Positions 1 through 64,000 of a stretch of 64,000 nt of DNA are shown here, one piece after another. The DNA lies in the IMG/VR virus record IMGVR_UViG_3300044712_001462, positions 124,001 through 188,000 of that record. One strand, written 5' to 3'. The notes under the pieces are model-generated. The model saw nothing but the letters and a program-made list of their open reading frames with translations, was not told the DNA's origin and made no database searches. Each line of letters opens with the position of its first letter. Position 1 is the first letter of the stretch. A program made the position numbers and the translations under genes.

Positions 1-264
1 TTGGGGGTCCTCGTTATGAATCCAGCCGTTTTCAGCCCAAAAGCGTGATCCGCGCAGTATCGCAACGTGCGCTTTGTTGTGTTGTCCACCAATAATCGTG
101 TAAACCATAAACCCCTGTCTTTCTATTTACCCAGAATGAATCCTATTTCGCTGAATTACCCATTACCCAGTTGTTGCTCTCTCGGCATTGTCATCTGTAC
201 TTGAAAACACCTGACCAAAAGGTATGTTTGGATGCCCAGTTGCGTTGTCTGGCGCTGTAATACC

Positions 265-585
265 TCATACCCCGTGTGTCCCCTCTACAGCTCTCAGCTC
301 CCTATTCTTTGTCCTCTCATTGAGAACTCTCAGAGCCTCAGCCAGGTAATGCACGGCTAAGGCATTTTCTTCACAGTTGAACTTACTGTTCTGGTAGAAG
401 TTGATCCTATCCTTCGCCGCGGCAATCACATCCTCAACGAACGCTCCATTAGGCTCTTTGCGCTCTTCTCCTCTACCCAGAGGACCATTCTGCCAGCTAA
501 TCGTAAATCCCTTACCCGTCGTCACTCCACCAGCAGGATTACCGTTTTGATCTACCCAGTGCCGACTAAAAAACCCCTGTTGCAT
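265..585 (-). CDS. tad1: Tad1-family anti-Thoeris/anti-CBASS nucleotide-signal sponge
   Basis: ISWQNGP...NGAFVEDVIAAAKDRINFYQNSKFNCEENALAVHYLAEALRVLNERTKNRELRAVEGT matches the recalled Tad1 pattern (IxFQxG...G...DL....DRL..FQ...F..RENA.AL..EEAL.W...R...R..R.V.GT). Start moved to the ATG at 585. Confidence 0.8.
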   Translation of the reverse strand: MQQGFFSRHWVDQNGNPAGGVTTGKGFTISWQNGPLGRGEERKEPNGAFVEDVIAAAKDRINFYQNSKFNCEENALAVHYLAEALRVLNERTKNRELRAVEGTHGV

Positions 586-814
586 CGATCTATTCCCCCA
601 CTTGTATCCAACAATCACTGCAAAACGTCTTATTTCAACTATGACTGATCTGTGTTAGCGCTATCAGAGTCTGCGATTACCCAGTAGTTATCTGCTGGGA
701 AATACAGCCTGTTATCACCAATCTCGAGATAGTCGTCATTCGGCTTGAAGAAAGCCTTGATCTTCTCAAGCTCTTCACACGTCTTGATGTATTTAGGAAC
801 ATCCATACGCGCGA

Positions 815-1639
815 TTATGACAACCCAAAGGCTTTAGGCACTAGACTAGTTACTAATCCAGCCCACATCCCTGTTGATTTGAGTTTGTCTTGTGTCTCTG
901 GGGGCATACCCATCAAGGCTCCTAAGCCTGCGCCTACTAATGCTCCAGAGAGATATCCAGCGCCCATCCCAGCCGCCATACGACCTACATCCATAGGCGT
1001 AACCCATCTTGGATTCTGTTTACCGGGCAGATTGGCAGCACCCGTAAGAAGTCCTGTAGCAGCCGCTTGCATCTGAGGTGTCATAGGCTGCGAAACACGG
1101 GGATCCTTCCACACAATCTGGTTGAATTCATTGACGTCAATGGGCTCGAGATCAAACAACCCAGTAGTAGACTGATAAGCCTGTTTGATTGTCTCGTGGG
1201 CTTCTTGTGGTAAAGTCTTCACTGCTGACTGCCACATCGACATATCGTTAAACGGCTTATTCCCTATCAGATTCGTAGCGCCCATCCCGGCTGGAATAGT
1301 GGCTCCTAAGGCACCCCCCAATAGAGCTAAACTACGTCGTAATTTCCCTCTTTCCCAGTTATTTGGAAGGAGTTTCTCGCCTAATGCGCCTGCCCCGTAT
1401 CCAAGCCCAGCGCCAGCGAGTCCTCCGAAAAGCATGCCTGTTAATGGAGAAGCATGATTGGGGATTGTTCCTAAGTACTTACCAGGTAAGTAGTTAAGGT
1501 TTTGAGCGATTGTTGCTAGGTAGTCAGAATACCCAGACTCTTTCGTCCAGGCCTCAGCAATCGCCTCTCTATGCTCTTCTGCCAGCTTAGCGAGACGCTC
1601 TGGGACCAGTCGCCACTGAAGATGGGAGAGGAGATCCAT
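815..1639 (-). CDS. Gly/Ala-rich protein with glycine-zipper hydrophobic helices (membrane or virion-internal)
   Basis: 274 aa; several GxxxG-rich segments (GGLAGAGLGYGAGALG; GMGAGYLSGALVGAGLGALMG). Confidence 0.55.
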   Translation of the reverse strand: MDLLSHLQWRLVPERLAKLAEEHREAIAEAWTKESGYSDYLATIAQNLNYLPGKYLGTIPNHASPLTGMLFGGLAGAGLGYGAGALGEKLLPNNWERGKLRRSLALLGGALGATIPAGMGATNLIGNKPFNDMSMWQSAVKTLPQEAHETIKQAYQSTTGLFDLEPIDVNEFNQIVWKDPRVSQPMTPQMQAAATGLLTGAANLPGKQNPRWVTPMDVGRMAAGMGAGYLSGALVGAGLGALMGMPPETQDKLKSTGMWAGLVTSLVPKAFGLS

Positions 1640-1959
1640 TAAAACTGCTCCACAACCTTGTCTACTGGATGAGAGATCACAGGGTTCTCACCCCTCAGAT
1701 ATTCCCTGAAACGATCCCATTTTTGGGAATCAGGAAGATATGCCATCCTCGTCGCTTCATCCGCATACGCTAACTGAACGTTACGTTTCCCCTGTTGCCA
1801 CACCGATTGAAGGTGATTTGAGAGGTTTTTGAGGAGTGGCTGATGCTCATTCCAGATCAAGGGAGTCTGTTGAATCGCTCGTAAGGCATAGCTCTGAGTC
1901 GCGTCTTTGGTGAATCCTAGGCGCTCGAGCTCGGCATCATCCCAAGGTACTTCATCCAT
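1639..1959 (-). CDS. hypothetical protein
   Basis: The ORF track starts inside the tRNA; the likely start is the ATG at 1959 after GAGG. Coupled to the next gene through TAATG. Confidence 0.6.
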   Translation of the reverse strand: MDEVPWDDAELERLGFTKDATQSYALRAIQQTPLIWNEHQPLLKNLSNHLQSVWQQGKRNVQLAYADEATRMAYLPDSQKWDRFREYLRGENPVISHPVDKVVEQF

Positions 1960-1982
1960 AAAGTAATCCTCTAAGAGGGTAA

Positions 1983-2054
1983 AGCCGACGACTGGATTCG
2001 AACCAGTGTAAACTGATTTACAAAAACAGCGCCTAGCCACTCAGCCACGTCGGC
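1983..2054 (-). tRNA. trnT: tRNA-Thr(UGU), CCA not encoded
   Basis: Reverse complement GCCGACG-TGGCTGAGTGGCTAGGC-G-CTGTT TT TGT AA ATCAG-TTTAC-ACTGG TTCGAAT CCAGT-CGTCGGC-T. 7-bp acceptor stem, T-loop TTCGAAT, anticodon TGT, one U-U mismatch in the anticodon stem. Confidence 0.9.
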
Positions 2055-2095
2055 ACTAAATAATTGTAGCGCAGAGAGTTAAAACGCTGATAGCT

Positions 2096-2127
2096 AAAAA
2101 AAAAGACCCCACATTACTGTGAGGTCT
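2096..2127 (-). terminator. intrinsic terminator
   Basis: AGACCTCACA-GTAA-TGTGGGGTCT stem followed by a U-tract on the minus strand. Confidence 0.85.
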
Positions 2128-4115
2128 CTCTTTCGCAGTCTAACAACGGTTCAACTTGAAAGCGCACTCCCCGCGGCTCTCAGTCGCCGAATCATATCAC
2201 TCCGCAAATCTTCCCAAGCCTCATAGAGCTCAGATATGCCTGGCAGATCCTTAATCATCTCCATGGCCTCTTGCTCTACCTCCCACGTCCAATGCTCCTT
2301 AAAGGCGTCGAGGAACTTGCGAAAATCAACCTCTTTCCCCTCGATCGAGAACTCAATTCGGTAGTTCCCGTCCGGTGTTGGATCAGAAAAATCCCCAAGC
2401 GCCGCCATGATCGCACGCAGGAAGATTATTTTCTGGGTATGAGGTAACTGGGGATCATCAAACTTGATCACTTGCATTTCTTGATTTCCTTACTCAGCAG
2501 CTCACCCAAACGCCGGATTACCGAGTAGATGTTCGCCCGACCATCCCCGCTCTTCTCGTAATCCGCATCTGCAGAGAAGAACAGATTACGGCCAAAATGA
2601 CCGTTCCAATCTACCGTGTTGTAAAAGGCACCAGCTTTCTCCAAGGCATTAATCACCTTGGTTACAGACAGCCTATCCAAGGCCTCCCACTGCTCTTCGG
2701 TGAGAGGCACACAGACATCAAAGCGGGTAATCTCGTAATTCAGCTCCACCATTAATTGTTCTCCTCGTCAGGACTCTCAGCAGCCACCTCCAAGCCAATC
2801 TCACTTAGCGCTTTAGTGAGAGCGTCTTGAGATAGCTCGGAGCGCTGATCATTGTTCACGTTTACCGATCTTGGGAAACACCCCGCCTTTGAGAGCAGAA
2901 TGAATCAGGTTCAAAGTCTGACCTGGGCTGAACGTCTCAGACAATCTGTCATATAGCTCGTTGACCGAGGATACAACCCACTGAACGTCGTCTTCCATCT
3001 GGAGGGCTGGGGGCTTCGGCGCACCCGTCCCAGAGGCTGTAAGTATCTCCAGAGCCGAAAGAGCCTGTTGCATGAGATACGCGTCGTAGCCTGGTGAGCC
3101 ATGCAGCTGTCCAAGACGCGTTTTCAGAAGTTCAATAATCTCGAAGGGAGTCTTCTTTACAAAAGTATCTTCCGATTTACTGCCAGTAACTTCCACTGGT
3201 ACCTCCTTAGCGTTGTACGTCCGCTTGACTCGCTCCACCACTAGGAATTTGGTTCCACAGTGCGTGCACTGAGCCAGAAGCTCTGAGCCACATCGGGTGA
3301 CGGGTAGATGCGAGAGAACAAGCTGTCTTGAACACGCAGGACAAAACGGAACAGAAGTATTTTCGGCAAACAAGAACTCAGTACTCATACCGGATGTACC
3401 TTTGCTGAATTGGGGACAACGAAGCCATCGTGGTCAATATCCGCAGACAACAGAAAAGCCGCCTTTCTCCCGTCTGACTCCACCTGCTTCAAGGCTTGTT
3501 CCCTCGTGCCTCGCCAGAACTCGGCAATACCATCCGTAGTGATTACACGCCAGCGCTGGGTGACCGGAGGAACAAGTGCGTCATCTGACCATCTTCGGTC
3601 AACAAACGTCGTACCGTCTGTGTGGTAGGTGCTTATAAAACGATCATCTCCCGCAGCGCTTTCGACCACACCTATCAGAGTATGCTTCTCAGGCGCGCCT
3701 ATTGCCAACTCCGGAGGAAGTTCAGCCACGATCGTAACATCCCTATCAAAACCATCCTTATACCTACCCAAACCAAACTTATAGCCCACTGGTTTCTCCT
3801 CTTCTGTTTTGGACTCTGTGATAGCGCTATTTCGATTCAACAACTCATCCACCTCTATGAACCACCTGCGAGGTAGGTAAATATCCGCCTCCTGTTTCTC
3901 TCGCTCGTTTCGCTCGCCTTCGTAGGCGGAAGTCGCGTCCCAGGCTTCTACTAAGAGCTTGTGGTACCAGTTCAAAGCTCCCAGAATATCTAGAGCGTGC
4001 GCTTTGCCGTACCGAGCGTGAATCTCGCAAAGAGAGCTGCAGTAGTTCTGCGTCTCCATGGCTGTACACGAAGTATCCGTGTCATACTCTCCGCCGCACT
4101 GCTTACACGTTAATC

Positions 4116-4520
4116 TCATGCGCTCTCCTCATACCTCTTCATCTGTTTTGCCCGACACTCAGCACACTTCGTCGTAATCCAGCCTCGAGGGGCCGCAACG
4201 GTAACCCCCTCTGTAGAGCCGCACTCCTCACATATCTCATACGATCGCTTTTCAGCCTGCTCTACCGCGTTATACGCCTCGATAGACGAGCCAGACGTGT
4301 AAAATCTCAAGCCCCCAAATTTCTCTTTGATCTGGTAGATCTCGAAATCTTCGGGAACTCCTAATTGTTCCAGCTCTAGGCAGAGATCCCAGAGCAGCTG
4401 AAACCAACCATCCGCACATTCCAGCCCAAACGCCATATTGGATTCCATCGGGGACTTTGTCATCCCGCGGAACCAATTAGGCCATCTCGCTGGGAACTTA
4501 TTTGCTAACTCTTTGCGCAT
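4116..4520 (-). CDS. conserved phage protein (QIKEKFGGLRFY family) with C-terminal zinc ribbon
   Basis: GWFQLL...QIKEKFGGLRFY...ICEECG...GWITTKC motif, recalled as widespread in phages; function unknown. Confidence 0.7.
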   Translation of the reverse strand: MRKELANKFPARWPNWFRGMTKSPMESNMAFGLECADGWFQLLWDLCLELEQLGVPEDFEIYQIKEKFGGLRFYTSGSSIEAYNAVEQAEKRSYEICEECGSTEGVTVAAPRGWITTKCAECRAKQMKRYEESA

Positions 4521-6926
4521 AGTACCTCGTGAGCTTTCCGGTAGTCTTTTACCAGTAAGTCAAAGTGATGAGTGTGATGATCGAGAGCATATTCAGGGAT
4601 CTGGGCCCCGACGTTCGCAAAGGGAATCAGCGCCGTCGTCAGACTTTGGATCTGCTTACGCGCTGCAGAAAGTGGATGATCTGGACATTGTTCAACATGC
4701 TGAGTTAGCACATCGGCCATGGAAACCGGTGTACTATCCGCAGGTCCGTAGCGATGCCCGCAGTAAACACAGTTTACGTATGTGCCTTCCTGCAAGTCAT
4801 TAACCTGAGATTCAAGCCGCCCAATACGAGCTTTGAGATCCTTAATCTCCTGAGCTTGGGCGTCACAGATCAATGCGAGGTCTGACTTTAAAACATCAGA
4901 ATCTACCTGAAACGTCCTGTTACACTGAGGACAATCCGCTTCAATTAACATTCCTCATCCCCCGTCGTGTCCAACAGAACATAGAGTCGCGCACAACAAG
5001 CCAGGTGTACGGAAACAGCTAACGCCGAGGCTATGTAACTACCCGTCCCTGTAACGTTGTACATAGCTATCACGGCGCAGATGAGCGTCAGCACTACCCA
5101 GAGCAGGCACCACAGTTTCTCACTCATACGATTCATCCTCCTCAGCGTCGTAACTGGGATACTCAGCAGCAGGATCCATCCACTCTCCTACGCAGAACAC
5201 TTCCACACGTCCGTTTTCAAACCGAAAATTATCCTCAAAACCATCCAGCCCTACGGCAGCCATGTAAATACGATTCTTCAACAGGCTGATGATCTGCTTA
5301 TCCACAGCAATCTGACCGCGAAGCTCGTTAATTTCGTTTTTAGCCCGGGCCAGTAATGTGTAAGCATCAGAACTCACACCTTCCAGATACTCTTGAATAT
5401 CCTTGGTGATATCCGTAGACCGTTCTTCCTGTGTCATATTCAGCCTCCTAGTCCTTTAGCCTTGTCCCGCCAGTAATCACGATCGTTTTCAAGTACCTGG
5501 ATAAGACGCGCAGCATCCTTAAAGATACCGGCATTACTCCCGCCGAGTAACTTTCTGATTCTCTCCTTCGGGGTAGCATGAGGATAAAGCGCATCGAGCA
5601 GAAGGTCAGACGCCGTCTGTCCGCGTTCCGCCAGCTCCGCCGCAATCTCCTCCTGTTCGTCACAGTAAGCCTTGAACTTATTCAAGGCTGAAACCAGCGC
5701 GTTGTGACTTGTTTCTGACTTTCCGGCTTGTCGACCAACCCGGATCAGACTCTCAGTAACAAACTTGTTCAGCTCTTCATTACCGTCGCCCATCATTACT
5801 CCTCCTCAGGGTCATCCCACCAATGTGAATCACCATGCTCAAGACCACACTCGACAAACGGCGCATGCTTACGAGCCGTATGCCAGGCCACTTCCTCGTC
5901 GGTTAGTTCCCGACAAGGCTTATCAAAAGAGAAAAGCCACCACTTTCCATTGTGTAAGCGGTGACTTTGATGAAAAAGATCGCCAATCAACTCTGCTAAA
6001 TCACTCGCTTTCATTCATCTCCCATCGTTCATTCTCACGGACCTCAATCTGGTCCAGTGCGGCACACAGAGCGTCTTGTAGCTTATCTCGCTGAGCGCTC
6101 ATATCGCTAATCAGCGACTCAGTCTCCTCAATCGTCGCCACGGACATCGCTTCAGAGCCCTCGAGCTCTTTGATCCGCTCATCTCGTTCTCTAACCATCC
6201 GGATCAGAGTAATAATCGACGAGAAGATCACTTGCCTCACTGCGTCCAGCATGTCCTCAGAATACCAGTCCCGAAGTACCGCTGGGTCAATAATTCCCAA
6301 CGGCCAAAGACCGTTTTCTGTCTGTCTCCACTCTGGCATAGTTAACTCCTTTACCGCAGGTGCCACACATAAGAACGCCAGGTTGGACAGAGATCCTCAA
6401 GGTCTTTCTGCAGTCTATCAAACGGCAGAATGCCACACTGTATGCGCTGCGTCGAATCCCACTGCTTATCGCGGATGACCATCTCAATAGCCCTGATCGC
6501 GTCTCGATCCTGGTCGCTGTACTGCATCCAGCTTGATTCATGCAAAAACGTAGCCACAGCCTTCACCAGCCACTCAAATTTCCGCGTCATCTCCGAGGCC
6601 GAATTCACCGTCTCATAAGAATCAATAAGGTGGTTCCAAGTACACCCTTCCAAAGAATCAGCCAACTCTCGCAGATTATGCGACAACTCACTCAGTGTCA
6701 TATTACCTCCGATACTAATTGTTCCGCCTCTTCTACCCATTCTTCTGGCAACTCTAGTCGCCATTGACCGGCAACGAATTCACCCTCATCTACGCCATCT
6801 AAAGCTCGACCCAGCAGAGTATGTGCTTTCGTGCCCCATATCTTCCAGCGCATAATTTCAGCGCTTCTCCAGCAGCAATCGCACAGGACTTTGGCTGGAT
6901 CGTCGTTGATGGCGTAGGAGCCACAC

Positions 6927-7253
6927 TTACATTGTTGGGACATACATAAGCTCCTCCCACAGGTTCAGGACAGTGCTCCCAATACAGGTGGCGTTGTGGG
7001 ATGTGCCGTACTCGCTGATCCAGCAAGTCGTGTACTCATGCATAAAGAACTCGCCGCCGTGAAAACCCTCGTACGTGGATCCCAGCGCGTTTCGGGCGTG
7101 ATTCAACATGTCTCCAATACACGCATCTTCCTTAGGCTCAAAAGCCAGATCGTCGTAGATACCCCTGAACGAGTCTGGGCTCCCAAATCCGTGAGGGACA
7201 TGGGCCTTAGGATCCTGTTTCTCCAACCACTCAATAAGGTCTTTTAGGAACAC
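6927..7253 (-). CDS. conserved phage hypothetical protein
   Basis: SFRGIYDDLAFEP...YEGFHGGEF.M...T..W motif typical of a recurrent phage family. Confidence 0.55.
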   Translation of the reverse strand: MFLKDLIEWLEKQDPKAHVPHGFGSPDSFRGIYDDLAFEPKEDACIGDMLNHARNALGSTYEGFHGGEFFMHEYTTCWISEYGTSHNATCIGSTVLNLWEELMYVPTM

Positions 7254-7532
7254 GGCATACTCACTTTCTATGCTTCACAGGTACACAATTCCGATTCCGC
7301 CACATGAACACCTCCGCAGGTCGGGCAGTGGTATTTGGCCCTAGCGGCCCGCGCATAAACACGCCACCGCGTGAGCCGTTCATTTTCAGCTTGCGCCTCC
7401 GCGAGCTGCTGTTGGATATTTCCCTCCATCACGAACACGGTCGTCGGATTATGCTCATCATTCTGCTGCTGATTCAGCCAATCGATCAGTCGGCGCAACA
7501 GCTTACCGTCATTCGTTATTATGCACGTACTA

Positions 7533-7697
7533 CTAACCACGATCCCCTCCCGCCTCGGCGGCTTCTGGATTGCGTTTCTCATCTCGTTTGCGTTGCGCGA
7601 TTTCAGCCTCGCGTTTTCGCTCCATAGCACGAAACATGTCATCCCATGTGCAGTAACACGCAAGCCTCAACGTCGATCCACAATTAGGACACAACAC
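7533..7697 (-). CDS. small zinc-finger protein (54 aa, not in the ORF track)
   Basis: GTG start after GGAGGGGATC; translates VLCPNCGSTLRLACYC...EAAEAGGDRG*. Confidence 0.6.
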   Translation of the reverse strand: MLCPNCGSTLRLACYCTWDDMFRAMERKREAEIAQRKRDEKRNPEAAEAGGDRG

Positions 7698-8249
7698 GAT
7701 CCCCTCCCGCCTCTTTGGCTCTACTCGTCACTACTTGAAAAGAACATGACCGTCGCCAGCACAGCTGTGATGAACGCACCCTCCATGCCGAGAACTGCTG
7801 CTGCCACCGCTAGCCCCGTCGTGAAACCAGCCAGGAACATTCTGATGGACCTCATTTATCCCCTCCAGCATTCGTGTAAAACCACAACTCTTTGCGACAT
7901 TTTGCTAGCTCCGCGTTACTCAGGTGAGTAAGCCGCTCCCACTCTCGCGCATTCCTCTGGGCGTCTTCGTGTTCCAAAGCACGGCCTAGCGCCAATCCGC
8001 ACAGAAACGTGAACGCCGATATCGCAACACTCAGAACCACGGTGTCCAGCCAGTCACTCACTCCACACCTCCCGCCTTACTCGACTGATTCCATCACGGC
8101 CTCAAGCTCCATCCATATATTACCAACGGCAACATACCACGAGTACATTCCGCGTCCGTCCTTATCACGAAGTAGCTTCGCAAGTCGCTCAGCGATCTCC
8201 GCTGCCTTGTCAACGTCGAATGCTTCACTACTCACGATCCCCTCCCGCC
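7538..8249 (-). repeat. gene-junction repeat GGCGGGAGGGGATCGTG, 3 copies
   Basis: Plus-strand CACGATCCCCTCCCGCC at 7538-7554, 7695-7711 and 8233-8249; the first two copies are identical over 19 nt. Confidence 0.9.
7721..7855 (-). CDS. small membrane protein (44 aa, not in the ORF track)
   Basis: MRSIRMFLAGFTTGLAVAAAVLGMEGAFITAVLATVMFFSSSDE*; the ATG overlaps the upstream stop. Confidence 0.6.
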   Translation of the reverse strand: MRSIRMFLAGFTTGLAVAAAVLGMEGAFITAVLATVMFFSSSDE

Positions 8250-11200
8250 GCTGCTCGTTTGATTTCTTTCCACCCGCAATCACACACATGTGCCTCACCT
8301 ATTGAATAGGGGCCGTTAAACGAACAACCACCAGCATGATCTCCGTATTTCAGCAGAGCGTTCTGCGCTTCCGCGAGCTGCTTGGTGAGGGATTCAACTT
8401 GTCGCGACATCTCAGATGCCCGCTTTGTCATCGCAATCAACTGCGACTTTCTCCCTTCCTCGTCCAGTGCGTCCCACAGCAATCCACCTGCTGTTGTCTC
8501 ACTCACTACTCCACCCTCCCTTCGCCGCATTGATTTTGTTAATGGTCTCATCCGTGATCGGTGACTGTTCTGCGACTACAGTTAGTGCCTCTACCCGTCG
8601 TCGCAGTTTGGTATTCTCCGCCCGCGCCTCCGCGAGCTGCCTATCACGCTCTGCAACGTCGAGGCGAGCTGCATCGCGTTCTGCTTGCGTGGTGCCAATA
8701 TCTCGGCACGCTTCCGTGAATGCGTTGAACCACCGCAGTTTTTCTGCATTTGCCTCCGCGAGCTGCTCTCGGAGTTCATCGTTCTCCTGCCGTTCGCGAT
8801 CGTACAGTTCCCATACGTCTCGTTCTCTGCTCACGATCTCCGCCCTTCTTTCTCCGCAATAGCCGCAGCTGCAATCGTGGCATCCGCGACCCAAGCCAAC
8901 TTCATGGACTCAATCTGTTCTCGCAGTTCAGTGATCTGGTCTTCGCGGTTGTTACAGGCCTTAAGCGTGTCGAGGTATTTTGCATGACTGTCACGCGCTG
9001 CCTGTTGATTATCCTCAAGCTGTTTCTTGAGCTCGGCAAGTTGCTTTTCATGCCTTTGAGAAATTCGCAGAGCCAGTCGCTCTCTCGCCTCATCGAACAT
9101 GGCAGCACCAACGCTGGCATAAATGCAGCAGATGTTGTTGATGTCCTTGCGGACTAATTCAGCTTCACTCATGATTTTTTACCGATTTTTGGATCCTGTA
9201 TTTGCAAACTGATAAGAAGTACGCTGTCGGCTGTATTGTCGCGTGCGATTCTGAAGTCCGTTTGTCCAGATGAATCCACACGCACGACAGCGGTATGCAC
9301 GCCTACCATCTAGTGAGCGGCCTTTTTCTACATCTGCACATCGACAGCGCTCACACTTCACAATCTTCTCCTTCTTCCTCGCTGCTGTAGTTCGGATTGA
9401 TCTTGCCGCAGCGGATACAAAATGGTGACTGAAAATAACACCATCTCTCATAGTACAAGAGACCTTTATCTCGCGTACTCACCAGAATTTTGGATATCCA
9501 TCTATGCCCCAGCAAACCACACAGAAACCACCTCAGCATTACTCACTCCTCCACCTGTTTGCGAACATCCATTTTAGCTCTACGCCGAGCACGCTTATTC
9601 ATGGCTCGCTTCACCTGTTTACCCAGGCCTGTCCAGTTGTCATACACCTTGAGAACCCAGCGCCATCCAGACGTCCAATCCATTTCGTTTCCATTCTTGG
9701 CAGGCTCTTTGCGCATCTCTGGTCTCCCTATCAACTCAGAACTCGTATCAAACGCTAATTCCGCGAGCGCCATGTGATAAACATCCAGCCACCTATCGGG
9801 CCAGTAACAAGGATCGTGGTCACAAAAAGGAAGAGGAGCTATGCGCTCCTCGTGATCTGCAATATGGGACGCTCTGAGAGCCAGGTTAGCTGTGTGGTGC
9901 TTCATTGTCCCGTTCGGTAAAACACATGGTTATTCGTCCTCCTGATCGACGGGTTTATCCTGTTCGGGATCGTTTTCGTCCCTATCGGGATTATCCACTA
10001 GCCACGGATAAAACTCTTTCCAGTCCTCAACTAGTTGTCGCAGCTCAGGAATACCTCCCGACATCGGCAGCAACGTAGTCTTAAAAAGGATTTTCGCGGC
10101 TTCTCTAGCTTCCCGTAGATCTTTGTGAATATCCGTCTTGTTCTCAGGAGCCAGATACTTCTCGTGGAGACTGTAAGAGTGTGTGTATGCGGATTCCTGT
10201 CAGCATCCCTGTGCATCCAGCCAGTACTCCGTGTCTGGGATGAACAGCAACACAAAGTGGTCGTCTCGGTAGTCGACTGATTCAATGCGGCCTGTGGCCC
10301 CTCGGGCTAGAGTCTTATCACAATGCTTCCAGCCTCCAGAACAAGGTACTTCTCCCACGATTTTGGCTCTTTCGCCCTCTTTAACCGGCGCAAACCGAGT
10401 AAGAAGCGCCTCACTATGTTTCACCAGTTTATCCAACGTGTACTCGATGGGCCCTTGTCGAAACTTGTTCACCGCTTTGTACAAATACTGTAGAGCCTCT
10501 TTAACGTCATCAATGTCCATCGCAGTCCTCTTCCTTTTTGTGAAAACAAAGGTTCACACGGCGCTCTAGAGCCCTCAATCTGTTCAGTTCGGTAGTCTGG
10601 TCCTCCATCTTCCACCGCAACCGCTCATACCTGAACGACTGAATGACCACCGTCACCGCAGACGCCAGACATAAAACAAACAACATGACATGATCAAACG
10701 CGCTCATCTGAATTCCCTTTCAGCTTGTCGTACTGTTTCCATACCTGACAGAGGATGCACGACTCTTCATAATCAGGACAGCGTTCTCCCCATTGCTCCT
10801 CGATCGCCTCCACGATGGGATCCTTTTCCGGCTCAGCCTCTTCCTGACTGCAAGGTCGCACTGAAGACAAAAACTCAGACTGTCGGATGCGCTCCGCCTC
10901 AAACTCCTGACAGACCTTTGTAATAGCGCTATCTCGATGTCGGATCGACTCTAGGAGCCAGTTGACGGTGAACGTCTTTTGTTCCAGCTCCTTCTTCGCG
11001 GTGACCAGCTGCTTGATCAGCTCTGATTCCCTTCTTGTGCAGTTCCAGTACTGCCCATCATGCCCCCACCAGTACCCATCTGGAAACTCAAGAGCTTGGT
11101 AATCAGTCAGCCCGTCTTCTACTTTGATACCTGTAAAACGCATGCGATCTCCTACTCTGAAAGTCGTTTCACTGTTTCCCTGAGCCGCCGAATCTCTTCC

Positions 11201-11971
11201 ACTGCTTTCCTCAGGGTTTCCGTCTCATGGGCATCCCAGTCGTTCATCCAATCAGCCAAGCCATTCAGAGTCTCGATGATGTCCTCTTCTGGCTCTTCTT
11301 CCTCTTCAGGCTCCTCGCTTGTGAAGCCTAATGCGTAAGCTTCTTTTGAAGATAGCTCGAACTCAGTATCGCTGGGCATACCCTCATTCACAGCCCACGG
11401 GTTTATACCCCGCAACTCACAGAACACGTCCCAGCTGTAGTTGTCTAGCAGCTCTTTTGCCGTCACGACGATCTTCATATCAGGTACTCCCTAGCCCATC
11501 GTTCACCATGTTTGTAATAACGCCGCAAAATGACTGGCTTACCGCCCAGTCGTTTCATCCGCATAGCCAGTCTATAAGCCTGCTTAAAGCTCCAGGCAGG
11601 TCGCCAGCTGGAGCAGGGACCAACCACATCGTCAGCATTAAAATCTATCCACCCTTGTCCCGGTTTCCACCAGAACCAAGTGGTGTTGCCTGGCATGTGA
11701 TCATCATAAATGTGGTAGTGAATCTCTCGTCTCCGTCGGGTCATTCCAGCATCCTCTTTAGCTCATACGTGCTACCGTCGCGGATCGCCTCAATGAGAGG
11801 AACGATCCAGGTATCCACATATACTTCGGTAGCCAGTTGGATCTTCAACGTATCGTCGTCATCAAAACTCGATCCTGGTAAGCGCAGTTTCGCTTCCTTG
11901 TACCGAACTCGGTCGATCAGCTGACGACACGCTTCCTGAACTGTCTTGTTGGGTTTTGGCATCAGCTTCCT

Positions 11972-12232
11972 TTAACTCGTGTGTTTTGAAACGTGACTCT
12001 TCTCCCAGCTCTCACCACCCAGTGCCCACAGCCAGGTGAAGATACATAAGATCGGGTTCGTTCTCCAGAAATACGAAGTCGCCAGGATTGCGACGGTTAG
12101 CCGCGGCGCGAAAAACCAACCTAACCAATACAGCGGACCACCGCCAACGGTAGTTGCCGCCAGCATTGTGATACGCGGAAAGAAGAACATACAAATCAAA
12201 AATCCAATCCCGTGATACTCCCAGAAACTCAT
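11972..12232 (-). CDS. small integral membrane protein
   Basis: Hydrophobic, with repeated FFPRIT/FAPRLT helices. Confidence 0.6.
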   Translation of the reverse strand: MSFWEYHGIGFLICMFFFPRITMLAATTVGGGPLYWLGWFFAPRLTVAILATSYFWRTNPILCIFTWLWALGGESWEKSHVSKHTS

Positions 12233-12917
12233 TCCTCACTCCTCATACAACAGCGACACGTACATACCTGAACCGAATACGAGATAAAAGTCGTGTGCTA
12301 GACTGCCCAGTCGATAACCTGCCTCAAAGAACTCATAGCCCCGGTCTGTCTCTGACGTGCCCGGCTGACGCAGAAAGATGCCAGTCACGGCACCTCGATC
12401 GTCCACTAGCGCCGTCGCTGCAGCTACATAGTACGCGTCTTCAGTGAGGCACACATGTGAAATACGCAACCAAACACTTTTTGCTGTGTCCGGTAAGTCA
12501 TAGTATCGGCACAGCCCGTCGTGGCATACAGCTAACTGGTACTCCCTGCCTTGTAGTGAAAACAATCCTGAGATCCATTTATCTTCTGTTCGAAACAACT
12601 GAATGTCGACAGGCATGTCCATGATCCTCTGCATGCTGGTCTCCTTTACTATGTGTGAAGTTAAAACAACCAGGGGCGTTCTCGTTTAATCTCTCGGCCA
12701 GCCTCGAATATGTTCGTTTCCTCGGTGGTTTCCGGCAAATAGTCAAACATCAGTTGCACCACCTCCATCAAATAACCTATCAGCTTGTCCGTAGTTACTG
12801 TGTTTCTGCAAAAGCCATGTTCCATCCTTGCATGCAATGAGACCAATTTTATCTGTTTCTCTGTGTACGCCACCTCGTAACTCCCTCCTAAAAGTAGTAA
12901 CTAACAGGCCCTCACTT

Positions 12918-12946
12918 ATTGTGCCGCATTTTGGCTTGTAATTTAG
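12918..12946 (-). promoter_or_regulatory. phage promoter class A (CTAAATT-N16-CACAAT)
   Basis: One of six copies with an identical 16-nt spacer; intergenic, just after a terminator. Confidence 0.7.
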
Positions 12947-12956
12947 TTTGATAGGT

Positions 12957-12986
12957 AAAAAAAAGCCCCATCAAAATGATGAGGCT
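12957..12986 (-). terminator. intrinsic terminator
   Basis: AGCCTCATCA-TTT-TGATGGGGCT followed by a U-tract. Confidence 0.85.
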
Positions 12987-13006
12987 ATAGTCGTTATCCG
13001 AGATCG

Positions 13007-13198
13007 TTACTTCAGGATCTCACGCAAACTGTCTAGAGTCTGTTCAAGCTTCTCTTGTTCCGCAGTCACTTGCGCTTTCTGCTGATCCACGGCACTGGCT
13101 GCACTCGACAGCATTCCAGCCGACAGCATGGCACCCAAGCACAGACCGAGAAGAACGAACGCCGCACGCTCCAACAGGTACACTTTCCACGTCTTCAT
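13007..13198 (-). CDS. small membrane-anchored or exported coiled-coil protein
   Basis: N-terminal hydrophobic helix followed by a QQKAQVTAEQEKLEQTLDSL heptad tail. Confidence 0.6.
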   Translation of the reverse strand: MKTWKVYLLERAAFVLLGLCLGAMLSAGMLSSAASAVDQQKAQVTAEQEKLEQTLDSLREILK

Positions 13199-13213
13199 GT
13201 TAAATCTCTTTCT

Positions 13214-13339
13214 CTATTTGAGTTCCCATCGGGCTTCAACATCGACATCATCGATGACTGTCTTCGCACACAGAGTCACACGACTCGAAGCGCATCCTGC
13301 CAACAACAGACACAACACGATCACAATCCATGTACGCAT
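13214..13339 (-). CDS. small lipoprotein (41 aa, not in the ORF track)
   Basis: MRTWIVIVLCLLLAGC-ASSRVTLCAKTVIDDVDVEARWELK*; canonical LAGC lipobox; GGGGAG SD upstream. Confidence 0.7.
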   Translation of the reverse strand: MRTWIVIVLCLLLAGCASSRVTLCAKTVIDDVDVEARWELK

Positions 13340-13355
13340 TGCTTTGCTCCCCTAG

Positions 13356-13397
13356 AAAAACAAAAACCCCGCTAACAACGTGAAGTCATTAGCGGGG
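13356..13397 (-). terminator. promoter-proximal intrinsic terminator
   Basis: CCCCGCTAA...TTAGCGGGG followed by TTTTTGTTTTT, about 35-75 nt after the predicted start site of promoter 13439-13467. Confidence 0.8.
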
Positions 13398-13438
13398 CTC
13401 GATACGAAGACTACATACTAAGAGGCTAGTCCTCGTGT

Positions 13439-13467
13439 ATTATGCCCGAAATCCGGCCTGAATTTAG
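13439..13467 (-). promoter_or_regulatory. phage promoter class A (CTAAATT-N16-CATAAT)
   Basis: Reverse complement CTAAATT CAGGCCGGATTTCGGG CATAAT. Confidence 0.75.
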
Positions 13468-13555
13468 GGTAGCAAGAGATACAGACATGCCGACAGTACG
13501 TCGGACAGAAAGCAGATCAACCCAATCCCCGCCGCAACGTGTAACAGCTTCATGA

Positions 13556-14137
13556 CTACCTCACAGTTGGAAGTTCCATACCCTGCCGATAATAACACCT
13601 CCGACCACCCCGCCACTCATTCCACGCCAAAATTGATCGAACCCGCATCGAGTGAGCTTTCTTCTTTGATACTGGCTCACCGTGCACAGAGAGCAGGTAC
13701 TTGCGCAGACGAGCTCTGGGATCACTCTGGTCATCCACGCCATCGCGGACTCCCTTCCAGAACTGCCGAGCCTGCTTGTGGTGTTTCTTGAAGGTGTCAA
13801 CCATGGTGCCGATCACCGGCGCTTTGCGAATATGACGCGCCCGACGCTTCAAGACGTCTGGATACAACATGTCATCCAGAAACTGCACCAGCCGATTCTC
13901 TCCCCGCAGCCGACGAGCCCGCTCGATAGGCGACGAACCATTGGGGAGTGCGCTGCGTTCGGAGTAGAGCTCCAGACCCATAACCGCGCGGTCAACCGCA
14001 GAGGCGCTGGCATCAATCCCGTAAAACTCAGCGCACTTCGAGTTCAACTGACTGGTTGTTACAGGGAGCTCCGCTAGCAGACCATGAACCATGTCAAGCA
14101 ATCCAGACTTCATTCCATCTCTCCTTAGTTGGGACAT
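13556..14137 (-). CDS. hypothetical protein resembling the C-terminal half of phage ParB-like proteins
   Basis: FWKGVRDG...DPRARLRKYL...ILAWNEWRGG resembles the C-terminus of 33456-34493. Start uncertain (14137 or 14116). Confidence 0.5.
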   Translation of the reverse strand: MSQLRRDGMKSGLLDMVHGLLAELPVTTSQLNSKCAEFYGIDASASAVDRAVMGLELYSERSALPNGSSPIERARRLRGENRLVQFLDDMLYPDVLKRRARHIRKAPVIGTMVDTFKKHHKQARQFWKGVRDGVDDQSDPRARLRKYLLSVHGEPVSKKKAHSMRVRSILAWNEWRGGRRCYYRQGMELPTVR

Positions 14138-14160
14138 AAAAGGTAACCAGGTGGTCACGT

Positions 14161-14189
14161 ATTATGCCGCTAGGGAGCCCGGAATTTAG
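14161..14189 (-). promoter_or_regulatory. phage promoter class A
   Basis: Reverse complement CTAAATT CCGGGCTCCCTAGCGG CATAAT; the -35-like box overlaps the upstream stop codon. Confidence 0.75.
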
Positions 14190-14713
14190 CTGGCGCGAGA
14201 GAGCTCATTCGCCTGCAACACACCCGTCTTCCTCGTTGCCACAGTAATGTGGAACTTGAACTCATTGTCTTTAGGAAGCGGCGTGAGCCCATAGCTTTTT
14301 CTTAGCTGTTGGAGCTCAGGCGAATTCACTTCAATAAACCAGACGCGAGAGATACCGGGCCACCCGGCCGGTTTAACCGACCGGAGTGGACCCAGTGTAT
14401 ACCTGAAGACCTGACCCCGTTCTTTGACTTTGTCAGGTCCGCCGATCTGGTCAAGATCTTCGGGCCGCAGCACAGAAATATGTGCATTGAACCCCGGCGG
14501 AAGTTCGGCTCCCGGTTCATGAAGCGCGGCGAACGCTCCACGTACAAGAGCGTTGGGGACTGATAGCAGGCCCCAACCGGACTGGGAGATGAACAATCGA
14601 CCTCCTAAGCTGTACGACAGCTCAGGCGTATCTGCCGCCCGTTTTACGGCGTACCTGCCGAGCAGTTCGGGCAACTGCAGATCGTAACTGTCTGTTATCG
14701 ATATCAGAGACAT
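14186..14713 (-). CDS. 2H phosphoesterase (LigT/Acb1-like superfamily)
   Basis: Two HxS/T motifs, AHISV and FHITV, about 76 aa apart in a 175-aa protein. Confidence 0.75.
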   Translation of the reverse strand: MSLISITDSYDLQLPELLGRYAVKRAADTPELSYSLGGRLFISQSGWGLLSVPNALVRGAFAALHEPGAELPPGFNAHISVLRPEDLDQIGGPDKVKERGQVFRYTLGPLRSVKPAGWPGISRVWFIEVNSPELQQLRKSYGLTPLPKDNEFKFHITVATRKTGVLQANELSRAS

Positions 14714-14716
14714 AAA

Positions 14717-14870
14717 GGGCCTCCCTGCCCGTTACGATCAACCAACTTCGCTGTCACAGAGATGCATGAGCATCTAACTGGTCTCGGTTTTACCACGCAG
14801 TCCCGTGTGCGCTACTTAAAGTCTGCATCCGTGCAGAGGGATCGATCTAAAACGGCTGTGAAAAGCATCT
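14717..14870 (-). ncRNA. candidate structured 5' leader of the 2H phosphoesterase
   Basis: Stems CCGTT/AACGG, GATCGA/TTGATC, TCTGCA/TGCAGA, GCGCA/TGCGT and AGATGC/GCATCT; a GGGC-AGGGAG-GCCC hairpin covers the SD. Confidence 0.45.
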
Positions 14871-14909
14871 ACTAAATAATGTAGCCAGGCTCTTCACATT
14901 AGCGCTAGG

Positions 14910-15887
14910 TCAAACGGCTACGGCCTGATCCGAGAACTCTGCAATTGCTTCCTGCCAGGTGGGCATCTCAATCGGAGTCAGGGCTTCCAACTTCTCGATC
15001 GAGAGGGGTGTGGAGTGCACAATCTCAGCAGGCGAATCCCCCATCAGCTGAGCGATCTCCTTGTGCGGAGCGGGTTCGAAAACACGCCCCTGCCAATGAA
15101 TCGCGTTTCGGAGCCGGTATGCAAAGTCAAAGGGCGTGGTCACACCCGAGTTTGCCACATGGTACAGGCCCTGAGGTACCGTCTTCCGGTTCTCAGCCAG
15201 CCAAATGATGACCTTAGCCAGATGCGGCACAAAGCACGGAGTAATCTTCAGATCGTTCGCCAACAAGTGCGAAGGCATTTGTGACGTTCTAGGAGGAGAC
15301 AGAACCTGCTGAGTCAGATCCGTCCGCCACTGACGGTGCTCTGAATACGGAGAAAACAGATGGCCGCATCGGAGAACCCAGTACGAGAAGCCATCGAGCT
15401 GACCCGTCTGGCCCAAACGCATGACTGCGTGCTCGGAATAGGACATGGCAGAGGCCAGGAAGTTGGGAGGGGCCACAGGATCGGTCTCTGTGTACAGATG
15501 AGATGAGGGCTGCATCCCCATCCCAAATACCGAGTGGCACGATAGATGAATTAGTGGGATCTTGAGGAAGGCACCAAGCTTGGCCAGGTTATCTGCCCCC
15601 CGGACAAGCGTATTCCACGTTTGTTCCCTGTTTCGGGCGGCTGCCCTCCAGTCTGCAACTCCCGCGGTGTTAACAATGACGTCTGGCTTCAACAGCTCAA
15701 GCTGCTCGCGGCAAGCCTGAAAATTCGAAACATCAAGCATCTCTCTGGTTTTAACAACGTAATTCCTGACCCCTCCTCCATTCTGTGCATCAAGTTCTCG
15801 TACAATCGCTGATCCTAATTGTCCCGTCGTCCCGGTAATCAGTATCTGGGCGCGTCTTCTCGATACCATATCTTCCCCTATTGACAA
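14910..15887 (-). CDS. rmlD: RmlD (dTDP-4-dehydrorhamnose reductase)-like extended SDR, catalytic motif degenerate
   Basis: ILITGTTGQLG, KPDVIVNTAG, YTETD, GLYHVAN and MPTWQEAI. The canonical STDYVF and YxxxK positions read SCHSVF and LASAM. Confidence 0.75.
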   Translation of the reverse strand: MSIGEDMVSRRRAQILITGTTGQLGSAIVRELDAQNGGGVRNYVVKTREMLDVSNFQACREQLELLKPDVIVNTAGVADWRAAARNREQTWNTLVRGADNLAKLGAFLKIPLIHLSCHSVFGMGMQPSSHLYTETDPVAPPNFLASAMSYSEHAVMRLGQTGQLDGFSYWVLRCGHLFSPYSEHRQWRTDLTQQVLSPPRTSQMPSHLLANDLKITPCFVPHLAKVIIWLAENRKTVPQGLYHVANSGVTTPFDFAYRLRNAIHWQGRVFEPAPHKEIAQLMGDSPAEIVHSTPLSIEKLEALTPIEMPTWQEAIAEFSDQAVAV

Positions 15888-15958
15888 GAAGGAATTGAGC
15901 CACCAGCGCTAATATACCAATTCGCGCGCGCGGATCAACTAGCCTACAGGGGATAGCT

Positions 15959-15994
15959 AAAAAAAACCTGGCCCCCACGAATGTGAGGACCAGG
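15959..15994 (-). terminator. intrinsic terminator
   Basis: CCTGGTCCTCAC-ATTC-GTGGGGGCCAGG followed by U8. Confidence 0.85.
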
Positions 15995-16123
15995 CTTGTC
16001 ATAGATTCACTGCTCATACAAAGCAGCAAGTCGAATATAGCTCAGAAAAAGGAGCTGTCTAGTACTTGTCGGCGCACTCGCAACAAGTTAAACGCCACTC
16101 CGGCACGTAGTACTCCTCGAGCT

Positions 16124-17497
16124 CTAGATCACAGTCGCTACGACCACAACAGCTGCATCGTTCGGGTTCTCGGGCAGATTCAGGGTACTTTGTGGGCATT
16201 TGTCTGTCTCCAAAGGCTGGTGTCCGAGAATCAGACGCGCAGCATATTCCTTGTACTCATCCCAGTCACGCAATCGCTCCGAAGGTGTAATGAACACCAT
16301 ACAAGCGTCTTTCAGTGTTTGCAGCTCTGTCTCCAGATCCGAGACGCGTTGAGTCACGCCTTCCTTCATCGCCTCGTAGCACTCAACCTCTTCACGAAGC
16401 AGGTAGCACTGATCCGTCAGCTTAGAAATGCGGGCATTCGCACCTTTGAGAAGCTCATCCTGATGCGACACACCATCTCGCAGCTGGTCGATAACACGCT
16501 GGGCATGTGTCGCAGCCACAACATACTCGGCGTTGCGAAGCTGCAACCGCTCCTTATCAGCTTTAAGCTGATTATTCTCTTTACCCAGCTCACGGATGCG
16601 CTCAAGCATCTGCATTTTCGAAGCACCGATCGACATGATTATCTCCCAAAATCAGGTACTACGTCACCGGTCGGTTTTGATTTTGACGTGATTTCTACCT
16701 TGCCGCAAAGCGTACACTCTCGTGTCCAGGCTCTCCGGTACCGAGTAACCCAGTTTGTCTCATACCAGATGTCTGAACCCTGCCGAACGCAGTTGCCCAT
16801 TTCCGGAGACTGATAGGCCTCTTGAATAGCCTTAGGCTCACTAAATTGATGAGGACACGCCGCTTCGACTTTTTGAAGCTCATCCCGCAGCTGCTTCACT
16901 TCCAACTGCAGCTGTCTTAGATGTTCCCGTTTTTGCGATATACTCATGCCTCAGCTCCTGAAGTACAGAACACGAAGCATCTTCACCTCAGCCTTTTCAG
17001 CGGCTCCCTTGGTGAAGAATGCCCCGTGCTCGTCATAGGTCGTAACCCCTCCCATCCGCTCAGCAAACTCACCGAGCCAACGGATCACCCACGTAGGGCG
17101 TCCATCCACAAGCGGGCCTGGGTCGATATGCGAGACCCGCTCGATTTGGCCAAGCGCTCCGAGCTTACTGAGGAATGGCAGAAACTCATCGTGCCATTCG
17201 GCGGTAGTCCCGGACTCCCCGAATTTGATCATACATGATGTCATACTCGTCCTCGTTCTCCGCTTGGCGCAACTGCGCAAGCTCGCCTGCGAGCCGATCC
17301 ACAACCAGATCGAACTCTTCGTCGTCGAACTCCCTGTCATTCACAGTGATACAGGGATCGGAAATGTACTCTTCCATACAGGTGTGACACACAAACACCT
17401 GCCGACCATCAATACGCTCACCGGCCGACAGAATATCATGGGACTCGCCACAGTAGCAACATTCCTTCGTAGCCATTTTTGAACACCCTCTAAACAA
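16124..17497 (-). other. operon of small hypothetical genes (coiled-coil and zinc-finger proteins)
   Basis: Four or five coupled ORFs between promoter 17575 and terminator 15959. Confidence 0.6.
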
Positions 17498-17506
17498 GAG
17501 ATACCG

Positions 17507-17548
17507 AGAAAGAAAAAGAGGACACAGGTTTTACGCTGTATCCTCTTT
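17507..17548 (-). terminator. promoter-proximal intrinsic terminator
   Basis: AAAGAGGATACAG...CTGTGTCCTCTTT followed by TTCTTTCT, just downstream of promoter 17575-17603. Confidence 0.75.
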
Positions 17549-17574
17549 GGGCCGAGGGACTATTCGGTCCACGT

Positions 17575-17603
17575 ATTATGCCGCCATTTTCAACGAAATT
17601 TAG
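17575..17603 (-). promoter_or_regulatory. phage promoter class A
   Basis: Reverse complement CTAAATT TCGTTGAAAATGGCGG CATAAT. Confidence 0.75.
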
Positions 17604-18787
17604 GCAGCTTCAGCCGTCTCAGTCTCCTTGTCAGAGGGCTCCTCAGCCGGGACCGGGTCAGGTCGCAACACCTTTCTTCGGGTCGTCTCAGAAGACATAC
17701 CCATGATCGAGGTGAACAATTCATCCATGCGTCCCAATACGAACTCACGCTGCGTCCCATCTTTCCGCAAACGATTCGCTACCGTCGTAGCATCCTCGCC
17801 TACCCCTTTCAGAACGTTGTGGAGCTCTTCGAACTGGGCCCCAATCTGGCGACCATTCAAGATGCCAAACGGCTCAATCTTCGACTTGTACTCCTCAATC
17901 GCTTTGAAGACGCGCTCAATCACGCCATCCTTAAACGACTTTTGCGTACCATCCTGCCAGCCGCGGATCGAAGACACCATCTGCTGCAAACCCATCGCCA
18001 TCGCTTCTTCGATCAACTCCGCCTGCTTCTCAGCGACTTCGGTAAATTGCGCATTCAGTCGCGCCTGTTGTCGCCGGTATTCAGCCGGGTTCACCGCCTT
18101 CAAATACTCCGGCAACTCGAAGTTGTAGGTCTCAAAGCCCACGCCGATCTCCTGGTGGAGCCGTTCAGACGTCGGGTAATCCGACTCGTCATGCAACTCT
18201 CGGAGACGCTCCCGACACGTCGCCATGACTTCTGACCAGTTATTAGCCAGCTCATCAATAGCCTGCCGGAAGTCTGAGATCAGATCGTTGATCTCATCCA
18301 GGAACACACGCACTTCCTCATTCTGATCCTGTTCGGTCTCCCCGCGGACACCAAACAAGCGCACCCCATCTTCGGGGTACTTGAGGGTTTTCGATTGCCA
18401 GTACTTGATGAGCTTGGCCTTGGCCACCTGAACCGCGTGAATCGAAGGATGCTTCGCATACAACACTTTAGTAAAGCGGAGATGCGAGGGATCGCAGTCC
18501 ACGCTGCCAGCCAGCTTATGCGCTGCATCACCCTTAATCTTCCGGCTCTTACTCAGGTCATTGAACTTCAACCGGAAAGCTCGGGCGACTGCCTTAATGG
18601 TCTGCCCAGCTTCACGATAGCGCTCACGCTGTACCGCACGATCTTCTGCTGGAGGCAGATCCGCCAGCATCTTATCCACCTGCTCTTTGGTCAGGTGCTT
18701 CGTTGTCGTCTTCTTCTTTTTCTTCGACGACTTCTTCCCCACGTGCTGCTTAAGCTTCTGTAACAATTCAGGAGAGATACTTGCCAT
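17600..18787 (-). CDS. helical coiled-coil protein, DUF3150-like, partner of the AAA ATPase
   Basis: YWQSKTLKYPEDGVRLF...RERLRELHDESDYP motif; coupled to the ATPase through TAATG. Confidence 0.55.
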   Translation of the reverse strand: MASISPELLQKLKQHVGKKSSKKKKKTTTKHLTKEQVDKMLADLPPAEDRAVQRERYREAGQTIKAVARAFRLKFNDLSKSRKIKGDAAHKLAGSVDCDPSHLRFTKVLYAKHPSIHAVQVAKAKLIKYWQSKTLKYPEDGVRLFGVRGETEQDQNEEVRVFLDEINDLISDFRQAIDELANNWSEVMATCRERLRELHDESDYPTSERLHQEIGVGFETYNFELPEYLKAVNPAEYRRQQARLNAQFTEVAEKQAELIEEAMAMGLQQMVSSIRGWQDGTQKSFKDGVIERVFKAIEEYKSKIEPFGILNGRQIGAQFEELHNVLKGVGEDATTVANRLRKDGTQREFVLGRMDELFTSIMGMSSETTRRKVLRPDPVPAEEPSDKETETAEAA

Positions 18788-21700
18788 TAGTTAACATTGG
18801 GTCGAACTACCGACCGCCTCTTACCTCCGCCAGTGATGTCTGACACGCTGACCACTTGTTTCGCTCCTACATCGTAAAGCCCCGGAGCTGAGGCGTTCAA
18901 ACATCGTCCAGAGGCCCAGGCTCGCAGATCCTGCAGTTTGGTATCTGCCATTCGAGTGACAGGTACCACCTGCTTCGCAGCTTCGTCCAGAGAAACCTCA
19001 CGAATTGCCGCTAGGCGACAGCACGCCTTAATTTCAGCACCCGTCCAGCCCTCACTCAGCGTAAGGAGACTGTGCTTCACCTTGTCTGTCCGCGACTCCG
19101 CATGGCCATACAGATGCAAGTAGATCTGCCAAATAGCCAGGCGCTCTTCCTCTGTGGGAACATCCACAAAGAACACCGCATCAAAACGCTCCGCCCGAGA
19201 GAATTCTGGTGGGAGCATCGAGATGTTGTTGCAATTATGAACCACAACCCCAGACGCCATAAACGAGTGATGGGGCTCCTCAATAACCACATCGTAAACA
19301 GTCTGCTCACCAAGCGGAGAGGGTTCAACAGACACCACACTGACCCACTTCTGAGACCAAATACGTCGAACCTGCTCCAGCTCGTCTGCAATTTCGCGAG
19401 CCGCAGACTCGGACATCTTGGCAACATAGTGATCTACAATCACCTGCCACAACTCCGCCGTATCCGCCGATATTAGCGGAGTGTACTGCCTGTAGTTTGG
19501 CAACACCGATGTATAGCGACCAGCCGCTTTTAAAATAATCTCCAAACAATCATGCATTCCCGGAACACTCCGAACTCCATCTCCGTTAACCTCCTTAGGC
19601 CTACATATCCGACTTTTCTTGTCCGGGTGCTGAAACGGAATGAGCTGTGCAAACCGATGACAAGACTCCGAATCGCGGATACTCAGCTTAGTTACATCCT
19701 TGCGAGGAAGCTTTCGCGAAATCGTTGCAACAGAACCTTGAATATCAAATCTCGTTAAGAGAAGTCGAAGCTGGTCGATCATGACTGGGCTAGTTACCGC
19801 AATCTCAATTCGCCCACGTTTACTGATATAGCCCTCGGCGTCAAAAAGACCCGCTATAAAGGACAACACCACATCCTTGTCCGGAGATGCCATTACATCT
19901 TGAGGTATTTCTCGCACACATTGCAGGCATAAGATGTCTGGAAAATACTGCTCAAACCAATCTAACAGAAGACGACGATCCAGATAGATGTAGTACGACT
20001 GTGCTTTTGGACGCTTATCAATAACCTTTGGCTCTACTCCAAACAAACTACGAATCAGCGAGCATAGGTGCTGAGTCAGACCTGCGCTAAACTCAGATAA
20101 TTGAAGCCGATGGGCCTTCCTGTTTAAAAGCTTACCTTTACCCCCGTCCCCGCAGCAAAATCCAAGAAAATACGCCAATTCTGCTGTTAAGTACTCTGGT
20201 TGTTTAACAGGTTTCTGTCGGGATCGTGCTGGTAACGGCAGATACCGTTTTGCGGGTTTTGATCCCACTGGAGCTTTAGCTTTAGAAAGCAATAGATCAT
20301 CAGCAGTAAGATGCTTCGCTTCTTTCTCAGCTATTTTACCGTTTTGAAAGACAAAGAATCTGTGATCAGGCGTTGCATCGATGAACCCAGCTGACGTACG
20401 TATGCGTAGCATGTCGCGAATACCGCGGCTGTACACTAGCCCGGAGCCAGATACCCACTGACCAGTCTCGTCATCCACACTCAGGAACGTTTCACGTTGG
20501 CCTACAAGCGACTCAAGTTTACAGATACGCCCGTCCGCCAACTCAACAAGTGTTCCACCGGCCAAACACGTACCGATGAAAAACACATCTGACGTATGGT
20601 CGTTCAACCAACTGAGTAACTTACCAAAAATGCGATCACCAGAGCCGCCATCTGTCATCGATGATGACTGACCTGCTCCGGACAGTGCTTTCTCGATTTC
20701 CACTTGTGTTACGAGATACCCGTTTCCGGTACCTCTCTTACGGTTACCCGTAAGGTCAGACTATTTCATCCTGTCGCTGCGACAGGGCCCCCGTTTCGAG
20801 ATCACTTGATCTCTACTTCCTTTCGGAATAGTCGTTGAACGTTTCAGTCATAGACTGACTTCGCTGCAGATAATCCAGGCTAGTGGACTTCCCTGCAATT
20901 AGAGGGCTTTGCATCGGCATGTCACCACGCCGAGGGACTAACGTTAATCCACAAAGAGAATGCACGGCTGCATAGCATCAGCCAGCTTCAGAGCCATCCG
21001 GACATTGGCATCCGTTTCACCCTGAAACTTCGATCTGAGTGCGCCCATATCCATCATGAGCACTTTGCGCTGGGTCTCATTACCCATCGCCTTAATGATC
21101 GCACTCTTACCGGCACCAGGCACACCAAGGAGCAGCATACCACGAGGCTGAAGCAGAGGATTATCTCGTCGCCGAAGTAGCTGCTTCGAGAACTCCTTGA
21201 ATTGCTGCAACCCACCCAACTGCGCATAAGTGTCTGTGCCTTTGTAGATCTCCAGTACACCGCGCTTCTTGAGATCCTGAGCCTTCAGGTCCCAGATCTC
21301 ATTGGGATCGAGCTTACCGGTCTTCGCCAGAGACAAACTCAGAGCATCCTCGAAACCACGTCGAGACAATCCCGCCGCAGCATCTAAGACCAGTCGTTTG
21401 TCGTCATCCGTTTTAGGTAACTCCGTCTCCGCACAGATGTTCTTAGCGATCGACCAGAGTTGTTCCTTACCTGGCAGCTCGTGCTCCAGGATTACAAAGT
21501 CCTTCTCTAGCTCTCGAGGGATCTCAATCATCGGAGAGAGCACAATGGCGCAGCAGGAGACCTGGCCCTCCGCCTTACAATCCGTTACCGCGTTCTGCAG
21601 AGCCTGCATGATGGGTAGGTTGTGAACCAGCTGCTGGTGATGGAAATTCTTGAGAATCCAGATGACGTGAGTAGCACCCTCGCTACCCTGGGACTCTTGA

Positions 21701-21981
21701 GCCTGCCGAAGGGCCAGAGACATCACAGGCATGTCCTGAACCAACGGGAGAGGCTTCATCTGGTAGTTAGTATTCTTCGAAATGAAATCTCTTAGCGTCT
21801 CAGCTGTATCTCGGGGGCATTTGAGGCCCGCGGCGAAGTCCCACACAATGACCGGCCATTGTCTCTCAGCACATACCGGTACGATCTCTGCGATAGCATC
21901 CCCAAACTCATAAGTCTCAACCCAAAGGCCGGTGAAACCGGCTCGCAAATACTGCCGTACTTGCTCCCCAAGTGCTGGCAC
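18787..21981 (-). CDS. Ycf46-like AAA+ ATPase, join(21981-20947, 20700-18787); ~537 aa after intron and intein removal
   Basis: Walker A GVPGAGKS; Walker B ILFVD|EIEK restored by splicing; sensor-1 FIGT|CNNI restored by intein excision; arginine-finger region PPEFSRAERFD. Confidence 0.9.
19234..20568 (-). mobile_element. intein (445 aa) with LAGLIDADG homing endonuclease
   Basis: N-terminal CLAGGT, block B ATPDHRFF, LAGLIDADG motifs LAYFLGFCCGDG and FIAGLFDAEG, block F TVYDV, C-terminal VVHN followed by +1 Cys. Confidence 0.93.
20701..20946 (-). ncRNA. group I self-splicing intron (246 nt, no ORF)
   Basis: The 5' exon ends in U, paired U.G in P1 (GGAU/GUCC). Core elements P AATTGCAGGGAA, Q ATCTGCAGC, R GTTCAACGACTA, S GAAATAGTCT; terminal G. 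Removal fuses GAT|GAA in frame. Confidence 0.93.
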
Positions 21982-22190
21982 TAATTCGTCTCCTGTTGGT
22001 AGTCTGTCCCCAACTCCGGATTGTAGAACTCAGGTAGGAGCTCTGGTTCACCCAGAGGGACTCCCATCTTGTTGGCGAAGTTCTGCGCAATCTTCAGACA
22101 CCCCTCACCCTGGTGTCCTTCCACAGTCATCTTAAAGCGCCCATCGGGCCCGCTGGTAAACACTAGCTTTGTCATCGAATCAGCTCCCAT
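21981..22190 (-). CDS. DUF2997-like small protein
   Basis: PDG.....VEGHQGEGC............ELLPEFY motif; directly upstream of the AAA ATPase. Confidence 0.7.
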   Translation of the reverse strand: MGADSMTKLVFTSGPDGRFKMTVEGHQGEGCLKIAQNFANKMGVPLGEPELLPEFYNPELGTDYQQETN

Positions 22191-22876
22191 TCTCCAATTG
22201 TCGGCAGCAAGTCCACCAACGTTTTCCTACGTTCAGCGGCAGTTTCTAACATCGCGTTATACTTAGATAGCTCTCGCAAAATTGAATTCTCCAGAACGAG
22301 TACTTTGTTCTCAGCGGTCAGCCGCTCTACCTCGCTCTGCAGTACAAGATTTTCATTTACGCCTAATCCCATCGCCTTACCCGCCTCACAGTCCCAACAT
22401 ACGTCGTTCGTCCATCGTCAACTTATCCAACGCAGCTTGCTTCATACGTTCGCGTTCTCCACGTTCTTCCTCAGCCTTAATGCGCATCGCATCCGCATAA
22501 TCGTGTTCTCTGATCCACTCTCGGGACTCAGCACACAGTTCAGACTCCAGGCCATGTCGCCGAAGAATCGTCCGCATATCACAACAAAAACGTGTCAACT
22601 CGTTCAAACTCTGGCGTAGCCAGCCTTCTGGAGAATCCTCGTAGTAGTCGTCACAGCGACAGGGCACTACGCCACCTCCGGATTGTTAGGCCCATTAATA
22701 CCTAACAACATTTTGACCACGTCAGAGTACGAAGCTGTCACGTCGGTCATCATCTCCTCACCCGCGAAGGCAATAGATGCACTGCTATCCTCATTTTTCA
22801 GTACATAGTTCACGCGACGGAGATTGACCAATATTGGTGTTTTCGCAACGCTTAGTTCGAATTCCATCCACATCAT

Positions 22877-23242
22877 TCACATAATCCCCTGTGCTAGAAG
22901 CTCATTCGGATCATCCACTGTGGCGCTCTTTACCATCCCCGTGTCCGGGTCGATCTGCTCTTCGTACGCCAAACCAAAGCTGTGGGCTGTCAGCTTTGCC
23001 TTCTCGGCCTCATAGAAATTTTGAAGCATCTTCTGGGTGAGGGATCCTCGATCCTCGTCCATCCCAAGATACTTAGAGTCTTTGTAGAAATAGACCCGAG
23101 TACGTTGGTCAGAAATCACGGTACCTGTGAAGTAATTTCCGTTCTCAGGCTCATAGATGTCCAACAACCGACACCGCAGCATGCTCTCCACAACCGTCCG
23201 ATCTTCCATCTCGTCCATTTTCACTGGAACTGTTGCCGACAT
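22877..23242 (-). CDS. DUF1257 (Ycf35)-like protein
   Basis: MDED.G...MLQNFYEAEKAKLTA...G..YEEQ.DPDTG resembles DUF1257, which co-occurs with DUF2997 and a Ycf46 ATPase. Confidence 0.5.
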   Translation of the reverse strand: MSATVPVKMDEMEDRTVVESMLRCRLLDIYEPENGNYFTGTVISDQRTRVYFYKDSKYLGMDEDRGSLTQKMLQNFYEAEKAKLTAHSFGLAYEEQIDPDTGMVKSATVDDPNELLAQGIM

Positions 23243-23428
23243 AGTTACTCCTCAGTAATGTCCCACCAATCGTAATGCCCGTCATAGGAATCCATATCAT
23301 CCGCCACCAGAAAGTCCTCTTCGGGACCATCCACAGGCAGGCCAGAAAGTGCCACCAACTCTTCCGGTAGCTCACGGTGCGTAGCCAAAGGGAGATTAAC
23401 CAGAATCACTTCGTTCATAGCTGCCTCC

Positions 23429-23442
23429 TGTTATCGCTATTA
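23429..23442. promoter_or_regulatory. operator-like motif TAATAGCGATAACA (reverse orientation)
   Basis: TGTTATCGCTATTA lies between the DUF1580 stop and the next SD; also found at 35577, 48064 and 53804. Confidence 0.55.
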
Positions 23443-23447
23443 GGAAC

Positions 23448-23729
23448 TTACACTTTGTATCCGCGTTTCCTCAATTCCGCGTCAGCATGTACCACGCTGC
23501 CAGGGATACTAGTAGAGCGCATGGGCTCAGGGCGCGTCGAGGTTGCCTCAAAAAAACACTGGAGAGCGCGCCTGCTCGTAAAAATCCGTCCACCTATGCG
23601 CAGAGTATCTAACAGAACCCCGCGATAACCGACGGTGGCCCAGCGCCAGACTGTCGAAGAAGATGTTTTCCCAGGTAACGCCTTCGCTGCCTCAGAGAGC
23701 GAAAGCACGTCTTCGTCGTCGAATTTCAA
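23448..23729 (-). CDS. DUF1580-like HTH protein, putative excisionase/recombination directionality factor
   Basis: LSLSEAAKALPG...STVWRWA..G.RGV.L.T.RIGGRIFTSR.AL..FF; overlaps the integrase stop. Confidence 0.75.
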   Translation of the reverse strand: MKFDDEDVLSLSEAAKALPGKTSSSTVWRWATVGYRGVLLDTLRIGGRIFTSRRALQCFFEATSTRPEPMRSTSIPGSVVHADAELRKRGYKV

Positions 23730-24919
23730 CCAAATTCCTCCGCAATTGATCGAGCCAGCTTCAAGTTCTTCTCCGCGTAGATTTCGCTGGTGCGAATATG
23801 CTTGTGCCCTAACAACACCTGGCTGCCTTCTACCCCGTACTTTTCACGTACGCGAGTAGCAAGGTTGTGCCGGAGCTGATTAGGAGCCCACGGAGTTACT
23901 CCTGCTGTGATACACGCTCGCTGAACTGCGCGCCGATAGGAATTGTGGTCATAGTGTGTCCCAGGTGATTTCACACGTCTTATCTTGCGGTTAGAGCCTG
24001 GTTTGTTACCGCACGATACGGGAGTAGTGCGCCGCTTATGTCGGGCGGCTAAACGCTGCTCTTCCGCCTCCCGCGGTGAAAAGCAGTATTCCAAGGGTGA
24101 TCGTTGCAAAAAGCGACGGAGTATTTTCTGCGCCCGTCGCCCTATCGAAATTTCCCTGCGAGCATCTTCCTGGTGTGCCAGCTTGTGATCAGGTGGCACG
24201 TAGAGCCACACGGGATCTTTCATGGAAATATCACACGGCCTGAGAAGACAGATCTCCATCGGCCTCATCCCTGTCCAGTACTGCAAACGAACCATCTGCG
24301 CCACCACTTTGGGCAGGTATGGAATCGTCTGTCTCAAGTCTTTCTCAGGCACCGGCAAAATCTTTTCGGTCTCCCTGGCCTTCGTCAGCCCTTTTCTTAA
24401 CCCTTCGAGGGTATTGAGATGAGCATGCGTATTCTTCTCTACCAGCCCAGCGCTCTCTGCCCACTTGAAGAGCCGCTTCACACAACCGATATACCGGTTC
24501 ACCGTGGAGCGCGAGAGCTTGCCTTCGCGGACTAACTGGGACTGGAGATCTCGGAGAGACCGAGCATCAAAGCGATCAGCTAACGTGTGCCCATAGTATT
24601 TGAGCAGCACATCGTTAGCCGCCTTGATTACCGCTACCTGGGAGGATAGCTTCCCCCTCTTAGACTGGTAACGGATATCCACGAACTCGTCCAGATAGCG
24701 CAGGACGAGGTGGTTGACGAACAGCGGTTGAGACCTCTCTTTGGCCACCACCGCGGACCCAGGATGCACCTGCCTCCCAGCGAGATGGTCGGCAATGAGC
24801 TGCGTACCCTGCGCCTCTGCAGAGCTCTTTTCCCGGCCTAAATAAATTCGCTTTCCAGCGATGTGAACGTAGAACTGACCGGTTGCGGCATGCAGACGAA
24901 CTTGGGGTTTGCGTGGCAT
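23726..24919 (-). CDS. int: tyrosine integrase
   Basis: Arm-binding N-terminus (RLHAATGQFYVHIAGKRIYLG); catalytic TGMRPMEI, NQLRH, LLGH and IYA. ATG at 24919. Confidence 0.92.
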   Translation of the reverse strand: MPRKPQVRLHAATGQFYVHIAGKRIYLGREKSSAEAQGTQLIADHLAGRQVHPGSAVVAKERSQPLFVNHLVLRYLDEFVDIRYQSKRGKLSSQVAVIKAANDVLLKYYGHTLADRFDARSLRDLQSQLVREGKLSRSTVNRYIGCVKRLFKWAESAGLVEKNTHAHLNTLEGLRKGLTKARETEKILPVPEKDLRQTIPYLPKVVAQMVRLQYWTGMRPMEICLLRPCDISMKDPVWLYVPPDHKLAHQEDARREISIGRRAQKILRRFLQRSPLEYCFSPREAEEQRLAARHKRRTTPVSCGNKPGSNRKIRRVKSPGTHYDHNSYRRAVQRACITAGVTPWAPNQLRHNLATRVREKYGVEGSQVLLGHKHIRTSEIYAEKNLKLARSIAEEFG

Positions 24920-24929
24920 GGCTGACCTT

Positions 24930-25207
24930 TTTAGTTGGTAGTCGACTACCAACTAAACTGTAAAGCAATCAGCAGGCCAGCCCTGGCTGTTTTCCTAAGT
25001 TCTTATGCTGTAAGGCTTTACTGAGTGGGCCGTGACAGACTCGAACTGTCGCCCTCTTGCATGTCAAGGAAAAACAGGCGAAATGAGGTCACTCGTAAAA
25101 ACGGCCCAAAACCTTTACAGATAAGCACTTAAGCGTCATTGCATACTTCGCAGCTGGCTTTACTTTTTGCCCATTTTTTCAGCGATAGTTGGTAGTTAGT
25201 TGGTAGT
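24930..25207. other. attP site: tRNA-derived core flanked by arm-type repeats
   Basis: TAGTTGGTAGT at 24932-24942, inverted at 24945-24955, and tandem direct at 25186-25196 and 25197-25207; the core at 25026-25068 lies between them. Confidence 0.8.
25026..25068 (-). pseudogene. 3' half of tRNA-Val(GAC), attP core
   Basis: Reverse complement C-TTGACAT-GCAAG-AGGGC-GACAG TTCGAGT CTGTC-ACGGCCC-A gives the anticodon loop, T-arm and acceptor 3' strand; the 5' half is absent. Confidence 0.85.
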
Positions 25208-25250
25208 CCTAACCGCCAACATACCGCGCCAAAAACGTGCGCCAAGTAAC

Positions 25251-25285
25251 AAAAAACGGCTGTGACAGTTTCCCATCACAGCCGT
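25251..25285 (-). terminator. intrinsic terminator
   Basis: ACGGCTGTGA...TCACAGCCGT followed by a U-tract. Confidence 0.8.
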
Positions 25286-25310
25286 CTCTCAGGTTGCTCG
25301 GAGGGCCGAG

Positions 25311-26708
25311 CTATGCTGCAGAATCAACAACCACATCCAACCCCGGTACCGCCTCTCCCCAGAACTCCTCTTCATTGATTCTCGAGGCGTTGAACAGTCG
25401 ACGACCAATAAAGGCATTCCAGGCCTCAATCAGAATCCGCCGATAACACATTCCTGCGGTGTCCGAGCCGCCTTCAGACCGATTAACATCTTTCGCAAAG
25501 TTACACGCCACACGGAGTGCCGAGTAGGACGTATTCGCATTCGCTGTCTGATCAGTCAGTCCTGTGACAAAACTAATAGCAGACGCGGGAAGAGCGTGAA
25601 TGATGTTGTCTTTGGCTTTCTTGTCAGACACCACATGCTTCTTGATGTGATCTGTAATCCGGTCGCACATCGTCCAGCGATCCATCTTCTCCATACCAGG
25701 CAACGGAGTCCAACACGGTAACGGACCACCCGTCAGAGGCTTCTTACCTGTGTACCAACCGTTGGAGCCCAGATAAACCACCGCGGCAATGTCCGAGGCA
25801 TCAAATGGAAAAGCGTTCACCCACTCGTTACGAGTAGTCCGCTTGTTGTAGACCTTTCTAGGGTGATACCGGTCGACGGCCCAAGCGTAAGCATGAATAT
25901 TACGCAGCTCGGAAAGGTAATCGAACAAAATCTCCGCATCAAACGTCGAACACAGTTGCCAAGGCCTACCGCTATTACGACACACATCGTAACTGTGAAT
26001 TCGACGAATAACAGCAGTCACCTGGGAACCAGGACTCCAGCCTAGGGCACCCAGGAGACGTCCAAATTCATCGCTCTGGAAATCACTGGGCAAGGAAAAC
26101 TGCATGGTGTGCCCGCAGAAAGAGGGCAACGTCAATGTGTGAAATGTCCGGTCATCCGGCGCAGGCACGCAGGTTCGTCCGCGGCGAATAGAACATTGAT
26201 AGGCTGGCTCTAAAGCCGCCTGGGGCTCTGGAGGCATGACCTCGTCTACTGGACGGCTGCACTCACCGCCAACAGCTCGCAGCAGTCGATTGTACTCGGC
26301 TACTGTAATGCGCTTCTCTGCGTATTCAGACCAGTTGTGGGAAATCAAAATGGATGTGTGCTTCTTCTTACTTGCGTCAACCGTGTTGTCGAGCACAATA
26401 TCCGAATCGGTTACCACCAGATCAGGGTAGACAGTAGCCTCGTATACGGCATCCTGTTTATAGCTTTGTAGCATAGCCTGTCTGTTAACCGCAACTGTCT
26501 TGTCGGGGGTTGTCTTGTTAGTCTTTTGGATCAGCTCCTCAGTGATCGGAACCACCCCCAACGTAAAAGCGGGTGAGGAATAGAGACGATGTCCACTATT
26601 CTGAAGAAAGGTCTCAAACCATCCTGGTTTGTGGTTAAAAGGTAAAGGCAGCTGACTAGTCATACGTCGAACACTCCATTTTCCTGTACACGTCACGAAA
26701 GAAATCAA
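25311..26708 (-). CDS. large hypothetical protein
   Basis: Open for 465 aa (likely start 26663); C-terminal LIEAWNAFIG motif. Confidence 0.6.
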   Translation of the reverse strand: MISFVTCTGKWSVRRMTSQLPLPFNHKPGWFETFLQNSGHRLYSSPAFTLGVVPITEELIQKTNKTTPDKTVAVNRQAMLQSYKQDAVYEATVYPDLVVTDSDIVLDNTVDASKKKHTSILISHNWSEYAEKRITVAEYNRLLRAVGGECSRPVDEVMPPEPQAALEPAYQCSIRRGRTCVPAPDDRTFHTLTLPSFCGHTMQFSLPSDFQSDEFGRLLGALGWSPGSQVTAVIRRIHSYDVCRNSGRPWQLCSTFDAEILFDYLSELRNIHAYAWAVDRYHPRKVYNKRTTRNEWVNAFPFDASDIAAVVYLGSNGWYTGKKPLTGGPLPCWTPLPGMEKMDRWTMCDRITDHIKKHVVSDKKAKDNIIHALPASAISFVTGLTDQTANANTSYSALRVACNFAKDVNRSEGGSDTAGMCYRRILIEAWNAFIGRRLFNASRINEEEFWGEAVPGLDVVVDSAA

Positions 26709-28058
26709 TCACCTGTTTTGGCGACTCTGCGTGCAGAAGTTCAACGTTAAACGTTGGACCGTCGCCCCGGGTATTGAACTGAGCTTCGGCACTGATGGCT
26801 GACTGCCCCTGATGCTCGAACAGCTCAATACCTACGTTAACCGCCCGGGTCCCCCGGTCATAAATCCACATGTAAGCAGCCCGTCGAGCAGTCGACAGCA
26901 CAAAAACGTTGCTCTCCTTGAAGCCATAATCCAGATAATCATTCCAGGTTGCTGACATCAAACTTCTCCACGGAGTTCTTATACCCGCACGCCGGGCAAA
27001 TACACTCCGACTCACGATCCCACTCAAAACCACCTTCCTGAACAATGTCACTATCCGTGAGAAGAATAGTGCACTCTGCTGCGATCTGCAGAGTCGAGGA
27101 CTGGCCGCACGCCGGGCAGGCCAGTCCCTCTAAGAATCCTGTGTTACTCATCCTCGAACTCGTCCTCCAGCCATCCTAGAGACTTGAATGCGCTCCATAC
27201 CTCGTCTTCCCCGAACTCACCGTCCCCGATGTTGTGCTCCCACAACCAACTAGAGACCTCTTCTGCCCAGTCATCGGGAAGACCACATATGGCATCACTC
27301 GGACACAACCACTGAATCCGCTCAATAGCGTCTTCGTGTTCTCGCTCATTGAGGTCCGAGTCGTCAAGAACAGGATAGTCTTCTAGCCGATCCTGGATTT
27401 CGTTCCACTTTTTGAAGGCAGGAGTGATCTGCCCTTGGGCGTCATAGACACGGATGGAATACCCTGAGATCCATCCGCAGGCCCAATGACTGTGCTCCTC
27501 CGGAACAGCTGTACCGTCTTCCACAAACGGCTTCATTTCCTCAACGATCGCTGCGGCGTTACTCTGGTCTAAAACATCGGAGTCGCGATTGTGGGTGTAG
27601 ACAATGCACCAGTTCTCAGAATCATCAGGCTCGCCAAACCAACAGAAGCATTCCATCTTGCGCCAACTGCCAGCTGCTTCTTTGGCTAGGTCTTCGAGCT
27701 GAGAACTACTCACGTCGAGCGTCCCAGGCATTCAATAGACCTGCCAACTCATCCAGGTCACGATCCCGAATCGTGTAGTATTCCTGCCGCACAAACTCTG
27801 CGGCTTCCTCGTCTGACCAGTCTGGACGGTAGGCCAGAACCCCATCAACACACGACATCTCGTGAATGACTCTAAGCACGATCTTCTCCCTCCACGACTT
27901 CGATCTCGAAATCCTCCAGACAACCGATGGGTATGGTTCTGTGAAACTCATCTAGCGATGCGAAGGAATACTCGCTCCACGCACCTAATCTGTTTTCTCC
28001 GGCTGGCAGAAATGCTCTGTCATCACCGTCACTCAGGTCATTCACAATCTGTGTCACC

Positions 28059-28733
28059 TTAATCCGCATGTTTCCTCCGATAGACAAACAATGCATCCCT
28101 GATACCAGGCCACTGCGGGATGCTACATACTTTTACCGACTTCCAGTACTTGTCGAGCTCGCGATGAAACCCCTCGCTGCCTGTACAGCCCCAAGTACCC
28201 TCTCCGACGTACAGGAAATACTCTCCCCGGTAAGTGCGCAGAGCCCTTAAAGCCAAATGGCTTCTGTACGGGGGCCAGCACATAAATAGAGTTCTACCTT
28301 GGTGCTCTCGAGGCGTACGAGATGTTCCGCGATGCACAGAGGTGTACGTTACATAATGCCCGTACGGGTTCTCGCTACAGGCACTTCCAGGCGGGTTCTT
28401 ATCCACAGCCAGAACATCAACACCGCGATGTTCTAATAAGCTGGCCCAATAGCCTGTCCCAGCGCCCACTTCCAGAATGGGAGAAAAGTCAGCCAGCGTA
28501 TCCAAGGCATTCTCGTCGGGAATAGCCCACGCCCACTTGCAAGTACAGGCGTGGCGCAGGGCCCGTACTAACATGAAATCCCAAGGTCGCTCCTTATGAC
28601 AAATCTCAAACACTTGGTGGACAGTCAGATACGGATTCGAGCCCTCTGAGTTTTGCTCAATAAAGAGTCGGGCGAATTCTTTGTTATCCAGCTCTCGCTC
28701 AGTATAAGTAGTCGATTGGTACAACGACTCCAT
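28059..28733 (-). CDS. SAM-dependent methyltransferase-fold protein
   Basis: ILEVGAGTGYWA...VLAVD...LFMCWPPY. Confidence 0.7.
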   Translation of the reverse strand: MESLYQSTTYTERELDNKEFARLFIEQNSEGSNPYLTVHQVFEICHKERPWDFMLVRALRHACTCKWAWAIPDENALDTLADFSPILEVGAGTGYWASLLEHRGVDVLAVDKNPPGSACSENPYGHYVTYTSVHRGTSRTPREHQGRTLFMCWPPYRSHLALRALRTYRGEYFLYVGEGTWGCTGSEGFHRELDKYWKSVKVCSIPQWPGIRDALFVYRRKHAD

Positions 28734-29226
28734 ATTGCTGCCTTTCTAGTTCAGTAGCCACGCGGGCCCGAAACACTTTACGGCCAAAATACTCATCCTC
28801 ATCGCCATCCGCTTCTTCTCGCTGGTACTTGAGCCAATGAGCCATATCTTGAGCCACACACTCAATCCCACGAAACCAACGATCAACCTCCCACTTCCGA
28901 TTGATGTTGAAGGTATTGCTACCTCCCTCGTAGCGAGACTCAATGATTGCTAGAGGTAGCCGCGGGCGAGTAAACTCTTTTTGCTGTTCCTCGCGCTTGT
29001 CTCGGAGGCTCCAAGGAATCCCATCTGGCCAGCGGTCGTACTGCCAACGAGGCATGTTGTGACTACGACATTGGTGCTGACCTTCCCACTTCGTTCCGCA
29101 GAAACCGCAATAGTTGGTTCCGAAACTGCACGCAAGCCAGCGCTCCCCGCAAGCCATACACTCGTACTCTGTCATGCCATCGTCGACATATCCGACCGCT
29201 CGCCATTTGTTCATCCCACTAACCCC

Positions 29227-29790
29227 TTACCAGGAAGATGTGTAAATGTATTCGACGTTGTAGTCGCCTTCATCCTGCTCCAGCAACTCCTCAAGCAGCT
29301 TCTTCGTGTATTGGAGATCCTGAACGTACCAGCCGTTGTACTCGGTCTCTCCGAAAAAGAACCCACTTCTCGTGGGCAAGAGCTCTTCGCATACCTGCGT
29401 ATTGACCACGATCTCCCCGTCTACCATAGTGGTTTCTACCCTGCCGTCACCATGGTACGTCGTACACCCAGGAAGCGGGCACGGAGTTAGCTCCACAGAG
29501 GCCAACACCTCGTTAATTGTTGTCAGCAGCTCTTTGAGTCCCGCTCGATCTGCTCGAAATTCTCGACAATTATCCACGCCATCTTGCACGTTATCGACGA
29601 ACCAGTTGTGTATGGCGTTCGCTTTGCGCCAGTAACCCACCTGCTCAGTAACGTAGCTAACCTTCTTAGGATCAATCTCGGTGTAAGGCTCTCCGCCCCG
29701 CGTCACAGTAACCCAAAACTTATCTTCGTCTTTCTGATGGTCCCAGCGCTGAACGTACGTGCGCCGGTACAAGTACATGTCTAAACCCAC
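29227..29790 (-). CDS. conserved phage protein (MGLDMY/YWRKANAIH family)
   Basis: MGLDMYL...YWRKANAIHNWF...LLPTRSGFFFG...Y.SSW. Confidence 0.7.
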   Translation of the reverse strand: MGLDMYLYRRTYVQRWDHQKDEDKFWVTVTRGGEPYTEIDPKKVSYVTEQVGYWRKANAIHNWFVDNVQDGVDNCREFRADRAGLKELLTTINEVLASVELTPCPLPGCTTYHGDGRVETTMVDGEIVVNTQVCEELLPTRSGFFFGETEYNGWYVQDLQYTKKLLEELLEQDEGDYNVEYIYTSSW

Positions 29791-30703
29791 TACTTTGGCT
29801 CCGATTCTGTTTTCGCTATCTCAATGTCGCGCACACCCCAAACACGATGTGCATCCTCGTCATACCCCAGTGCATAAAGCTGCTTTTGCAACTCTGGATC
29901 CTCAATCTCCGACGGATATACGCCGAAACTGTCATCTGGAGCCAGATACTCCCCTGAATCAACATCTGGCTCAATCTCCCCTCGCCTGACCATTTCCAGG
30001 GCCTCTTGAAGGTTCTCAGCATCTACGCGATAGTCACAACACCACAGCTCGTAGAGTTGAACCCTATACTTCATTAAAGCACTCCTCACACACTCCGGGC
30101 CCGTAAGGACTGACACGCTCCTGACCACACTCCGTACAGAGAGGCTGGGATGTGACCTTGATCCCAAGATCCTTCAATAGGTCAAAAGCACTATGGTAGG
30201 TGGAGCCCAGATCTGGCCACCATAGCGAGCAATCCGTGTCGTAAAGACTGTGAACTCCGCCCATATGATGCACATCGTCCACAAACTCGAGTATCACTCG
30301 AATCATCCGTTCGGCATCTCGGGGATCTGTCATGCCGGAACTTGTTCGTTTACCGGCGCATACAACTTCGTATAGTGCTGCGTTGCTGCCAACGCCTCCA
30401 GTCCCTTAAGCGTGTATGCCACCATGACCTCGGCTGGAATATTACAATGCCCCGGCAGTCCGTGCTTCTTGAACAGAGCCTCCAAATCAGACCGCAACAC
30501 AATGTTCTCAATGTACATATCTTTCATATACATGTTCTTCTCTCCTGATTAGTTACTTGTTATTGGCTCAACAGGCACAACATTCCACTCTTGACCGCGG
30601 AACTCCAAATCAGCGTACTCGTTGGCCTGATCCGCGAAATCAAAAGGGCCATACAGACCAATACCATCAAACACATTCCCTACGGCAATAACGTAAAGAC
30701 CCA

Positions 30704-31144
30704 TTAGGCCCTCATCTCATAAGTGACATACCCAGACGTTTTACAGACCACTGGCAGAGGCAACACAATCAGCCCCTGCCAGGTACCAATAGAGGTCCAG
30801 CCATTTAACGCCTCTTTGTCCGCTCGGACTGTGATGTAGGCTGAACCGTTGTGCGCTAGATAAGCAGCGATATCACTGAGTACCGCTTCGCGCTGAGAAA
30901 TATCTGGTATCACGTTTAAGACAAACGTGTTGAGTACCGTATCAAAGAGTCCCTGTGGGCGGTCTGGGAAGAAGTACGGATCATACTTCTCCCAGCCGTA
31001 GGTATCAGCATCTGTGCCGTGACCACACCCGTAGTCCAGCGTACGTCCTGTGATTAACTTCTTTTCAACCAGTTTCCTAGCTGGGGCCGAAGGTTGCTTT
31101 CTGTGCAGCGCTGTTTTGTGTGATTTATTAGATCGCTGGAGCAT
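30704..31144 (-). CDS. small class I SAM-dependent methyltransferase
   Basis: TLDYGCGHGTD...YDPYF...FVLNVI...AYITVR. Confidence 0.75.
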   Translation of the reverse strand: MLQRSNKSHKTALHRKQPSAPARKLVEKKLITGRTLDYGCGHGTDADTYGWEKYDPYFFPDRPQGLFDTVLNTFVLNVIPDISQREAVLSDIAAYLAHNGSAYITVRADKEALNGWTSIGTWQGLIVLPLPVVCKTSGYVTYEMRA

Positions 31145-33455
31145 CCAGCCTTACTTCGGCCTCAACGTCTGGTTGAAACGTCTGTACCATCCAACCATGC
31201 GATCCGGCTACCCAGGAATCAAAGGCTTTCCGGCGCAGCGACTCTTCGATCTGGTCAGCCGACCAATCCGCCGGTACCCACCCTTGAACGCACTTAGACA
31301 AGTCCACGGTCACTGTCACTGTTGCAGAGACGTGTTTGTAACCGGCCACAAAAGACGGATCTATGGAGTCAAGTGGTGTGAACTCAGCCAGGGAAATAGG
31401 CTCCCATACCTCATACACCTCAGCCCGACCCCAATCATCATCGTCGTCCCAGGCAATTAAGTCGTCAATGCGTAAGCATCTCCACGCCAACTCTTCAGCG
31501 TCGTCTTCGGATTTAGCATCCACGGAAATTACTGCGCCTACATTGGCCAGACGCGTAACTCCTACTTTATACACTGGCATTCTTACACCCCATACATTGT
31601 TTGCAGCTTGGACACACAATATGAGCCATACCTGGACCCAGAACCCCTACTGTGTACTCCTCGTGTGGCTGTGTCCTGTCGAACGGCGCTCCACAATGAG
31701 GACAGTCCCAGTAATCCGGCTCAGGTGGCGGAGGCGTTGTCGTGGGCTTCTCAACCGGTAAAAGAAGCCCATTACGTTTCTTGTACTGCATTTACCTTCT
31801 TCCTTTGTCTGGAAAACAGGTACGGAATTGAAGACTCAGACCACGGGCTGATTTCCAAATATTCGTCATCTCGATCTTCTTCGAAATCAATACCCAGAGC
31901 TCTAATAACATCATCGTCGTCAGGGACATCTTGACCGTCCGACACATAATAAAACAGTTGAAAGTCTGTGCCATGCCTGTGCGTATGCTCTACCACGTAC
32001 AGTTGCTTACCCCCAACACACAGCTTACTCATGCCGCCTCCTCCACAGCCTCATCATCAATCGTATCAATGTCAGCGGTGGTTACAGCATCCGGATTGAA
32101 GTAGGCCCGAATGTAATCAACCCCCTCGCCTCGCTTAGTTTTTGAAAGGCTGTCGTCACAAATATCCGCGTCATCCAGCATCGCTTCCCGCAGCAGTTCC
32201 AGCGCCCGCTCTGGTGACTTTGCATACACGCCGCCACAAAAGCCGACAGGCCCCTCAAACGAATTACCACAGTCAAAATGATAGTACTTAATCGGCTTAG
32301 CTGTCATAGTCGTTGTTCCACCAGTTCCTTTACACGCTTCGCAAGCCAACCAACTTGAAGCATCATCCGGGCGAACCCCCCAGCGGCTCGCCCCCGTACC
32401 GCCACAGCGGCTACACACCTCTTGCTGCAGCATAATCCTCTTTCGCAAACTGTAGGCAGCGCTCACGCAGCGATCCCAACTCGCTGATGTGACAGAACTG
32501 ATCGTAGATGTCGGTAGGCGAATCACCCCACGACATCCCTCCGGTAATCAGACAACTGTAAGTCATCTCTGCCAGTCTCAGCGTATCTACGTCGCGACGA
32601 CCGCTACTCATAGCAACATCTCTTAGCGCCTCAACCAAATAATCTCGCACAAGCTGGGCCTGATGCGATTTCCAAGATTCTTCAGTGTGGTCATCTGGAT
32701 GAGTTTCATCCAGCTCCACAACGTGAACGCTTAAAGCCCAGTCGTCAGCAAAACCGAGTAGCTCCTCTGTCGGCTCCCGCTGTAGATCCTGCTTAAACAA
32801 CTCTTCACGCTTCTCGCTCCACTTAAAATGAGGAACGATGGCATACATGAAATCAGCGCCCATAAACCCTCTCGATCAATAGAAACTATGGGGACTACGA
32901 CCAGTGTACGGAGCATATCGCTCGTAAAAATCGATAATCGACTCACACGGACTATGTAGCTCGATGACGGGAGGCTGATTCGCTCTCCACAGAACAGCAA
33001 CAACTGTCAACGTGAGTTGGAATCCATGATTCCACACCTGAGCCGACTGCACCTTGTCTCCGACTCGCGGAACCTCAGGTAGCTCGGTCGGCCATTCTTC
33101 ATAATCCAGATCCAAGTTAGTACGACAATGTACAGCTACCATAGTGAACTCTCCTAATAGTTGAGGTTACGAATCCACACTATCGCGTAATCAACACCCA
33201 GCTCTGTCATTTTCTGACAAATTGCCTCCCAGATATCGTCCGGGAGAACGCTAGGATCTTCTATCTCAGGAGCATTTGACCCGTCGCCGCGGTCATAGGT
33301 AACAAACACATCTGAAAACTCATGTGGAATTTCGCCTTGTGTGTGCCAGGTAGCTACACACGACGAATTAAGGAAAAGGCGAAAATCATCACGCTCATAC
33401 CAGTCAGGCGCGTTGATGGTTACAACGCGCATGGGGGCAATCTCAGCACTTAACA

Positions 33456-34493
33456 TCAGGCTGCCTCGTCAGGTCTCACCAACGGATTCTTCTTACTAGC
33501 CTTTGTGATCAGGTTAGTTGTCTCACTCGTAATGCGGTGCTTCGCGTGCAGAGAAGTCCACTTGTCGTAGGCTTCCTTGGCCTCTCCCACCAGCGGGAAG
33601 CAGTCTAGGGAAGTTGTCGAGCGACTCTTCTTACGATCCTTCTGCTTAATGAAAGCAGCCAGATCGCTCTGTACGCGGGCATACAAAGCTCGTCGAGCTT
33701 CCCGTGACCCTTTCAACTTCGTGCCCATAATGTACTCACGCAAATGCAACGGGCCGGTTTCGTAGTCATGCTTTTTCTTATAGTCCGGGCCCTGCCGATA
33801 AATGTCGCAAAAGTGCTCAAGAATCTCCAAGCGGGTATGCGGAATCGCTCGCGCAACCGCTGCCTGCAGACTAACGTTATTAGCCTTCTGTGGGCAACCT
33901 TTAAGCATCGCTACCGACGGGAGCACCAGCGGCAACATGAGCCGCGTCATGTCTACCGTCTCAGCCCCGGTTGTCTTCCGCTCGTTCACTCCGGGAGCAA
34001 ACCAAGCCATCCGACAAATACCGGAATGCTCTCCAGACACACCGCAGGTGTACTGGATCACTTGGCTGGGAGTTCGACTGGATCCCCTGTCGATGCTGGT
34101 GATGGCGTCTTCAAACGTCATCCCGAACGTCATGTTGAAGGTCTGAGGTTCGCCACAATCGATGAGCGCGGCGAGACGATTTTGCCCGGATAGGAGCTCT
34201 TCCAGGACGCTAATAATCAATGGATCCGCAGAGTGCAGGAACTGTTCCAGCTCCATATCCACTCGCAAAGCCGTGGCGTTGGCCTTGTTGAAAGGCCGAT
34301 TCCGCTTGTTCAAGGTGGCTAGGTGAATAGCCTGATCCTTGTTTATCCGTACGCTCACCGTCGGCAGACCGTCTACCGTGTTGGCGTACGACACGCCATC
34401 CTTGATAAATTTCGCGAACACGGGTACTGATGCAAACGAATGCACCTTCCCGTCCATGTACTTCTGACAGAACATTGACCGCGATCTTCCCAT
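33456..34493 (-). CDS. ParB/Srx-like N-terminal domain protein
   Basis: NRPF....ALRVDM....LLSGQNRLAAL...IDRGSSRT matches the ParB-like NR...(D/S)GQ(H/N)RL pattern. Confidence 0.6.
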   Translation of the reverse strand: MGRSRSMFCQKYMDGKVHSFASVPVFAKFIKDGVSYANTVDGLPTVSVRINKDQAIHLATLNKRNRPFNKANATALRVDMELEQFLHSADPLIISVLEELLSGQNRLAALIDCGEPQTFNMTFGMTFEDAITSIDRGSSRTPSQVIQYTCGVSGEHSGICRMAWFAPGVNERKTTGAETVDMTRLMLPLVLPSVAMLKGCPQKANNVSLQAAVARAIPHTRLEILEHFCDIYRQGPDYKKKHDYETGPLHLREYIMGTKLKGSREARRALYARVQSDLAAFIKQKDRKKSRSTTSLDCFPLVGEAKEAYDKWTSLHAKHRITSETTNLITKASKKNPLVRPDEAA

Positions 34494-35576
34494 AGACCGG
34501 CCTTTCTTTACTGTTTGACCTCACCATCCAGCAGCATTACACCATCGTAATGCGCTTTCTGGATCTTCTCGACCAGATACTCCCACACGTCGTCCCACGC
34601 CTCTTCTTCGCAATCACCAATCCCCACAGCTGTCACTGTGAACTCGTATGCCGCCATCACACACTCCTATACTTATCTCGCAACTCGCAGTAGAGCCGCT
34701 CGATCCCTTCGTCCGCCTCAATCCACATCGTTTCATACGGTGCAATGACTTTCTCCGCCGCTTCAATGACTCGCTCCGCAGTCTCTTTCACCGTATCCGC
34801 CCAGGGAACAGACACAGTCTCACTGAAGAAAAGACACCAGTCATCGCCGGTCCACTCACCAGAGCATCCCACATCACAAACCACGCTAAGCGCTAACATG
34901 GAATAACTAGATTTGTCCTCTGCGGTTAAGTCCCATTCACACTCATATGTCGGGTCAACCAGTGTTTTGTGGCCCGATACCCGTACGGTAACAGTCTCGT
35001 CGTTAGCCCCCAGAATCGAATCAATCCCCGTGCAACCTGTCGGCTCCAGGTCCGCATCCTTCCAGCCAAAACTGATTAGATCGAAACACCCAGACAAGCA
35101 CCGCCCGTCGTCGTCATAGCGCTTCAGATTGCGGCCTTCATTCATCTCTCGAAGGGTTATTCGTAACTCATCGATCGCGGCAGCAAGTTCGACCTCCTCC
35201 TGTTCACGGCAATACCAATCCCAGTCTTCGCTAGGACATCTCGCCATTTACTCCTCCTCATCCTCTTCTTCCTGCGCCGGTCTGCGGTTTGCCACGTCTT
35301 CAAACGTGCGCCCATCCGAGTCCTCCCCGCCAAAAAAGCAATAATCAAAGACATGCTCGAGGGCTGCATAAGTCTGGGGGTCCAGCTCCGTCGCATCCTC
35401 GTATTCCTCGAAATACGTGTTTACCAGCAGAACAAAAGCATCGGTAAGCTCCTGTTCTTTGAAGTGGTGCTGTATGGATTGCACCAAACAGTTAAATCTC
35501 GCAACTGGATCTTCTTTCATACCCGTCGCTCCTTTGGCTAGACATTCAGACAGAAATGGCAACAAAGAGAACTCTC

Positions 35577-35590
35577 TAATAGCGATATCA
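35577..35590. promoter_or_regulatory. operator-like motif inside a leader hairpin
   Basis: TAATAGCGATATCA just downstream of promoter 35602; embedded in the inverted repeat at 35571-35596. Confidence 0.55.
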
Positions 35591-35601
35591 GAGAGTCACA
35601 T

Positions 35602-35630
35602 ATTATGACGCAGAAGTGTCGAGAATTAAG
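35602..35630 (-). promoter_or_regulatory. phage promoter class A (CTTAATT-N16-CATAAT)
   Basis: Reverse complement CTTAATT CTCGACACTTCTGCGT CATAAT. Confidence 0.7.
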
Positions 35631-35633
35631 AAA

Positions 35634-35863
35634 CAGGCTGGATAGCACCACTGCCACCGCGTGTAGCAGTTCCGAAGCCGATCGGTTTGGGCCAAGGACG
35701 CCGCCTCGCTACGACTTGAAGCCCCGGGTTACCCCGCATTCCTGGCGCTATCCGAGACGGCCTTGCAGGCGCGAGGAGCCGTCTTACCCACATAGCCGCA
35801 CACATGCCAATGCGGTCTACCGGGTTACAGATGTTGTCCAAATCTAAGCCTGCCGACAACACC
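35634..35863 (-). ncRNA. candidate structured ncRNA (~230 nt), family not recognised
   Basis: At least eight nested helices; three helices contain G.U pairs that would be A.C on the plus strand; GUAA tetraloop. Confidence 0.6.
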
Positions 35864-35866
35864 TTC

Positions 35867-36400
35867 TCACCTGTTATCAACTTTCAAAAGAAATTGCGTA
35901 CCGTGCTGCTGGACGGAGCCAAAACGCCCTAGTTCTTCCGCGGTCCAAGCAGACAGATGACGCTCATAGATATTACCAAATACCTGACTCTGGGCGAAAA
36001 AGTCCACAGGAGTTGCTACAAGGGCTGTCTGGCAGTGTTTCTTTAGAAGTCCGAGAAACTCCAGGGCTGTAGGCTTTTCAAGATGCTCCAGGGCATCGAC
36101 GCACAGGGCCAAATCCCAGTGCTCTCCGCGGCGCATGAATTCAACCATGTCACCGATGATGATGTCGTTGTAGAGAGCTCGGTGCCAGGGTTGGACGTAG
36201 GGTTCGTAAATCTCCACGCCAGCCAGGTAGGTGCGCCGTCCTGGGTATTCTTTTTCTCCCCAACCATCCACATACTCCCGCACCAAGGCTCCCCACTTAC
36301 CGCTCCCAATACCCAGATCCACAATCCGTCTTGGCTTAGGCTTGAGCCACAGCAATTCACAGCAGACGGGACGAAGGTTATCGACAGAAGAGAAGGGCAT
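35867..36400 (-). CDS. SAM-dependent methyltransferase
   Basis: IVDLGIGSGKWG...GVEIY...DALEHL...VATP...ERHLSAW. Confidence 0.8.
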   Translation of the reverse strand: MPFSSVDNLRPVCCELLWLKPKPRRIVDLGIGSGKWGALVREYVDGWGEKEYPGRRTYLAGVEIYEPYVQPWHRALYNDIIIGDMVEFMRRGEHWDLALCVDALEHLEKPTALEFLGLLKKHCQTALVATPVDFFAQSQVFGNIYERHLSAWTAEELGRFGSVQQHGTQFLLKVDNR

Positions 36401-37206
36401 TAATGGAATACCTCAGGCATCGTTCCTCCAAACCGCCACAAACGCAGACCGTCAGGTAACTCTTCCTGAAACCAAGCTTCACGGCTCACGATCGTCTTAG
36501 GTCTTGTAGCTCGCTCACCTCGGTTGCAGTAGTAATCATTCTTGTCTCGAATGTGCTCTGGATCCTTACAGAACCCAAAGTGCAAACACACTGGCCCAGC
36601 TATCTGCCAAGCATCATCAGCAGAAACTAACCGTCTATCGTGCACGCGCAGACCAAAATCCTGTAACGGATGCGTACCTCGCTCAGGGTAATTGTGATTC
36701 TGTCGATACCGGTCTCCCGAACGCACCCGCCAGAACCGGATATGCTCGATGTCGTAATACCCGCCGGTAATGAACTGATCTGTTGTCTTCCAGAAATGGA
36801 GTGACGGAAACCGCCACGCCCACTTCGAGTCGTCCTGCCTTATCTGTTTGATAATGGCAGACAGCTCATCTCGACGATAGAACTCATCAGCATCAACCGC
36901 GATCAGCAACCCAGGCGTGACATTCTCCATATACCGATTACGAAGCTCACACTTAGCCTGGGCCCCTCCAGTTGAAGTCCAACCATGCTGGATGAATCGA
37001 ATCTTCTTATCTGGGTCTGGAAAATCTCGGACCAGGCTAGCTGTCTCATCAGTTGACAGACCATCCGATGTCACTCGTGTAGCCGGATACAGTCTGTCTG
37101 CTCCCTCCACGACTGTAATGCTATCAGCCAGCGGATAGTGCTGCTCCAGGTTACGCGCAATGTACTGAGCCTCGTTTAACACGATCATACCGATCGATAC
37201 GTGCAC
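36400..37206 (-). CDS. glycosyltransferase family 2 (GT-A)
   Basis: IGMIVLNEA...STDET...VDADEF (DxD motif)...LHFG. Confidence 0.85.
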   Translation of the reverse strand: MHVSIGMIVLNEAQYIARNLEQHYPLADSITVVEGADRLYPATRVTSDGLSTDETASLVRDFPDPDKKIRFIQHGWTSTGGAQAKCELRNRYMENVTPGLLIAVDADEFYRRDELSAIIKQIRQDDSKWAWRFPSLHFWKTTDQFITGGYYDIEHIRFWRVRSGDRYRQNHNYPERGTHPLQDFGLRVHDRRLVSADDAWQIAGPVCLHFGFCKDPEHIRDKNDYYCNRGERATRPKTIVSREAWFQEELPDGLRLWRFGGTMPEVFH

Positions 37207-37215
37207 GGCAGTCTC

Positions 37216-38220
37216 CTAACAGATAGCATTCAACCAAGCTTCCACATGATCTTCTGGCCTGTGTTTATCCGCAGCCCCAGGCCTTACAGCAGGTAAGGGT
37301 CCGCGCATAGCTGCACTAAGCTCAGCCACACTACCCAAGGACGTTACTATCAGTCCGGGTGTGTCTGGTGCTTCCAGAGCCGCGCTACCTACATCCGAGA
37401 CAATTACCGGACGTCTACGAGCCAAGGCTTCGGCAATGGTTAAGTCATACCCCTGTCCATAAGCTGTCGGTACCACTAAGGCGTCCACTCCGTCATACAC
37501 AGCAGGCATATCCCGACGTTTGACATTCGAGATTGTGGATAACCTCACGCCAGCCAACTGTGCTGCTTCGGCTGCTGTCTCAAATAACCGAGTTCCCTGT
37601 CCCGAAATAGAAGCGCACAGAAAAGTATCCTGACGCTTAACAGGAGCCGTCGGAGAACGGAAAAAGTACCCAGGAATCGGGTTGTAAACCAACTTAGCCT
37701 GGGGAAGACACATGTAGTGCCTGAGCATCTGATACTCGTGACGACTGATCCCTAGCACCGTATCAAAAGTAGCTAGAGCCTTACGTTCCCGAAGCATACC
37801 AGGCGCATCAAACCGGGGCTCCTCGCTCGTCTTACCTAGCCAGTACAGATTCCACTGGGTCAGAAACGATCCCCAGCCAAAACCGTGTAACGTACAGGCG
37901 GTTGTCGTATTCGGTAAGTCAGCCCACCAGGTCCTGTGTACATCTAGGGAGTCGCAATGCACGACGTCAGGCCTGATTCGCTCACAGAATGCGCGGCATC
38001 CTTCTGCAAACTCTGTCGAATAGACATGCGGCTCACAGTCAAGATGGTGAACAACCAGGTTAGTTACCTGTGTTACTGCCTGTAATGTTGGATGTCCGGT
38101 AGTTAAAACAAATACCGTATGTCCGGCGGCAGCCAGCGCTTCCGCTCTGTCCTGAACCACAAACGGCATCCCACCACTACGATGTGTAGGATATACCCGA
38201 CAGACAAGTATGATCTTCAT
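37216..38220 (-). CDS. glycosyltransferase family 4 (GT-B)
   Basis: MKIILV..YP...GG...LAAAGHTV.VLT; C-terminal VVPT..QGYDLTIAEALA..RPVIVSDVG. Confidence 0.85.
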   Translation of the reverse strand: MKIILVCRVYPTHRSGGMPFVVQDRAEALAAAGHTVFVLTTGHPTLQAVTQVTNLVVHHLDCEPHVYSTEFAEGCRAFCERIRPDVVHCDSLDVHRTWWADLPNTTTACTLHGFGWGSFLTQWNLYWLGKTSEEPRFDAPGMLRERKALATFDTVLGISRHEYQMLRHYMCLPQAKLVYNPIPGYFFRSPTAPVKRQDTFLCASISGQGTRLFETAAEAAQLAGVRLSTISNVKRRDMPAVYDGVDALVVPTAYGQGYDLTIAEALARRRPVIVSDVGSAALEAPDTPGLIVTSLGSVAELSAAMRGPLPAVRPGAADKHRPEDHVEAWLNAIC

Positions 38221-38720
38221 TTACGCGTGCCCCTTAGACAAGCCACAAAATTCAGAGTCAATCTACCACTATCCAGCGAACCAGCGTCATAAGCATGGAA
38301 GTCTAGTAGCGCCGGGCCCAGCATAGACAGATCAAATACGCCTGCTCTGGTGTCTGGTCCAAATGTATACCGCATCTTGTCGCCATCCGGACCTAAACCG
38401 TTCTCTCCGCGATGTCTGAACAACAGGTCCTGAATCCAAAAGCGTTTGCAACACCCCAGCACATTGGAGAACCACCTGCCAGGATCCGGCGAATAATGAA
38501 ACACATTACAAGCCACAACCAGATCCGTTAACTCTCTGCCTTGGTTATTGAGATCCCAGTCACTTACTCGCCAACGTAGAAACTCAGCCCTTGGATATAG
38601 ATTACTAACAATGCGACACTGGCGATCGTTCAACGATAACCCAATAATCTTGCTGACAGGCTCTTTGGACCACTTGAGAAAATATCTCTCGCAAGCCTCA
38701 TAGTCCTGGTCTACAGCCAT
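38217..38720 (-). CDS. degenerate methyltransferase-fold protein
   Basis: DLVVACNVFHYSPDP motif; the glycine-rich motif I is weak. Confidence 0.5.
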   Translation of the reverse strand: MAVDQDYEACERYFLKWSKEPVSKIIGLSLNDRQCRIVSNLYPRAEFLRWRVSDWDLNNQGRELTDLVVACNVFHYSPDPGRWFSNVLGCCKRFWIQDLLFRHRGENGLGPDGDKMRYTFGPDTRAGVFDLSMLGPALLDFHAYDAGSLDSGRLTLNFVACLRGTRK

Positions 38721-39325
38721 TCCAGCACCTTCTCTACGGGTACTAACAGTGTTCGAATCCGTTCCACGAGATCTCGAACAGGTTTTGGATCAGTCTCCCA
38801 GGGCACATGCAGAGTAAGGACTAGCGGGTACCCAAAGGTCGCCGGGATCCTCTCTACTAACTCGGAAGCTCGTCCATATAGCTCTTTACAGGCAGGCATG
38901 TAGACCGCTGCGCCAACCCGAGAAGGTAGGCAACTAGACGAGATATTTCCCTCATAACCTCCCAAGAAGATTGAGCCACCAGCTTCTGACCAGTTAAGGA
39001 CTGTCTGTCGCGTATAGGCGTTGAATGGTGGAATGTACACCCCTGTCTGAAGCTTTAACCTAGACTCGCGCATTCTGTCCGCCGAGACATCTGCTCCCCG
39101 AGTATGGTCGTAGCCATGAACCGACCACCGCTCTGGTTCCTGCAGATCGACACGCGCCGCAGCTCCCGGCTCCAACCAAGCCGGTACTGCGCCGTAAATG
39201 GCTGGTGTGCCTATCAGACCACAAGCACCCCTCCACCAGTCAAAATAACGCAGAGCGCCATCCGATCCCTGTTCCGGCTTGTCTCCCTCTCGTCTCCCTA
39301 CGTCATCAATCCGTAAGACAATCAT
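38711..39325 (-). CDS. NodB/polysaccharide deacetylase-like protein
   Basis: LRIDDVG, SVHGYDH, YIPPFNAY, LTLH. Confidence 0.7.
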   Translation of the reverse strand: MIVLRIDDVGRREGDKPEQGSDGALRYFDWWRGACGLIGTPAIYGAVPAWLEPGAAARVDLQEPERWSVHGYDHTRGADVSADRMRESRLKLQTGVYIPPFNAYTRQTVLNWSEAGGSIFLGGYEGNISSSCLPSRVGAAVYMPACKELYGRASELVERIPATFGYPLVLTLHVPWETDPKPVRDLVERIRTLLVPVEKVLEWL

Positions 39326-40272
39326 GCTGCCTCCACAAGCGCCCTAAACGATTCCTTCTTCTGCTCCCACGAACGCTGCTCAGCCCACTGTCGCGCAGCC
39401 AGACTAGCTTCTGAAATATCCTTCCCCAGCCACTTCTGACACAACAGCAACAGGTGGTGCGCATCCGGTAGGTACCAATCTACCGATCGGCCTATCTTTT
39501 TGGTCACCGCACGCGAGTTGATCCTGTCTAGAGCTGGGTATTCGTTCCACGGATTACCGTTCGTGGAGATGACAGGCATTCCACTGGCTGCCGCCTCGAG
39601 GATCTCTAAGCCAATACCGTCCACTGAGTGGGGCACAAGAAGAACATCCCCCTCTGTGTACAGCTCTGCGTTGGACTCAGGACTCGAAGTAGACGCCCAG
39701 TCCAGTTTCTTCTGGCTATAAACTGCAATAGGTATATCCGGCCAGTTATGCCTCAGCCGCTGCACGAGCCCGCCGCCTTTTCTCCCCAAGTACCCACCGT
39801 GCCCGTTGATAAACACAAAACGGCGACAAACAGTTCTCTGTCTGAATACAAACCTAGTCAGATCTACCGGCCAGGGAAAAAAGACACAGGGCAGCCGATC
39901 CTTAAACTGGTTGAAACAGTGTTCAGTCGGACACAGATAACGAGATACACCCCACTGTCGGGCGCTGTCTGGCAACCACTCCTGCATAGGAATGCAGATA
40001 GCAGGGCGACTGTACTCACGGCAGAGCGCAGGCAGAGTAGCAAAATAAGGGTGTTCGCAGAAAACAACCCTATCTACCTTGTCTCGCACGAAAGAGAGTC
40101 CAGCCTGCTCGTCACCGTATGTTGAGTACTCCGCGCGATCAGGAGTTGTGGTGGGAAAATCTCGATGTTTCACCACCAGCCAATGGGCTAAATCAACGTG
40201 GGAATCAATCTGGCGATTGAGTTCACCCAATCCCGAAGCGCAGCAATACCCCGCTAATCCAATACGCGACAT
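39322..40272 (-). CDS. glycosyltransferase (GT-B, GT4-like)
   Basis: PWPVDLTRF, GRKGG, DVLLVPHSVDGIGLEILEAAASGMPVISTN. Confidence 0.85.
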   Translation of the reverse strand: MSRIGLAGYCCASGLGELNRQIDSHVDLAHWLVVKHRDFPTTTPDRAEYSTYGDEQAGLSFVRDKVDRVVFCEHPYFATLPALCREYSRPAICIPMQEWLPDSARQWGVSRYLCPTEHCFNQFKDRLPCVFFPWPVDLTRFVFRQRTVCRRFVFINGHGGYLGRKGGGLVQRLRHNWPDIPIAVYSQKKLDWASTSSPESNAELYTEGDVLLVPHSVDGIGLEILEAAASGMPVISTNGNPWNEYPALDRINSRAVTKKIGRSVDWYLPDAHHLLLLCQKWLGKDISEASLAARQWAEQRSWEQKKESFRALVEAA

Positions 40273-40917
40273 ATCCTCTTAATCCAAAACAGGTGGATCG
40301 ATAATGATTCCCCGAACCACGCAATTAGGGCGCAGCAGGGGTGGTAACCCTCTCAAGGCAGCTTTGGCTGCGGGGTAGTTATTGAAGACAGGCAAGGCAT
40401 CCTCTAACCCGTGATGATTCTTCCGCATAAAGTCCCACACAGTAATCCAACGATCCTCAGGCGCGAGCCAAATAGAGAACATCCCGGAATACCCGTGATC
40501 ATCCACAATCTGCCTCCATGCTCAGCGAAGATGATTCTCCCCTGTCTGGGACCTATCTTACTACCCTTCAGCAACTTAGAGCCAGATTAACCACTCAGGC
40601 CCATTCCCAGCGGTATAAACACCACACCTATCTTCGCACACTGAATCGCCATCAACGTGCACACGTAGCTCATCGGATCCTCAAAGTAGAAGAAGCTACA
40701 CCCCTTCTGTCTCACCGCGTTCACGGGGTTCGTTGTTAACGCCAGCCACACGAACTGACCTTGTGTCAGCCCAATCATAGCTACGCTCGCCTGGGGAGCA
40801 CTCATCGTCACTACCTCCTCTCGGGTTATGTAACTGATATTGCGCTAGGGTCGCACAACCCTTCACACTGGGAAACACAGGCTGATAAATACAAGACACC
40901 CAAGCGCTGGTCACAAC

Positions 40918-41229
40918 ATGGATGGAATTCCTGTCACCGTCAACCAGAAACGCTGGCGACTTGTATTCCGGCAGTTGGATAAAAACGAACATGGGCGTTG
41001 TGATGCGCCTCATGTGAAAAACAAACAAATCTCTATTTCTCCCACGGTTCTCAACGACGAGGAACTGTATCTAGCCACTGTCCTCCACGAGATCCTCCAT
41101 GCAGCCTGTTGGAGCCTCGACGAGGAATATGTAACGGAATACGCCAAAGCAGCAGCGAAAACAGCCATTCGTCTTGGGTTTCGACTCACTGAGGAGCCCC
41201 ATGGCAAAAAGCCAAAAAACACTCGTTGA
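40918..41229 (+). CDS. small zinc-dependent peptidase-like protein (HExxH)
   Basis: GRCD....I.I....TVLHEILHA....EEYV. Confidence 0.65.
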   Translation: MDGIPVTVNQKRWRLVFRQLDKNEHGRCDAPHVKNKQISISPTVLNDEELYLATVLHEILHAACWSLDEEYVTEYAKAAAKTAIRLGFRLTEEPHGKKPKNTR

Positions 41230-41473
41230 TCTGGCTCGTTCTAAAACTCCTAAACAATCTCCCACGCAAATCAGCTTCATCGACAAACTGCCAGACGAGA
41301 TTCGTCAACAGCTGCTTGATCTGCGTGAGCAATTCCTCGCCGGGAATCTAGGCAACTGGACTCCACGAGGACTCTTGGAAGAAATCGTGGAACCAGCCGG
41401 TGTGGAGATCGGCGTTTCCTTAGCAACGTTTCGACGCTGGCTTTATGAGGGACAACGGAAGAACAAGAAATGA
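41201..41473 (+). CDS. small HTH-like DNA-binding protein
   Basis: SD GAGGAG before ATG 41201; C-terminal VSLATFRRWL helix. Confidence 0.55.
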   Translation: MAKSQKTLVDLARSKTPKQSPTQISFIDKLPDEIRQQLLDLREQFLAGNLGNWTPRGLLEEIVEPAGVEIGVSLATFRRWLYEGQRKNKK

Positions 41474-42750
41474 GAAACACCGGCAGGAAAAACTCAAAGA
41501 GCATGGTTGCCACAGCCAAAGAGCTGGGGAAAAAGAAAGTCATCGACTCACTGGCTAACGACGCCGCGGAAGATACACCTTCTGAGCAGATTAAGATCGT
41601 CCCTATCGGCAAAGACGGCCTCGAGCTGATCATAGCCGGGCCCACTATCCGTACCGTCGAGGAGGCTCTCAAACGCGCTGAAATCGACTTAGCGATCTGG
41701 GACGTTGTTACTCAGGAAGTCAACTCCTGGGAATGTGTGGGGAAGATTAAGCAGGGCCAGGACGCCAGTGGGCGCTGGAGACGAGAGAAGTTGTGGAAAC
41801 AGCCGCTCTGGCAGGTCAAAATCAAACTCCAGAGAAAAGCCCCGAAGCCTATCCAGGAGGCTATCAAAGGCCTGGTGGAGGAGTTCTCAAAGAAGCCGCC
41901 AGCACTGCCCAAAGTCAAATACAGTAAGAGCACCAAGCCCTACATGCTCGAGCTGTCGCTCTTTGATGTGCATCTCGGGAAACGGTGCTGGGGTGCTGAA
42001 GCGGGGGCGGGCGACTACGATCTCAAGATTGCCGAGCTGGATTACCTGGCGGCTGTAGATGACCTCCTGGAGAAGATTCAGCACTACAAGATCGGCAAGA
42101 TCCTGATGCCTCTCGGTTCTGACTTCTTCCAACAGAATAGCTGGATCGCGGAGACGGCTCGAGGAACTCCGGTAGACAGCGTGGATGACCGGTTCCAGAG
42201 AGTGTTCCAAGTCGGATGTCGGGCCCTGGAACATGCCATCAAGCGCTGCCGAGAGGTGGCTCCGGTGCACACCCTGCACATTGCAGGGAACCACGACCCG
42301 GCTACTTCGTGGTATATGTGCGAGTGGCTCAATGCCCGGTTCAACGGGGACAAGCATGTCAGCTTTGACAATGGCCCCTTGTTCCGGAAATATCAGCGCT
42401 GGGGTATCTCCCTGCTAGGCTTCACACACGAGGCTCTCAAGAACCTGCCATTGATTATGGCCCGAGAGCAACAAGAGGCGTGGGCAGAAGCCAAGCACTT
42501 TGAATGGCACGTCGGCCACCTCCATAAGAAGATGGAGACAGTCTACGTAGCGGGAGATACCTACAACGGGGTGCGCGTAGCTGTGCTTCCCAGCCTATCA
42601 GGTACCGACCGCTGGCACCATGAACAAGGGTTCGTGGGCGGGCTGCGTACTGCGGAAGCCTATCTCTGGGGGACAGACGAAGGCTACGTCGGGCATTTCT
42701 CTACCATTGCCCGCACTGAAAGAGCTCGACTAGGGTTGAAAGCGGCTTAG
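41470..42750 (+). CDS. calcineurin-like metallophosphoesterase/nuclease
   Basis: Motifs DVHLG, GSDFF, GNHD, FTH and GHLH. Confidence 0.85.
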   Translation: MRNTGRKNSKSMVATAKELGKKKVIDSLANDAAEDTPSEQIKIVPIGKDGLELIIAGPTIRTVEEALKRAEIDLAIWDVVTQEVNSWECVGKIKQGQDASGRWRREKLWKQPLWQVKIKLQRKAPKPIQEAIKGLVEEFSKKPPALPKVKYSKSTKPYMLELSLFDVHLGKRCWGAEAGAGDYDLKIAELDYLAAVDDLLEKIQHYKIGKILMPLGSDFFQQNSWIAETARGTPVDSVDDRFQRVFQVGCRALEHAIKRCREVAPVHTLHIAGNHDPATSWYMCEWLNARFNGDKHVSFDNGPLFRKYQRWGISLLGFTHEALKNLPLIMAREQQEAWAEAKHFEWHVGHLHKKMETVYVAGDTYNGVRVAVLPSLSGTDRWHHEQGFVGGLRTAEAYLWGTDEGYVGHFSTIARTERARLGLKAA

Positions 42751-43448
42751 AAGCCGTACTTCCTCAACAGCTTCTTTGCTGTGACTTTCTGGGCTTCCGT
42801 CAGATTCTTACGCTGACGGAAGCACACGTTTTCCAGAAAGTCTGCCTCAGCCGACGTGACATCGACGTCCACAGCATTGTCTAGCTCGAGTAGCCTATCT
42901 TTAAGAGCGCGATCCTCAGCGTTCATCTACACATCCGTGTGTCTCAGTTGTAGTCATCAATGTAGCCGGATCCGTGATACCGAGCCTCAGACTCGAGAAC
43001 CGCCCAATTCCCTACGTTGTAACCAGGATGTTCACCAATCTCTGGCCGGTGCCCGCTGTATTTCACACGCGTCAAATAGCACCGAGAGCAGTATCCGTGT
43101 ACTTCTCCTACCCCATCCGTATGGTGATAGGCTACATGGTCACCACAGAGCTCGCACCCATAAGCAATCGCGCTTAAAGCCTTCTGCAAAGCCCTTCGTC
43201 GCAACGAAGTCGTACGCACAAGAGACTCGTCGTCAAACAGAAACTGCCAGCAAGAGATATCCTTCTCAAACTGGCAGAGTACTCGGCGTAGCAGTGACTC
43301 GTCATCTGGCAACATCATCTGCTTGACTTGTGCGTACTCGGCATAGCGAGCTTGAAGACGCCCATCCTGGCGGGCAGAGAACACAAGTGATACTGCTGTC
43401 ATCGTATGTCCATAAATCTAGGGTTGGGTCCTAACTCCTCTGATAGCA

Positions 43449-44051
43449 TCATTTTATCGACATAGCGTGCGATACCAAAGAGAAACCACACGTATCGTCA
43501 TAAAACTGTCCCGCCACACAGTAATGCAGCGCTTCAATTGTTGACGTGTTGTAGATAACCACATCAACACACTCGTCTGGAATCTGCTCAGAGGAATGAG
43601 CCGGAAGTCCGTTATCAAAACCCGGCCTGACGATCTTATAGATCCTCCCGCCGCGCCTGTGAATCGCCTCTGCCTCTTCTACAAACCGCACATCTTTGAT
43701 CACGTAGTCATCCGGCTCACTATCCACCAGACGCTCAAAAATCTTTACCCAGCAATCATACCCGTGGATGTCGCGGCCACCCTCGGTACCATAGCGCTGC
43801 ATCAGGCGTCGAACCTCTGGGTTCTTCTTCGCCTCATCCCAGCCCACTTCCGATATGAGCTGGGATAAGCGCACGATCTGACCAAGCGACACCGGCACCC
43901 ACGGATCGACAGCCAGCAAGCCCTTCTTCATGGCATCCGCAAACGCAAACGGCTTAAACCCCGCCTTGAGAAACGGGATCGCTGCTGTGTCTTTACCATG
44001 CTGGGCTTCACCAGCTAGTCCGATCAAGTGGTATGTCATTTCGTAGTCCAC
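43449..44051 (-). CDS. deoxynucleoside monophosphate kinase (T4 gp1-like)
   Basis: IGLAGEAQHGKDT, FADAMK, RRLMQRYGTEGGR, DVRFVEE, HSSE. Confidence 0.85.
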   Translation of the reverse strand: MDYEMTYHLIGLAGEAQHGKDTAAIPFLKAGFKPFAFADAMKKGLLAVDPWVPVSLGQIVRLSQLISEVGWDEAKKNPEVRRLMQRYGTEGGRDIHGYDCWVKIFERLVDSEPDDYVIKDVRFVEEAEAIHRRGGRIYKIVRPGFDNGLPAHSSEQIPDECVDVVIYNTSTIEALHYCVAGQFYDDTCGFSLVSHAMSIK

Positions 44052-45009
44052 CCGCCATAGTAGCCGGAGTAATGTGGAGAATTACAAATTGCATCCGTGT
44101 ACGCGCGCATGAGCTCTTCCTGCGCGCGCTGCTGGTCATATTGCATGCTCAAAGCCGACCAGTCATACGAGAGGGTCGTGGTCTTTGCCGAAATAGCTGA
44201 GATAGCCCGCTTAACCGCGGCGAAAGGGAATTACCCGGACCTCAAGCCGGTCATCCATGTTCACGAATTCCTCAGGCACCAAGCGCATAGCACGAATCGT
44301 GGCATGCTTCTCGTCTTTCGCCATTACAGCGCTGGGCTGCACCACGATCGAAGTGACTCCGCCCTCTTCCTTCTGCTTTTCCGTGGGGTTCAACAATACG
44401 ATTACCAGATACGGTTCCATCTTTTTCTACCTCTCTACTTCACAACGTTGTTTCCGGTGGCGGCGTACACAGCCTCCACCTGACCAATAATTGATTCCTG
44501 AAAGCTGTTAAACCTCTTTGATAAGAGACCTTGCAGCCTGATAAGCTCTTCAATCCACTTCGCACAATCATCCGTGAATTGCTTGTCTGTAGCGATACGA
44601 TTACTCCACCTAGCTAGCACATCACACCTGCGTGCTTCGCTGATATCGAAATCCTTTTCAAACCGATCTCGTTCCTCTGTCATCTCCGACAGACTAAGTT
44701 CAAGCTCCTCAATCCGTTCCCGCCGTTCCCGCTCAACTGCATAAGTCTGGCGTGCGATGTCCCAGGCCTTCTGAATATCATCACGCTCTGCGGTCAGCTT
44801 GTTGACCTGATCTGCCAACATCGCGATCTCTGACTCGCGCTTCACCAGAAGATCTGACTTATCCGCACACTTGCGCACGATGGCGTTAGTCACATCGAGC
44901 TGCTTCTCAAGCTCCTTCACGACCTTGTTGTACCGGGCCTGCATCGCTATCAGATCGCCCTGGTAGTAATCCTCTCTCCGCCACCGCTTCAAAAACCGCT
45001 TGCACCAAT

Positions 45010-45666
45010 TCACTGGGCATCTCCTTCCGCGGACATCTGGGCCCGCTGCTCATCCGTATAGCTCAGCGCCGAGGTGTATACCGCTCGATCCAATCCAGAA
45101 TCCTGCAGCATGCGACTGCGCAGCACATTCCCAGAGGATGCCGCATACACGCCTTTTACGCCAGCTGAGTTGTTCACAAACGAAGCCGACATGTGTTGGC
45201 TCATTCCAAGTGCACCAGACGTAGCAAAGGCATCGATGTTCGCACCCAGGAACAGGAAGGACCAGTTATCCTTCTCCTTGTCCGCCAGCAGCTGCTTTAC
45301 GCGCTCAAGAGAGAACTCGGTAGACGAGTTTTCCTCGCCATCCGTAATGATCATGCAGATCACTTCCGGCTTAGTACTCGCCTTATTAATGCGCTCCGTC
45401 ACATGAGCCACGCCCAAGCCAATGGCGTCTAGGAGCGGCGTACCACCCCGAGGCACCAACGTAATGTCCTTCACCTCGTCCAGCCGAACTCCATCATAAA
45501 CCACTTCCCGCGGATTCACGTTGTCGAACTGAATCAGCGTAAACCGAACGTCTCCATCCAGCTTCTTCTGGTCTTCTACAAAGCTCCGTAGCCCACCCTC
45601 GTGATCCGACTTCGCCGACTGCATCGAACCTGACCGATCAAGGATCACCACAATCTCAGTACTCAT
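45010..45666 (-). CDS. von Willebrand factor A domain protein
   Basis: MIDAS motif ILDRSGSM, GGTPLLDAIG, IITDGEENSS, FLFLGAN; start at ATG 45666. Confidence 0.88.
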   Translation of the reverse strand: MSTEIVVILDRSGSMQSAKSDHEGGLRSFVEDQKKLDGDVRFTLIQFDNVNPREVVYDGVRLDEVKDITLVPRGGTPLLDAIGLGVAHVTERINKASTKPEVICMIITDGEENSSTEFSLERVKQLLADKEKDNWSFLFLGANIDAFATSGALGMSQHMSASFVNNSAGVKGVYAASSGNVLRSRMLQDSGLDRAVYTSALSYTDEQRAQMSAEGDAQ

Positions 45667-46261
45667 ACAACAACTCCCTATAGCGCTCTGAAACCCCAAA
45701 ATACGCTGCCAGACTCTCCAGAGTCGTGAACACCGGAATGTCTGCCTCGTAAGCCAGCTGAACTTCCTCGTCCGCACCTTTCGAGTCACCTGACACCCGG
45801 TATACCGCTTCCGACCCTAACACCCAAGGCTTGTCTATTTCCGTCCAGATGGCATACGGCACCTCTTCCCAGTTAGGATGAAAAACAGAGAAAGCCGGGT
45901 TCAGCGGTGCCAAACCCAGCTTCCAAATCGCATCAAAAGCTTCTACCGAACGCTTGAGATTCGCTTCCCTAGTCTCAACGCCGCGTAAGGTATCCCCGTT
46001 GCTGATCGGGCACGCAATATAGACTCGTCGGCGCATAATCAAAGAATCCGTTCTCGTGCGAAAACTCCGAATAGCCTTCTCGGCGTCCTCTTTTGAGGCC
46101 CAACGCTGATCGGCATCACTCCGAATGCCCTCAAACCACTCGCCAACCTTATCCATGTACATGAGCCCATCAGGCTCATATACATACCACCCGCGACCGT
46201 CCGCATTACCGACCCGGGCTGATGCCAGCATCCTCTGACGGTACCCTGCGCTGACTTTCAT
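45656..46261 (-). CDS. protein with C-terminal DUF4406/nucleoside 2-deoxyribosyltransferase-like domain
   Basis: VYIACPIS...NL...LNPA...W...D...SKGADEEV.LA....IPVF. Confidence 0.65.
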   Translation of the reverse strand: MKVSAGYRQRMLASARVGNADGRGWYVYEPDGLMYMDKVGEWFEGIRSDADQRWASKEDAEKAIRSFRTRTDSLIMRRRVYIACPISNGDTLRGVETREANLKRSVEAFDAIWKLGLAPLNPAFSVFHPNWEEVPYAIWTEIDKPWVLGSEAVYRVSGDSKGADEEVQLAYEADIPVFTTLESLAAYFGVSERYRELLYEY

Positions 46262-48063
46262 TAGGTCCTCTTCGGCGTGTGAACATAGTGCATGGCAGTC
46301 AAAAATCCCCAGAACCACAGTACCCCAGTCCCGAATCCGCACACAAGCGCAGTCAGAAAACTGTCTGAGATCTGGTGCCCTGCCACAAATCCCAACCCGG
46401 CGCTCAGACAGACATCAATCAGAGCCCGATACGGGTAGGGTTCCGGTTCCGACGGTTTCAGCACAATTTTCGGTTCCTGGTAAATCTGGTCCCACATTTG
46501 CGGACTGATGCGTTGAATCATCTTTGCTCTCCTTGATTTCTTGGGATAATCGGGCGCTCGCTTCGTCATATTCGCGCAGCGCCACAACCATCTCGGTTTT
46601 CAAGACACGGGTGTACATATCTCCGCCTATGTCTCCGTAAGATGTATAGGCTTTGAGTAAGTCATAGAATCTGCGCCGGTACTCCGATTCCAAGCCGATG
46701 GCTCGAAGTATGGAGTAGCCCCAACTCAAGTGTGGAGGCCCCAAGCGCGAGAGGTATCGCCAATTCGGACTGCGAACACTTCGCCTTTACCAGGCCCGTG
46801 ATAAAGAAAGCCGCCGTTAAAGCTATAGGCGTAATAGACCGGTCGGCCCTCGTTGCTCCGCAGATCCCAGATCGTTTCCTTCAGCTCAGCTCCGAACCAG
46901 GTTTGCCTCGTGATGCTCAAACGACGATCAGTTTCTACGTCTACCTCAACGTCATACCACTCCGGATGAGCCATAATTACAGCACTCCGCGTCTCTGCGT
47001 ACAGCTTGGGATGAACAGGCTCATACAAACTGACGGATAATCCGTGAAAAGTACCATCATCGCAGGCCACTACCTTGCGCGAAGGCACCTTATAGTGCAG
47101 ACCAGCGTAGTCATACTCGCAGTAGTCTCCATTGCGCACCAGGTAGTCCAAGCCCTCTCGGAGATCTCTAACAAGTTTCTCAGCCATCTCCTGCTGACCT
47201 GCGGCATACAGCCCCGTAAGCCAGCCGTGAATATGCGCCAGGCGAGTCTTTCCTTCGTTGGACAAATACAACCGTCGATACATCTCTGTGCGGTCAAGGA
47301 TACGCGCTAACTTGCCATATCCCAGGTCTAAAAAATCAAGCTCAGGCGTTCGAACGTCAGTTGCCACTAATTAGAGCCTCACTTTGACCGGTCTTTGTAA
47401 TACGCAGAGTAACAAATAAACTCCCCTATCTCATCCAAATATCCGTTGTCAATCAACGCCCCATAGAATCCCTCGCCAGTCTCTGACGAATGAATCTCGG
47501 CACGCTGCCATAAAGCAACAATAGCTGCTAGTCGTACTGACTCAGCCTCATGGTTAATCTCACGCGGCATTGGTTCTCCCCGCTTCCTGATGCTCCACAG
47601 CATGAAGGGCATCAAACACAAAATCAGCATACTCCGAATCACCCAAGTGCTTTCCTGCCTCGCGCAGCACTCGTGAGATCTTGTCCACAGCTGCCTTGAA
47701 TTGCTCCCGAGACATCGGATAGCTCTCAGACAAACGATCCAAAATGGCCTCCAGTTGCTCTACGGTCATCTCGGCAAGACACAGCTGGATGACCTGGGAA
47801 TACCCGTTTACCGAAGGTTCAATATGCCTCCAGATATCGTCGATCAACTCATTCCTCATCTAGTAGGTACTCCAGAATCTCGGCCATTGACTCTTTCACC
47901 GGCAACGTACTTCGACCCGACATGTGGACATAACACCCTGCCACACCGTCGGTGAGCTTAATCTCCGAGATCGCTGCAATGTGTCTGGTGAAGATCACTA
48001 GCCGCTCTGTGTCAAATGACTGCGACGTAAGATAGATGTACTCAGGCATAGCGTCTCTCTTTG

Positions 48064-48077
48064 TAATAGCGATAACA
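48064..48077. promoter_or_regulatory. operator-like motif TAATAGCGATAACA
   Basis: Exact intergenic copy upstream of 47849-48049. Confidence 0.55.
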
Positions 48078-49150
48078 GAAACTACACAGGCAGCCAGATG
48101 CTGTCCTCGACTTCCACAGGGTGAAGCCCCGTGTCATGTAGCCACTGCTCTACGAAGTCAGACAGGTCCAAATCTAGCTCGTCCTTACACAACACGACCT
48201 GTTTACCGTTCACAGTGTCATCCACGAAAAAACAGAATTGCAACTGCTCCACGAGAAGCTCTATCTGCTCGAGTTGCTTGACTTCTTCATCAGTCAGATT
48301 TTCAAATATCCCTGACCTGAATCTAAATCTCGGCAAAGCTAATCCCATTACGCGCTCTTCCTTTTCTGTTCAAACCGGTCTGCAGCCCAGGCTGCCTCTC
48401 CCGTAAATTCCACTTCCTCATAGTCCACAGGCATGTAATCCCAGACACACGCCATCATGTAATCCGGGTCGTCGTACCCACAGCATCCTTCCACGTAGAG
48501 TCCATCCTCGTCGTAGATCGAAAACTGGTAATACTCGCCGTTGACCCAGGTGTTGTAGGATCCCAGAAAATTGCGGGCATACTCCTTACGCTTCTCATAA
48601 TCCTTAGGCAGGAACTTGGCGTTCTTGGAGATAATGAGCCCACCTACATCCGCAGTATCCCAGCGACATTGCATCCCCTCGCCGCGGAGACTCCAGACCG
48701 TACCGCTGTGCTGGTAGCAGCTGAGAATGAATGCCGAACCTACATCCAGCTTTCTCCGCATCCCGATTGTGGCAGGTGTCGGATCACCAAACTCGTCTCT
48801 TGGACCCAGGTACTTGAAAGGGTCCTGGAAATTAACATGCCGATCACAGAACGAAACAATCTCCCAGTCGCCATACTTACACGGGCTTTCAGCATCTGAA
48901 TCGTATTCCAGCCGCACTTCGTAATTCATACTGGATCCCAGATATCCAAAGTCATGCGAACATCCGTCACGGATTGAAACTGCGCTGGGCAAATACTCAC
49001 CAGGTCGCCCTCTTCGTCATAAACTCGCTCGTCTTCTTGTGAGACATCTAACACACGTAACACGACACACCTCCTATAAATGAAAAGAGCCTCACCGGTT
49101 TCCCGATGAAGCTCTTTATCGCGCGCCACTCTTTTCAAATGCCAGAGCAA

Positions 49151-49540
49151 CTACTCTGGCTGTTTGATCTCGGTCTTCTTGTCAATCATCTCGATATACA
49201 GAGCGATACCGTACTTGCCGCACAACCTGGCAGCTCGCACAAGGAACTGCCACTCTGTAGCAGGATCGCTCAGTAGAAGTATCACGCCCGGCTTCTTACC
49301 AGTCAGTTCAGCGTAGTGCAGAGACTGGCCAATGGATTCAGCCCATTTCTTCGGGTAATCTACCTCGATCGCGTAATCATCACTAAGGAGATCTACACGT
49401 GAGCCGTCTTCCAGCCGCACCTCTGTTTTAGCCTTGTACTTCGGAGCCAGGCGAGCGCACTCGTCAAGCTCCCCTGCAAAAGCGGAACCCAGGCACAACA
49501 CACCGCACAACCAGCAGATTATCTTCGTTGCAGAATTCAT
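49151..49540 (-). CDS. PD-(D/E)xK nuclease-fold protein with signal peptide
   Basis: Signal ...GSAFA|G followed by EVRL.DGSRVDLL...AIEVD...KWAESIGQSLHY. Confidence 0.6.
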   Translation of the reverse strand: MNSATKIICWLCGVLCLGSAFAGELDECARLAPKYKAKTEVRLEDGSRVDLLSDDYAIEVDYPKKWAESIGQSLHYAELTGKKPGVILLLSDPATEWQFLVRAARLCGKYGIALYIEMIDKKTEIKQPE

Positions 49541-49558
49541 AGCTTAAAACTAGCGCAT

Positions 49559-49987
49559 CTACTTGTCTTTGAGCAACTGCAACTCGTCACACCAGTCCAC
49601 ATACCTCTCTTGGTCAACTTCGGCCCATTCACCATTCGGTCGAAAGCAGTTATCCTCAATCGTGTTACTCATGTACTCTCGCAGTAACTCCTCATACCAG
49701 GCCGCATACTTCTCCTGGTCAACATCTGCCCATTCAGCCATCGGGCGGCAATCATTGTCCTCAATCATGTTAATCATCTGCATGTGCAGCTCGTCCTCGC
49801 GAGAAAGTGTTGTCATCTACTTCTCCCTAGTCTTGATTAACTGTAACTGGTCATACCACTGCATGTACTGCTGGCGCGCCTCAGGCGACCAGACATATAC
49901 AGGGGCGTAATCGTAGCTGGTAATCAGATCCAGCATCTTTAGGCGGAGACAGTCGGGATCCAGATCCTCAAGTGTCGATGTGACCAC
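49559..49987 (-). repeat. 35-aa module in three copies over two adjacent ORFs
   Basis: 49559-49816 carries two copies with a 105-bp period; the unlisted ORF 49817-49987 carries one diverged copy. Confidence 0.7.
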
Positions 49988-52900
49988 GTCACCTCCTTGC
50001 TTCCGGCTCCATGAGCGCAGGGACGCTCACCGAGACCGGGACATAAGATTCAAACCACAGCTTCTCAGCCGCGGTCAGAAGAGAAGACCCACAAATCGGG
50101 CACACTGGCAGGGCAGGGGGTGTAGCGTCTTGCCAGCTGCAATCCACTTCCACCCCGCAACACACCCTGGAGAACTTAATCATCCGTTGCCAACGGGTTG
50201 AACCGCAGCATCTGCTTTCCATTCCACGTATGGGTAGACGTTGCAGGAGCGGCTTTCCCGGTGCGCTGGTACTTCATATAGGCCGCATGCTCGTAGCAGT
50301 CACGGCAGAAGCGATGGGGCTTTCGCTGCTGATCTTTTATGGTATACCCCCGAAAATCGGTCAGTCCGCAATTCTCGCAAGGCTCTTTTGACAGGTCCGT
50401 CGACTGCAACATCAGAATTCAGCCTCCTTCGGGAGATTCGTTGTGATGTTCCTGGCGACAATATCTCGCGGCGTCTCGTCGAGAGAGGTAACCGGGAAGC
50501 TACTACCTGCCTGAGTCACATAGCGCCAGTCATAGCATTCCCCAAGAGGAATATCACGCTCACCACAGAAGTCGCGTAATGGTGTTCCTACCTCGCTATG
50601 AATCGGTAAATAACGCCCGTTTTTCAGGTTGTGCCACGATCCATCAACCTTCGTCATAGAGTAGACCCGCTCAGGCTGACTTTCTTCTTCCTCTTCTTCC
50701 TCCGTCTCACCCGACGCTCTGTCTGCCGCACAGATCAATGCCTCCAACTCATCGGCCAGATCGTGAAGATCCTCAGGAGTGACCGCCCATCGATCTGTCC
50801 TCAGACAAGCGAAGTGACCACCTCCGCCGGATTCGAGACTGACCTCCAGGTGCTGGGGCATGTCATTGCAGCAATCACCTTCGTAGTCTGTGTACGAGAC
50901 CCGCGACACAAACGTATTCTTCTCTGTCATGCGAACATCTCCAATCCACCATCTTCATAGCGCACACCGCAACGAACTAAGCTACGAATGTCCTCATCCG
51001 TGGCCACAGCTGCCAACTCCTCGACATCGGTGTCCAGGTAAATAACATCGTGTCTTGCGCCAGACACCATATCCCGCATACCCGGAACCAGCCGATCCAG
51101 AAGCAAAAAGGCATGCAGATCCATACGCTGTGATAGCCTCTCAGTTTCAGGAATGCGCTCGAACTCCAGAAACTCATCATCCAATTCCTCAAACAGATCG
51201 TGCACAGGTTTGCTGAGCATTCTGAACTCCTGTTTTCTCTAGTACGTCGATCATCTTCTTCCAGTCCGCCTTTTTCACCAACCCGCGTCTGAGCCAGATC
51301 TCTGCCATCTGGCTCAGATTCTTCCTAGCCAACTCAGCGTTGATATCCAGATCCTCCATAAATCTCAGCAACATCCATGATGCCTCTGTCAATATGTGTC
51401 GCTGACGCTGATCCAGCGCACACGCATGTTTCTGACTGGCTTTCTTATTACCCATTTTCTCCCGTTCGATGCATGATGTCGTACAGTGTTCCCCACTCCT
51501 GCGCTTTAGACGTCTGGATCAAGTACACCTCCAGCGCCTTAGCCCAATCCTGCTCCGCGCGAATGTAGTCCTCTTGCTCAAGGCTATAGACAACTGATGA
51601 CAAATGCTGGCACAACAAAGCCAGCATGTTCTGTTGTCGACCTGTCAAATATACAGGCTTCCTAATTGTCACATCGGCCATATCTTCGCTCTACTCGTTC
51701 TAGCAGCTGTCGCGCTGCAGCAGACCACCCAGCCATCCCTGGTGACGTACACGCCGCAATGCTTGAAATAAAACTCTCTAGCTCCTCAATCCGCTCTGGA
51801 TACTTGGCCTGAATCCAACCCCGTTCCTGAGTATCCTGTACACACTCCATCAAAATCTCTGCCGCCCGAGACCGGGAGATATCCCCTGTCTCATAAGCGG
51901 CTTTCACCAGCGTCTCCATAGTCTGTACAGGCAGGTCTGGATTGATGCTTTTAAACATCTTGTACAGGGCCTGGGCATGCTCGTGCTGCGCAATCTTGGC
52001 CTGTAACTCCTTAATGTATAGTTGCGTGTCCAGAGTCATGATAAAACCTGCCTCCACAGCCTAAACACAGGCAGACCCAAAACCCGCCACGTCGTAACAG
52101 ACCACCAGCTAGCGTGTTTCCGTACCCGCTCGTTTCTCGTCACTGAGATCAGACTTAGCATTTCCAGTCTCCAGTTGCTCTAAATGCCAACGAAGAACCG
52201 ACGCCGCCCAGCCGTGTCCAGAAAAATAGCCACCATGACCTCCTTTGCCATCGCCGGGTGTCTTATCTGGGCGATACGTATCCTCGCCATAATCCAGAAA
52301 ACACTTGATGGCGTTTCTCACTTCATGCGCATCGTACATCGCACTCCTCCTCTTCCTCCTCGAAATCACGCACTCCAAGTTCTTCCAGATACTCAGCTAC
52401 GGAAATGTACCATTTCTCAGGCATAGTCACGTAACTTGTACCATCCTCTGTCATGTACACCCCGGTACACTTCGTATCCAACAGCTCAACGCAGCGCTCA
52501 TACTCCGCTACTAGCGCGTCATATTCTCCTTTCAGGACCGCAAAATCTCGGTTGTAGATCGCAAAGTAGTCATTTAACTCTTTCGCCATGCGCTTCTGTT
52601 CCTGCGCAATCTTTTTCAGCTGCCTATCTGGAGATCCAGACCCGGTGATACACCACGCAAAGATCGCCGCGCATACCGACACAGCAAGAATCATGTAATA
52701 AGGAAGCATCTGTTCAAATGTCAACTCAGCTAACATTGCGTTTCTCCGCGCCAAGCCTAACAGCTCTCGTATCGATATGGTACGTATTTTTCTGATACCG
52801 GGCGGAAGCCATAGCAGCTTTACGACTCCGGTAGACGAGCATGCCTTCGTCCTCGTCCGTATTCCCGTCCACAGGTAGTACAGGTTCAAACGTATCGGCC

Positions 52901-53522
52901 ATCACAACTACCCAGTACCCCTGCTCACACTCCTGAAGCAAACAATCCTTACCCATCGCATCATGTAGATAGTCCGCAACAGCATCCAGCAGGTCTGATA
53001 ATCCTGCTGCCTCATCGCCAGCCTGCTCCAGTAACCACTGGCGTTGTCGACGAAAAAGCGGACCATCTACCGCCCGCAAAGCATTTCGAAACTTCTTAAC
53101 ACGGTCAACACTTAACTCTTTATCCCGAGTATTCACCTACAGATCCTCCTCACTTTCTTGGGACAGCCACTCAGTTGTTCTGGCGTCTAAAGCATGTTGG
53201 TTCTTCCTATCCGTCTTCGAACGAGAATTACTACTCGTACCCGCGTGATAATGGTCGTCATAAAAATCAACACCTCCCCCTGACTCTACCAGTTTCTCGA
53301 AGCTCTTCTGAAAAGCCTCGTGAATTCTCTGCAACTCCGATTCCGACTCCACACACCGCACACCCGCCATCGCCGTCTTAGCATCGCGGTACAGCAGGTA
53401 TAAGGCTTCCTGCGATCGCTGGAGCGCACCACGTAACGACTCCAGCTTGCAGCCGTCTCTGTACAAGAGGTCGTACACGTCGTCTAATTCATCAAACAGG
53501 CGGCTCATAAACCCTCTTAAAT

Positions 53523-53552
53523 AAAAAACCCACCAGATGGAAAACTGGTGGG
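53523..53552 (-). terminator. intrinsic terminator
   Basis: CCCACCAG...CTGGTGGG followed by U6. Confidence 0.8.
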
Positions 53553-53803
53553 ATTATGAACTACGTCGGAGACGGGCGACTAGATCAAGCGTCTTCTTCC
53601 TCGAGCACTCGGTACTGACGACGACACTCCGTAGCCAAATCTCTCAGATTCGACGAGAACTCTTCTACACTGTACCGACCAAACAGCAGCACATGGGCCA
53701 ATTGAACTAGTTTGTCCTCGACCTCTGGACGGTGAGCTGTGAAATGCTGATTGTCGCATACTGTCAACAACTCATACAAAGCATGAAGCATGTGATCCCT
53801 CTC

Positions 53804-53817
53804 TAATAGCGATAACA
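53804..53817. promoter_or_regulatory. operator-like motif TAATAGCGATAACA
   Basis: Exact copy at a gene boundary. Confidence 0.55.
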
Positions 53818-53825
53818 CAAAGTCC

Positions 53826-54233
53826 TTAGTGCTCAGACGGGAGCATCACCACAAAGCCCATTCGCCCCGGCGAAAGCTCCTGTGCCCCCACAAACAGTCT
53901 AAACGGCTCATCTCCGTCAAACTGGAAATCCGTGTACTCAATATCCTGCGTGATCAGAGCAGGCTCACTGGAATCCGTGCGGGCAGTAATGACCGCTCCA
54001 TCCCCATCGGCCTTTGTCAGCGTCCAGACATGAAAAGAAGCAAAGTTGGGCCCATACAGGGCCTCACATGACTTAAAATTCATCAGGTAGCTGGCAATAA
54101 GGTCTGCCAGCCAATAACACTTACCTTCTTTCAACAGGTGAGCTACCCCATCCGTGCACACAACGTTTCGGTTAAGTGTGACAATGTGGTAATTCTCGGT
54201 CCCAATAAACTGTCGCAATTCTTCGTGTAGCAT
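53826..54233 (-). CDS. DUF6876-like conserved protein
   Basis: F.GTE.YH....TDGV..L.....YWL.DLIASY...F.VWTL...QDIEYTDF...MLPSE. Confidence 0.6.
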   Translation of the reverse strand: MLHEELRQFIGTENYHIVTLNRNVVCTDGVAHLLKEGKCYWLADLIASYLMNFKSCEALYGPNFASFHVWTLTKADGDGAVITARTDSSEPALITQDIEYTDFQFDGDEPFRLFVGAQELSPGRMGFVVMLPSEH

Positions 54234-57200
54234 ATGAAAACCCTTTTGTTTACTTATTCGCCCCGGCATTCTTTTTGAAACGCGTCAATAATCGCGCCAA
54301 TCTTGTCGTCATACTCCTGGGTCACACGCTTGGCCTCTTCGGAGTACCGCAGCACTATCTTGTTGCACTCGTGACAGATCATCTCCATGCTGTCTCCGTA
54401 ATCATCCCCCGTTAGCGGGTCCCTCCAGAGCACAACACCACAGTGCATTGTCTCGCAAATGTCCTTGCCACAGCCGTAACACGCATGGAGGCTCGGTGTC
54501 TTTTTTCCGCACACGTCGCAAAAATAGACTGTCCTAGTTTGCTCAACAGTCGTTGTTTCTGTCCTACGGCCCATTAGGTGCCTCCGCTGAAACTGGTGGC
54601 TCAGATAGCTCTGTCAAAGAAGCCAGCCACCCTGTACTGCCGATCTTAATCTCGTATTTATGCCCCTTCTTGATCTGAATGGCATGCATGCAGGCAACAG
54701 TCGTCACAATCTCTACACTTTTGTCATCCTGCAGAGTAAGCGCCAACCAGTAACAGCAATTGGAGCTGCCGCCTCCGCCAATCTGGACGTCTGTGACACG
54801 TCCGGTAACGACTTTCCCCTCCACCTGGTATTCCTTGGGTGTGGCACAGCCAACGATCAGAGCGCTCCCTCCGATAGCCAGCCCAAACAAAATGACCACA
54901 GCTAGAACACTGCCCAGAAGATTACTAATCCGCAATAGCATCTGTAGACTCACTCCTTGTTACGTCACTGGAATACGGAACACTCCTATAAGAGTAAGGC
55001 GAAACATACCCACCATCTTCCGCCTTACGCTGTAGCTGGATGACTTCATTCACTAGCCTGGCCGCATCTAAAGACCCAGCCGGTCGCCGATAACGAACCT
55101 CTTCTCGACCACTGGGCCAGGTATACACAATCTCAATGATCACTCCGAATGCTCCGTATCAACTAGGAACGGCCATTGTTCCGATGCCTTCCTTCCTTCA
55201 ATCAAATCATGTACAGACACAACATGAAACAAATATTGAGCCGCGGCCATGGCTGTAGCCTCTTGCAGACTCAGCTCCGCGACGGTGTTAATAAGCCTCT
55301 CGTTCTCCCGAGTCAGCCTGCGCACTTGGTCTCGCAGAGTGGTTGAGGAGAACGACTTACTTGGTTTCTTCATCGGCGCTCTTTTCTGTCTTAAGGCATC
55401 GAATCTCCCAGGCTCTCGCCGCGGCTCGTGTGCCAAGATAAGCCTGCTCAATGGCCCACAACTGCTCCCAGGCAGTGGAGTTTCCGACGTTCGGATAGTC
55501 GGGTGCCACGGTACGGGCAATATCAGCAATGCGCTGGAAAAGCTGGGTCACCGTAAACTTCGCTGCGTTACACACGCGGACTGGTTGAAGTTCATCCCGA
55601 TTTTCCGGAAGAACATCAGAGATACTGCGTTGCACGCAGTCCACTGTATCCTCGATACACTGTCGATACTCTTTGGCGTAATGGGCAGAATCACGGATGC
55701 GGTCTATGTTCCGGTACACCCACCGAAGCTTCTCTTCGAGTTCCAGCTCTCGCTCTCGAGACTCAGTCAGCCGAGCGTCTAACTCTCGAAATCGCTCCTC
55801 ATTCCGTTGGTCGAGCTGGTTCCACTGCTGGACTGACGCTGCCAGTTCCTGCGTCAGGTCTTTTATCTTTTGGTCTTTGCTGTCCATCAGTCCTCACCTT
55901 GTAACGGTTAAGCCAACGCATCCAGAAACCGGCTTCAATCTGGTATTTCAAAACCTGCGCCTCGTAGAACGCACGCTCACAATCATTAAGCTGGCGATAA
56001 TGCGTTTCCCAGGTCAACGACGAACACGAGTATCTGACCCGCGGTACCAGTTTGGTTAGCAGACACTTACGGTAGTGCTGTTGTTGTTTTTGACTGTTTC
56101 GGTACCGCTCTTTAGCCTCCCGGCGCATAGCCTGGTACATGGCTGCTTCGCTAGTCATTGTCGTTTCTCCAGTTCATCCAGCCGACGTCGCAAAAATCCA
56201 ACCTCATCCACTAGGTCAGCAATCCGCTGATCTTTGGAGTCCAGTTGCGATAAGAGATTCTCCTCGCACTCTTGCATCGCAGCCAACATCCGCTCCAGGC
56301 GCTGCACAGGAGTCTCTGCAGGTTTTGATCTACCACGACACATATGGACTGTGCCGTCCCCGTGGAACAAACGCCAACCACGCTCTGTCTGGCCCCACAC
56401 AAAAGGGCCCTGACCACAGTACTTACAAGAGATGGCTCGTTTGTATCCAGGAGAGTAATACGCGCCATTCTCATCCAGTACGCCTTTGTCCTGGGCCTCT
56501 TCAACAGACAAGTGACCCGAAAAGTGCGCGGAGACATCTTCCTCGAAATCAAGGCACTGATCTGTTAAATCGTCAGCATGTATGCCCATCGGCTAACACC
56601 TCGAACTCATGATCATAGAGACACAGATCTAAGTCATGCCCGTCTGTAGTCTGAATGCGTACGACCGTGTAATCCCAGTCCGGAATCTCATCGATCACGC
56701 GCCCAATAAATCCCTGCCAATGCTCTGAAAGCAATCTAACTGTTGTCACAATCACAACTCGCTAGCAACCGACTAGACAGAACAAGACAGGCTTTCTGCA
56801 AACTCTGGATCGTATGAGCAGCATCCAAGTCCAGCTCTGATCCGCTTTCTTCTTCTAATTCGCGCAGCAATTCACCGTCAAACCCACACTCATCAAATAG
56901 ACCAGTCATGTCCTCGTCATACCACGATTGTGGCGGAGGATACTTCTTAACCAAATCCCGCAGATCATTATTATTCATCCGTTATTCCCAGAAACAATTT
57001 GGTAACTGAGTCGTGCCCAAACTGACACTCACTTTCAGACAACCCTCCCTGACAGCCTCCATAATGCAGCAGTTTAATAGCCTCTACAGCCGCCTCTTGC
57101 ATATCTCGACAACAATATTCACAAGGTCGAGACGGATAACCCTTAAACCACTTCTCAGCACCCTTGCACCAGTGATAGCCGTACTTACACACGACACGGC

Positions 57201-58130
57201 CTCCACCAATGCTTATAGTCCTGCGCATTCTCGTAATCTAACTCGATCTGCTTCCACACCTCCTTGAGCGACTTCCCCTCCACACACTCCTTGTGCAGGA
57301 AACAATTAGGCATATCGGATCCACTTGGGATCACAATAATCACAGACGACGTCAGAGCAGGCACAAACTGCTTATGACACAACGGACACCCGTCATACTT
57401 TCCGTAATGATTTCGGGCCTTAATGAAATCCTTTCCATGAGATACCTCTCCAAACTGGATCCGCTTGCCTTCAACAATAATCGTCTGAGAATTCACCAAT
57501 CACCTCCTCGGCCCGTACTCTAATCAGCTTCGGATCCACTCCTGACGCGCTGTATCTGACTAATTGCTTGACACAACGCTCAAGCTTCTCAATGCGACAT
57601 GCCAGACACGTCTTGCCTGTCTGCTTGTCCCTGTGGTCCGGGCACAGGGGAAGCATCCTGCTTAGCGCCCTGAGTTGGCCCTGCAACACTGTTTCTAGTG
57701 ACATCTGATTTCTCCGACTTAACAGATAGCTCCAACCGGCACGTACCCTGTGTAATCAGGGCAATCAGCACCGCGGCAATCGCAATCGCGCCCCAGTCGC
57801 TGCACTTCGTACTCTTTTCCACTTATAGTTCCTTTCCACAGAGATCACACGAGGTATATGCCGCACTACCGCCCGCCGGATCTCCATGATGTGTAGTTTC
57901 CCAGTGCATACAGCTGTTCTGGATTCCACACAACCTGTAGTGCAACTCCTCGTTCTCTTGCATATGTCGCTTCGTTGTCTCCAGGCGGTCTCGGGAGAGA
58001 TCAACAAGCCTCTGCTTAATAGTTCTCTCTCCATCAAGCACCGTTGCCAGGTGTTCACCTAGCGCACTTTCGCGACCATCTTGACCAAGGTAATGATCAA
58101 TAACTCTCTGCAACGTTTCGGCTTTCATGT

Positions 58131-58460
58131 TTAGTTCCACAGCGCTGTAAAGTACTCTCCGAACAACCCGTGTCCACGCTGAACTCTCTCCTCATCTACT
58201 TCGTTGTCATACCACAACTCGTCGTTTGCCGAGTATTCCATGGCGTAGATCATGTCATCCAGAATCGCTGCCCACTGCTCCTCTGTGAGCGGATCGGGAA
58301 TACCCGAAATATCTCTGCGAAATGCTTTGAGCCGCGGCAACACAAACTTGGCTATCGTACTATCCAAGCTCCACAACTCACTGTCGTCCCACCCTCGGGT
58401 CCATCGCTGCCACAAATGCCGACACGATCGTCCAATTCTCCACCACGACAAACGACGCAT
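58131..58460 (-). CDS. conserved phage hypothetical protein
   Basis: RGWDDSELWSLDSTIA.FVLPRL..F...W..ILDDMI.A...G..LF.EYF.ALW. Confidence 0.6.
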   Translation of the reverse strand: MRRLSWWRIGRSCRHLWQRWTRGWDDSELWSLDSTIAKFVLPRLKAFRRDISGIPDPLTEEQWAAILDDMIYAMEYSANDELWYDNEVDEERVQRGHGLFGEYFTALWN

Positions 58461-58477
58461 ATCTCACTCCTTGCCCA

Positions 58478-58520
58478 TAAAAAGGAAACAGCCCCAAGCT
58501 AGAGGCTCAGGGCTGTTTTT
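58478..58520 (-). terminator. intrinsic terminator
   Basis: AAACAGCCC...GGGCTGTTT followed by CCTTTTT. Confidence 0.7.
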
Positions 58521-58548
58521 CGCAACGACAATCAGACACTACGCGGAC

Positions 58549-59502
58549 TTATTCCGCTGGCGGTTCGTCAACCGGAGGCTCATCCACCGGAGGCTCATCC
58601 ACCGGAGGCTCATCAACCGGCGGCTCTTCGTCGGGAATCTCGACATCGACTTCACCCAACGCCACCAAGCCAACTTCGCCCGGAGCCACTGGAGGAACCG
58701 TGTCCTTGACTTCGACAACAAATTCGGTCTTCTGGCTGACATTGCCAGAGTCGTCGATGTACGCGAACGTACCGACCACAGTCGTGTCTTGGAGCACAAC
58801 GAACTCATCACCAGTAACCTGACGCTCGGCCGTCAGCTGTTGATCCTTCGTGGTCTCAACCGTGATCGCCTTGTCACCGATCACCAGTTCCAACACGCCC
58901 TTCTGGATTTCATTCCATTCGGCTTCATCGGCCGGGGGCGCTGGCAACACTGCCGCGAACTGAATACCTTTCACTTTCGCCATACTAACTTCTCCTACGG
59001 AAACTAAAGAAACTTGACCTGGACGACTTAACAAAAACTTAATACGCCGCAACATGCAGCGCACTTGTATCAATTCCTCACAAGGAGGAGCTGAAATGAT
59101 TGACTGCAGCTTAGACTCAACACTCGCTAACGCACCGGCCAGATACTCAGCCAGATCCGCGACTTGCTGTCTAGACTCACCATACAGCTCTTGCATGTTC
59201 TGGCGCAAGCTGTGAATGTCACCTCGAATCTCTGACACATCAGAACGCAGAGAGGAAATGTCAAGGCGAGCCCCGTATACTGAGGATCTCAGCGCAGTCA
59301 TGTCACTGCTGAGACCCCGGATTTCCGTACGTAGTGCAGCGATGTCACTACGTGAACCTGCAATATCCGTACGCAAGGCCGCAACGCTCTTTTGAAGCTC
59401 AAGCAATACAGTCAACGACATGCTTACTCCAGTATCTGGCTGAGAGCCTCCGCTCCACCACTCACGCAATCGGCGAAACAACATGTGCGCCTCTGTGCTC
59501 AA
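58549..59502 (-). CDS. heptad coiled coil + Ig-like domain + Pro/acidic tail; in-frame internal start at 58983
   Basis: About nine regular heptads (LRTDIAG/SRSDIAA/LRTEIRG...); Big-domain-like YIDDSGNVS...KDTVPPVAP; SD AGGAG before internal ATG 58983. Confidence 0.6.
   Translation of the reverse strand: MSTEAHMLFRRLREWWSGGSQPDTGVSMSLTVLLELQKSVAALRTDIAGSRSDIAALRTEIRGLSSDMTALRSSVYGARLDISSLRSDVSEIRGDIHSLRQNMQELYGESRQQVADLAEYLAGALASVESKLQSIISAPPCEELIQVRCMLRRIKFLLSRPGQVSLVSVGEVSMAKVKGIQFAAVLPAPPADEAEWNEIQKGVLELVIGDKAITVETTKDQQLTAERQVTGDEFVVLQDTTVVGTFAYIDDSGNVSQKTEFVVEVKDTVPPVAPGEVGLVALGEVDVEIPDEEPPVDEPPVDEPPVDEPPVDEPPAE
58561..58632 (-). repeat. 15-bp coding tandem repeat (DEPPV, about 4.5 copies)
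   Basis: Plus-strand ACCGGAGGCTCATC(C/A) units. Confidence 0.9.
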
Positions 59503-59925
59503 CAGTTGATTAACTGTTCCCAGGCTAGCGCAGAAAGGATTTCGCCGTCAACAGAAGATTGAGATAGCGGTATTAGGGACCACCGCTGAAACAACTGAGG
59601 TCGCGCCAGTCATCGACTCCCCAGGGGGCCTCGGAGTCGTAATATCGGCCGTTGTAGCGAACAAAGCAGTGATAGGCATAATCATCCGTATCTTCGTTCA
59701 CCCCGGTCAGCTCGTCTCCCCAGAACGCCTCCGCCCCGGGTACCAAGCCACAAACCTCCTCAGCAAACCACTCGCAGTCTCCAAAGTTGACACCTGCCGC
59801 AGAGCTGTCAAACAGCTCTTTCCAGAGCTTCACTAAAACATCGATCGCCTCGGTTATCGTCCACGACCTCTCTTTTAAAGCATCAATGCGCTGACGAAAT
59901 GTCAGATAATCGTCGGACACAGTAG

Positions 59926-60498
59926 TCATGCTGCTAATTTCCCTGTCAGACGTCCTAGCTCTCGCTTGACATAGGACATTGGGTCATCAGCTAATCGCTC
60001 AAGACTATTCCAGGGTCGAGGAAACAGAATTGCCTCACCGCCCGCGGAATAAAACTCTTTCACATTCTGCTCATAGTCATCGATTAGCACGGCATCCCGG
60101 TGCGCCAGAAAATGCTTAGGTGGACTGCCGCCCTTCTTGGACCGGGTCATAATCGTCGGGATGTACGAGAAGTGCTTCTCAACCCAATCAATCTTCCCCT
60201 CAACACAGCCCGCAGTGTGCGCTGGTGAAGTAACAAACGCCACGTTCGACTGCCCAACAGACTGGATAGCCAGCTCAATTAGCTGGAACGCCCATGAGTA
60301 GGGCTCCAACGTAGCCCAGAACGTGCGGTCCATTCCGTGCCAGAACTCAGCGGGCGTCATATTCCACAACTTATAGACATCCCACCCTGCAGTCCCTCGG
60401 TTAGCCGGGTTATCATACGGCCACGGTTTTCCATGCAGCTTCATCGCCCCTTGGTTAAAATCCACGATCGTTCCATCCAAATCGACTAGCGCCTTCAC
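59926..60498 (-). CDS. HAD-family 5'(3')-deoxyribonucleotidase (NT5C-like)
   Basis: VDLDGTIVDF, FWATLEP, VTSP, K..WV..HF, LIDD, F.RPWN. Confidence 0.85.
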   Translation of the reverse strand: MKALVDLDGTIVDFNQGAMKLHGKPWPYDNPANRGTAGWDVYKLWNMTPAEFWHGMDRTFWATLEPYSWAFQLIELAIQSVGQSNVAFVTSPAHTAGCVEGKIDWVEKHFSYIPTIMTRSKKGGSPPKHFLAHRDAVLIDDYEQNVKEFYSAGGEAILFPRPWNSLERLADDPMSYVKRELGRLTGKLAA

Positions 60499-61184
60499 TC
60501 AACAACCTCCTCACAGGCCTCTTCTTCGGCCCTTGTAAATTCAGGACTCCACCAACACTCGCCCGGACACGCGGCGATACTAATTCCCGTGTCAACACTC
60601 CCTATCTCAGGAGAATCATCACAACCGCACTGTGTGATCGATCCGTTTGTGCGCACAACCCATTCCGTACAGGCGCACATCCAAGACTCGCGGTCAGCAG
60701 GCTCATCCAATAAGACGTAACCTCTCCCAGCCGGTAGTGGCTCTTGTGTGCCACCCTTAGTAACATCACGGATCGCATCGATCTTTGTAAAGGCATCCAC
60801 CACATCCAGATCGATCGGGTCGTGATACTGATCTTGAGACAGATAGCCGTCGATTACCTTCGCTTTAGTCAGCTGAGCGATCAGAAGAGCCCTGCGCTTG
60901 ATAGAGCCGTTTGTCACGATAAACACAGGATTACCCGTATCCGCAGCGGCAGCCATAGCCTCCACCAGCATCAACTCAAACTGCGGATGTAGCGTAGGCT
61001 CCCCGCCTCCTAGGCAGATGAAGCTGTCGTACTCCGTGGCAATCTCCAGACCTTTTCGGAAAACATCAAGCGACATGTCACTGCCATTGGCTGTTGCAGA
61101 CATACAGCAGTGGGCACAAGACATGTTGCAGCGAGTTGTGAGTTCTAGGTACGTGGGTCGTCCTCCGGACCTGTTACTATCCAC
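60495..61184 (-). CDS. radical SAM protein
   Basis: ELTTRCNMSCAHC (CxxxCxxC), GGGEPTLHP, VTNGS; Cys-rich C-terminus. Confidence 0.85.
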   Translation of the reverse strand: MDSNRSGGRPTYLELTTRCNMSCAHCCMSATANGSDMSLDVFRKGLEIATEYDSFICLGGGEPTLHPQFELMLVEAMAAAADTGNPVFIVTNGSIKRRALLIAQLTKAKVIDGYLSQDQYHDPIDLDVVDAFTKIDAIRDVTKGGTQEPLPAGRGYVLLDEPADRESWMCACTEWVVRTNGSITQCGCDDSPEIGSVDTGISIAACPGECWWSPEFTRAEEEACEEVVE

Positions 61185-61442
61185 GTTCCACCGTCGTGAC
61201 GGATCATTTGTGGATACGGCAACAGCGTCTCTAGGAATCTCTCAAACTGACCTGTCAGCCATTTGTCGTTAGGCCATTCGTCTAACTCACCATCATGCCT
61301 GTGTCCTGCAATACCCGCCACAAACCGACGCAGGTCACCCTTACCAATGTCTAAATAAACACACGCATCATCCGCAGCATACAGATATTCCAAGTACATA
61401 TTTATCGCTACTCGTAAAGCCATAACAGCCTTGTCGGTGACT

Positions 61443-62038
61443 TTATCCCGCGTCATAATCATCCTCCTCGTCATCCTCAATGCCCAGATCGTCGTTGTAG
61501 AGCCATAGCCAGGCTTGGACCCAGGTGCCATCGTCCGCCTCACTAGTACCGGCATCATCATCGACTTCAATCTCGTTTCCATCCCGATAATGACCGTACA
61601 CCTCTTGGGCCGTCTTAACCTCGTGAGGTGTAGCTTGCTGGAACGGTCTGACCTCACGGACTTTCACACCTGGAAATGTTTTAATCATGTCAGCAATGGC
61701 ATCCGCTTCCTGCTGGGTACAACCCTCGATCCAGATCTTATGGCTCACAGGCTTTCATCCTCCTCCGCATATTCAAGACCCATCTCTTCATTGCTCACCC
61801 AGGTCCAGGCCTGCACCCAAACGCCTTCGTCGGATTGGATGGTTCCCGCATCGTCTTCAATCTTCAGATCATAAGCGTCGGCAGCTTCACTCTCGCGGGC
61901 TGCCTTTATATACCGTGGTGTAGCCAGCTGAAACTCTACCGGGTCGTGTACTATGACCCCCGGCATGGACCTCATCGCACTTACAATCCCGTGCGCATCC
62001 TCTTTCGTGCAACCTTCAATCCAGATCTTGTAACTCAC
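61443..62038 (-). repeat. two tandem paralogous acidic genes (61443-61748 and 61745-62038)
   Basis: Both read MS(H/Y)KIWIEGCT...PGV.V....FQ.ATP...DDAGT...D.G.WVQAW.W..N...G.E. Confidence 0.85.
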
Positions 62039-63412
62039 AGGTATCCCTCCACTAACTTTGTCTTACCCAGAACCTTGTCCTGCTGCACTAAGACATCGCA
62101 TAGAGACAATTGACCGGCCAACCAATCCCGGCCAGGCATCTCCGCCGCTGTCACTGCCACATGTCGCAACTCCTCATACAGCGCCTTGTAATCAGGCGGA
62201 GGAACTGGTTTCGCCTGTCTCTCCTCCTCGACGTACTCCATAAACTCCTCAAAAGCTTCGTCCTCATCCCAGTCGTGCTCACTAAAGGGAAAAATCCGCT
62301 GAATAAAGTCTCGCAGATTCGGCAGGGCACAGTTTACCCCGTTTCGCAAATCATCCAGGTCGTCCTGGAAATCCAGGAGATCAGCAACAGCCTGCTCCAA
62401 CAATTTCTTTAACTGAGCTTCAGACAACGCCATTCTATTACGCCCTTTCTTTATGCCCACACAACTGACACTGGATATATGCATTGGTTCCATTAAACAC
62501 CACCAGAGGCATGTCATTTCGGCCTAGTCGCCAAACATGCTTACATGGCGGCCCCTTTGACTCTTGTCCAAGATCAATACCACGAGCCATAGCCAGTCGG
62601 TACTGCTCCGTCAGCCACTCGGCAAACTCTCTCGATCGAATGTCCGTAGGTACCGGACAGCCCTGCTCGTTCAAATACCTGAAAACCGCATCCACCTTAT
62701 ACCAGTCCGTGACAAACTCCCAAGTGTTCTTACCGTCGATCATTTCCACCTCACTTCTCTGCCAGGCAATCACCATTAGTGTTATACGGGTCAAAAGCAC
62801 ACGAGCACTTACAGACAATCGCGCAATCAAAACAAGTAATGCGAAGGTCACATTCCGCGTTTCAATGCTTCAAGGCCTGTTCTGCCCGGTTAGCCCGTGC
62901 GATTAAGCTCTTAATTCTGTCATCCACGGTAGCCGCTGCTTCGTTGGCCATTTTTCGTTATTACCCTTTCGTGAACAGTCATCTTCCCGGTCTTCGTGAC
63001 ATAGACCTGAACCTCTCCGCGGGGTGATTTCAAGCGAATCACCACCCAGCCCTTCTTCTCGTCGGAGCACATGCGAGATACGTCGACAGCGCCGTACTCA
63101 AAGCCGTACTGAGTCTCTTGGTAGTGCATGCTCAAGTCTCACTCGCCTGCTCATAGCCTCGCGAATACAACTCTTCTTTTCCACGGTGATGGCATTCCGC
63201 CCACAGAATATCCACATGCGTGTGATAGTCGCTTCTTGGGTTGTTTGCCGCAAAAGCACTCAGCCAGATCTTCTGTTCGCACTCCTCAACAATCTGCTCG
63301 TCAGTCATCTGAGCCACCTTTTCAATGTACTCTGCCCACGGCTTACCGTAATTGTCTTTGCCCTCAAACCGACTGGCATACTCTCTCGTCTCTACCATTG
63401 GTTAGCTCCCGT

Positions 63413-63443
63413 AAAAAAAAAACGAACACTAAACCTGCCTCGT
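63413..63443 (-). terminator. promoter-proximal terminator-like hairpin
   Basis: ACGAGGCA...TGTTCGT followed by a long U-tract, directly after promoter 63449. Confidence 0.55.
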
Positions 63444-63448
63444 CAAAG

Positions 63449-63477
63449 ATTATGACACGAAAAGTGCCAAAATTGAG
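63449..63477 (-). promoter_or_regulatory. phage promoter class A (CTCAATT-N16-CATAAT)
   Basis: Reverse complement CTCAATT TTGGCACTTTTCGTGT CATAAT. Confidence 0.7.
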
Positions 63478-63483
63478 TTAGCG

Positions 63484-63522
63484 AAAACAGAAAGGGCCAG
63501 TAAGCAAAAGCTCCTGGCCCTT
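63484..63522 (-). terminator. intrinsic terminator
   Basis: AAGGGCCAG...CTGGCCCTT followed by TCTGTTTT. Confidence 0.7.
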
Positions 63523-63550
63523 ACGTCGTCCACAGGTAAGTATCTCGTCG

Positions 63551-64000
63551 TTACGCCATCGAGGCTCTCGACAGCTCTCCACCTCCGCCACCTTGCGGAT
63601 AAAACTGTCCCCAGAAGTTCTTCATCGTATCATCGTCTTTGTCCTGGTTTTGAGCCAAGAGCTGCCCCAACATTGCACTGGTAGCGTTAGGCTCTCCTCC
63701 GTCCCGCGCAATCGACGGAGGAACCGGATCACGGTAACGCGGACTCAAACCAATCTGCGGAGCGAGTCGGTTATAGTCACTCAGCACATTACTTTTACCG
63801 TTCTGCCACAGACCCTTTATCAGATCCGTAAGACCTCCACCCTGCAGCATCGTGCCTAGACCCTGCATGACTGGGGACTGCGACATGGCATAAGCACCCG
63901 GAAATGCGCCTCGTATGCCTTCTTGAACACTATTCTGTACCTGACCTGGCAACTCTTTCATACGCTCATCAACATACTGCTTGCCCTGGTCCATCATCTG
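63551..64000 (-). CDS. Gly/Gln/Met-rich hypothetical protein (5' partial)
   Basis: The frame stays open to the window edge; low-complexity composition similar to 815-1639. Confidence 0.5.
   Translation of the reverse strand, partial: QMMDQGKQYVDERMKELPGQVQNSVQEGIRGAFPGAYAMSQSPVMQGLGTMLQGGGLTDLIKGLWQNGKSNVLSDYNRLAPQIGLSPRYRDPVPPSIARDGGEPNATSAMLGQLLAQNQDKDDDTMKNFWGQFYPQGGGGGELSRASMA

What the first reader, a model, noticed from the sequence alone, without database searches (positions are those of the whole stretch)
18787..21981. One AAA+ ATPase gene carries both a group I intron and an intein, 44 codons apart
Seen: the two ORF-track entries are one gene. A 246-nt group I intron with P/Q/R/S elements, a U.G 5' splice pair and terminal G sits exactly between the Walker B Asp and Glu codons and begins with an in-frame TAA. 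A 445-aa LAGLIDADG intein sits at sensor-1 (GT|CNN). Known: phage introns and inteins mostly target nucleotide-metabolism, replication and packaging genes. Inference: this Ycf46-type ATPase is conserved and important enough to be a homing target. The ORF-less intron may spread by co-conversion with the intein endonuclease 132 nt away (collaborative homing), and active protein needs two sequential splicing steps.
Basis: partly seen in the sequence, partly recalled or inferred. Interest (0 to 1): 0.8.

Follow-up and report, generated by a model that had tools for sequence, protein, structure and literature searches.

The report
Phage ATPase gene with intron and intein
One gene of a 224-kb soil phage, encoding a Ycf46-like AAA+ ATPase, is interrupted by a self-splicing group I intron and, 44 codons later, by a protein-splicing intein; both belong to mobile-element families that recur at these two sites in other phages, mostly separately, so the case is real and tidy but of a known kind.

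Summary
The gene lies on the minus strand.
- Exon 1 is 21981-20947 and ends ...ILFVD.
- A 246-nt ORF-less group I intron is 20946-20701 (Rfam RF00028, 71 bits against a cutoff of 50).
- Exon 2 is 20700-18787. It contains a 445-aa LAGLIDADG intein at 20568-19234 (Cys1 ... His-Asn, then Cys+1).

Uninterrupted homologues (60-70% identical) read straight through both junctions.

The co-homing interpretation is not supported as the origin of the intron. About ten other phage contigs, and one metagenome contig with no DNA held, carry a homologous intron at the same Asp|Glu site. Almost all of these introns carry their own HNH endonuclease gene in the P8 loop, and none of these genes has the intein. 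At least five other protein clusters carry a homologous intein at the same Thr|Cys site without the intron.

A ~97%-identical sibling phage in an activated-sludge metagenome has the same intron with a P8 insert of at least 620 nt. The insert ends in the HNH C-terminal signature. This sibling precisely lacks the intein.

One residue of the idea survives. The only two genes with both elements (this window and locus L140) both have introns that lost the endonuclease gene. That fits trans-homing by the intein endonuclease, but the count is not significant (p about 0.14), and locus L198 is a counter-example.

No RNA evidence of splicing was obtainable.

The parts
20947..21981 (-). Exon 1: 345 codons with a GTG start at 21981-21979. 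It encodes the N-terminal domain, Walker A (GVPGAGKS, residues 286-293) and Walker B up to Asp345 (ILFVD).
   Evidence: ORF list. Pfam AAA 49.4 bits, profile positions 1-64 of 131. PHROG 8638, E 3e-35. Collinear with P0002-P0004 from residue 1. Coordinates verified.
20701..20946 (-). ORF-less group I intron of 246 nt. It has the extra helices P7.1 and P7.2 (subgroup IA-like). It begins with an in-frame TAA and ends with G at 20701.
   Evidence: Rfam RF00028, 71 bits. Single-sequence fold z = -5.3 recovers P2-P9.1. 33 base pairs show compensatory changes among 7 homologous introns. The same boundaries are seen in L082, L095, L136, L140 and L198.
20935..20950 (-). P1 helix. Exon GGAU (20950-20947) plus intron UAA (20946-20944) pairs with the internal guide UUAGUCC (20941-20935). 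The splice-site U at 20947 pairs with G.
   Evidence: Rfam alignment and sequence check. Intron positions 1-3 covary with the guide: UAA/UUA here, UGA/UCA in L095, AGA/UCU in L136.
20770..20787 (-). P8 hairpin CCCUGUCG-CAG-CGACAGG with a minimal loop. In relatives this position holds an HNH endonuclease ORF of 557-599 nt.
   Evidence: In run X2 the match to the window breaks at 20774/20782 and continues into at least 620 nt of other sequence.
20759..20833 (-). P7 (GACUA 20833-20829 pairing with UAGUC 20763-20759). It encloses P7.1 (20828-20817), P7.2 (20813-20798), the 3' strand of P3, and P8.
   Evidence: R and S elements in the Rfam alignment. P7 is invariant, while P7.1 and P7.2 covary. Coordinates.
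20569..20700 (-). First part of exon 2: 44 codons, Glu346 to Thr389 (EIEKALSG...FFIGT). This includes the Walker B Glu and is the N-extein flank of the intein.
   Evidence: Translation. Identical register in P0002-P0004.
19234..20568 (-). Intein of 445 aa, class 1 with a LAGLIDADG endonuclease domain. Block A is CLAGGTL. Block B TPDH is at 20373-20362. LAGLIDADG motif 1 (LAYFLGFCCGDGG) is at 20178-20140 and motif 2 (FIAGLFDAEG) is at 19860-19831. The terminal His-Asn is at 19239-19234.
   Evidence: Pfam Intein_splicing 50.2 bits and LAGLIDADG_3 53 bits. NCBIfam intein_Nterm 28.7 bits. Alignment A2 with six homologous inteins at the same site keeps C1, T66, the GDGG motif, D243/A244, H444 and N445 invariant. 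It matches archaeal V-ATPase inteins and PI-PfuI in the PDB. It is precisely absent from the X2 allele.
18787..19233 (-). C-extein: Cys390 (TGC 19233-19231) to Asn537, then the stop TAA at 18789-18787. It contains the sensor-1 Asn (CNN), the Arg-finger region (RAERFD) and the AAA lid.
   Evidence: PHROG 8638 positions 409-550. AAA_lid_3.
21981..22190 (-). Upstream neighbour: a 69-aa DUF2997 protein. Its end overlaps the ATPase start. The pairing is conserved in relatives.
   Evidence: Pfam DUF2997 26 bits. The same neighbour appears in the contigs of P0002, P0003, P0125 and P0241.

Best explanation
This is a phage gene for a classical-clade, Ycf46-like AAA+ ATPase. The mature protein is 537 aa. 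Two unrelated selfish elements invaded the gene independently, each at a catalytic motif.

Expression (inferred from the sequence and from established knowledge of these element types):
1. The transcript must self-splice. The 246-nt group I ribozyme excises itself and joins GUGGAU to GAAAUC. Without splicing, translation stops at the TAA that opens the intron.
2. The spliced mRNA yields a 982-aa precursor.
3. The 445-aa intein then excises itself, using Cys1, block B Thr/His, His-Asn and Cys+1. This joins Thr389 to Cys390 and releases a free LAGLIDADG endonuclease.

History (inferred from comparison with relatives):
- The intron belongs to a family that homes to the Walker B Asp|Glu codons of phage AAA genes using its own HNH endonuclease, encoded in the P8 loop.
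- The window's copy has lost that gene.
- The intron was present before the intein arrived. The intein came later through its own LAGLIDADG-driven homing to the Thr|Cys site.

The intron may now hitch-hike on intein homing, but that is not needed to explain it.
For: Gene structure:
- Rfam 71 bits.
- Both junctions are exact against uninterrupted homologues.
- All intein splicing residues and both LAGLIDADG motifs are conserved.
- The ribozyme helices are supported by 33 compensatory pairs and a fold z-score of -5.3.

The intron family has its own endonuclease gene:
- L082, L095, L097, L129, L132, L134 and L138 (809-814 nt) and L136/L137 (855 nt) carry a homologous intron at the same site.
- Each has an HNH ORF of about 186 aa in P8.
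- The P0241 locus has a 179-aa ORF between its two exons.

Loss of the endonuclease gene:
- L140 keeps only the last ~30 codons of that ORF.
- In X2, which is ~97% identical in the exons, the intron arms are identical to the window's. P8 holds an insert of at least 620 nt whose 3' end translates to ...RCMACYGQRYRMK*. The HNH ORF of L095 ends ...LCNRCNVRRYKMT*.

Independence of the two elements:
- X2 joins 19234 to 20578 with 8 substituted letters. That is a precise 445-codon absence of the intein.
- P0125, P0126, P0127, P0129 and P0132 carry a homologous intein at the same site with Walker B uninterrupted.
- Among 184 homologue loci sampled through exon-1 patterns, 3 have the intron and 0 have the intein.

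Order of events:
- X2 and the window show no differences across 20696-21036 (intron arms plus 90 nt of exon 1).
- They differ at about 3% in the rest of exon 1.
- They differ at about 7-11% in the ~90 nt of N-extein next to the intein site.
Against: - There is no RNA or protein evidence of either splicing step. The two 'RNA' runs were flagged as probably DNA and matched only the conserved core of unrelated introns.
- The X2 evidence comes from short Logan contigs, which may derive from more than one strain. Only 30 letters of each end of the P8 insert could be read.
- The direction of change, loss of the endonuclease gene here or gain in X2, is inferred by parsimony only. The 7-nt P8 loop of the window is not a clean deletion junction of the X2 insert.
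- The function of the ATPase is unknown.
Confidence: 0.75

Rival explanations
1. The ORF-less intron is now maintained and spread by the intein's LAGLIDADG endonuclease. Cleavage of an empty Thr|Cys site in a co-infecting phage starts repair from this genome, and the repair co-converts the intron 132 bp away. The intron's own HNH gene therefore became dispensable and decayed.
For: - The 132-bp distance is far inside the co-conversion range of up to 2 kb reported for T4 homing. Wilson and Edgell showed a defunct intron mobilised by a neighbouring endonuclease and predicted the same for endonuclease-lacking introns or inteins sharing a gene (PMC2790892).
- Both genes that carry intron plus intein (the window, and L140/L141) have introns without a functional endonuclease gene. 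All four lineages with an endonuclease-bearing intron lack the intein.
- The endonuclease motifs of the intein are intact.
Against: - The association is 2/0 against 1/4 lineages, Fisher p about 0.14. L198 has an ORF-less intron of the same family with no intein.
- The two elements mostly occur apart.
- The intron arms are identical to those of the intein-less sibling X2, while the N-extein next to the intein is unusually diverged. This suggests that the tract converted with the intein stopped short of the intron.
- Neighbouring homing elements can hinder rather than help each other (PMC10643990).
- No cleavage or homing data exist.
Confidence: 0.2
2. The ORF-less intron is the older state in this lineage. 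The X2 sibling recently gained an HNH gene in P8, when a free-standing endonuclease invaded the intron. On this reading nothing was lost in the window.
For: - The window's P8 loop (CGCAGCG) is not a simple deletion junction of the X2 insert ends.
- ORF-less copies exist in three lineages that are not each other's closest relatives.
- Invasion of introns by endonuclease genes is an accepted route (PMC3984707).
Against: - HNH ORFs with the same C-terminal Cys-x-x-Cys ... Arg/Lys-rich tail overlap the 3' strand of P8 and J8/7 in L095, L136, the L140 remnant and X2.
- Intron cores are only 57-70% identical between lineages. One old acquisition followed by repeated loss therefore needs fewer events than repeated gains at the same spot.
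Confidence: 0.15
3. The gene is decaying or is expressed as two separate polypeptides. On this reading the intron or intein no longer splices and the ATPase is not made intact.
For: - No expression data are available.
- A GTG at 20703 could open exon 2 as an independent ORF.
Against: - Both exons and the intein are open over 982 codons.
- Every ribozyme core helix and every intein splicing residue is conserved.
- The same allele occurs at 100% identity in a second rhizosphere run, X3.
- Separate halves would place the Walker B Asp and Glu on different chains.
Confidence: 0.04

Closest known systems
nrdE (bnrdE) of Bacillus subtilis phage SPbeta
   Same: [quoted passage not shown]
   Different: - The host gene there is a ribonucleotide reductase, not an AAA+ ATPase.
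- Here the two elements are 132 nt apart, at Walker B and sensor 1.
- Here the intron is an endonuclease-less member of an HNH-carrying family.
Phage T4 nrdB intron with defunct I-TevIII, mobilised in trans by MobE (Wilson and Edgell 2009, PMC2790892)
   Same: An intron without a working endonuclease lies within co-conversion distance of another active homing endonuclease's target. This is the model for how the window's intron could hitch-hike.
   Different: - The helper there is a free-standing HNH nickase and the effect was shown experimentally.
- Here the candidate helper is an intein-borne LAGLIDADG enzyme and nothing has been tested.
Collaborative homing (cyanophage psbA intron with F-CphI; reviewed in PMC3984707)
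   Same: [quoted passage not shown]
   Different: There the endonuclease cuts at the intron insertion site itself.
Phage subgroup IA group I introns with HNH endonuclease ORFs (T4 td/nrdB type; introns of Vibrio phage JA-1 and Enterococcus phage EF1)
   Same: - The core shows 85-89% identity over about 55-65 nt to the JA-1 and EF1 introns. HNH genes are annotated beside those matches.
- P7.1 and P7.2 are present, and there is an early in-frame stop.
   Different: - The insertion site is the Walker B of an AAA+ ATPase.
- This copy has no ORF.
Homologous inteins in other phage Ycf46-like AAA ATPases (P0125, P0126, P0127, P0129, P0132, P0138; ESM Atlas cluster of ~1000-aa AAA + Intein_splicing + LAGLIDADG_3 proteins, 147 members)
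   Same: They share the insertion point (...GT/AT|C...HN|CN...) and the same intein blocks, and are 26-40% identical to the window's intein.
   Different: All but P0138 (locus L140) lack the intron. The window's intein has no relative above 44% identity over the extein-plus-intein stretch.

Membership tests
Group I intron (Rfam RF00028) | Covariance-model score above the curated gathering threshold | tested here: met
   71 bits against a threshold of 50, E 4e-17, full model 1-253.
Group I intron (Rfam RF00028) | P1 helix formed by the 5' exon and an internal guide, with a U.G pair at the 5' splice site | tested here: met
   GGAU|UAA pairs with UUAGUCC. Intron positions 1-3 covary with the guide in L095 and L136.
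Group I intron (Rfam RF00028) | Conserved core P3-P9 with a P7 guanosine-binding helix, and a terminal G at the 3' splice site | tested here: met
   All helices are kept in 7 homologous introns. 33 pairs show double changes and P7 is invariant. The terminal G is conserved in window, L095, L136, L140 and L198.
Group I intron (Rfam RF00028) | Self-splicing (GTP-dependent) and a ligated exon junction in RNA | not testable with these tools
   No usable RNA run was found. X6 and X7 were flagged as probably DNA and matched only other introns' cores.
Subgroup IA group I introns | Extra helices P7.1 and P7.2 between P7 and the 3' strand of P3 | tested here: met
   Two hairpins at 20828-20817 and 20813-20798 are recovered by the fold and covary. 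The assignment within subgroup IA rests on my knowledge of the Michel-Westhof scheme. It was not tested formally.
Intein (class 1) | Splicing residues: Cys/Ser1, block B Thr-x-x-His, C-terminal His-Asn, and a nucleophile at +1 | tested here: met
   C1, TPDH, HN and Cys+1 are present and invariant in alignment A2. Pfam Intein_splicing scores 50.2 against a cutoff of 35.8.
Intein (class 1) | In-frame insertion that is precisely absent from homologues, which are continuous across the site | tested here: met
   P0002-P0004 read FF[VI]GT-CNN. A contig in X2 skips exactly 445 codons.
Intein (class 1) | Protein splicing activity | not testable with these tools
   This needs expression of the precursor.
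LAGLIDADG homing endonuclease | Two LAGLIDADG motifs, each ending in a catalytic acidic residue | tested here: met
   LAYFLGFCCGDGG and FIAGLFDAEG are present. G140-D141-G142-G143 and D243-A244 are invariant in A2. LAGLIDADG_3 scores 53 bits.
LAGLIDADG homing endonuclease | Site-specific cleavage of the empty allele | not testable with these tools
   Candidate empty sites are available from L002, L005 and X2.
Classical AAA+ ATPase (Pfam PF00004) | Walker A, Walker B hhhhDE, sensor-1 Asn, Arg fingers and lid, in one module | tested here: met
   This holds after conceptual splicing: GVPGAGKS 286, ILFVDE 341, GTCNN 388, RAERFD 402. The uninterrupted homologue P0002 scores PF00004 92.7 bits and matches Cdc48/p97 D2 at E 1e-42.
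Ycf46 (plastid/cyanobacterial AAA protein) | Orthology to Ycf46, meaning the same N-terminal domain plus one AAA module and grouping with bona fide Ycf46 | tested here: inconclusive
   Only automatic names support it: JGI 'SpoVK/Ycf46/Vps4 family', and ESM Atlas clusters named ycf46 at score 0.99. No curated model matched above its cutoff. No tree was built.
Collaborative homing | [quoted passage not shown] | not testable with these tools
   The cut site is unknown. By analogy with other inteins it would be at the Thr|Cys site 132 bp away, which would not meet the definition (PMC3984707, PMC2790892).
Trans homing | A non-autonomous intron lies within co-conversion distance of an active endonuclease's target and is co-inherited with it | tested here: inconclusive
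   The distance criterion is met at 132 bp. The distribution across lineages is suggestive but not significant, and L198 is a counter-example. Co-inheritance was not tested.

The most novel reading that the evidence does not exclude
The intein endonuclease has taken over the mobility of the neighbouring intron. Once a LAGLIDADG intein sits 132 bp from the intron, the intron's own HNH gene becomes redundant or even interferes, and it decays. This would have happened twice independently, in this window and in L140. The result would be a composite selfish unit that homes as one piece and is removed at two levels, RNA and protein.
Probability: 0.2. Interest if true: 0.6.

Novelty: new member of a known kind. 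Interest (0 to 1): 0.45.

Why it matters
A gene that needs both RNA splicing and protein splicing is already known from SPbeta nrdE. What this case adds is the context.

- **A new hot spot.** I found no description of this family of phage Ycf46-like AAA+ ATPases as a homing target in the searched literature. It turns out to carry three kinds of self-splicing element, each at a conserved motif: a group I intron at Walker B Asp|Glu, a LAGLIDADG intein just before the sensor-1 Asn, and a group II intron at ..WL|ND.. in some relatives.
- **A natural allelic series.** Natural alleles exist in most combinations: empty; intron with its endonuclease gene; intron without it; intein only; intron without it plus intein. 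These include two near-identical sibling phages that differ in both characters.
- **A test system.** This series would let one test whether neighbouring homing elements help each other (trans homing) or hinder each other. The series marks the ATPase as conserved enough in these phages to be a safe harbour for such elements.

Tried and rejected
1. **RNA evidence for splicing.** Two run searches and one read-laying found no transcript of this phage. The two 'RNA' wastewater runs were flagged as probably DNA, and their very deep signal at 20790-20847 comes from the conserved core of unrelated introns.
2. **Word-based search with the intein alone**. It found only distant archaeal inteins and wrongly suggested the intein was an orphan. 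The exhaustive phmmer search corrected this.
3. **Profile search with alignment A3**. It was swamped by intein-less ATPases and added nothing.
4. **IMG/VR scan with the intein alignment**. The 51 other hits are LAGLIDADG elements in unrelated genes. None is in an AAA homologue.
5. **IMG/VR scan for the X2 insert end**. No match, so the sibling's endonuclease gene could not be recovered.
6. **Scan for the P7-P7.1-P7.2-P3' core pattern**. The 76 further phage contigs carry this core in genes that are not AAA homologues, so the core pattern is generic for this intron type. L135 and L139 look like chance matches, and L131 carries a similar P1 in another gene.
7. **Megablast of the whole locus against GenBank phages**. 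It matched only ~60 nt of intron core. The phage has no sequenced close relative in that collection.
9. **A perfect link between 'no endonuclease gene in the intron' and 'intein present'.** I considered this and dropped it after finding L198.

Full report
**Where the window comes from**

The window is part of IMGVR_UViG_3300044712_001462, a 224,528-bp viral contig. The run that holds it completely is a rhizosphere metagenome. Nearly all genes lie on the minus strand and GC is about 0.52. No close relative exists among GenBank phages. Only about 60 nt of the intron core match other phage introns.

**Checking the observation**

The two ORFs at 20944-21981 and 18787-20703, both on the minus strand, are pieces of one gene.

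The intron:
- Rfam's group I intron model matches 20956-20737 on the minus strand at 71 bits (gathering score 50, E 4e-17). It is the only such hit in the 64-kb window.
- Read on the gene strand, exon 1 ends ...CTC TTT GTG GAT. The next codon is TAA, and the sequence ...CAAGTG is followed by GAA ATC GAG.
- The intron is therefore 20946-20701, 246 nt, ending in G.
- P1 is formed by exon GGAU plus intron UAA pairing with UUAGUCC. The splice-site U is opposite G.

The intein:
- In exon 2, 44 codons (EIEKALSG...FFIGT) precede an in-frame insert of 445 codons that reads CLAGGTL...VVVHN, followed by CNN.
- Pfam finds Intein_splicing (50.2 bits) and LAGLIDADG_3 (53 bits).

Uninterrupted homologues P0002, P0003 and P0004 are 528, 526 and 526 aa and 60-70% identical in exon 1. 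They read ...ILAIDEIEKALSG... and ...FFVGTCNNISMLPPEF.... Both junctions are therefore exact to the codon.

**The ribozyme**

- The single sequence folds into P2, P3, P4/P5, P6, two hairpins between P7 and the 3' strand of P3 (P7.1 and P7.2), P8, P9 and P9.1. The energy z-score is -5.3.
- I aligned seven homologous introns from three lineages, with their P8 inserts removed.
- 33 base pairs show changes on both sides that keep the pair. By helix these are 7 of 8 in P2, 5 of 7 in P9.1, 4 of 6 in P9 and 3 each in P7.1 and P7.2. P7 is invariant.
- P1 also covaries: UAA/UUA here, UGA/UCA in L095, AGA/UCU in L136.
- P7.1 and P7.2 are the mark of subgroup IA, the usual type in phages. That classification rests on my own knowledge and was not tested formally.

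**The intein**

- Alignment with six homologous inteins inserted at the same point (A2) keeps the following invariant: Cys1, the block B Thr, the GDGG of the first LAGLIDADG motif, the DA of the second, and the terminal His-Asn.
- The +1 residue is Cys.
- The closest solved structures are archaeal V-ATPase inteins and PI-PfuI.
- Nothing in the sequence suggests a decayed splicing domain or endonuclease domain.

**The host protein**

- After conceptual splicing, the 537-aa product has Walker A at 286, ILFVDE at 341, GTCNN at 388 and RAERFD at 402.
- The homologue P0002 matches PF00004 at 92.7 bits and the D2 ring of Cdc48/p97 at E 1e-42. The roughly 260-aa N-terminal domain has no named family.
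- 'Ycf46' is what automatic pipelines call the relatives. I did not test orthology.
- A small DUF2997 gene is a conserved upstream neighbour.
- The closest cellular or prophage homologues are in Planctomycetota MAGs at 35-45% identity.

**Survey of relatives**

I collected 184 homologue loci using peptide patterns in exon 1, so the sample does not depend on what interrupts the gene. They comprise 80 metagenome, 41 viral and 63 bacterial-genome loci. I laid the mature protein on each.

- Three loci (L082, L095, L097) have an insertion of about 800 nt exactly at Asp|Glu.
- One locus (L063) has a 2.4-kb insertion at ..SWL|NDH..
- None has the intein.
- Rfam calls the three a group I intron (68-73 bits) and the fourth a group II intron (68.8 bits) with a reverse-transcriptase ORF.

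Pattern scans added more copies at the same site: L129, L130, L132, L134 and L138, plus L136/L137 in a more distant AAA gene (L136 at 55 bits). All of these introns are 809-855 nt. Each carries an ORF of about 186 aa in the P8 loop that matches Pfam HNH. The end of that ORF overlaps the 3' strand of P8 and J8/7.

**Inteins in relatives**

- A first, word-based search made the intein look like an orphan. This was an artefact.
- The exhaustive phmmer search found full-length proteins of 896-1045 aa in which N-extein, intein and C-extein align in a single stretch.
- P0125, P0126, P0127, P0129 and P0132 have the intein at the same ...T|C...HN|CN... point with Walker B DE uninterrupted.
- An ESM Atlas cluster of ~1000-aa phage AAA proteins carrying Intein_splicing and LAGLIDADG_3 has 147 members.

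**Both elements together, and ORF-less introns**

- P0138 starts just after the intron site. Its contigs L140/L141 (from a 193-kb contig) show exon 1 ending ...ILFVD, then a 374-nt group I intron (88.8 bits), then exon 2 with the intein.
- That intron keeps only the last ~30 codons of the HNH ORF, reading ...GLCVNCYAKSRRKHKI*.
- L198 has a 261-nt ORF-less intron of the same family and no intein.
- The P0241 locus has a 179-aa ORF between its two exons and no intein.

| State | Lineages |
|---|---|
| Intron with endonuclease gene, no intein | 4 |
| Intron without it, no intein | 1 |
| Intron without it, plus intein | 2 |
| Intron with it, plus intein | 0 |

Fisher's exact p is about 0.14. Intron cores are 57-70% identical between lineages. 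The three ORF-less copies are not each other's nearest relatives.

**The sibling phage**

Laying Logan contigs of four runs on 18700-22050 gave the most direct evidence.

- Run X3, another rhizosphere sample, holds the same allele at 100% identity, including intein and intron pieces.
- Run X2, from activated sludge, holds a relative about 97% identical.
- One X2 contig joins 19234 to 20578 with 8 other letters between them. That removes exactly 445 codons and leaves FFVGT|CNN, a precise intein-less allele.
- Two other X2 contigs match the intron arms (20696-20774 and 20782-20946) without a single difference. At the P8 loop they continue into 331 and 290 letters that are unlike the window.
- The 30 readable letters at the 3' end of that insert, read with the following intron bases, translate to ...RCMACYGQRYRMK*. 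The HNH ORF of L095 ends ...LCNRCNVRRYKMT*.
- No X2 contig covers the intein or the short P8 loop.

The pattern of differences is also informative.
- There are none across 20696-21036.
- The rest of exon 1 differs at about 3%.
- The ~90 nt of N-extein next to the intein site differ at about 7-11%.

I read this as follows. The intron is shared by descent with the intein-less sibling. The intein arrived later, together with a short stretch of donor flank that did not reach the intron.

Caveats: these are short assembled contigs, possibly from more than one strain, and contigs can show presence but not absence.

**What it is and how it works**

Shown here:
- the anatomy of the gene;
- the family membership of both elements;
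- their recurrence at the same two sites;
- their largely independent distribution.

Inferred:
- The transcript self-splices, and otherwise translation ends at the TAA that opens the intron.
- The 982-aa precursor undergoes protein splicing to give a 537-aa ATPase and a free LAGLIDADG endonuclease.
- The intron entered by HNH-driven homing and later lost that gene.
- The intein entered separately.

- 'Collaborative homing' is also the wrong term. It means an endonuclease that cuts at the intron insertion site (PMC3984707).
- The relevant precedent is trans homing of the T4 nrdB intron by MobE. Its authors explicitly extend the idea to endonuclease-lacking introns or inteins sharing a gene, within about 2 kb (PMC2790892).
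- At 132 bp the geometry fits. Both double-element genes have endonuclease-less introns. So a present-day hitch-hiking role stays open at about 0.2.
- Against it stand L198, the sibling data, and the report that neighbouring inteins can interfere with each other's homing (PMC10643990).

**Comparison with what is known, and novelty**

- Inteins favour ATPase motifs (PMC5050341; PMC4760082 was listed but not read).
- In the held literature I found no description of introns or inteins in this phage AAA family.
- I therefore rate this as a new member of a known kind. The added value is a three-element hot spot and a natural series of alleles.

**Limits**

- There is no RNA or protein evidence of splicing.
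- The full sequence of the X2 insert was not recovered.
- Lineage counts are small.
- No phylogeny of the elements was built.

Noticed in passing
L063:1221-3612 (also protein P0028): A group II intron (Rfam RF00029, 68.8 bits at 3512-3612) with a 528-aa reverse-transcriptase/maturase ORF interrupts a homologous AAA gene at ..SWL|NDH... This is a third insertion site, lying between the group I and intein sites. P0028 ends with the same read-through tail (..TWLVRRRTA).
   Followed up: partly
L140:2472-5830 (same in L141): This is a second phage (193-kb contig) whose AAA gene has both a group I intron at Asp|Glu (3612-3985, 374 nt) and a homologous LAGLIDADG intein. The intron keeps only the C-terminal ~30 codons of the HNH ORF. 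A ClpB-like two-ring AAA gene and a metallophosphatase gene lie upstream.
   Followed up: partly
L142:1014-5455 (MAG GCA_038247765.1): An AAA homologue is truncated just before the intein site. It is followed by a 484-aa ORF (P0137) that has a zinc-finger-like N-terminus fused to the endonuclease part of this intein family, without the N-terminal splicing block. A reverse-transcriptase ORF lies upstream. It may be a decayed or free-standing derivative.
   Followed up: no
window:20790-20847: In two wastewater runs labelled RNA-Seq (X6, X7) this 50-60 nt of intron core has word depth of about 90-900, while the flanks have almost none. The contigs run on into unrelated sequence. These are therefore abundant unrelated group I introns, not this phage.
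   Followed up: partly
window:23726-24952 (-): This 408-aa ORF is a tyrosine recombinase/integrase (PHROG 1, E 3e-30; Pfam Phage_integrase, 56 bits). It sits 1.7 kb upstream of the ATPase, in a 224-kb phage contig.
   Followed up: no
window:41470-42750 (+): This is an Mre11/SbcD-like DNA repair exonuclease (PHROG 704, E 5e-56). It is one of very few sizeable genes on the plus strand in a window otherwise transcribed leftward.
   Followed up: no
window:14910-15887, 37216-38220, 39322-40272 (-): These ORFs match a nucleotide-sugar epimerase and two glycosyltransferase-like proteins (PHROG 540 and PHROG 2170). An epimerase and a 2H-SAK gene also lie downstream of the ATPase in the contig of P0002, so part of the neighbourhood is syntenic.
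   Followed up: no
window:1983-2054 (-): This is a tRNA-Thr (anticodon UGU), the only tRNA in the window.
   Followed up: no
L275-L289 (genome contigs): The nearest homologues in bacterial genomes are almost all in Planctomycetota MAGs (Pirellulaceae, Gemmataceae, Rhodopirellula) at 35-45% identity. None is interrupted by an intron or intein. Three show frameshifts. This is a weak hint at the phage's host range.
   Followed up: partly
L131:2770-2800 (reverse strand): The same exon-plus-guide motif (GTGGAT|TAACTTCAGTCCC) occurs in a viral contig with no AAA homologue nearby. It may be a related intron in a different gene.
   Followed up: no
window:20569-20660 compared with run X2: The ~90 nt of N-extein beside the intein site differ from the intein-less sibling far more (about 7-11%, including 4 of the 9 nt next to the site) than the rest of the gene (2-3%). 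The intron and the adjacent 90 nt of exon 1 show no difference at all. The pattern looks like two separate conversion tracts.
   Followed up: partly

What the first reader, a model, noticed from the sequence alone, without database searches (positions are those of the whole stretch)
23448..25221. Intact attP indicates a large temperate phage integrating into tRNA-Val(GAC), probably of a Planctomycete
Seen: a half tRNA whose homology starts at the 7-nt anticodon loop, with the 11-bp repeat TAGTTGGTAGT on both sides (a perfect 28-bp palindrome at 24930-24957 and a tandem pair at 25186-25207). Phage-type genes continue on both flanks. Known: tyrosine integrases often cross over in anticodon loops, and arms on both sides define attP rather than attL/attR. 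Inference: the contig is the excised form. The palindrome 11 nt before the int ATG may autoregulate int. With 64 kb holding no structural genes, the genome is likely very large for an integrating phage.
Basis: partly seen in the sequence, partly recalled or inferred. Interest (0 to 1): 0.68.

Follow-up and report, generated by a model that had tools for sequence, protein, structure and literature searches.

The report
Integration site of a jumbo phage
A 224.5-kb phage, probably of a Planctomycete, carries an intact lambda-style integration kit (integrase, excisionase-like gene and an attachment site built on half of a tRNA-Val gene), which is rare in so large a phage, but no host tRNA or integrated copy was found.

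Summary
All four exact copies of TAGTTGGTAGT on the 224,528-bp contig sit within 280 bp: a 28-bp palindrome 10 nt before the integrase ATG, and a tandem pair on the far side of a tRNA-Val(GAC) 3' half that starts at the anticodon loop.

The contig is an IMG/VR virus record that CheckV rates 100% complete. It has a large terminase, a baseplate gene, one integrase and a single copy of the core. This is therefore an attP, not an attL/attR or a tandem-island junction.

The integrase is a full-length lambda-Int-like enzyme with an arm-binding N-domain. The next gene (DUF1580) looks like an excisionase. Their cellular relatives are all Planctomycetota. In integrated relatives a whole tRNA gene is followed by the same layout: spacer, inverted repeat, integrase.

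Two sister phage contigs (integrase 57% identical, syntenic on both sides) keep the opposite, 5' half of the same tRNA, with their own repeat word. The shared tRNA sequence is 11 nt around the anticodon loop.

Not shown: a host tRNA matching beyond the anticodon arm, any lysogen, or a repressor. Fifteen related jumbo contigs lack an integrase. The mechanism is ordinary; the setting is unusual.

The parts
23726..24919 (-). Tyrosine integrase, 397 aa (ATG at 24919), lambda-Int-like with an arm-binding N-domain
   Evidence: PF00589 at 4.6e-15 and phrog_1 at 3.7e-30. It is the only PF00589 hit on the contig. Residues invariant across 9 homologues include R219, K246, R350, H372 and Y381. In the AF2 model (pLDDT 79) residues 7-46 form three strands plus a helix, followed by a helical core-binding domain and the catalytic domain. 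The best PDB matches are full-length lambda Int (1z1b, 1z1g, 5j0n; E 3e-8).
23448..23729 (-). DUF1580 protein, 93 aa, overlapping the int stop: candidate excisionase (directionality factor)
   Evidence: PF07618 at 3.2e-11. Three of 4 orthologues also hit HTH_17, best E 7.6e-4. The AF2 model (pLDDT 63) has a strand-helix-helix-strand-strand-helix layout. Best folds are BldC (TMt 0.74-0.79), Pukovnik Xis 4j2n (0.72) and Tn916 Xis 1y6u, with weak E-values of 0.09-0.46. It directly follows int in the window, L012, L136 and L134, and lies within 2 kb of int in Botrimarina.
24930..24957 (.). P' arm: perfect 28-bp palindrome made of two inverted TAGTTGGTAGT words, 10 nt before the int ATG. Presumed arm-type Int sites and possible int operator
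   Evidence: hairpin z-score -5.1. Relatives have an inverted repeat at the same position with a different word: L012 and L136 use GATTTCGGTA, 5 nt, TACCGAAATC; L134 uses ATCGGTA; L139 uses AACCGGTA; L164 uses GGGTAGT; Botrimarina L420 and L421 use GGGAGTAGT.
24977..25015 (-). Conserved P'-arm block (CCTTACAGCATAAG.ACTTAGG, then the GC palindrome CCAGGGCTGG); function unknown
   Evidence: Aligned with L012 and L136. The CTTAGG plus GC-palindrome layout recurs in the two Botrimarina elements.
25026..25067 (-). Intact 3' half of tRNA-Val(GAC), from anticodon loop to discriminator. After integration it would rebuild the host gene at attL
   Evidence: Its acceptor strand ACGGCCC pairs 7/7 with the GGGCCGT of the 5' half carried by L012 and L136.
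25058..25068 (-). Core: CTTGACATGCA, the only intact tRNA sequence shared with the sister phages. It contains the 7-nt anticodon loop (25061-25067), the inferred overlap/crossover segment
   Evidence: In L012 and L136 tRNA homology runs from the 5' end and stops at ...GCA. In the window it starts at C-TTGACAT.
25069..25107 (-). Decayed 5' part of the tRNA: acceptor strand GGGCCGTT (25107->25100) followed by 31 nt that no longer form a D arm
   Evidence: Infernal gives a full-span alignment with the D arm replaced. MAFFT shows residual similarity to the L012 5' half.
25186..25207 (.). P arm: two tandem TAGTTGGTAGT words, about 120-140 bp from the core. Presumed arm-type Int sites
   Evidence: They align with three TACCGA-type words at the same place in L012 and L136.
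25238..25284 (-). Intrinsic terminator of the upstream gene; marks the outer edge of the attP region
   Evidence: Hairpin plus U run, -32.1 kcal/mol, z-score -6.1.
25311..26708 (-). Orphan ORF (465 aa from the first start codon) abutting the P arm. Lineage-specific cargo at what would be the prophage end
   Evidence: No Pfam, PHROG or Atlas relative. L012 has an unrelated 159-aa ORF at this position.

Best explanation
Window 24920-25235 is the attP of a complete, non-integrated 224.5-kb tailed phage. It sits directly upstream of an int gene and an xis-like gene.

Inferred mechanism:
- The integrase binds the TAGTTGGTAGT words through its N-terminal domain. Two words lie in tandem about 130 bp to one side of the core, and two lie inverted about 120 bp to the other side.
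- Its core-binding and catalytic domains bind the anticodon-stem-like sequences around the loop TTGACAT.
- Strand exchange with a host tRNA-Val(GAC) gene takes place in the 7-nt anticodon loop.
- attL would then be the host 5' half, the phage 3' half, the P' arm and int. This rebuilds a working tRNA under the host promoter, which is the layout seen in integrated relatives.
- attR would hold the decayed phage 5' part joined to the displaced host 3' half.
- The DUF1580 protein would direct excision.
- The palindrome next to the int start would also let Int repress its own gene.

The ancestral attP probably contained a whole tRNA-Val. This lineage kept the 3' half intact. The sister lineage (L012, L136) kept the 5' half, which would rebuild the gene at attR, a minority arrangement that is already known.

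Shown: the anatomy, the protein folds and families, the synteny, the co-variation of repeat word and integrase, and the family-wide attL layout.
Inferred: integration itself, the host, and the roles of Xis and the operator.
For: 1. The contig is a phage. TerL matches phrog_675 at 4.8e-56. There are baseplate, SbcCD and helicase genes. 255 of 295 ORFs are on one strand and 93% of the contig is coding. It is an IMG/VR virus record with CheckV 100%. Relatives in the same TerL clade reach 200-236 kb.
2. There is one core and one int on the contig, and no second att copy.
3. The repeat word occurs 4 times, all at att, against about 0.1 expected.
4. L012 is collinear with window 34472-19000 on both sides of att. 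An independent 16-kb Logan contig with the identical int has a matching gene order across att (no DNA held).
5. L012 and L136 carry the complementary tRNA half and their own word (TTCGGTA) at the same arm positions.
6. Between L012 and L136, int has dN/dS 0.15. The tRNA half plus core is 43/43 identical, against about 83% identity in the arm.
7. Integrated relatives have a whole tRNA gene roughly 120-510 nt upstream of the int match, on the same strand, in 7 IMG/VR loci. Two of these are tRNA-Val isoacceptors. Botrimarina tRNA-Ala and an ENA contig with tRNA-Asp show the same. The spacing from tRNA to inverted repeat to ATG matches the window.
8. Botrimarina L421 holds a tRNA-Gly 3' half that also begins at the anticodon loop.
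9. The integrase is lambda-Int-like, with an arm-binding N-domain and a conserved catalytic set. The DUF1580 protein is Xis-like.
10. Every int relative that carries a source name is from Planctomycetota (Pirellulales, Botrimarina, Bythopirellula).
Against: - No host tRNA matches beyond the anticodon arm. The tRNA-Val(GAC) genes fetched with the anticodon-arm pattern, Planctomycete ones (L035, L092) included, have acceptor stems that would not pair with the phage half.
- No integrated copy or close TerL relative was found in 401 Planctomycetota genomes. TerL relatives never sit on contigs longer than 236 kb.
- Fifteen related jumbo contigs have no integrase, so the clade is otherwise apparently non-integrating.
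- No HTH_3 or S24 repressor is recognisable on the contig.
- All genes around int run in one direction, with no divergent switch.
- No read evidence could be obtained.
Confidence: 0.68

Rival explanations
1. The tRNA-like piece is a decaying phage-encoded tRNA-Val pseudogene. The recombinase next to it is a relic or serves another purpose, such as resolving genome multimers or circularising the genome as Cre/loxP does in P1. On this view the phage does not integrate into a chromosome.
For: - Both lineages still span a whole tRNA length (82 nt), with both acceptor strands and one arm lost.
- No host tRNA match and no lysogen were found.
- No repressor was recognised.
- Clade relatives lack int.
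- The phage does encode one tRNA of its own, tRNA-Thr.
Against: - The intact and decayed parts meet at the anticodon loop from opposite sides in two lineages. This is expected for a crossover point and unlikely for random decay.
- Repeat words on both sides co-vary with the integrase.
- The layout equals the attL of integrated family members.
- The integrase has a lambda-type arm-binding domain and is under purifying selection.
- The palindrome has only a 2-nt centre, too short for a lox- or dif-type crossover spacer.
Confidence: 0.2
2. The junction is not an attP but the seam between two elements. Either it is a tandem array in a bacterial chromosome, or a small int-xis element has inserted into a tRNA-Val gene of the phage itself.
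For: Such attP-like seams exist. The Botrimarina chromosome locus L421 has phage-like genes, a tRNA-Gly 3' half, the inverted repeat and int in that order. The 465-aa neighbour is lineage-specific.
Against: - No second core, tRNA fragment, integrase or terminase is on the 224.5-kb contig.
- Arm-type words lie on both sides of one core, as in attP. In attL or attR they would be split between the two junctions.
- Gene order on both sides is conserved in the sister phage.
- GC content and GC skew are uniform across the site.
- Contig size equals that of complete clade relatives.
Confidence: 0.05
3. The module is intact but was acquired recently from a small Planctomycete temperate element. It is not, or only rarely, used by this otherwise lytic jumbo phage.
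For: Int relatives in IMG/VR are on 4-78 kb contigs. The jumbo clade otherwise lacks int. No switch genes were found.
Against: The module is kept in at least three diverged phages (57% int identity), at the same genomic place, under purifying selection, with an intact tRNA half in each.
Confidence: 0.07

Closest known systems
Lambda-type heterobivalent integrase/attP systems (lambda, HP1, L5, P22)
   Same: A three-domain integrase with an N-terminal arm-binding domain. Arm-type repeats lie about 120-140 bp either side of a core. A small winged-helix Xis-like gene is adjacent.
   Different: The arm word is new, and only four perfect copies exist (two tandem, two inverted). One pair abuts the int start codon. 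No accessory-factor sites are known. The first His of the catalytic HxxR motif is Asn in the whole family. Nothing has been tested biochemically.
Anticodon-loop ('A' sublocation) tRNA-gene integration, as catalogued by Williams 2002 and Islander (PMC4383910)
   Same: The attP holds a tRNA-gene fragment that begins at the anticodon loop, and the anticodon stem supplies the symmetric core. In integrated relatives int lies just downstream of the rebuilt tRNA.
   Different: The attP still spans a whole decayed tRNA. Sister phages keep the opposite (5') half, a type that makes up 159 of 3,919 Islander islands. No cognate host tRNA has been identified.
Integrative elements of cultured Planctomycetes (e.g. 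Botrimarina mediterranea CP036350.1, loci L420 and L421)
   Same: The same integrase family (41-42% identity) with a DUF1580 partner. The same P' layout: tRNA end, CTTAGG block, GC palindrome, GTAGT-type inverted repeat, ATG.
   Different: Those elements are chromosomal and target tRNA-Ala or tRNA-Gly. Here the module sits inside a 224.5-kb phage genome.
Jumbo prophages and temperate jumbo phages (oral metagenome jumbo prophages, PMC7782811; plasmid-prophage pBtic235, PMC9700832)
   Same: A genome over 200 kb with signs of a temperate lifestyle.
   Different: Those were seen integrated or as plasmids. Here only the free form with its attP is seen. The phage belongs to a different, uncultivated TerL clade (closest GenBank phage TerL matches 24-33% identical).

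Membership tests
Tyrosine recombinase, lambda-Int-like heterobivalent integrase | Catalytic domain with the conserved Arg-Lys-(His)-Arg-His/Trp-Tyr set | tested here: met
   PF00589 at 56 bits, above the 27.1 cut-off. R219, K246, R350, H372 and Y381 are invariant in 9 homologues. The first His position is Asn347 in all of them.
Tyrosine recombinase, lambda-Int-like heterobivalent integrase | Separate N-terminal arm-type DNA-binding domain (three-stranded sheet plus helix) | tested here: met
   In the AF2 model, strands 7-10, 15-20 and 23-28 plus helix 31-46 have pLDDT 77-86. The top PDB hits are full-length lambda Int aligned over about 400 columns. This is a predicted fold only.
Complex attP (arm-type sites on both sides of a core) | Repeated arm-type words on both arms, distinct from the core sequence | tested here: met
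   Four exact 11-mers lie at 24932-24955 and 25186-25207, flanking the core at 25058-25068, and occur nowhere else on the contig. They co-vary with int in L012 and L136. Binding has not been tested.
Complex attP (arm-type sites on both sides of a core) | Core identical to an attB in a host genome | tested here: inconclusive
   The anticodon arm is identical in many bacteria, including Planctomycetes. No genome matches the rest of the half. Searches were exact-match, capped or sampled.
tRNA-gene integration, anticodon-loop sublocation | The element-borne tRNA-gene fragment begins (or ends) at the anticodon loop and can complete the gene | tested here: met
   The window 3' half and the L012 5' half overlap only in CTTGACATGCA. 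They join into a cloverleaf with a 7/7 acceptor stem.
tRNA-gene integration, anticodon-loop sublocation | A lysogen shows a rebuilt tRNA at one end and a displaced fragment at the other | not testable with these tools
   No lysogen was found. Only more distant family members are seen integrated.
Excisionase / HTH_17-type directionality factor (for DUF1580) | Small winged-helix fold of the Xis/MerR N-domain type, encoded next to int | tested here: inconclusive
   HTH_17 is hit by 3 of 4 orthologues, but below the Pfam cut-off. The moderate-confidence model matches BldC, Pukovnik Xis and Tn916 Xis at TMt 0.63-0.79 with weak E-values. Adjacency to int is constant.
Jumbo phage (genome over 200 kb) | A complete tailed-phage genome over 200 kb | tested here: met
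   224,528 bp, CheckV 100%. TerL and baseplate genes are present. An 8-nt end overlap, when collapsed, closes a 246-codon frame across the ends.
Temperate phage | Found integrated, or carrying a recognisable lysogeny switch | tested here: not met
   No TerL relative was found in 401 Planctomycetota genomes. No HTH_3 or Peptidase_S24 protein is on the contig. The absence comes from samples and profile searches, so temperate lifestyle remains an inference from int, xis and attP.

The most novel reading that the evidence does not exclude
A sublineage of an otherwise integrase-free jumbo-phage clade captured a Planctomycete int-xis-attP cassette and became able to insert about 224 kb into a host tRNA-Val(GAC) gene. 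Its attP descends from a whole tRNA gene. Sister phages have since kept opposite halves of it. This would be a natural intermediate showing how elements switch between rebuilding the 3' and the 5' part of their target tRNA.
Probability: 0.45. Interest if true: 0.6.

Novelty: new member of a known kind. Interest (0 to 1): 0.48.

Why it matters
- Integrated prophages over 200 kb are rarely reported. In one census the longest of 12,498 predicted prophages was under 140 kb (PMC7782811). A paper search for Planctomycetes, jumbo phage and integrase found no report of such a phage.
- If this phage lysogenises, it would put about 224 kb of foreign DNA into a Planctomycete chromosome at a tRNA gene, and it would give a handle for host assignment.
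- The pair of sister attPs that keep opposite tRNA halves delimits the crossover to the anticodon loop without any experiment.
- It also suggests how the minority 5'-fragment class of integrating elements can arise from a whole-tRNA attP.
- The compact Int/attP/Xis set with an 11-bp arm word could be tried as an integration tool for Planctomycetes.

Tried and rejected
**Host tRNA**
- The exact 42-nt half was not found in genome contigs, viral contigs or metagenome contigs.
- The anticodon-arm pattern hit many phyla and was capped at 120 hits. The best 3' half among the tRNA-Val(GAC) genes parsed from them matched only 37/42 with gaps.
- No match within 3 mismatches in 401 Planctomycetota genomes, and none within 2 mismatches for the T-arm/acceptor 25-mer in 151.
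- A gapped acceptor-stem pattern in metagenomes returned mostly tRNA-Lys and no tRNA-Val(GAC) among the 30 hits inspected.

**Lysogens and relatives**
- TerL was not found in 401 Planctomycetota genomes.
- The L012-type 5' half was not found in IMG/VR.
- A single-protein AAA query found nothing in IMG/VR.
- Blastn of the att region against GenBank phages found nothing.

**Reads**

**Circularity**
- No terminal repeat of 20 nt or more.
- The frame that closes across the ends has no homologue in 5 complete relatives, so circularity stays only suggestive.

**Empty site**
- In distant relatives only the AAA ATPase and, in two of the three, the next gene downstream are alignable, so no precise insertion scar could be defined.

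**Other**
- HTH_3 and Peptidase_S24 are absent from the contig.
- The 465-aa neighbour has no relatives.
- A PDB sequence search with the DUF1580 profile found nothing meaningful.

**Readings rejected**
- The palindrome as a lox- or dif-like crossover site: its centre is only 2 nt, and spacers in relatives vary from 1 to 6 nt.
- A tandem-array seam.
- An int-xis islet inserted into a phage tRNA gene.
Full report
**1. Observation**

- 24930-24957 is a perfect 28-bp palindrome built from TAGTTGGTAGT and its complement.
- 25186-25207 is the same 11-mer twice in tandem.
- On the minus strand, 25067->25026 is the 3' half of a tRNA-Val(GAC): loop TTGACAT, the stem 3' strand, a 5-nt variable loop, a canonical T arm, acceptor ACGGCCC and discriminator A.

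The 11-mer occurs four times on the whole contig, all at these sites, where about 0.1 copies are expected. Near-matches elsewhere are at chance level.

ARAGORN calls no tRNA here. Infernal aligns 25107->25026 to the tRNA model end to end at 24.4 bits (E 0.0088, below the gathering score). Both acceptor strands, the anticodon arm and the T arm are present, and 25 unrelated nt stand in place of the D arm. The piece is therefore a whole-tRNA remnant whose 3' half is intact.

**2. What the DNA belongs to**

The window is bases 124001-188000 of a single 224,528-bp contig. It is an IMG/VR virus record, classed linear, with CheckV completeness 100%.
- 93% of the contig is coding, and 255 of 295 ORFs lie on one strand.
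- It encodes a GpA-type large terminase (phrog_675, 4.8e-56), a baseplate wedge protein, SbcCD and a helicase.
- TerL relatives form a large uncultivated clade whose longest contigs are 200-236 kb, some with terminal repeats. The closest matches among GenBank phage TerL proteins are 24-33% identical.
- There is no terminal repeat of 20 nt or more. The ends share 8 nt, and collapsing them closes a 246-codon frame across the ends. This suggests a circular assembly but could not be confirmed.

**3. Why this is an attP**

- The contig has one tyrosine integrase and one copy of the core. No second copy of any part of the att region exists.
- The repeat word lies on both sides of the core, about 120 bp toward int and 120-140 bp away from it. 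That is the attP arrangement. In attL and attR the arms are separated.
- A strong terminator (25284->25238, z-score -6.1) closes the upstream gene, so the site fills the roughly 320-bp gap between that terminator and the int ATG at 24919.
- GC content and GC skew are uniform across the site.
- A 16-kb Logan contig from SRR26046407 encodes the identical integrase. Its called genes match the window's order across att, but no DNA is held for it.
- The 13-kb ENA contig L012 (integrase 57% identical) is collinear with window 34472-19000 on both sides of att, at 34-82% protein identity. L136 and L137 are a third member of the group.

**4. The sister phages**

Upstream of int, L012 and L136 carry the 5' half of tRNA-Val(GAC): acceptor GGGCCGT, a canonical D arm, the anticodon stem and the loop. 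Homology stops after ...TTGACATGCA.
- Infernal again gives a full-span, 82-nt alignment, this time with the T arm replaced and a GU-paired acceptor remnant, ACGGTTT.
- The only intact tRNA sequence shared by the two attP types is CTTGACATGCA, window 25068->25058.
- The L012 5' half and the window 3' half pair 7/7 in the acceptor stem and together form a normal cloverleaf.
- The sisters have their own repeat word (TTCGGTA/TACCGA) at the same places: an inverted pair just before the int ATG and three direct copies in the other arm. Repeat word and integrase therefore co-vary, as arm-type sites should.
- Between L012 and L136, int is 84% identical with dN/dS 0.15. The tRNA half plus core is 43/43 identical, while the arm is about 83% identical.

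The simplest history is an ancestral attP that held a whole tRNA-Val, with each lineage keeping one half under selection. Islander counts 3,760 islands with a 3' fragment and 159 with a 5' fragment, and 2,083 anticodon-centred sites (PMC4383910). Both types are therefore known. Seeing both in close relatives at the same target is what is new here.

**5. The proteins**

*Integrase (397 aa).*
- PF00589 and phrog_1.
- The conserved catalytic residues are present; Asn replaces the first His throughout the family.
- In the AF2 model (pLDDT 79) residues 7-46 form a three-stranded sheet plus a helix, followed by a linker, a helical core-binding domain and the catalytic domain. The best PDB hits are full-length lambda Int.

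*DUF1580 protein (93 aa), the next gene.*
- It overlaps the int stop.
- It lies immediately downstream of int in the three phages and in a Pirellulaceae MAG, and within 2 kb of int in Botrimarina.
- It weakly matches HTH_17.
- Its model is a winged helix most like BldC, Pukovnik Xis and Tn916 Xis. The model has moderate confidence and the E-values are weak.

I read it as the probable excisionase. That is an inference.

**6. The integrase family in cells**

- All 1,674 relatives at E <= 1e-10 that carry a source name come from Planctomycetota: Pirellulales, Pirellulaceae, Botrimarina and Bythopirellula.
- In seven IMG/VR loci, in Botrimarina mediterranea and on a 4.5-Mb ENA contig, a complete tRNA gene lies upstream of int on the same strand. 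The genes are Val-CAC, Val-TAC, Arg, Gly, Ala (two), Pro (two) and Asp.
- Where the spacer was read (L139, L164, L420), 75-76 nt follow the tRNA, then a GGTA- or GTAGT-type inverted repeat, then about 13-20 nt, then the ATG.
- The window has 68 nt, the palindrome and 10 nt. A CTTAGG block with a GC palindrome is shared too.
- A second Botrimarina element (L421) has a tRNA-Gly(CCC) 3' half that also starts at the anticodon loop. It sits inside a chromosome with phage-like genes upstream. This is a reminder that tandem arrays can mimic an attP. That reading is excluded here by point 3.

**7. What is missing**

- No genome or metagenome record matches the phage's tRNA half beyond the 17-nt anticodon arm, which is shared across many phyla. 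The tRNA-Val(GAC) genes fetched, Planctomycete ones (L035, L092) included, have acceptor stems that would not pair with it. These searches were exact-match, capped or sampled, so the host may simply be unsampled.
- No TerL relative lies in 401 Planctomycetota genomes.
- Fifteen large clade relatives, seven of them at least 90% complete, have no integrase.
- No HTH_3 or S24 repressor is recognisable on the contig.
Junction reads could therefore not be sought, and I did not try another route.

**8. Verdict**

The finding is real. It is a textbook-style attP, int and xis module of the anticodon-loop tRNA class, and it is very probably functional. It sits in an unusual carrier: a complete 224.5-kb phage from a clade that otherwise lacks integrases, most likely infecting a Pirellulales-type Planctomycete.

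Integration, the host and the regulatory role of the palindrome remain inferences. I put about 0.68 on the full reading and about 0.2 on a non-integrating relic or other use. The mechanism is known. The novelty lies in the setting and in the reciprocal tRNA halves of the sister phages.

Noticed in passing
window 18787-21981 (-): An AAA+ ATPase gene is interrupted right after its Walker B motif (...ILFVD, stop at 20944-20946). Five in-frame stops follow. The next ORF (18787-20703) carries Intein_splicing and LAGLIDADG domains and then the AAA lid. The L012 homologue is continuous with only about 41 aa at this point, so the window has an intein/homing-endonuclease insertion of roughly 1.7 kb. 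As assembled, its N-terminal junction is not in frame.
   Followed up: partly
window 25069-25107 and L012 9222-9260: In both phage lineages the decayed half of the tRNA remnant is exactly 7 nt longer than the real half would be, so both remnants are 82 nt long, and both keep their acceptor strand. No explanation was found.
   Followed up: partly
L421 (Botrimarina mediterranea CP036350.1, 768834-774045): An attP-like junction lies inside a bacterial chromosome. In order: phage-like genes (HNH, collagen-like), a terminator, a tRNA-Gly(CCC) 3' half starting at the anticodon loop, a GGGAGTAGT inverted repeat, int, and DUF1580 further on. It is probably a tandem array of elements or a resident prophage seam.
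   Followed up: partly
contig ends (G000:C1:1-8 and 224521-224528): The ends share only GAAACCAC. Collapsing this overlap joins a 246-codon open frame (164 + 82) across the ends, which suggests the record is a circular assembly opened inside a gene.
   Followed up: partly
window 1983-2054 (-): tRNA-Thr(TGT) is the only complete tRNA gene on the 224.5-kb contig.
   Followed up: no
window 14910-15887 (-): An RmlD-type dTDP-4-dehydrorhamnose reductase / NAD-dependent epimerase gene (PF04321, 2.7e-34) in the phage: a possible sugar-modification or auxiliary metabolic gene.
   Followed up: no
L134 9900-10000 (Pirellulaceae MAG GCA_054641915.1): The closest cellular integrase relative (46% identity, with DUF1580) lies next to ordinary bacterial genes, with an ATCGGTA inverted repeat before int. 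No tRNA gene lies within 10 kb, so not all family members target tRNA genes, or that element has lost its site.
   Followed up: partly
P0142-P0144 (relatives of the TerL at contig 27449-29308): Several TerL homologues in this jumbo clade are 886-1067 aa long and carry intein and LAGLIDADG domains. Inteins seem common in the clade.
   Followed up: no

What the first reader, a model, noticed from the sequence alone, without database searches (positions are those of the whole stretch)
35634..35863. Unrecognised ~230-nt highly structured RNA at the end of the glycosylation operon
Seen on the minus strand: closing CAGGCT/AGCCTG followed by a U-rich tail; GGATAGCGCC/GGTGCTATCC enclosing four hairpins (CGGG-GTAA-CCCG, GGGC..CAAG/CTTG.GCCC, CCGA/TCGG, ACTGCTAC/GTGGCAGT); AGACGGC/GCCGTCT; ACCC..TAG.CCGCAT/GTGCGG.CTA..GGGT; an alternative GGTGTTGTC/GACAACATC; and a possible loop-loop pseudoknot CCTCGC/GCGAGG. 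G.U wobbles fix the strand, and the overlapping 84-aa ORF looks spurious. I do not recognise RNase P, SRP, tmRNA, intron or riboswitch signatures. Inference: a possibly new phage ncRNA or ribozyme class.
Basis: partly seen in the sequence, partly recalled or inferred. Interest (0 to 1): 0.72.

Follow-up and report, generated by a model that had tools for sequence, protein, structure and literature searches.

The report
New pseudoknotted RNA in phage glycan operon
A roughly 240-nucleotide stretch after a sugar-modification gene of a 224-kb environmental phage encodes a real, conserved, intricately folded RNA that matches no catalogued RNA family; what it does is still unknown.

Summary
On the minus strand, window 35632-35874 folds into a compact RNA (MFE z = -3.0). 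It matches none of 4227 Rfam families, even at E<=10. Neighbouring genes led to five further lineages in environmental phage contigs: L008, L022, L024, L019 and an enlarged variant, L028. In the 6-sequence alignment, 93% of cells pair, against 35-50% when partners are slid, and 30 of 48 pairs carry compensatory double changes. One proposed hairpin (CCGA/UCGG) fails; a covarying long-range helix (Px) replaces it. No reading frame is conserved, and conserved G.U pairs fix the strand. The RNA always sits inside a glycan-gene cluster, just after a stop codon. It ends in a closing helix plus a U-rich run, followed by a conserved phage promoter (CTAAAT-N17-CATAAT, 7 sites in this genome). In relatives a CAP59-like glycosyltransferase gene follows; the window keeps only a ~30-nt remnant of it. 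My best guess, which is inferred, is a riboswitch-like attenuator or 3'-end domain at an operon junction. A trans-acting ncRNA or a ribozyme remains possible. The family is new, rare, and of unknown function.

The parts
35632..35874 (-). Whole structured RNA, from the 5' strand of the closing helix (overlapping the UGA stop of the 177-aa gene) to the 3' strand of P1
   Evidence: Homologous stretches in L008, L022, L024, L019 and L028.
35869..35874 (-). ACAGGU, first candidate 5' strand of P1. It pairs with GCCUGU at 35633-35638 and gives a fully nested fold
   Evidence: Conserved as ACAGGUGAG in the window and the L008 group, although it is non-coding in L008, where the stop lies 6 nt earlier. 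It is used as P1 in the MFE folds of L008, L022 and L024.
35830..35863 (-). H1 hairpin GGUGUUGUC/GACAACAUC. Its loop (35847-35854, GGCAGGCU) is the second candidate 5' strand of P1
   Evidence: Present with different, compensating sequence in L008, L022 and L024 (GGGGAUUGC/GCAAUCUCC). Absent as such in L019 and L028.
35786..35825 (-). P2 long hairpin, peripheral and lineage-specific
   Evidence: Compensatory pairs between window and L008. Replaced by other hairpins in L019 and L028.
35755..35784 (-). P3 hairpin. Its loop carries CCUCGC (35771-35776), the 5' half of the pseudoknot, and a conserved CCUGCAA
   Evidence: Helix 1: 7 pairs, 5 with double changes, 100% paired.
35744..35753 (-). P4 5' strand GGAUAGCGCC
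   Evidence: helix 3: 10 pairs, 6 with double changes.
35640..35649 (-). P4 3' strand GGUGCUAUCC
   Evidence: helix 3. Point variants in other metagenomes keep the pairs.
35736..35741 (-). Px 5' strand GAA(U)GC. It pairs with GCUUC at 35674-35678 and encloses P5 and P6
   Evidence: helix 4: 6 pairs, 5 with double changes, 89% paired. The window copy needs a bulged U, which is the site of a U>A variant.
35726..35735 (-). P5 short hairpin GGG-GUAA-CCC with a variable loop
   Evidence: helix 5.
35689..35724 (-). P6 two-part hairpin with invariant internal loop (UCAA / CGUCCU). Its terminal loop GCGAG(G) (35704-35709) is the 3' half of the pseudoknot
   Evidence: helices 6, 7 and 2.
35674..35688 (-). 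Invariant junction AAACCGAUC plus Px 3' strand (G)GCUUC. This is the most conserved single-stranded stretch
   Evidence: Alignments. The CCGA/UCGG hairpin here was rejected.
35651..35669 (-). P8 hairpin CUGCUAC/GUGGCAG with a CG-rich loop. Its length is variable, and much longer in L028
   Evidence: helix 8: the outer pairs covary..
35632..35639 (-). P1 3' strand AGCCUGUU, running into a U-rich stretch
   Evidence: Contigs of run X3 break at 35627/35632.
35602..35630 (-). Phage promoter CTTAAT-N17-CATAAT, not part of the RNA but always next to it
   Evidence: Seven sites of CTAAAT-N17-CATAAT geometry in the 224-kb genome, all on the minus strand. The same box follows the RNA in every lineage.
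35570..35601 (-). Remnant of the 5' end of a lost CAP59-like glycosyltransferase gene (ATG then TGA), forming a hairpin followed by a U run
   Evidence: Aligns to the start of the 192-194-aa gene of L008, L022 and L024. Listed as terminator-like.
35867..36400 (-). Upstream 177-aa class I SAM methyltransferase-like gene, last gene of the glycan cluster in the window
   Evidence: Pfam Methyltransf_23, E 3.8e-4, below the cut-off. Its orthologue precedes the RNA in L008, L022 and L024 but not in L019 or L028.

Best explanation
Shown: this is a genuine, conserved structured RNA of a family not in Rfam. It is read from the same strand as the surrounding genes and starts at or within about 35 nt of the stop codon of the preceding glycan gene. 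An outer helix P1 closes the fold. Two lineage-specific 5' hairpins come first, then the conserved core of about 156 nt. The core is hairpin P3, whose loop forms a pseudoknot with the loop of P6, and helix P4. P4 encloses helix Px (itself enclosing P5 and P6) and P8. Together these make two stacked three-way junctions with invariant junction nucleotides (AACCG, GAAC, UCAA/CGUCCU). P1 is followed directly by a U-rich run and then by a conserved phage promoter.

Inferred: the RNA is made as the 3' part of the upstream glycan-gene transcript and acts in cis at the junction of two transcription units. Its compact, pocket-like core binds a small molecule or a protein. Binding sets whether P1 forms in front of the U run, with two upstream CAGG copies offering alternative partners for the 3' CCUG. 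That would tune termination or read-through into the downstream glycosyltransferase genes and fix a stable 3' end. I rate the existence of the RNA family at about 0.95 and this riboswitch-like attenuator mechanism at about 0.35.
For: - **Fold and strand:**
- **No known family:**
- **Six lineages found through synteny and covariance models:**
- **Covariation:** 93% of cells paired against 35-50% when slid; 30 of 48 pairs have double changes; 0 of 500 shuffles reach the observed values on four of five measures (1 of 500 on further pair types).
- **Pseudoknot covaries:**, pair 16-95.
- **Point variants:** near-identical copies occur in four other metagenomes, and 5 of 6 stem substitutions keep pairing. 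The sixth cannot be judged because its partner is not covered.
- **No conserved ORF:**
- **P1 plus U-rich run in every lineage:**
- **Terminator-like position:** another promoter of the same class (genome 187454) is preceded by a canonical hairpin-plus-U terminator, and the RNA occupies that position here.
- **Constant context:** always inside glycan clusters, before the promoter and the CAP59-like GT.
- **Typical aptamer-like pattern:** invariant junction nucleotides with variable peripheral hairpins, as seen in ligand-binding or catalytic RNAs (established knowledge of riboswitch architecture).
Against: - No transcript ends are known. The 'RNA-Seq' contigs that overlap the RNA are low depth, and one run is flagged as probably DNA.
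- The conserved promoter lies downstream of the RNA, so the RNA is not in the classical 5'-leader position of a riboswitch.
- P1 closes a domain of 200 nt or more, which is unlike canonical intrinsic terminators, and the scan tool did not call it.
- No ligand is suggested by any family match.
- The window phage keeps an intact RNA although the downstream GT gene is gone, so the function cannot depend on that gene alone.
- Only six lineages are known, and three of them (L008, L022, L024) are close kin.
- The alignment used for counting was fitted to the model.
Confidence: 0.4

Rival explanations
1. The RNA is a stable stand-alone non-coding RNA acting in trans. It would be released from the 3' end of the operon transcript, or made from its own promoter as may be the case in L019. 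It would bind a phage or host protein as a scaffold, decoy or anti-defence RNA, or self-associate through its palindromic loops.
For: - The compact pseudoknotted fold is closed by P1, with sharp module boundaries: contigs of run X3 break at 35627-35632.
- It is retained and still structurally constrained in the window lineage after loss of the downstream GT gene.
- It is found after three different upstream genes (MT, GT2, LicD).
- In L019 a sigma70-like TTGATG-N17-TAAAAT box, read by eye, lies just upstream.
- The CG-rich P8 loops are palindromic (CGCG, GCGCGC).
Against: No partner protein is encoded next to it in all lineages. In five of six lineages there is no room for a promoter of its own. 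There are no expression data. Its strict confinement to glycan clusters suggests a cis role.
Confidence: 0.3
2. The RNA is a self-cleaving or otherwise catalytic RNA that processes the polycistronic glycan transcript, possibly in response to a metabolite as glmS does.
For: Its size and complexity (about 156-nt core, pseudoknot, two three-way junctions, invariant junction nucleotides) fall in the range of glmS-type ribozymes (established knowledge). It has an amino-sugar and glycan gene context.
Against: No match to any ribozyme family. No recognisable cleavage-site motif. Nothing was tested biochemically.
Confidence: 0.1
3. The RNA is only an elaborate terminator or 3'-end protection structure with no ligand or partner. 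It would block 3' exonucleases and insulate the upstream operon from the next promoter.
For: P1 and P4 are followed by a U-rich run and sit where another promoter of the same class has a plain terminator.
Against: A stabiliser would not need invariant junction nucleotides, a covarying pseudoknot and a conserved multi-junction core across lineages whose stems have diverged heavily. Related phages manage the same junction with no RNA at all (L014, L015, L030).
Confidence: 0.12
4. There is no RNA here: the region is the 84-aa (or antisense 80-aa) protein gene, or a DNA-level element such as an origin or packaging site.
For: Open frames of 80-94 codons exist on both strands in the window.
Against: The open frames differ in strand and frame between homologues, and L019 has none above 45 codons. 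Indels are not multiples of three. Conserved G.U pairs would be A.C mismatches on the other strand or in DNA hairpins.
Confidence: 0.02

Closest known systems
EAR (eps-associated RNA) of Bacillales exopolysaccharide operons
   Same: Both are pseudoknotted, structured RNAs embedded between genes of a polysaccharide or glycan biosynthesis operon and thought to act in cis on transcription of that operon (established knowledge; context here).
   Different: There was no hit to any Rfam family at all. This RNA is larger and has a different architecture. It is phage-borne and is followed by a U run and a promoter. EAR promotes processive antitermination; the function here is unknown.
glmS ribozyme-riboswitch
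   Same: Similar size, a pseudoknotted multi-helix core and a link to amino-sugar metabolism.
   Different: glmS lies in a 5' leader and has a defined conserved core, and no match was found. Cleavage and ligand binding were not tested here.
Large multi-junction riboswitch aptamers (lysine, cobalamin)
   Same: A closing helix around a multi-helix junction, a long-range loop-loop contact, invariant junction nucleotides, and variable peripheral hairpins.
   Different: No sequence or structure match. The RNA lies upstream of the nearest conserved promoter rather than between promoter and gene. No ligand is known.
Orphan complex RNAs common in phages and prophages (GOLLD, ROOL, HEARO)
   Same: All are phage-associated, intricately folded, supported by covariation, and of unknown function when discovered.
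   Different: Those are larger or tied to specific neighbouring genes, and none matches. This family is confined to glycan-gene clusters of one group of environmental phages.
Group I intron (one is present elsewhere in this window, 20737-20956)
   Same: Similar length (about 220-250 nt), same phage, pseudoknotted RNA.
   Different: The same Rfam scan that finds the real intron finds nothing here. The flanking genes are complete and separate, so nothing needs splicing.

Membership tests
Any Rfam 15 family (4227 covariance models) | Score at or above the family's gathering threshold, or at least a suggestive E-value | tested here: not met
   Window at gathering threshold: only the group I intron at 20737-20956 and a tRNA. 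Region 35450-36000 at E<=10: one chance hit outside the RNA. Five homologous loci at E<=1: nothing.
Group I intron | Match to the intron core model (P3-P9 with G-binding site) | tested here: not met
   RF00028 scores 71 bits at 20737-20956 but gives no hit at 35632-35874, even at E<=10.
Group I intron | Interrupts a gene whose exons join into one reading frame | tested here: not met
   The upstream gene ends with its own stop; in L008 the stop lies 6 nt before the RNA. The downstream gene has its own start, and its N-terminus aligns to that of the uninterrupted L014 gene.
tRNA / tmRNA | Cloverleaf or tRNA-like domain with tag ORF, as detected by ARAGORN | tested here: not met
   The only ARAGORN hit in the window is tRNA-Thr at 1983-2054.
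Riboswitch (generic) | Conserved aptamer-like fold: covarying stems and invariant junction nucleotides | tested here: met
   30 of 48 pairs with double changes. Invariant AACCG, GAAC and UCAA/CGUCCU.
Riboswitch (generic) | Lies in the 5' leader between the promoter and the regulated gene, with an expression platform | tested here: inconclusive
   The conserved promoter lies downstream of the RNA. P1 plus the U run could serve as a platform for read-through from the upstream operon. No transcript mapping is available.
Riboswitch (generic) | Specific binding of a small-molecule ligand | not testable with these tools
   Needs in-line probing, ITC or similar assays.
Self-cleaving ribozyme | Site-specific self-scission | not testable with these tools
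   No ribozyme family matches. A biochemical assay is required.
Intrinsic (Rho-independent) terminator | G+C-rich stem immediately followed by a U run | tested here: inconclusive
   P1 (6-8 bp) is followed by a U-rich run in all lineages, but it closes a domain of more than 200 nt and the scan did not list it. The scan did list the remnant hairpin at 35570-35597.
Protein-coding gene (84-aa ORF 35626-35880, or 80-aa antisense ORF) | Reading frame and protein sequence conserved in homologues | tested here: not met
   The longest open stretches differ in strand and frame among the six homologues, and L019 has at most 45 codons. No gene was called in the gap in any related contig.

The most novel reading that the evidence does not exclude
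This is the first representative of a new riboswitch or ribozyme class, carried by environmental jumbo-type phages. It would sense a metabolite of the phage's own glycan or amino-sugar pathway (or SAM/SAH) and control expression across a junction inside the glycosylation gene cluster.
Probability: 0.3. Interest if true: 0.85.

Novelty: new member of a known kind. Interest (0 to 1): 0.64.

Why it matters
Complex folded RNAs with a pseudoknot, multi-way junctions and invariant junction nucleotides have, when eventually explained, mostly turned out to be riboswitches, ribozymes or RNP scaffolds. This one comes with a defined secondary structure, six natural variants that serve as ready-made covariation controls, and a narrow functional context: glycan-modification clusters of large environmental phages. 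It is therefore directly testable in vitro even though the host is unknown. If it senses a metabolite, it would be a rare case of a phage regulating its own glycosylation machinery through RNA. If it does not, it still adds a validated family and covariance model for annotating phage metagenomes, and it removes a spurious 84-aa ORF.

Tried and rejected
- **Rfam:** gathering and permissive thresholds on the window and on five homologous loci gave nothing.
- **ARAGORN:** nothing at the locus.
- **Cultured phages:** blastn of the locus, and of the L028 variant, against 50,697 phage records gave no match.
- **Own genome:** a single copy only.
- **Relatives through the 196-aa downstream protein:** six IMG/VR loci carry no RNA by nhmmer, blastn or CM; five of their six whole records were searched as well.
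- **Exact or degenerate pattern scans:** seven scans of viral contigs, two of metagenome contigs and two of genome contigs. They recovered only the L019 contig. Ten genome-contig hits were chance, with no CM support. My early patterns were too strict: they required TCCTTGG, which L022 and L024 lack.
- **GT2 relatives lacking the RNA:** L014, L015, L016, L017, L030 and L031.
- **Rejected ideas:**
  - CCGA/UCGG hairpin.
  - 'TCATAATATG' as an RNA-level motif or a fixed start codon; it is the -10 box of a recurrent phage promoter.
  - MT plus RNA as an obligatory pair; L019 and L028 have no MT.
  - Intron hypotheses.
  - The 84-aa ORF.
- **Literature:** searches found nothing relevant.
- **Not run:** Complex prediction for RNA-ligand or RNA dimer, because such scores for an RNA without known relatives would not be interpretable.

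Full report
**Setting.** The window is bases 124001-188000 of a 224.5-kb IMG/VR virus record. Genes around the finding run on the minus strand and form a glycan-modification cluster:
- GT1/GT4-type glycosyltransferases at 39322-40272 and 37216-38220;
- a small methyltransferase at 38217-38720;
- a GT2 at 36400-37206;
- a 177-aa class I methyltransferase-like gene at 35867-36400.

The next convincing gene starts at 35520. The stretch in between is the finding.

**The observation.** It folds to -107.8 kcal/mol, z = -3.0 against dinucleotide shuffles. The plus strand gives z = -1.95. Rfam 15 finds only a group I intron (20737-20956) and a tRNA elsewhere in the window. It finds nothing at this locus even at E<=10, and ARAGORN finds nothing there either.

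**Homologues.** DNA and pattern searches of public collections were almost empty, so I went through the neighbouring proteins.
- The 177-aa protein has one other cluster (64% identity). Its contigs (L008-L013) show the same GT2-MT order followed by a 266-nt gap that aligns to the window RNA.
- A GT2 relative (63% identity) led to L019/L020, with a 313-nt gap after GT2 and no methyltransferase. A covariance model built from window plus L008 hits that gap at 61.6 bits, E 4e-15.
- The gene after the RNA in L008 and L019 belongs to one family. Its more distant, longer relatives carry Pfam CAP59_mtransfer.
- Searching that family gave L022/L023 and L024/L025 (DegT aminotransferase, then 177-aa MT, then RNA, then GT) and L026/L027, which are longer contigs of the L019 type.
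- It also gave L028/L029, where a 478-nt gap between a LicD gene and a full-length CAP59-like GT holds an enlarged variant. The second model detects this variant at 29.2 bits, E 6e-5.
- Several other relatives of the cluster lack the RNA (L014-L017, L030, L031).
- The own genome has a single copy.
- None of the homologous loci hits Rfam.

**Structure.** On the six-sequence alignment A8, 93% of cells form standard pairs. When partners are slid by 1-3 columns the figure is 35-50%. Thirty of 48 pairs show a change on both sides, and no shuffle out of 500 reaches the observed values on four of the five measures (1 of 500 on further pair types). The five-sequence alignment gives the same picture. 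The alignment was fitted to the model, which inflates 'percent paired' somewhat. However, the first pairwise RNAalifold on a plain MAFFT alignment already gave 14 compensatory pairs.

Supported helices:
- P3, P4, P5, both parts of P6, and P8.
- The loop-loop pseudoknot (P3 loop CCUCGC with P6 loop GCGAG). It changes to CCUCAC/GUGAG in L019. In L028 I read it by eye as GACCAC/GUGGUC, one register over; in the register counted, L028 breaks three of the five pseudoknot pairs.

Its conserved GCUUC pairs instead with the junction 3' of P4 (helix Px: L008 AGAGGC/GCUUCU; L019 UGACGC/GCGUCA; 5 of 6 pairs with double changes). The core is therefore two stacked three-way junctions, not a five-way junction.

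The outer helix P1 also changes in a compensating way between lineages: GGCAGGCU/AGCCUGUU, GGCAGG/CCUGUC, GGCAGG/CCUGCC, and GGUUAG/CUAACC or UUAGCU/AGCUAA. In the window group a second CAGG copy (ACAGGUGAG, overlapping the stop codon here but non-coding in L008) can form the same helix. That leaves open a pseudoknotted, a nested or a switching arrangement.

H1 and P2 are real in the window group, but L019 and L028 have other hairpins in their place. Invariant single-stranded stretches are AACCG, GAAC and the P6 internal loop UCAA/CGUCCU. Several G.U pairs conserved in all or most sequences fix the transcribed strand.

**Not a gene.** The longest open stretches over the region differ in strand and frame among homologues, and L019 has none above 45 codons. 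Gene callers left the gap empty in every related contig.

**Population data.** Public runs from rhizosphere, activated sludge, groundwater, wetland and wastewater hold 95-99% identical fragments. Of six substitutions that fall in stems, five keep the pair (AU>GU, GU>AU, UG>CG twice, GU>AU). The partner of the sixth is not covered by the contig. Two of the runs are labelled RNA-Seq, and their only contigs on the 801-nt stretch overlap the RNA. Depth is low and one run is flagged as probably DNA, so this is not evidence of transcription.

**Surroundings.** An 11-nt motif (GTCATAATAT) 30 nt downstream of P4 is invariant in the five close lineages, and L028 keeps GTCATAAT. It is not part of the RNA. 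Together with CTTAAT 17 nt upstream, it matches a box, CTAAAT-N17-CATAAT(A), that occurs seven times in this genome with the same spacing, always on the minus strand. Five of those sites match both hexamers exactly, against about 0.03 exact matches expected by chance. It is a phage promoter class, and a copy follows the RNA in every lineage.

In L008, L022, L024, L019 and L028 the promoter is followed by the CAP59-like GT gene. In the window that gene is gone, leaving about 30 nt of its start (ATG, then TGA) as a hairpin with a U run. At another promoter of this class (genome 187454) a canonical terminator sits where the RNA sits here. In run X3, contigs break between 35627 and 35632, exactly between P1 and the -35 box.

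**Interpretation.** Shown:
- a new, conserved, pseudoknotted RNA family;
- its transcription direction is inferred from G.U pairs;
- it is always located at a junction inside phage glycan clusters, right after a stop codon;
- it ends in P1 plus a U-rich run before a promoter.

Inferred: it is the 3' part of the upstream transcript and works in cis as a regulated terminator or 3'-end domain whose conserved core binds a ligand or protein (about 0.35). Rivals are a processed trans-acting RNA (0.3), a ribozyme (0.1) and a plain stabiliser or terminator (0.12). The protein-coding or DNA-element reading is essentially excluded.

Two facts weigh against a role limited to regulating the downstream GT: the RNA persists in the window lineage after loss of that gene, and it appears after three different upstream genes.

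**Comparison with known systems.** In context it resembles EAR of Bacillus eps operons. In architecture it resembles large junction-type aptamers and glmS. In status it resembles the orphan phage RNAs GOLLD, ROOL and HEARO. It is a member of none of these; the membership tests are listed separately.

**Novelty.** This is a new family of a familiar kind of object, an orphan complex structured RNA. It is rare (six lineages, all uncultured phages) and its function is unknown. No cultured relative or host was identified; the best phage protein matches are only about 36% identical.

Noticed in passing
window 18787-21981 (-), intron at 20737-20956: The group I intron (RF00028, 71 bits) splits an AAA+ ATPase gene. 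The downstream exon also carries an intein with a LAGLIDADG domain, so one gene holds both an intron and an intein.
   Followed up: partly
window -10 boxes at 13444, 14166, 17580, 35607, 63454 (minus strand); genome 38026 and 196185: There is a recurrent phage promoter-like box CTAAAT-N17-CATAAT(A), usually overlapping the last codons of the preceding gene. It may be a middle or late promoter class of this phage group.
   Followed up: partly
window about 17510-17580 (-): One of these promoters is followed, about 30 nt after its -10 box, by a terminator-like hairpin with a U run. This suggests a very short transcript or an attenuator.
   Followed up: no
window 35570-35601 (-): This is a remnant of the start of a CAP59-like glycosyltransferase gene that is intact in all five related lineages. 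The window has ATG followed directly by TGA, so the gene was deleted in this lineage.
   Followed up: yes
window 35627-35632: In an activated-sludge run, contigs that are 95-99% identical break here, and a 64-nt promoter-plus-remnant piece has unlike flanks on both sides. The RNA and the promoter look like separately shuffled modules, or the low-depth contigs are chimeric.
   Followed up: no
L028 1295-1680: This is an enlarged (about 380-nt) variant of the RNA with long insertions in P6 and P8 and two extra 5' hairpins. It sits between a LicD gene and a full-length CAP59-like GT. Its exact helix correspondence in P6/Px is unresolved.
   Followed up: partly
window 1983-2054 (-): tRNA-Thr (UGU) is encoded by the phage.
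   Followed up: no
L017 4859-5178: A more distant relative has a 320-nt gap after its GT2 gene with no match to the RNA model. Whether it holds an unannotated ORF or another RNA was not examined.
   Followed up: no
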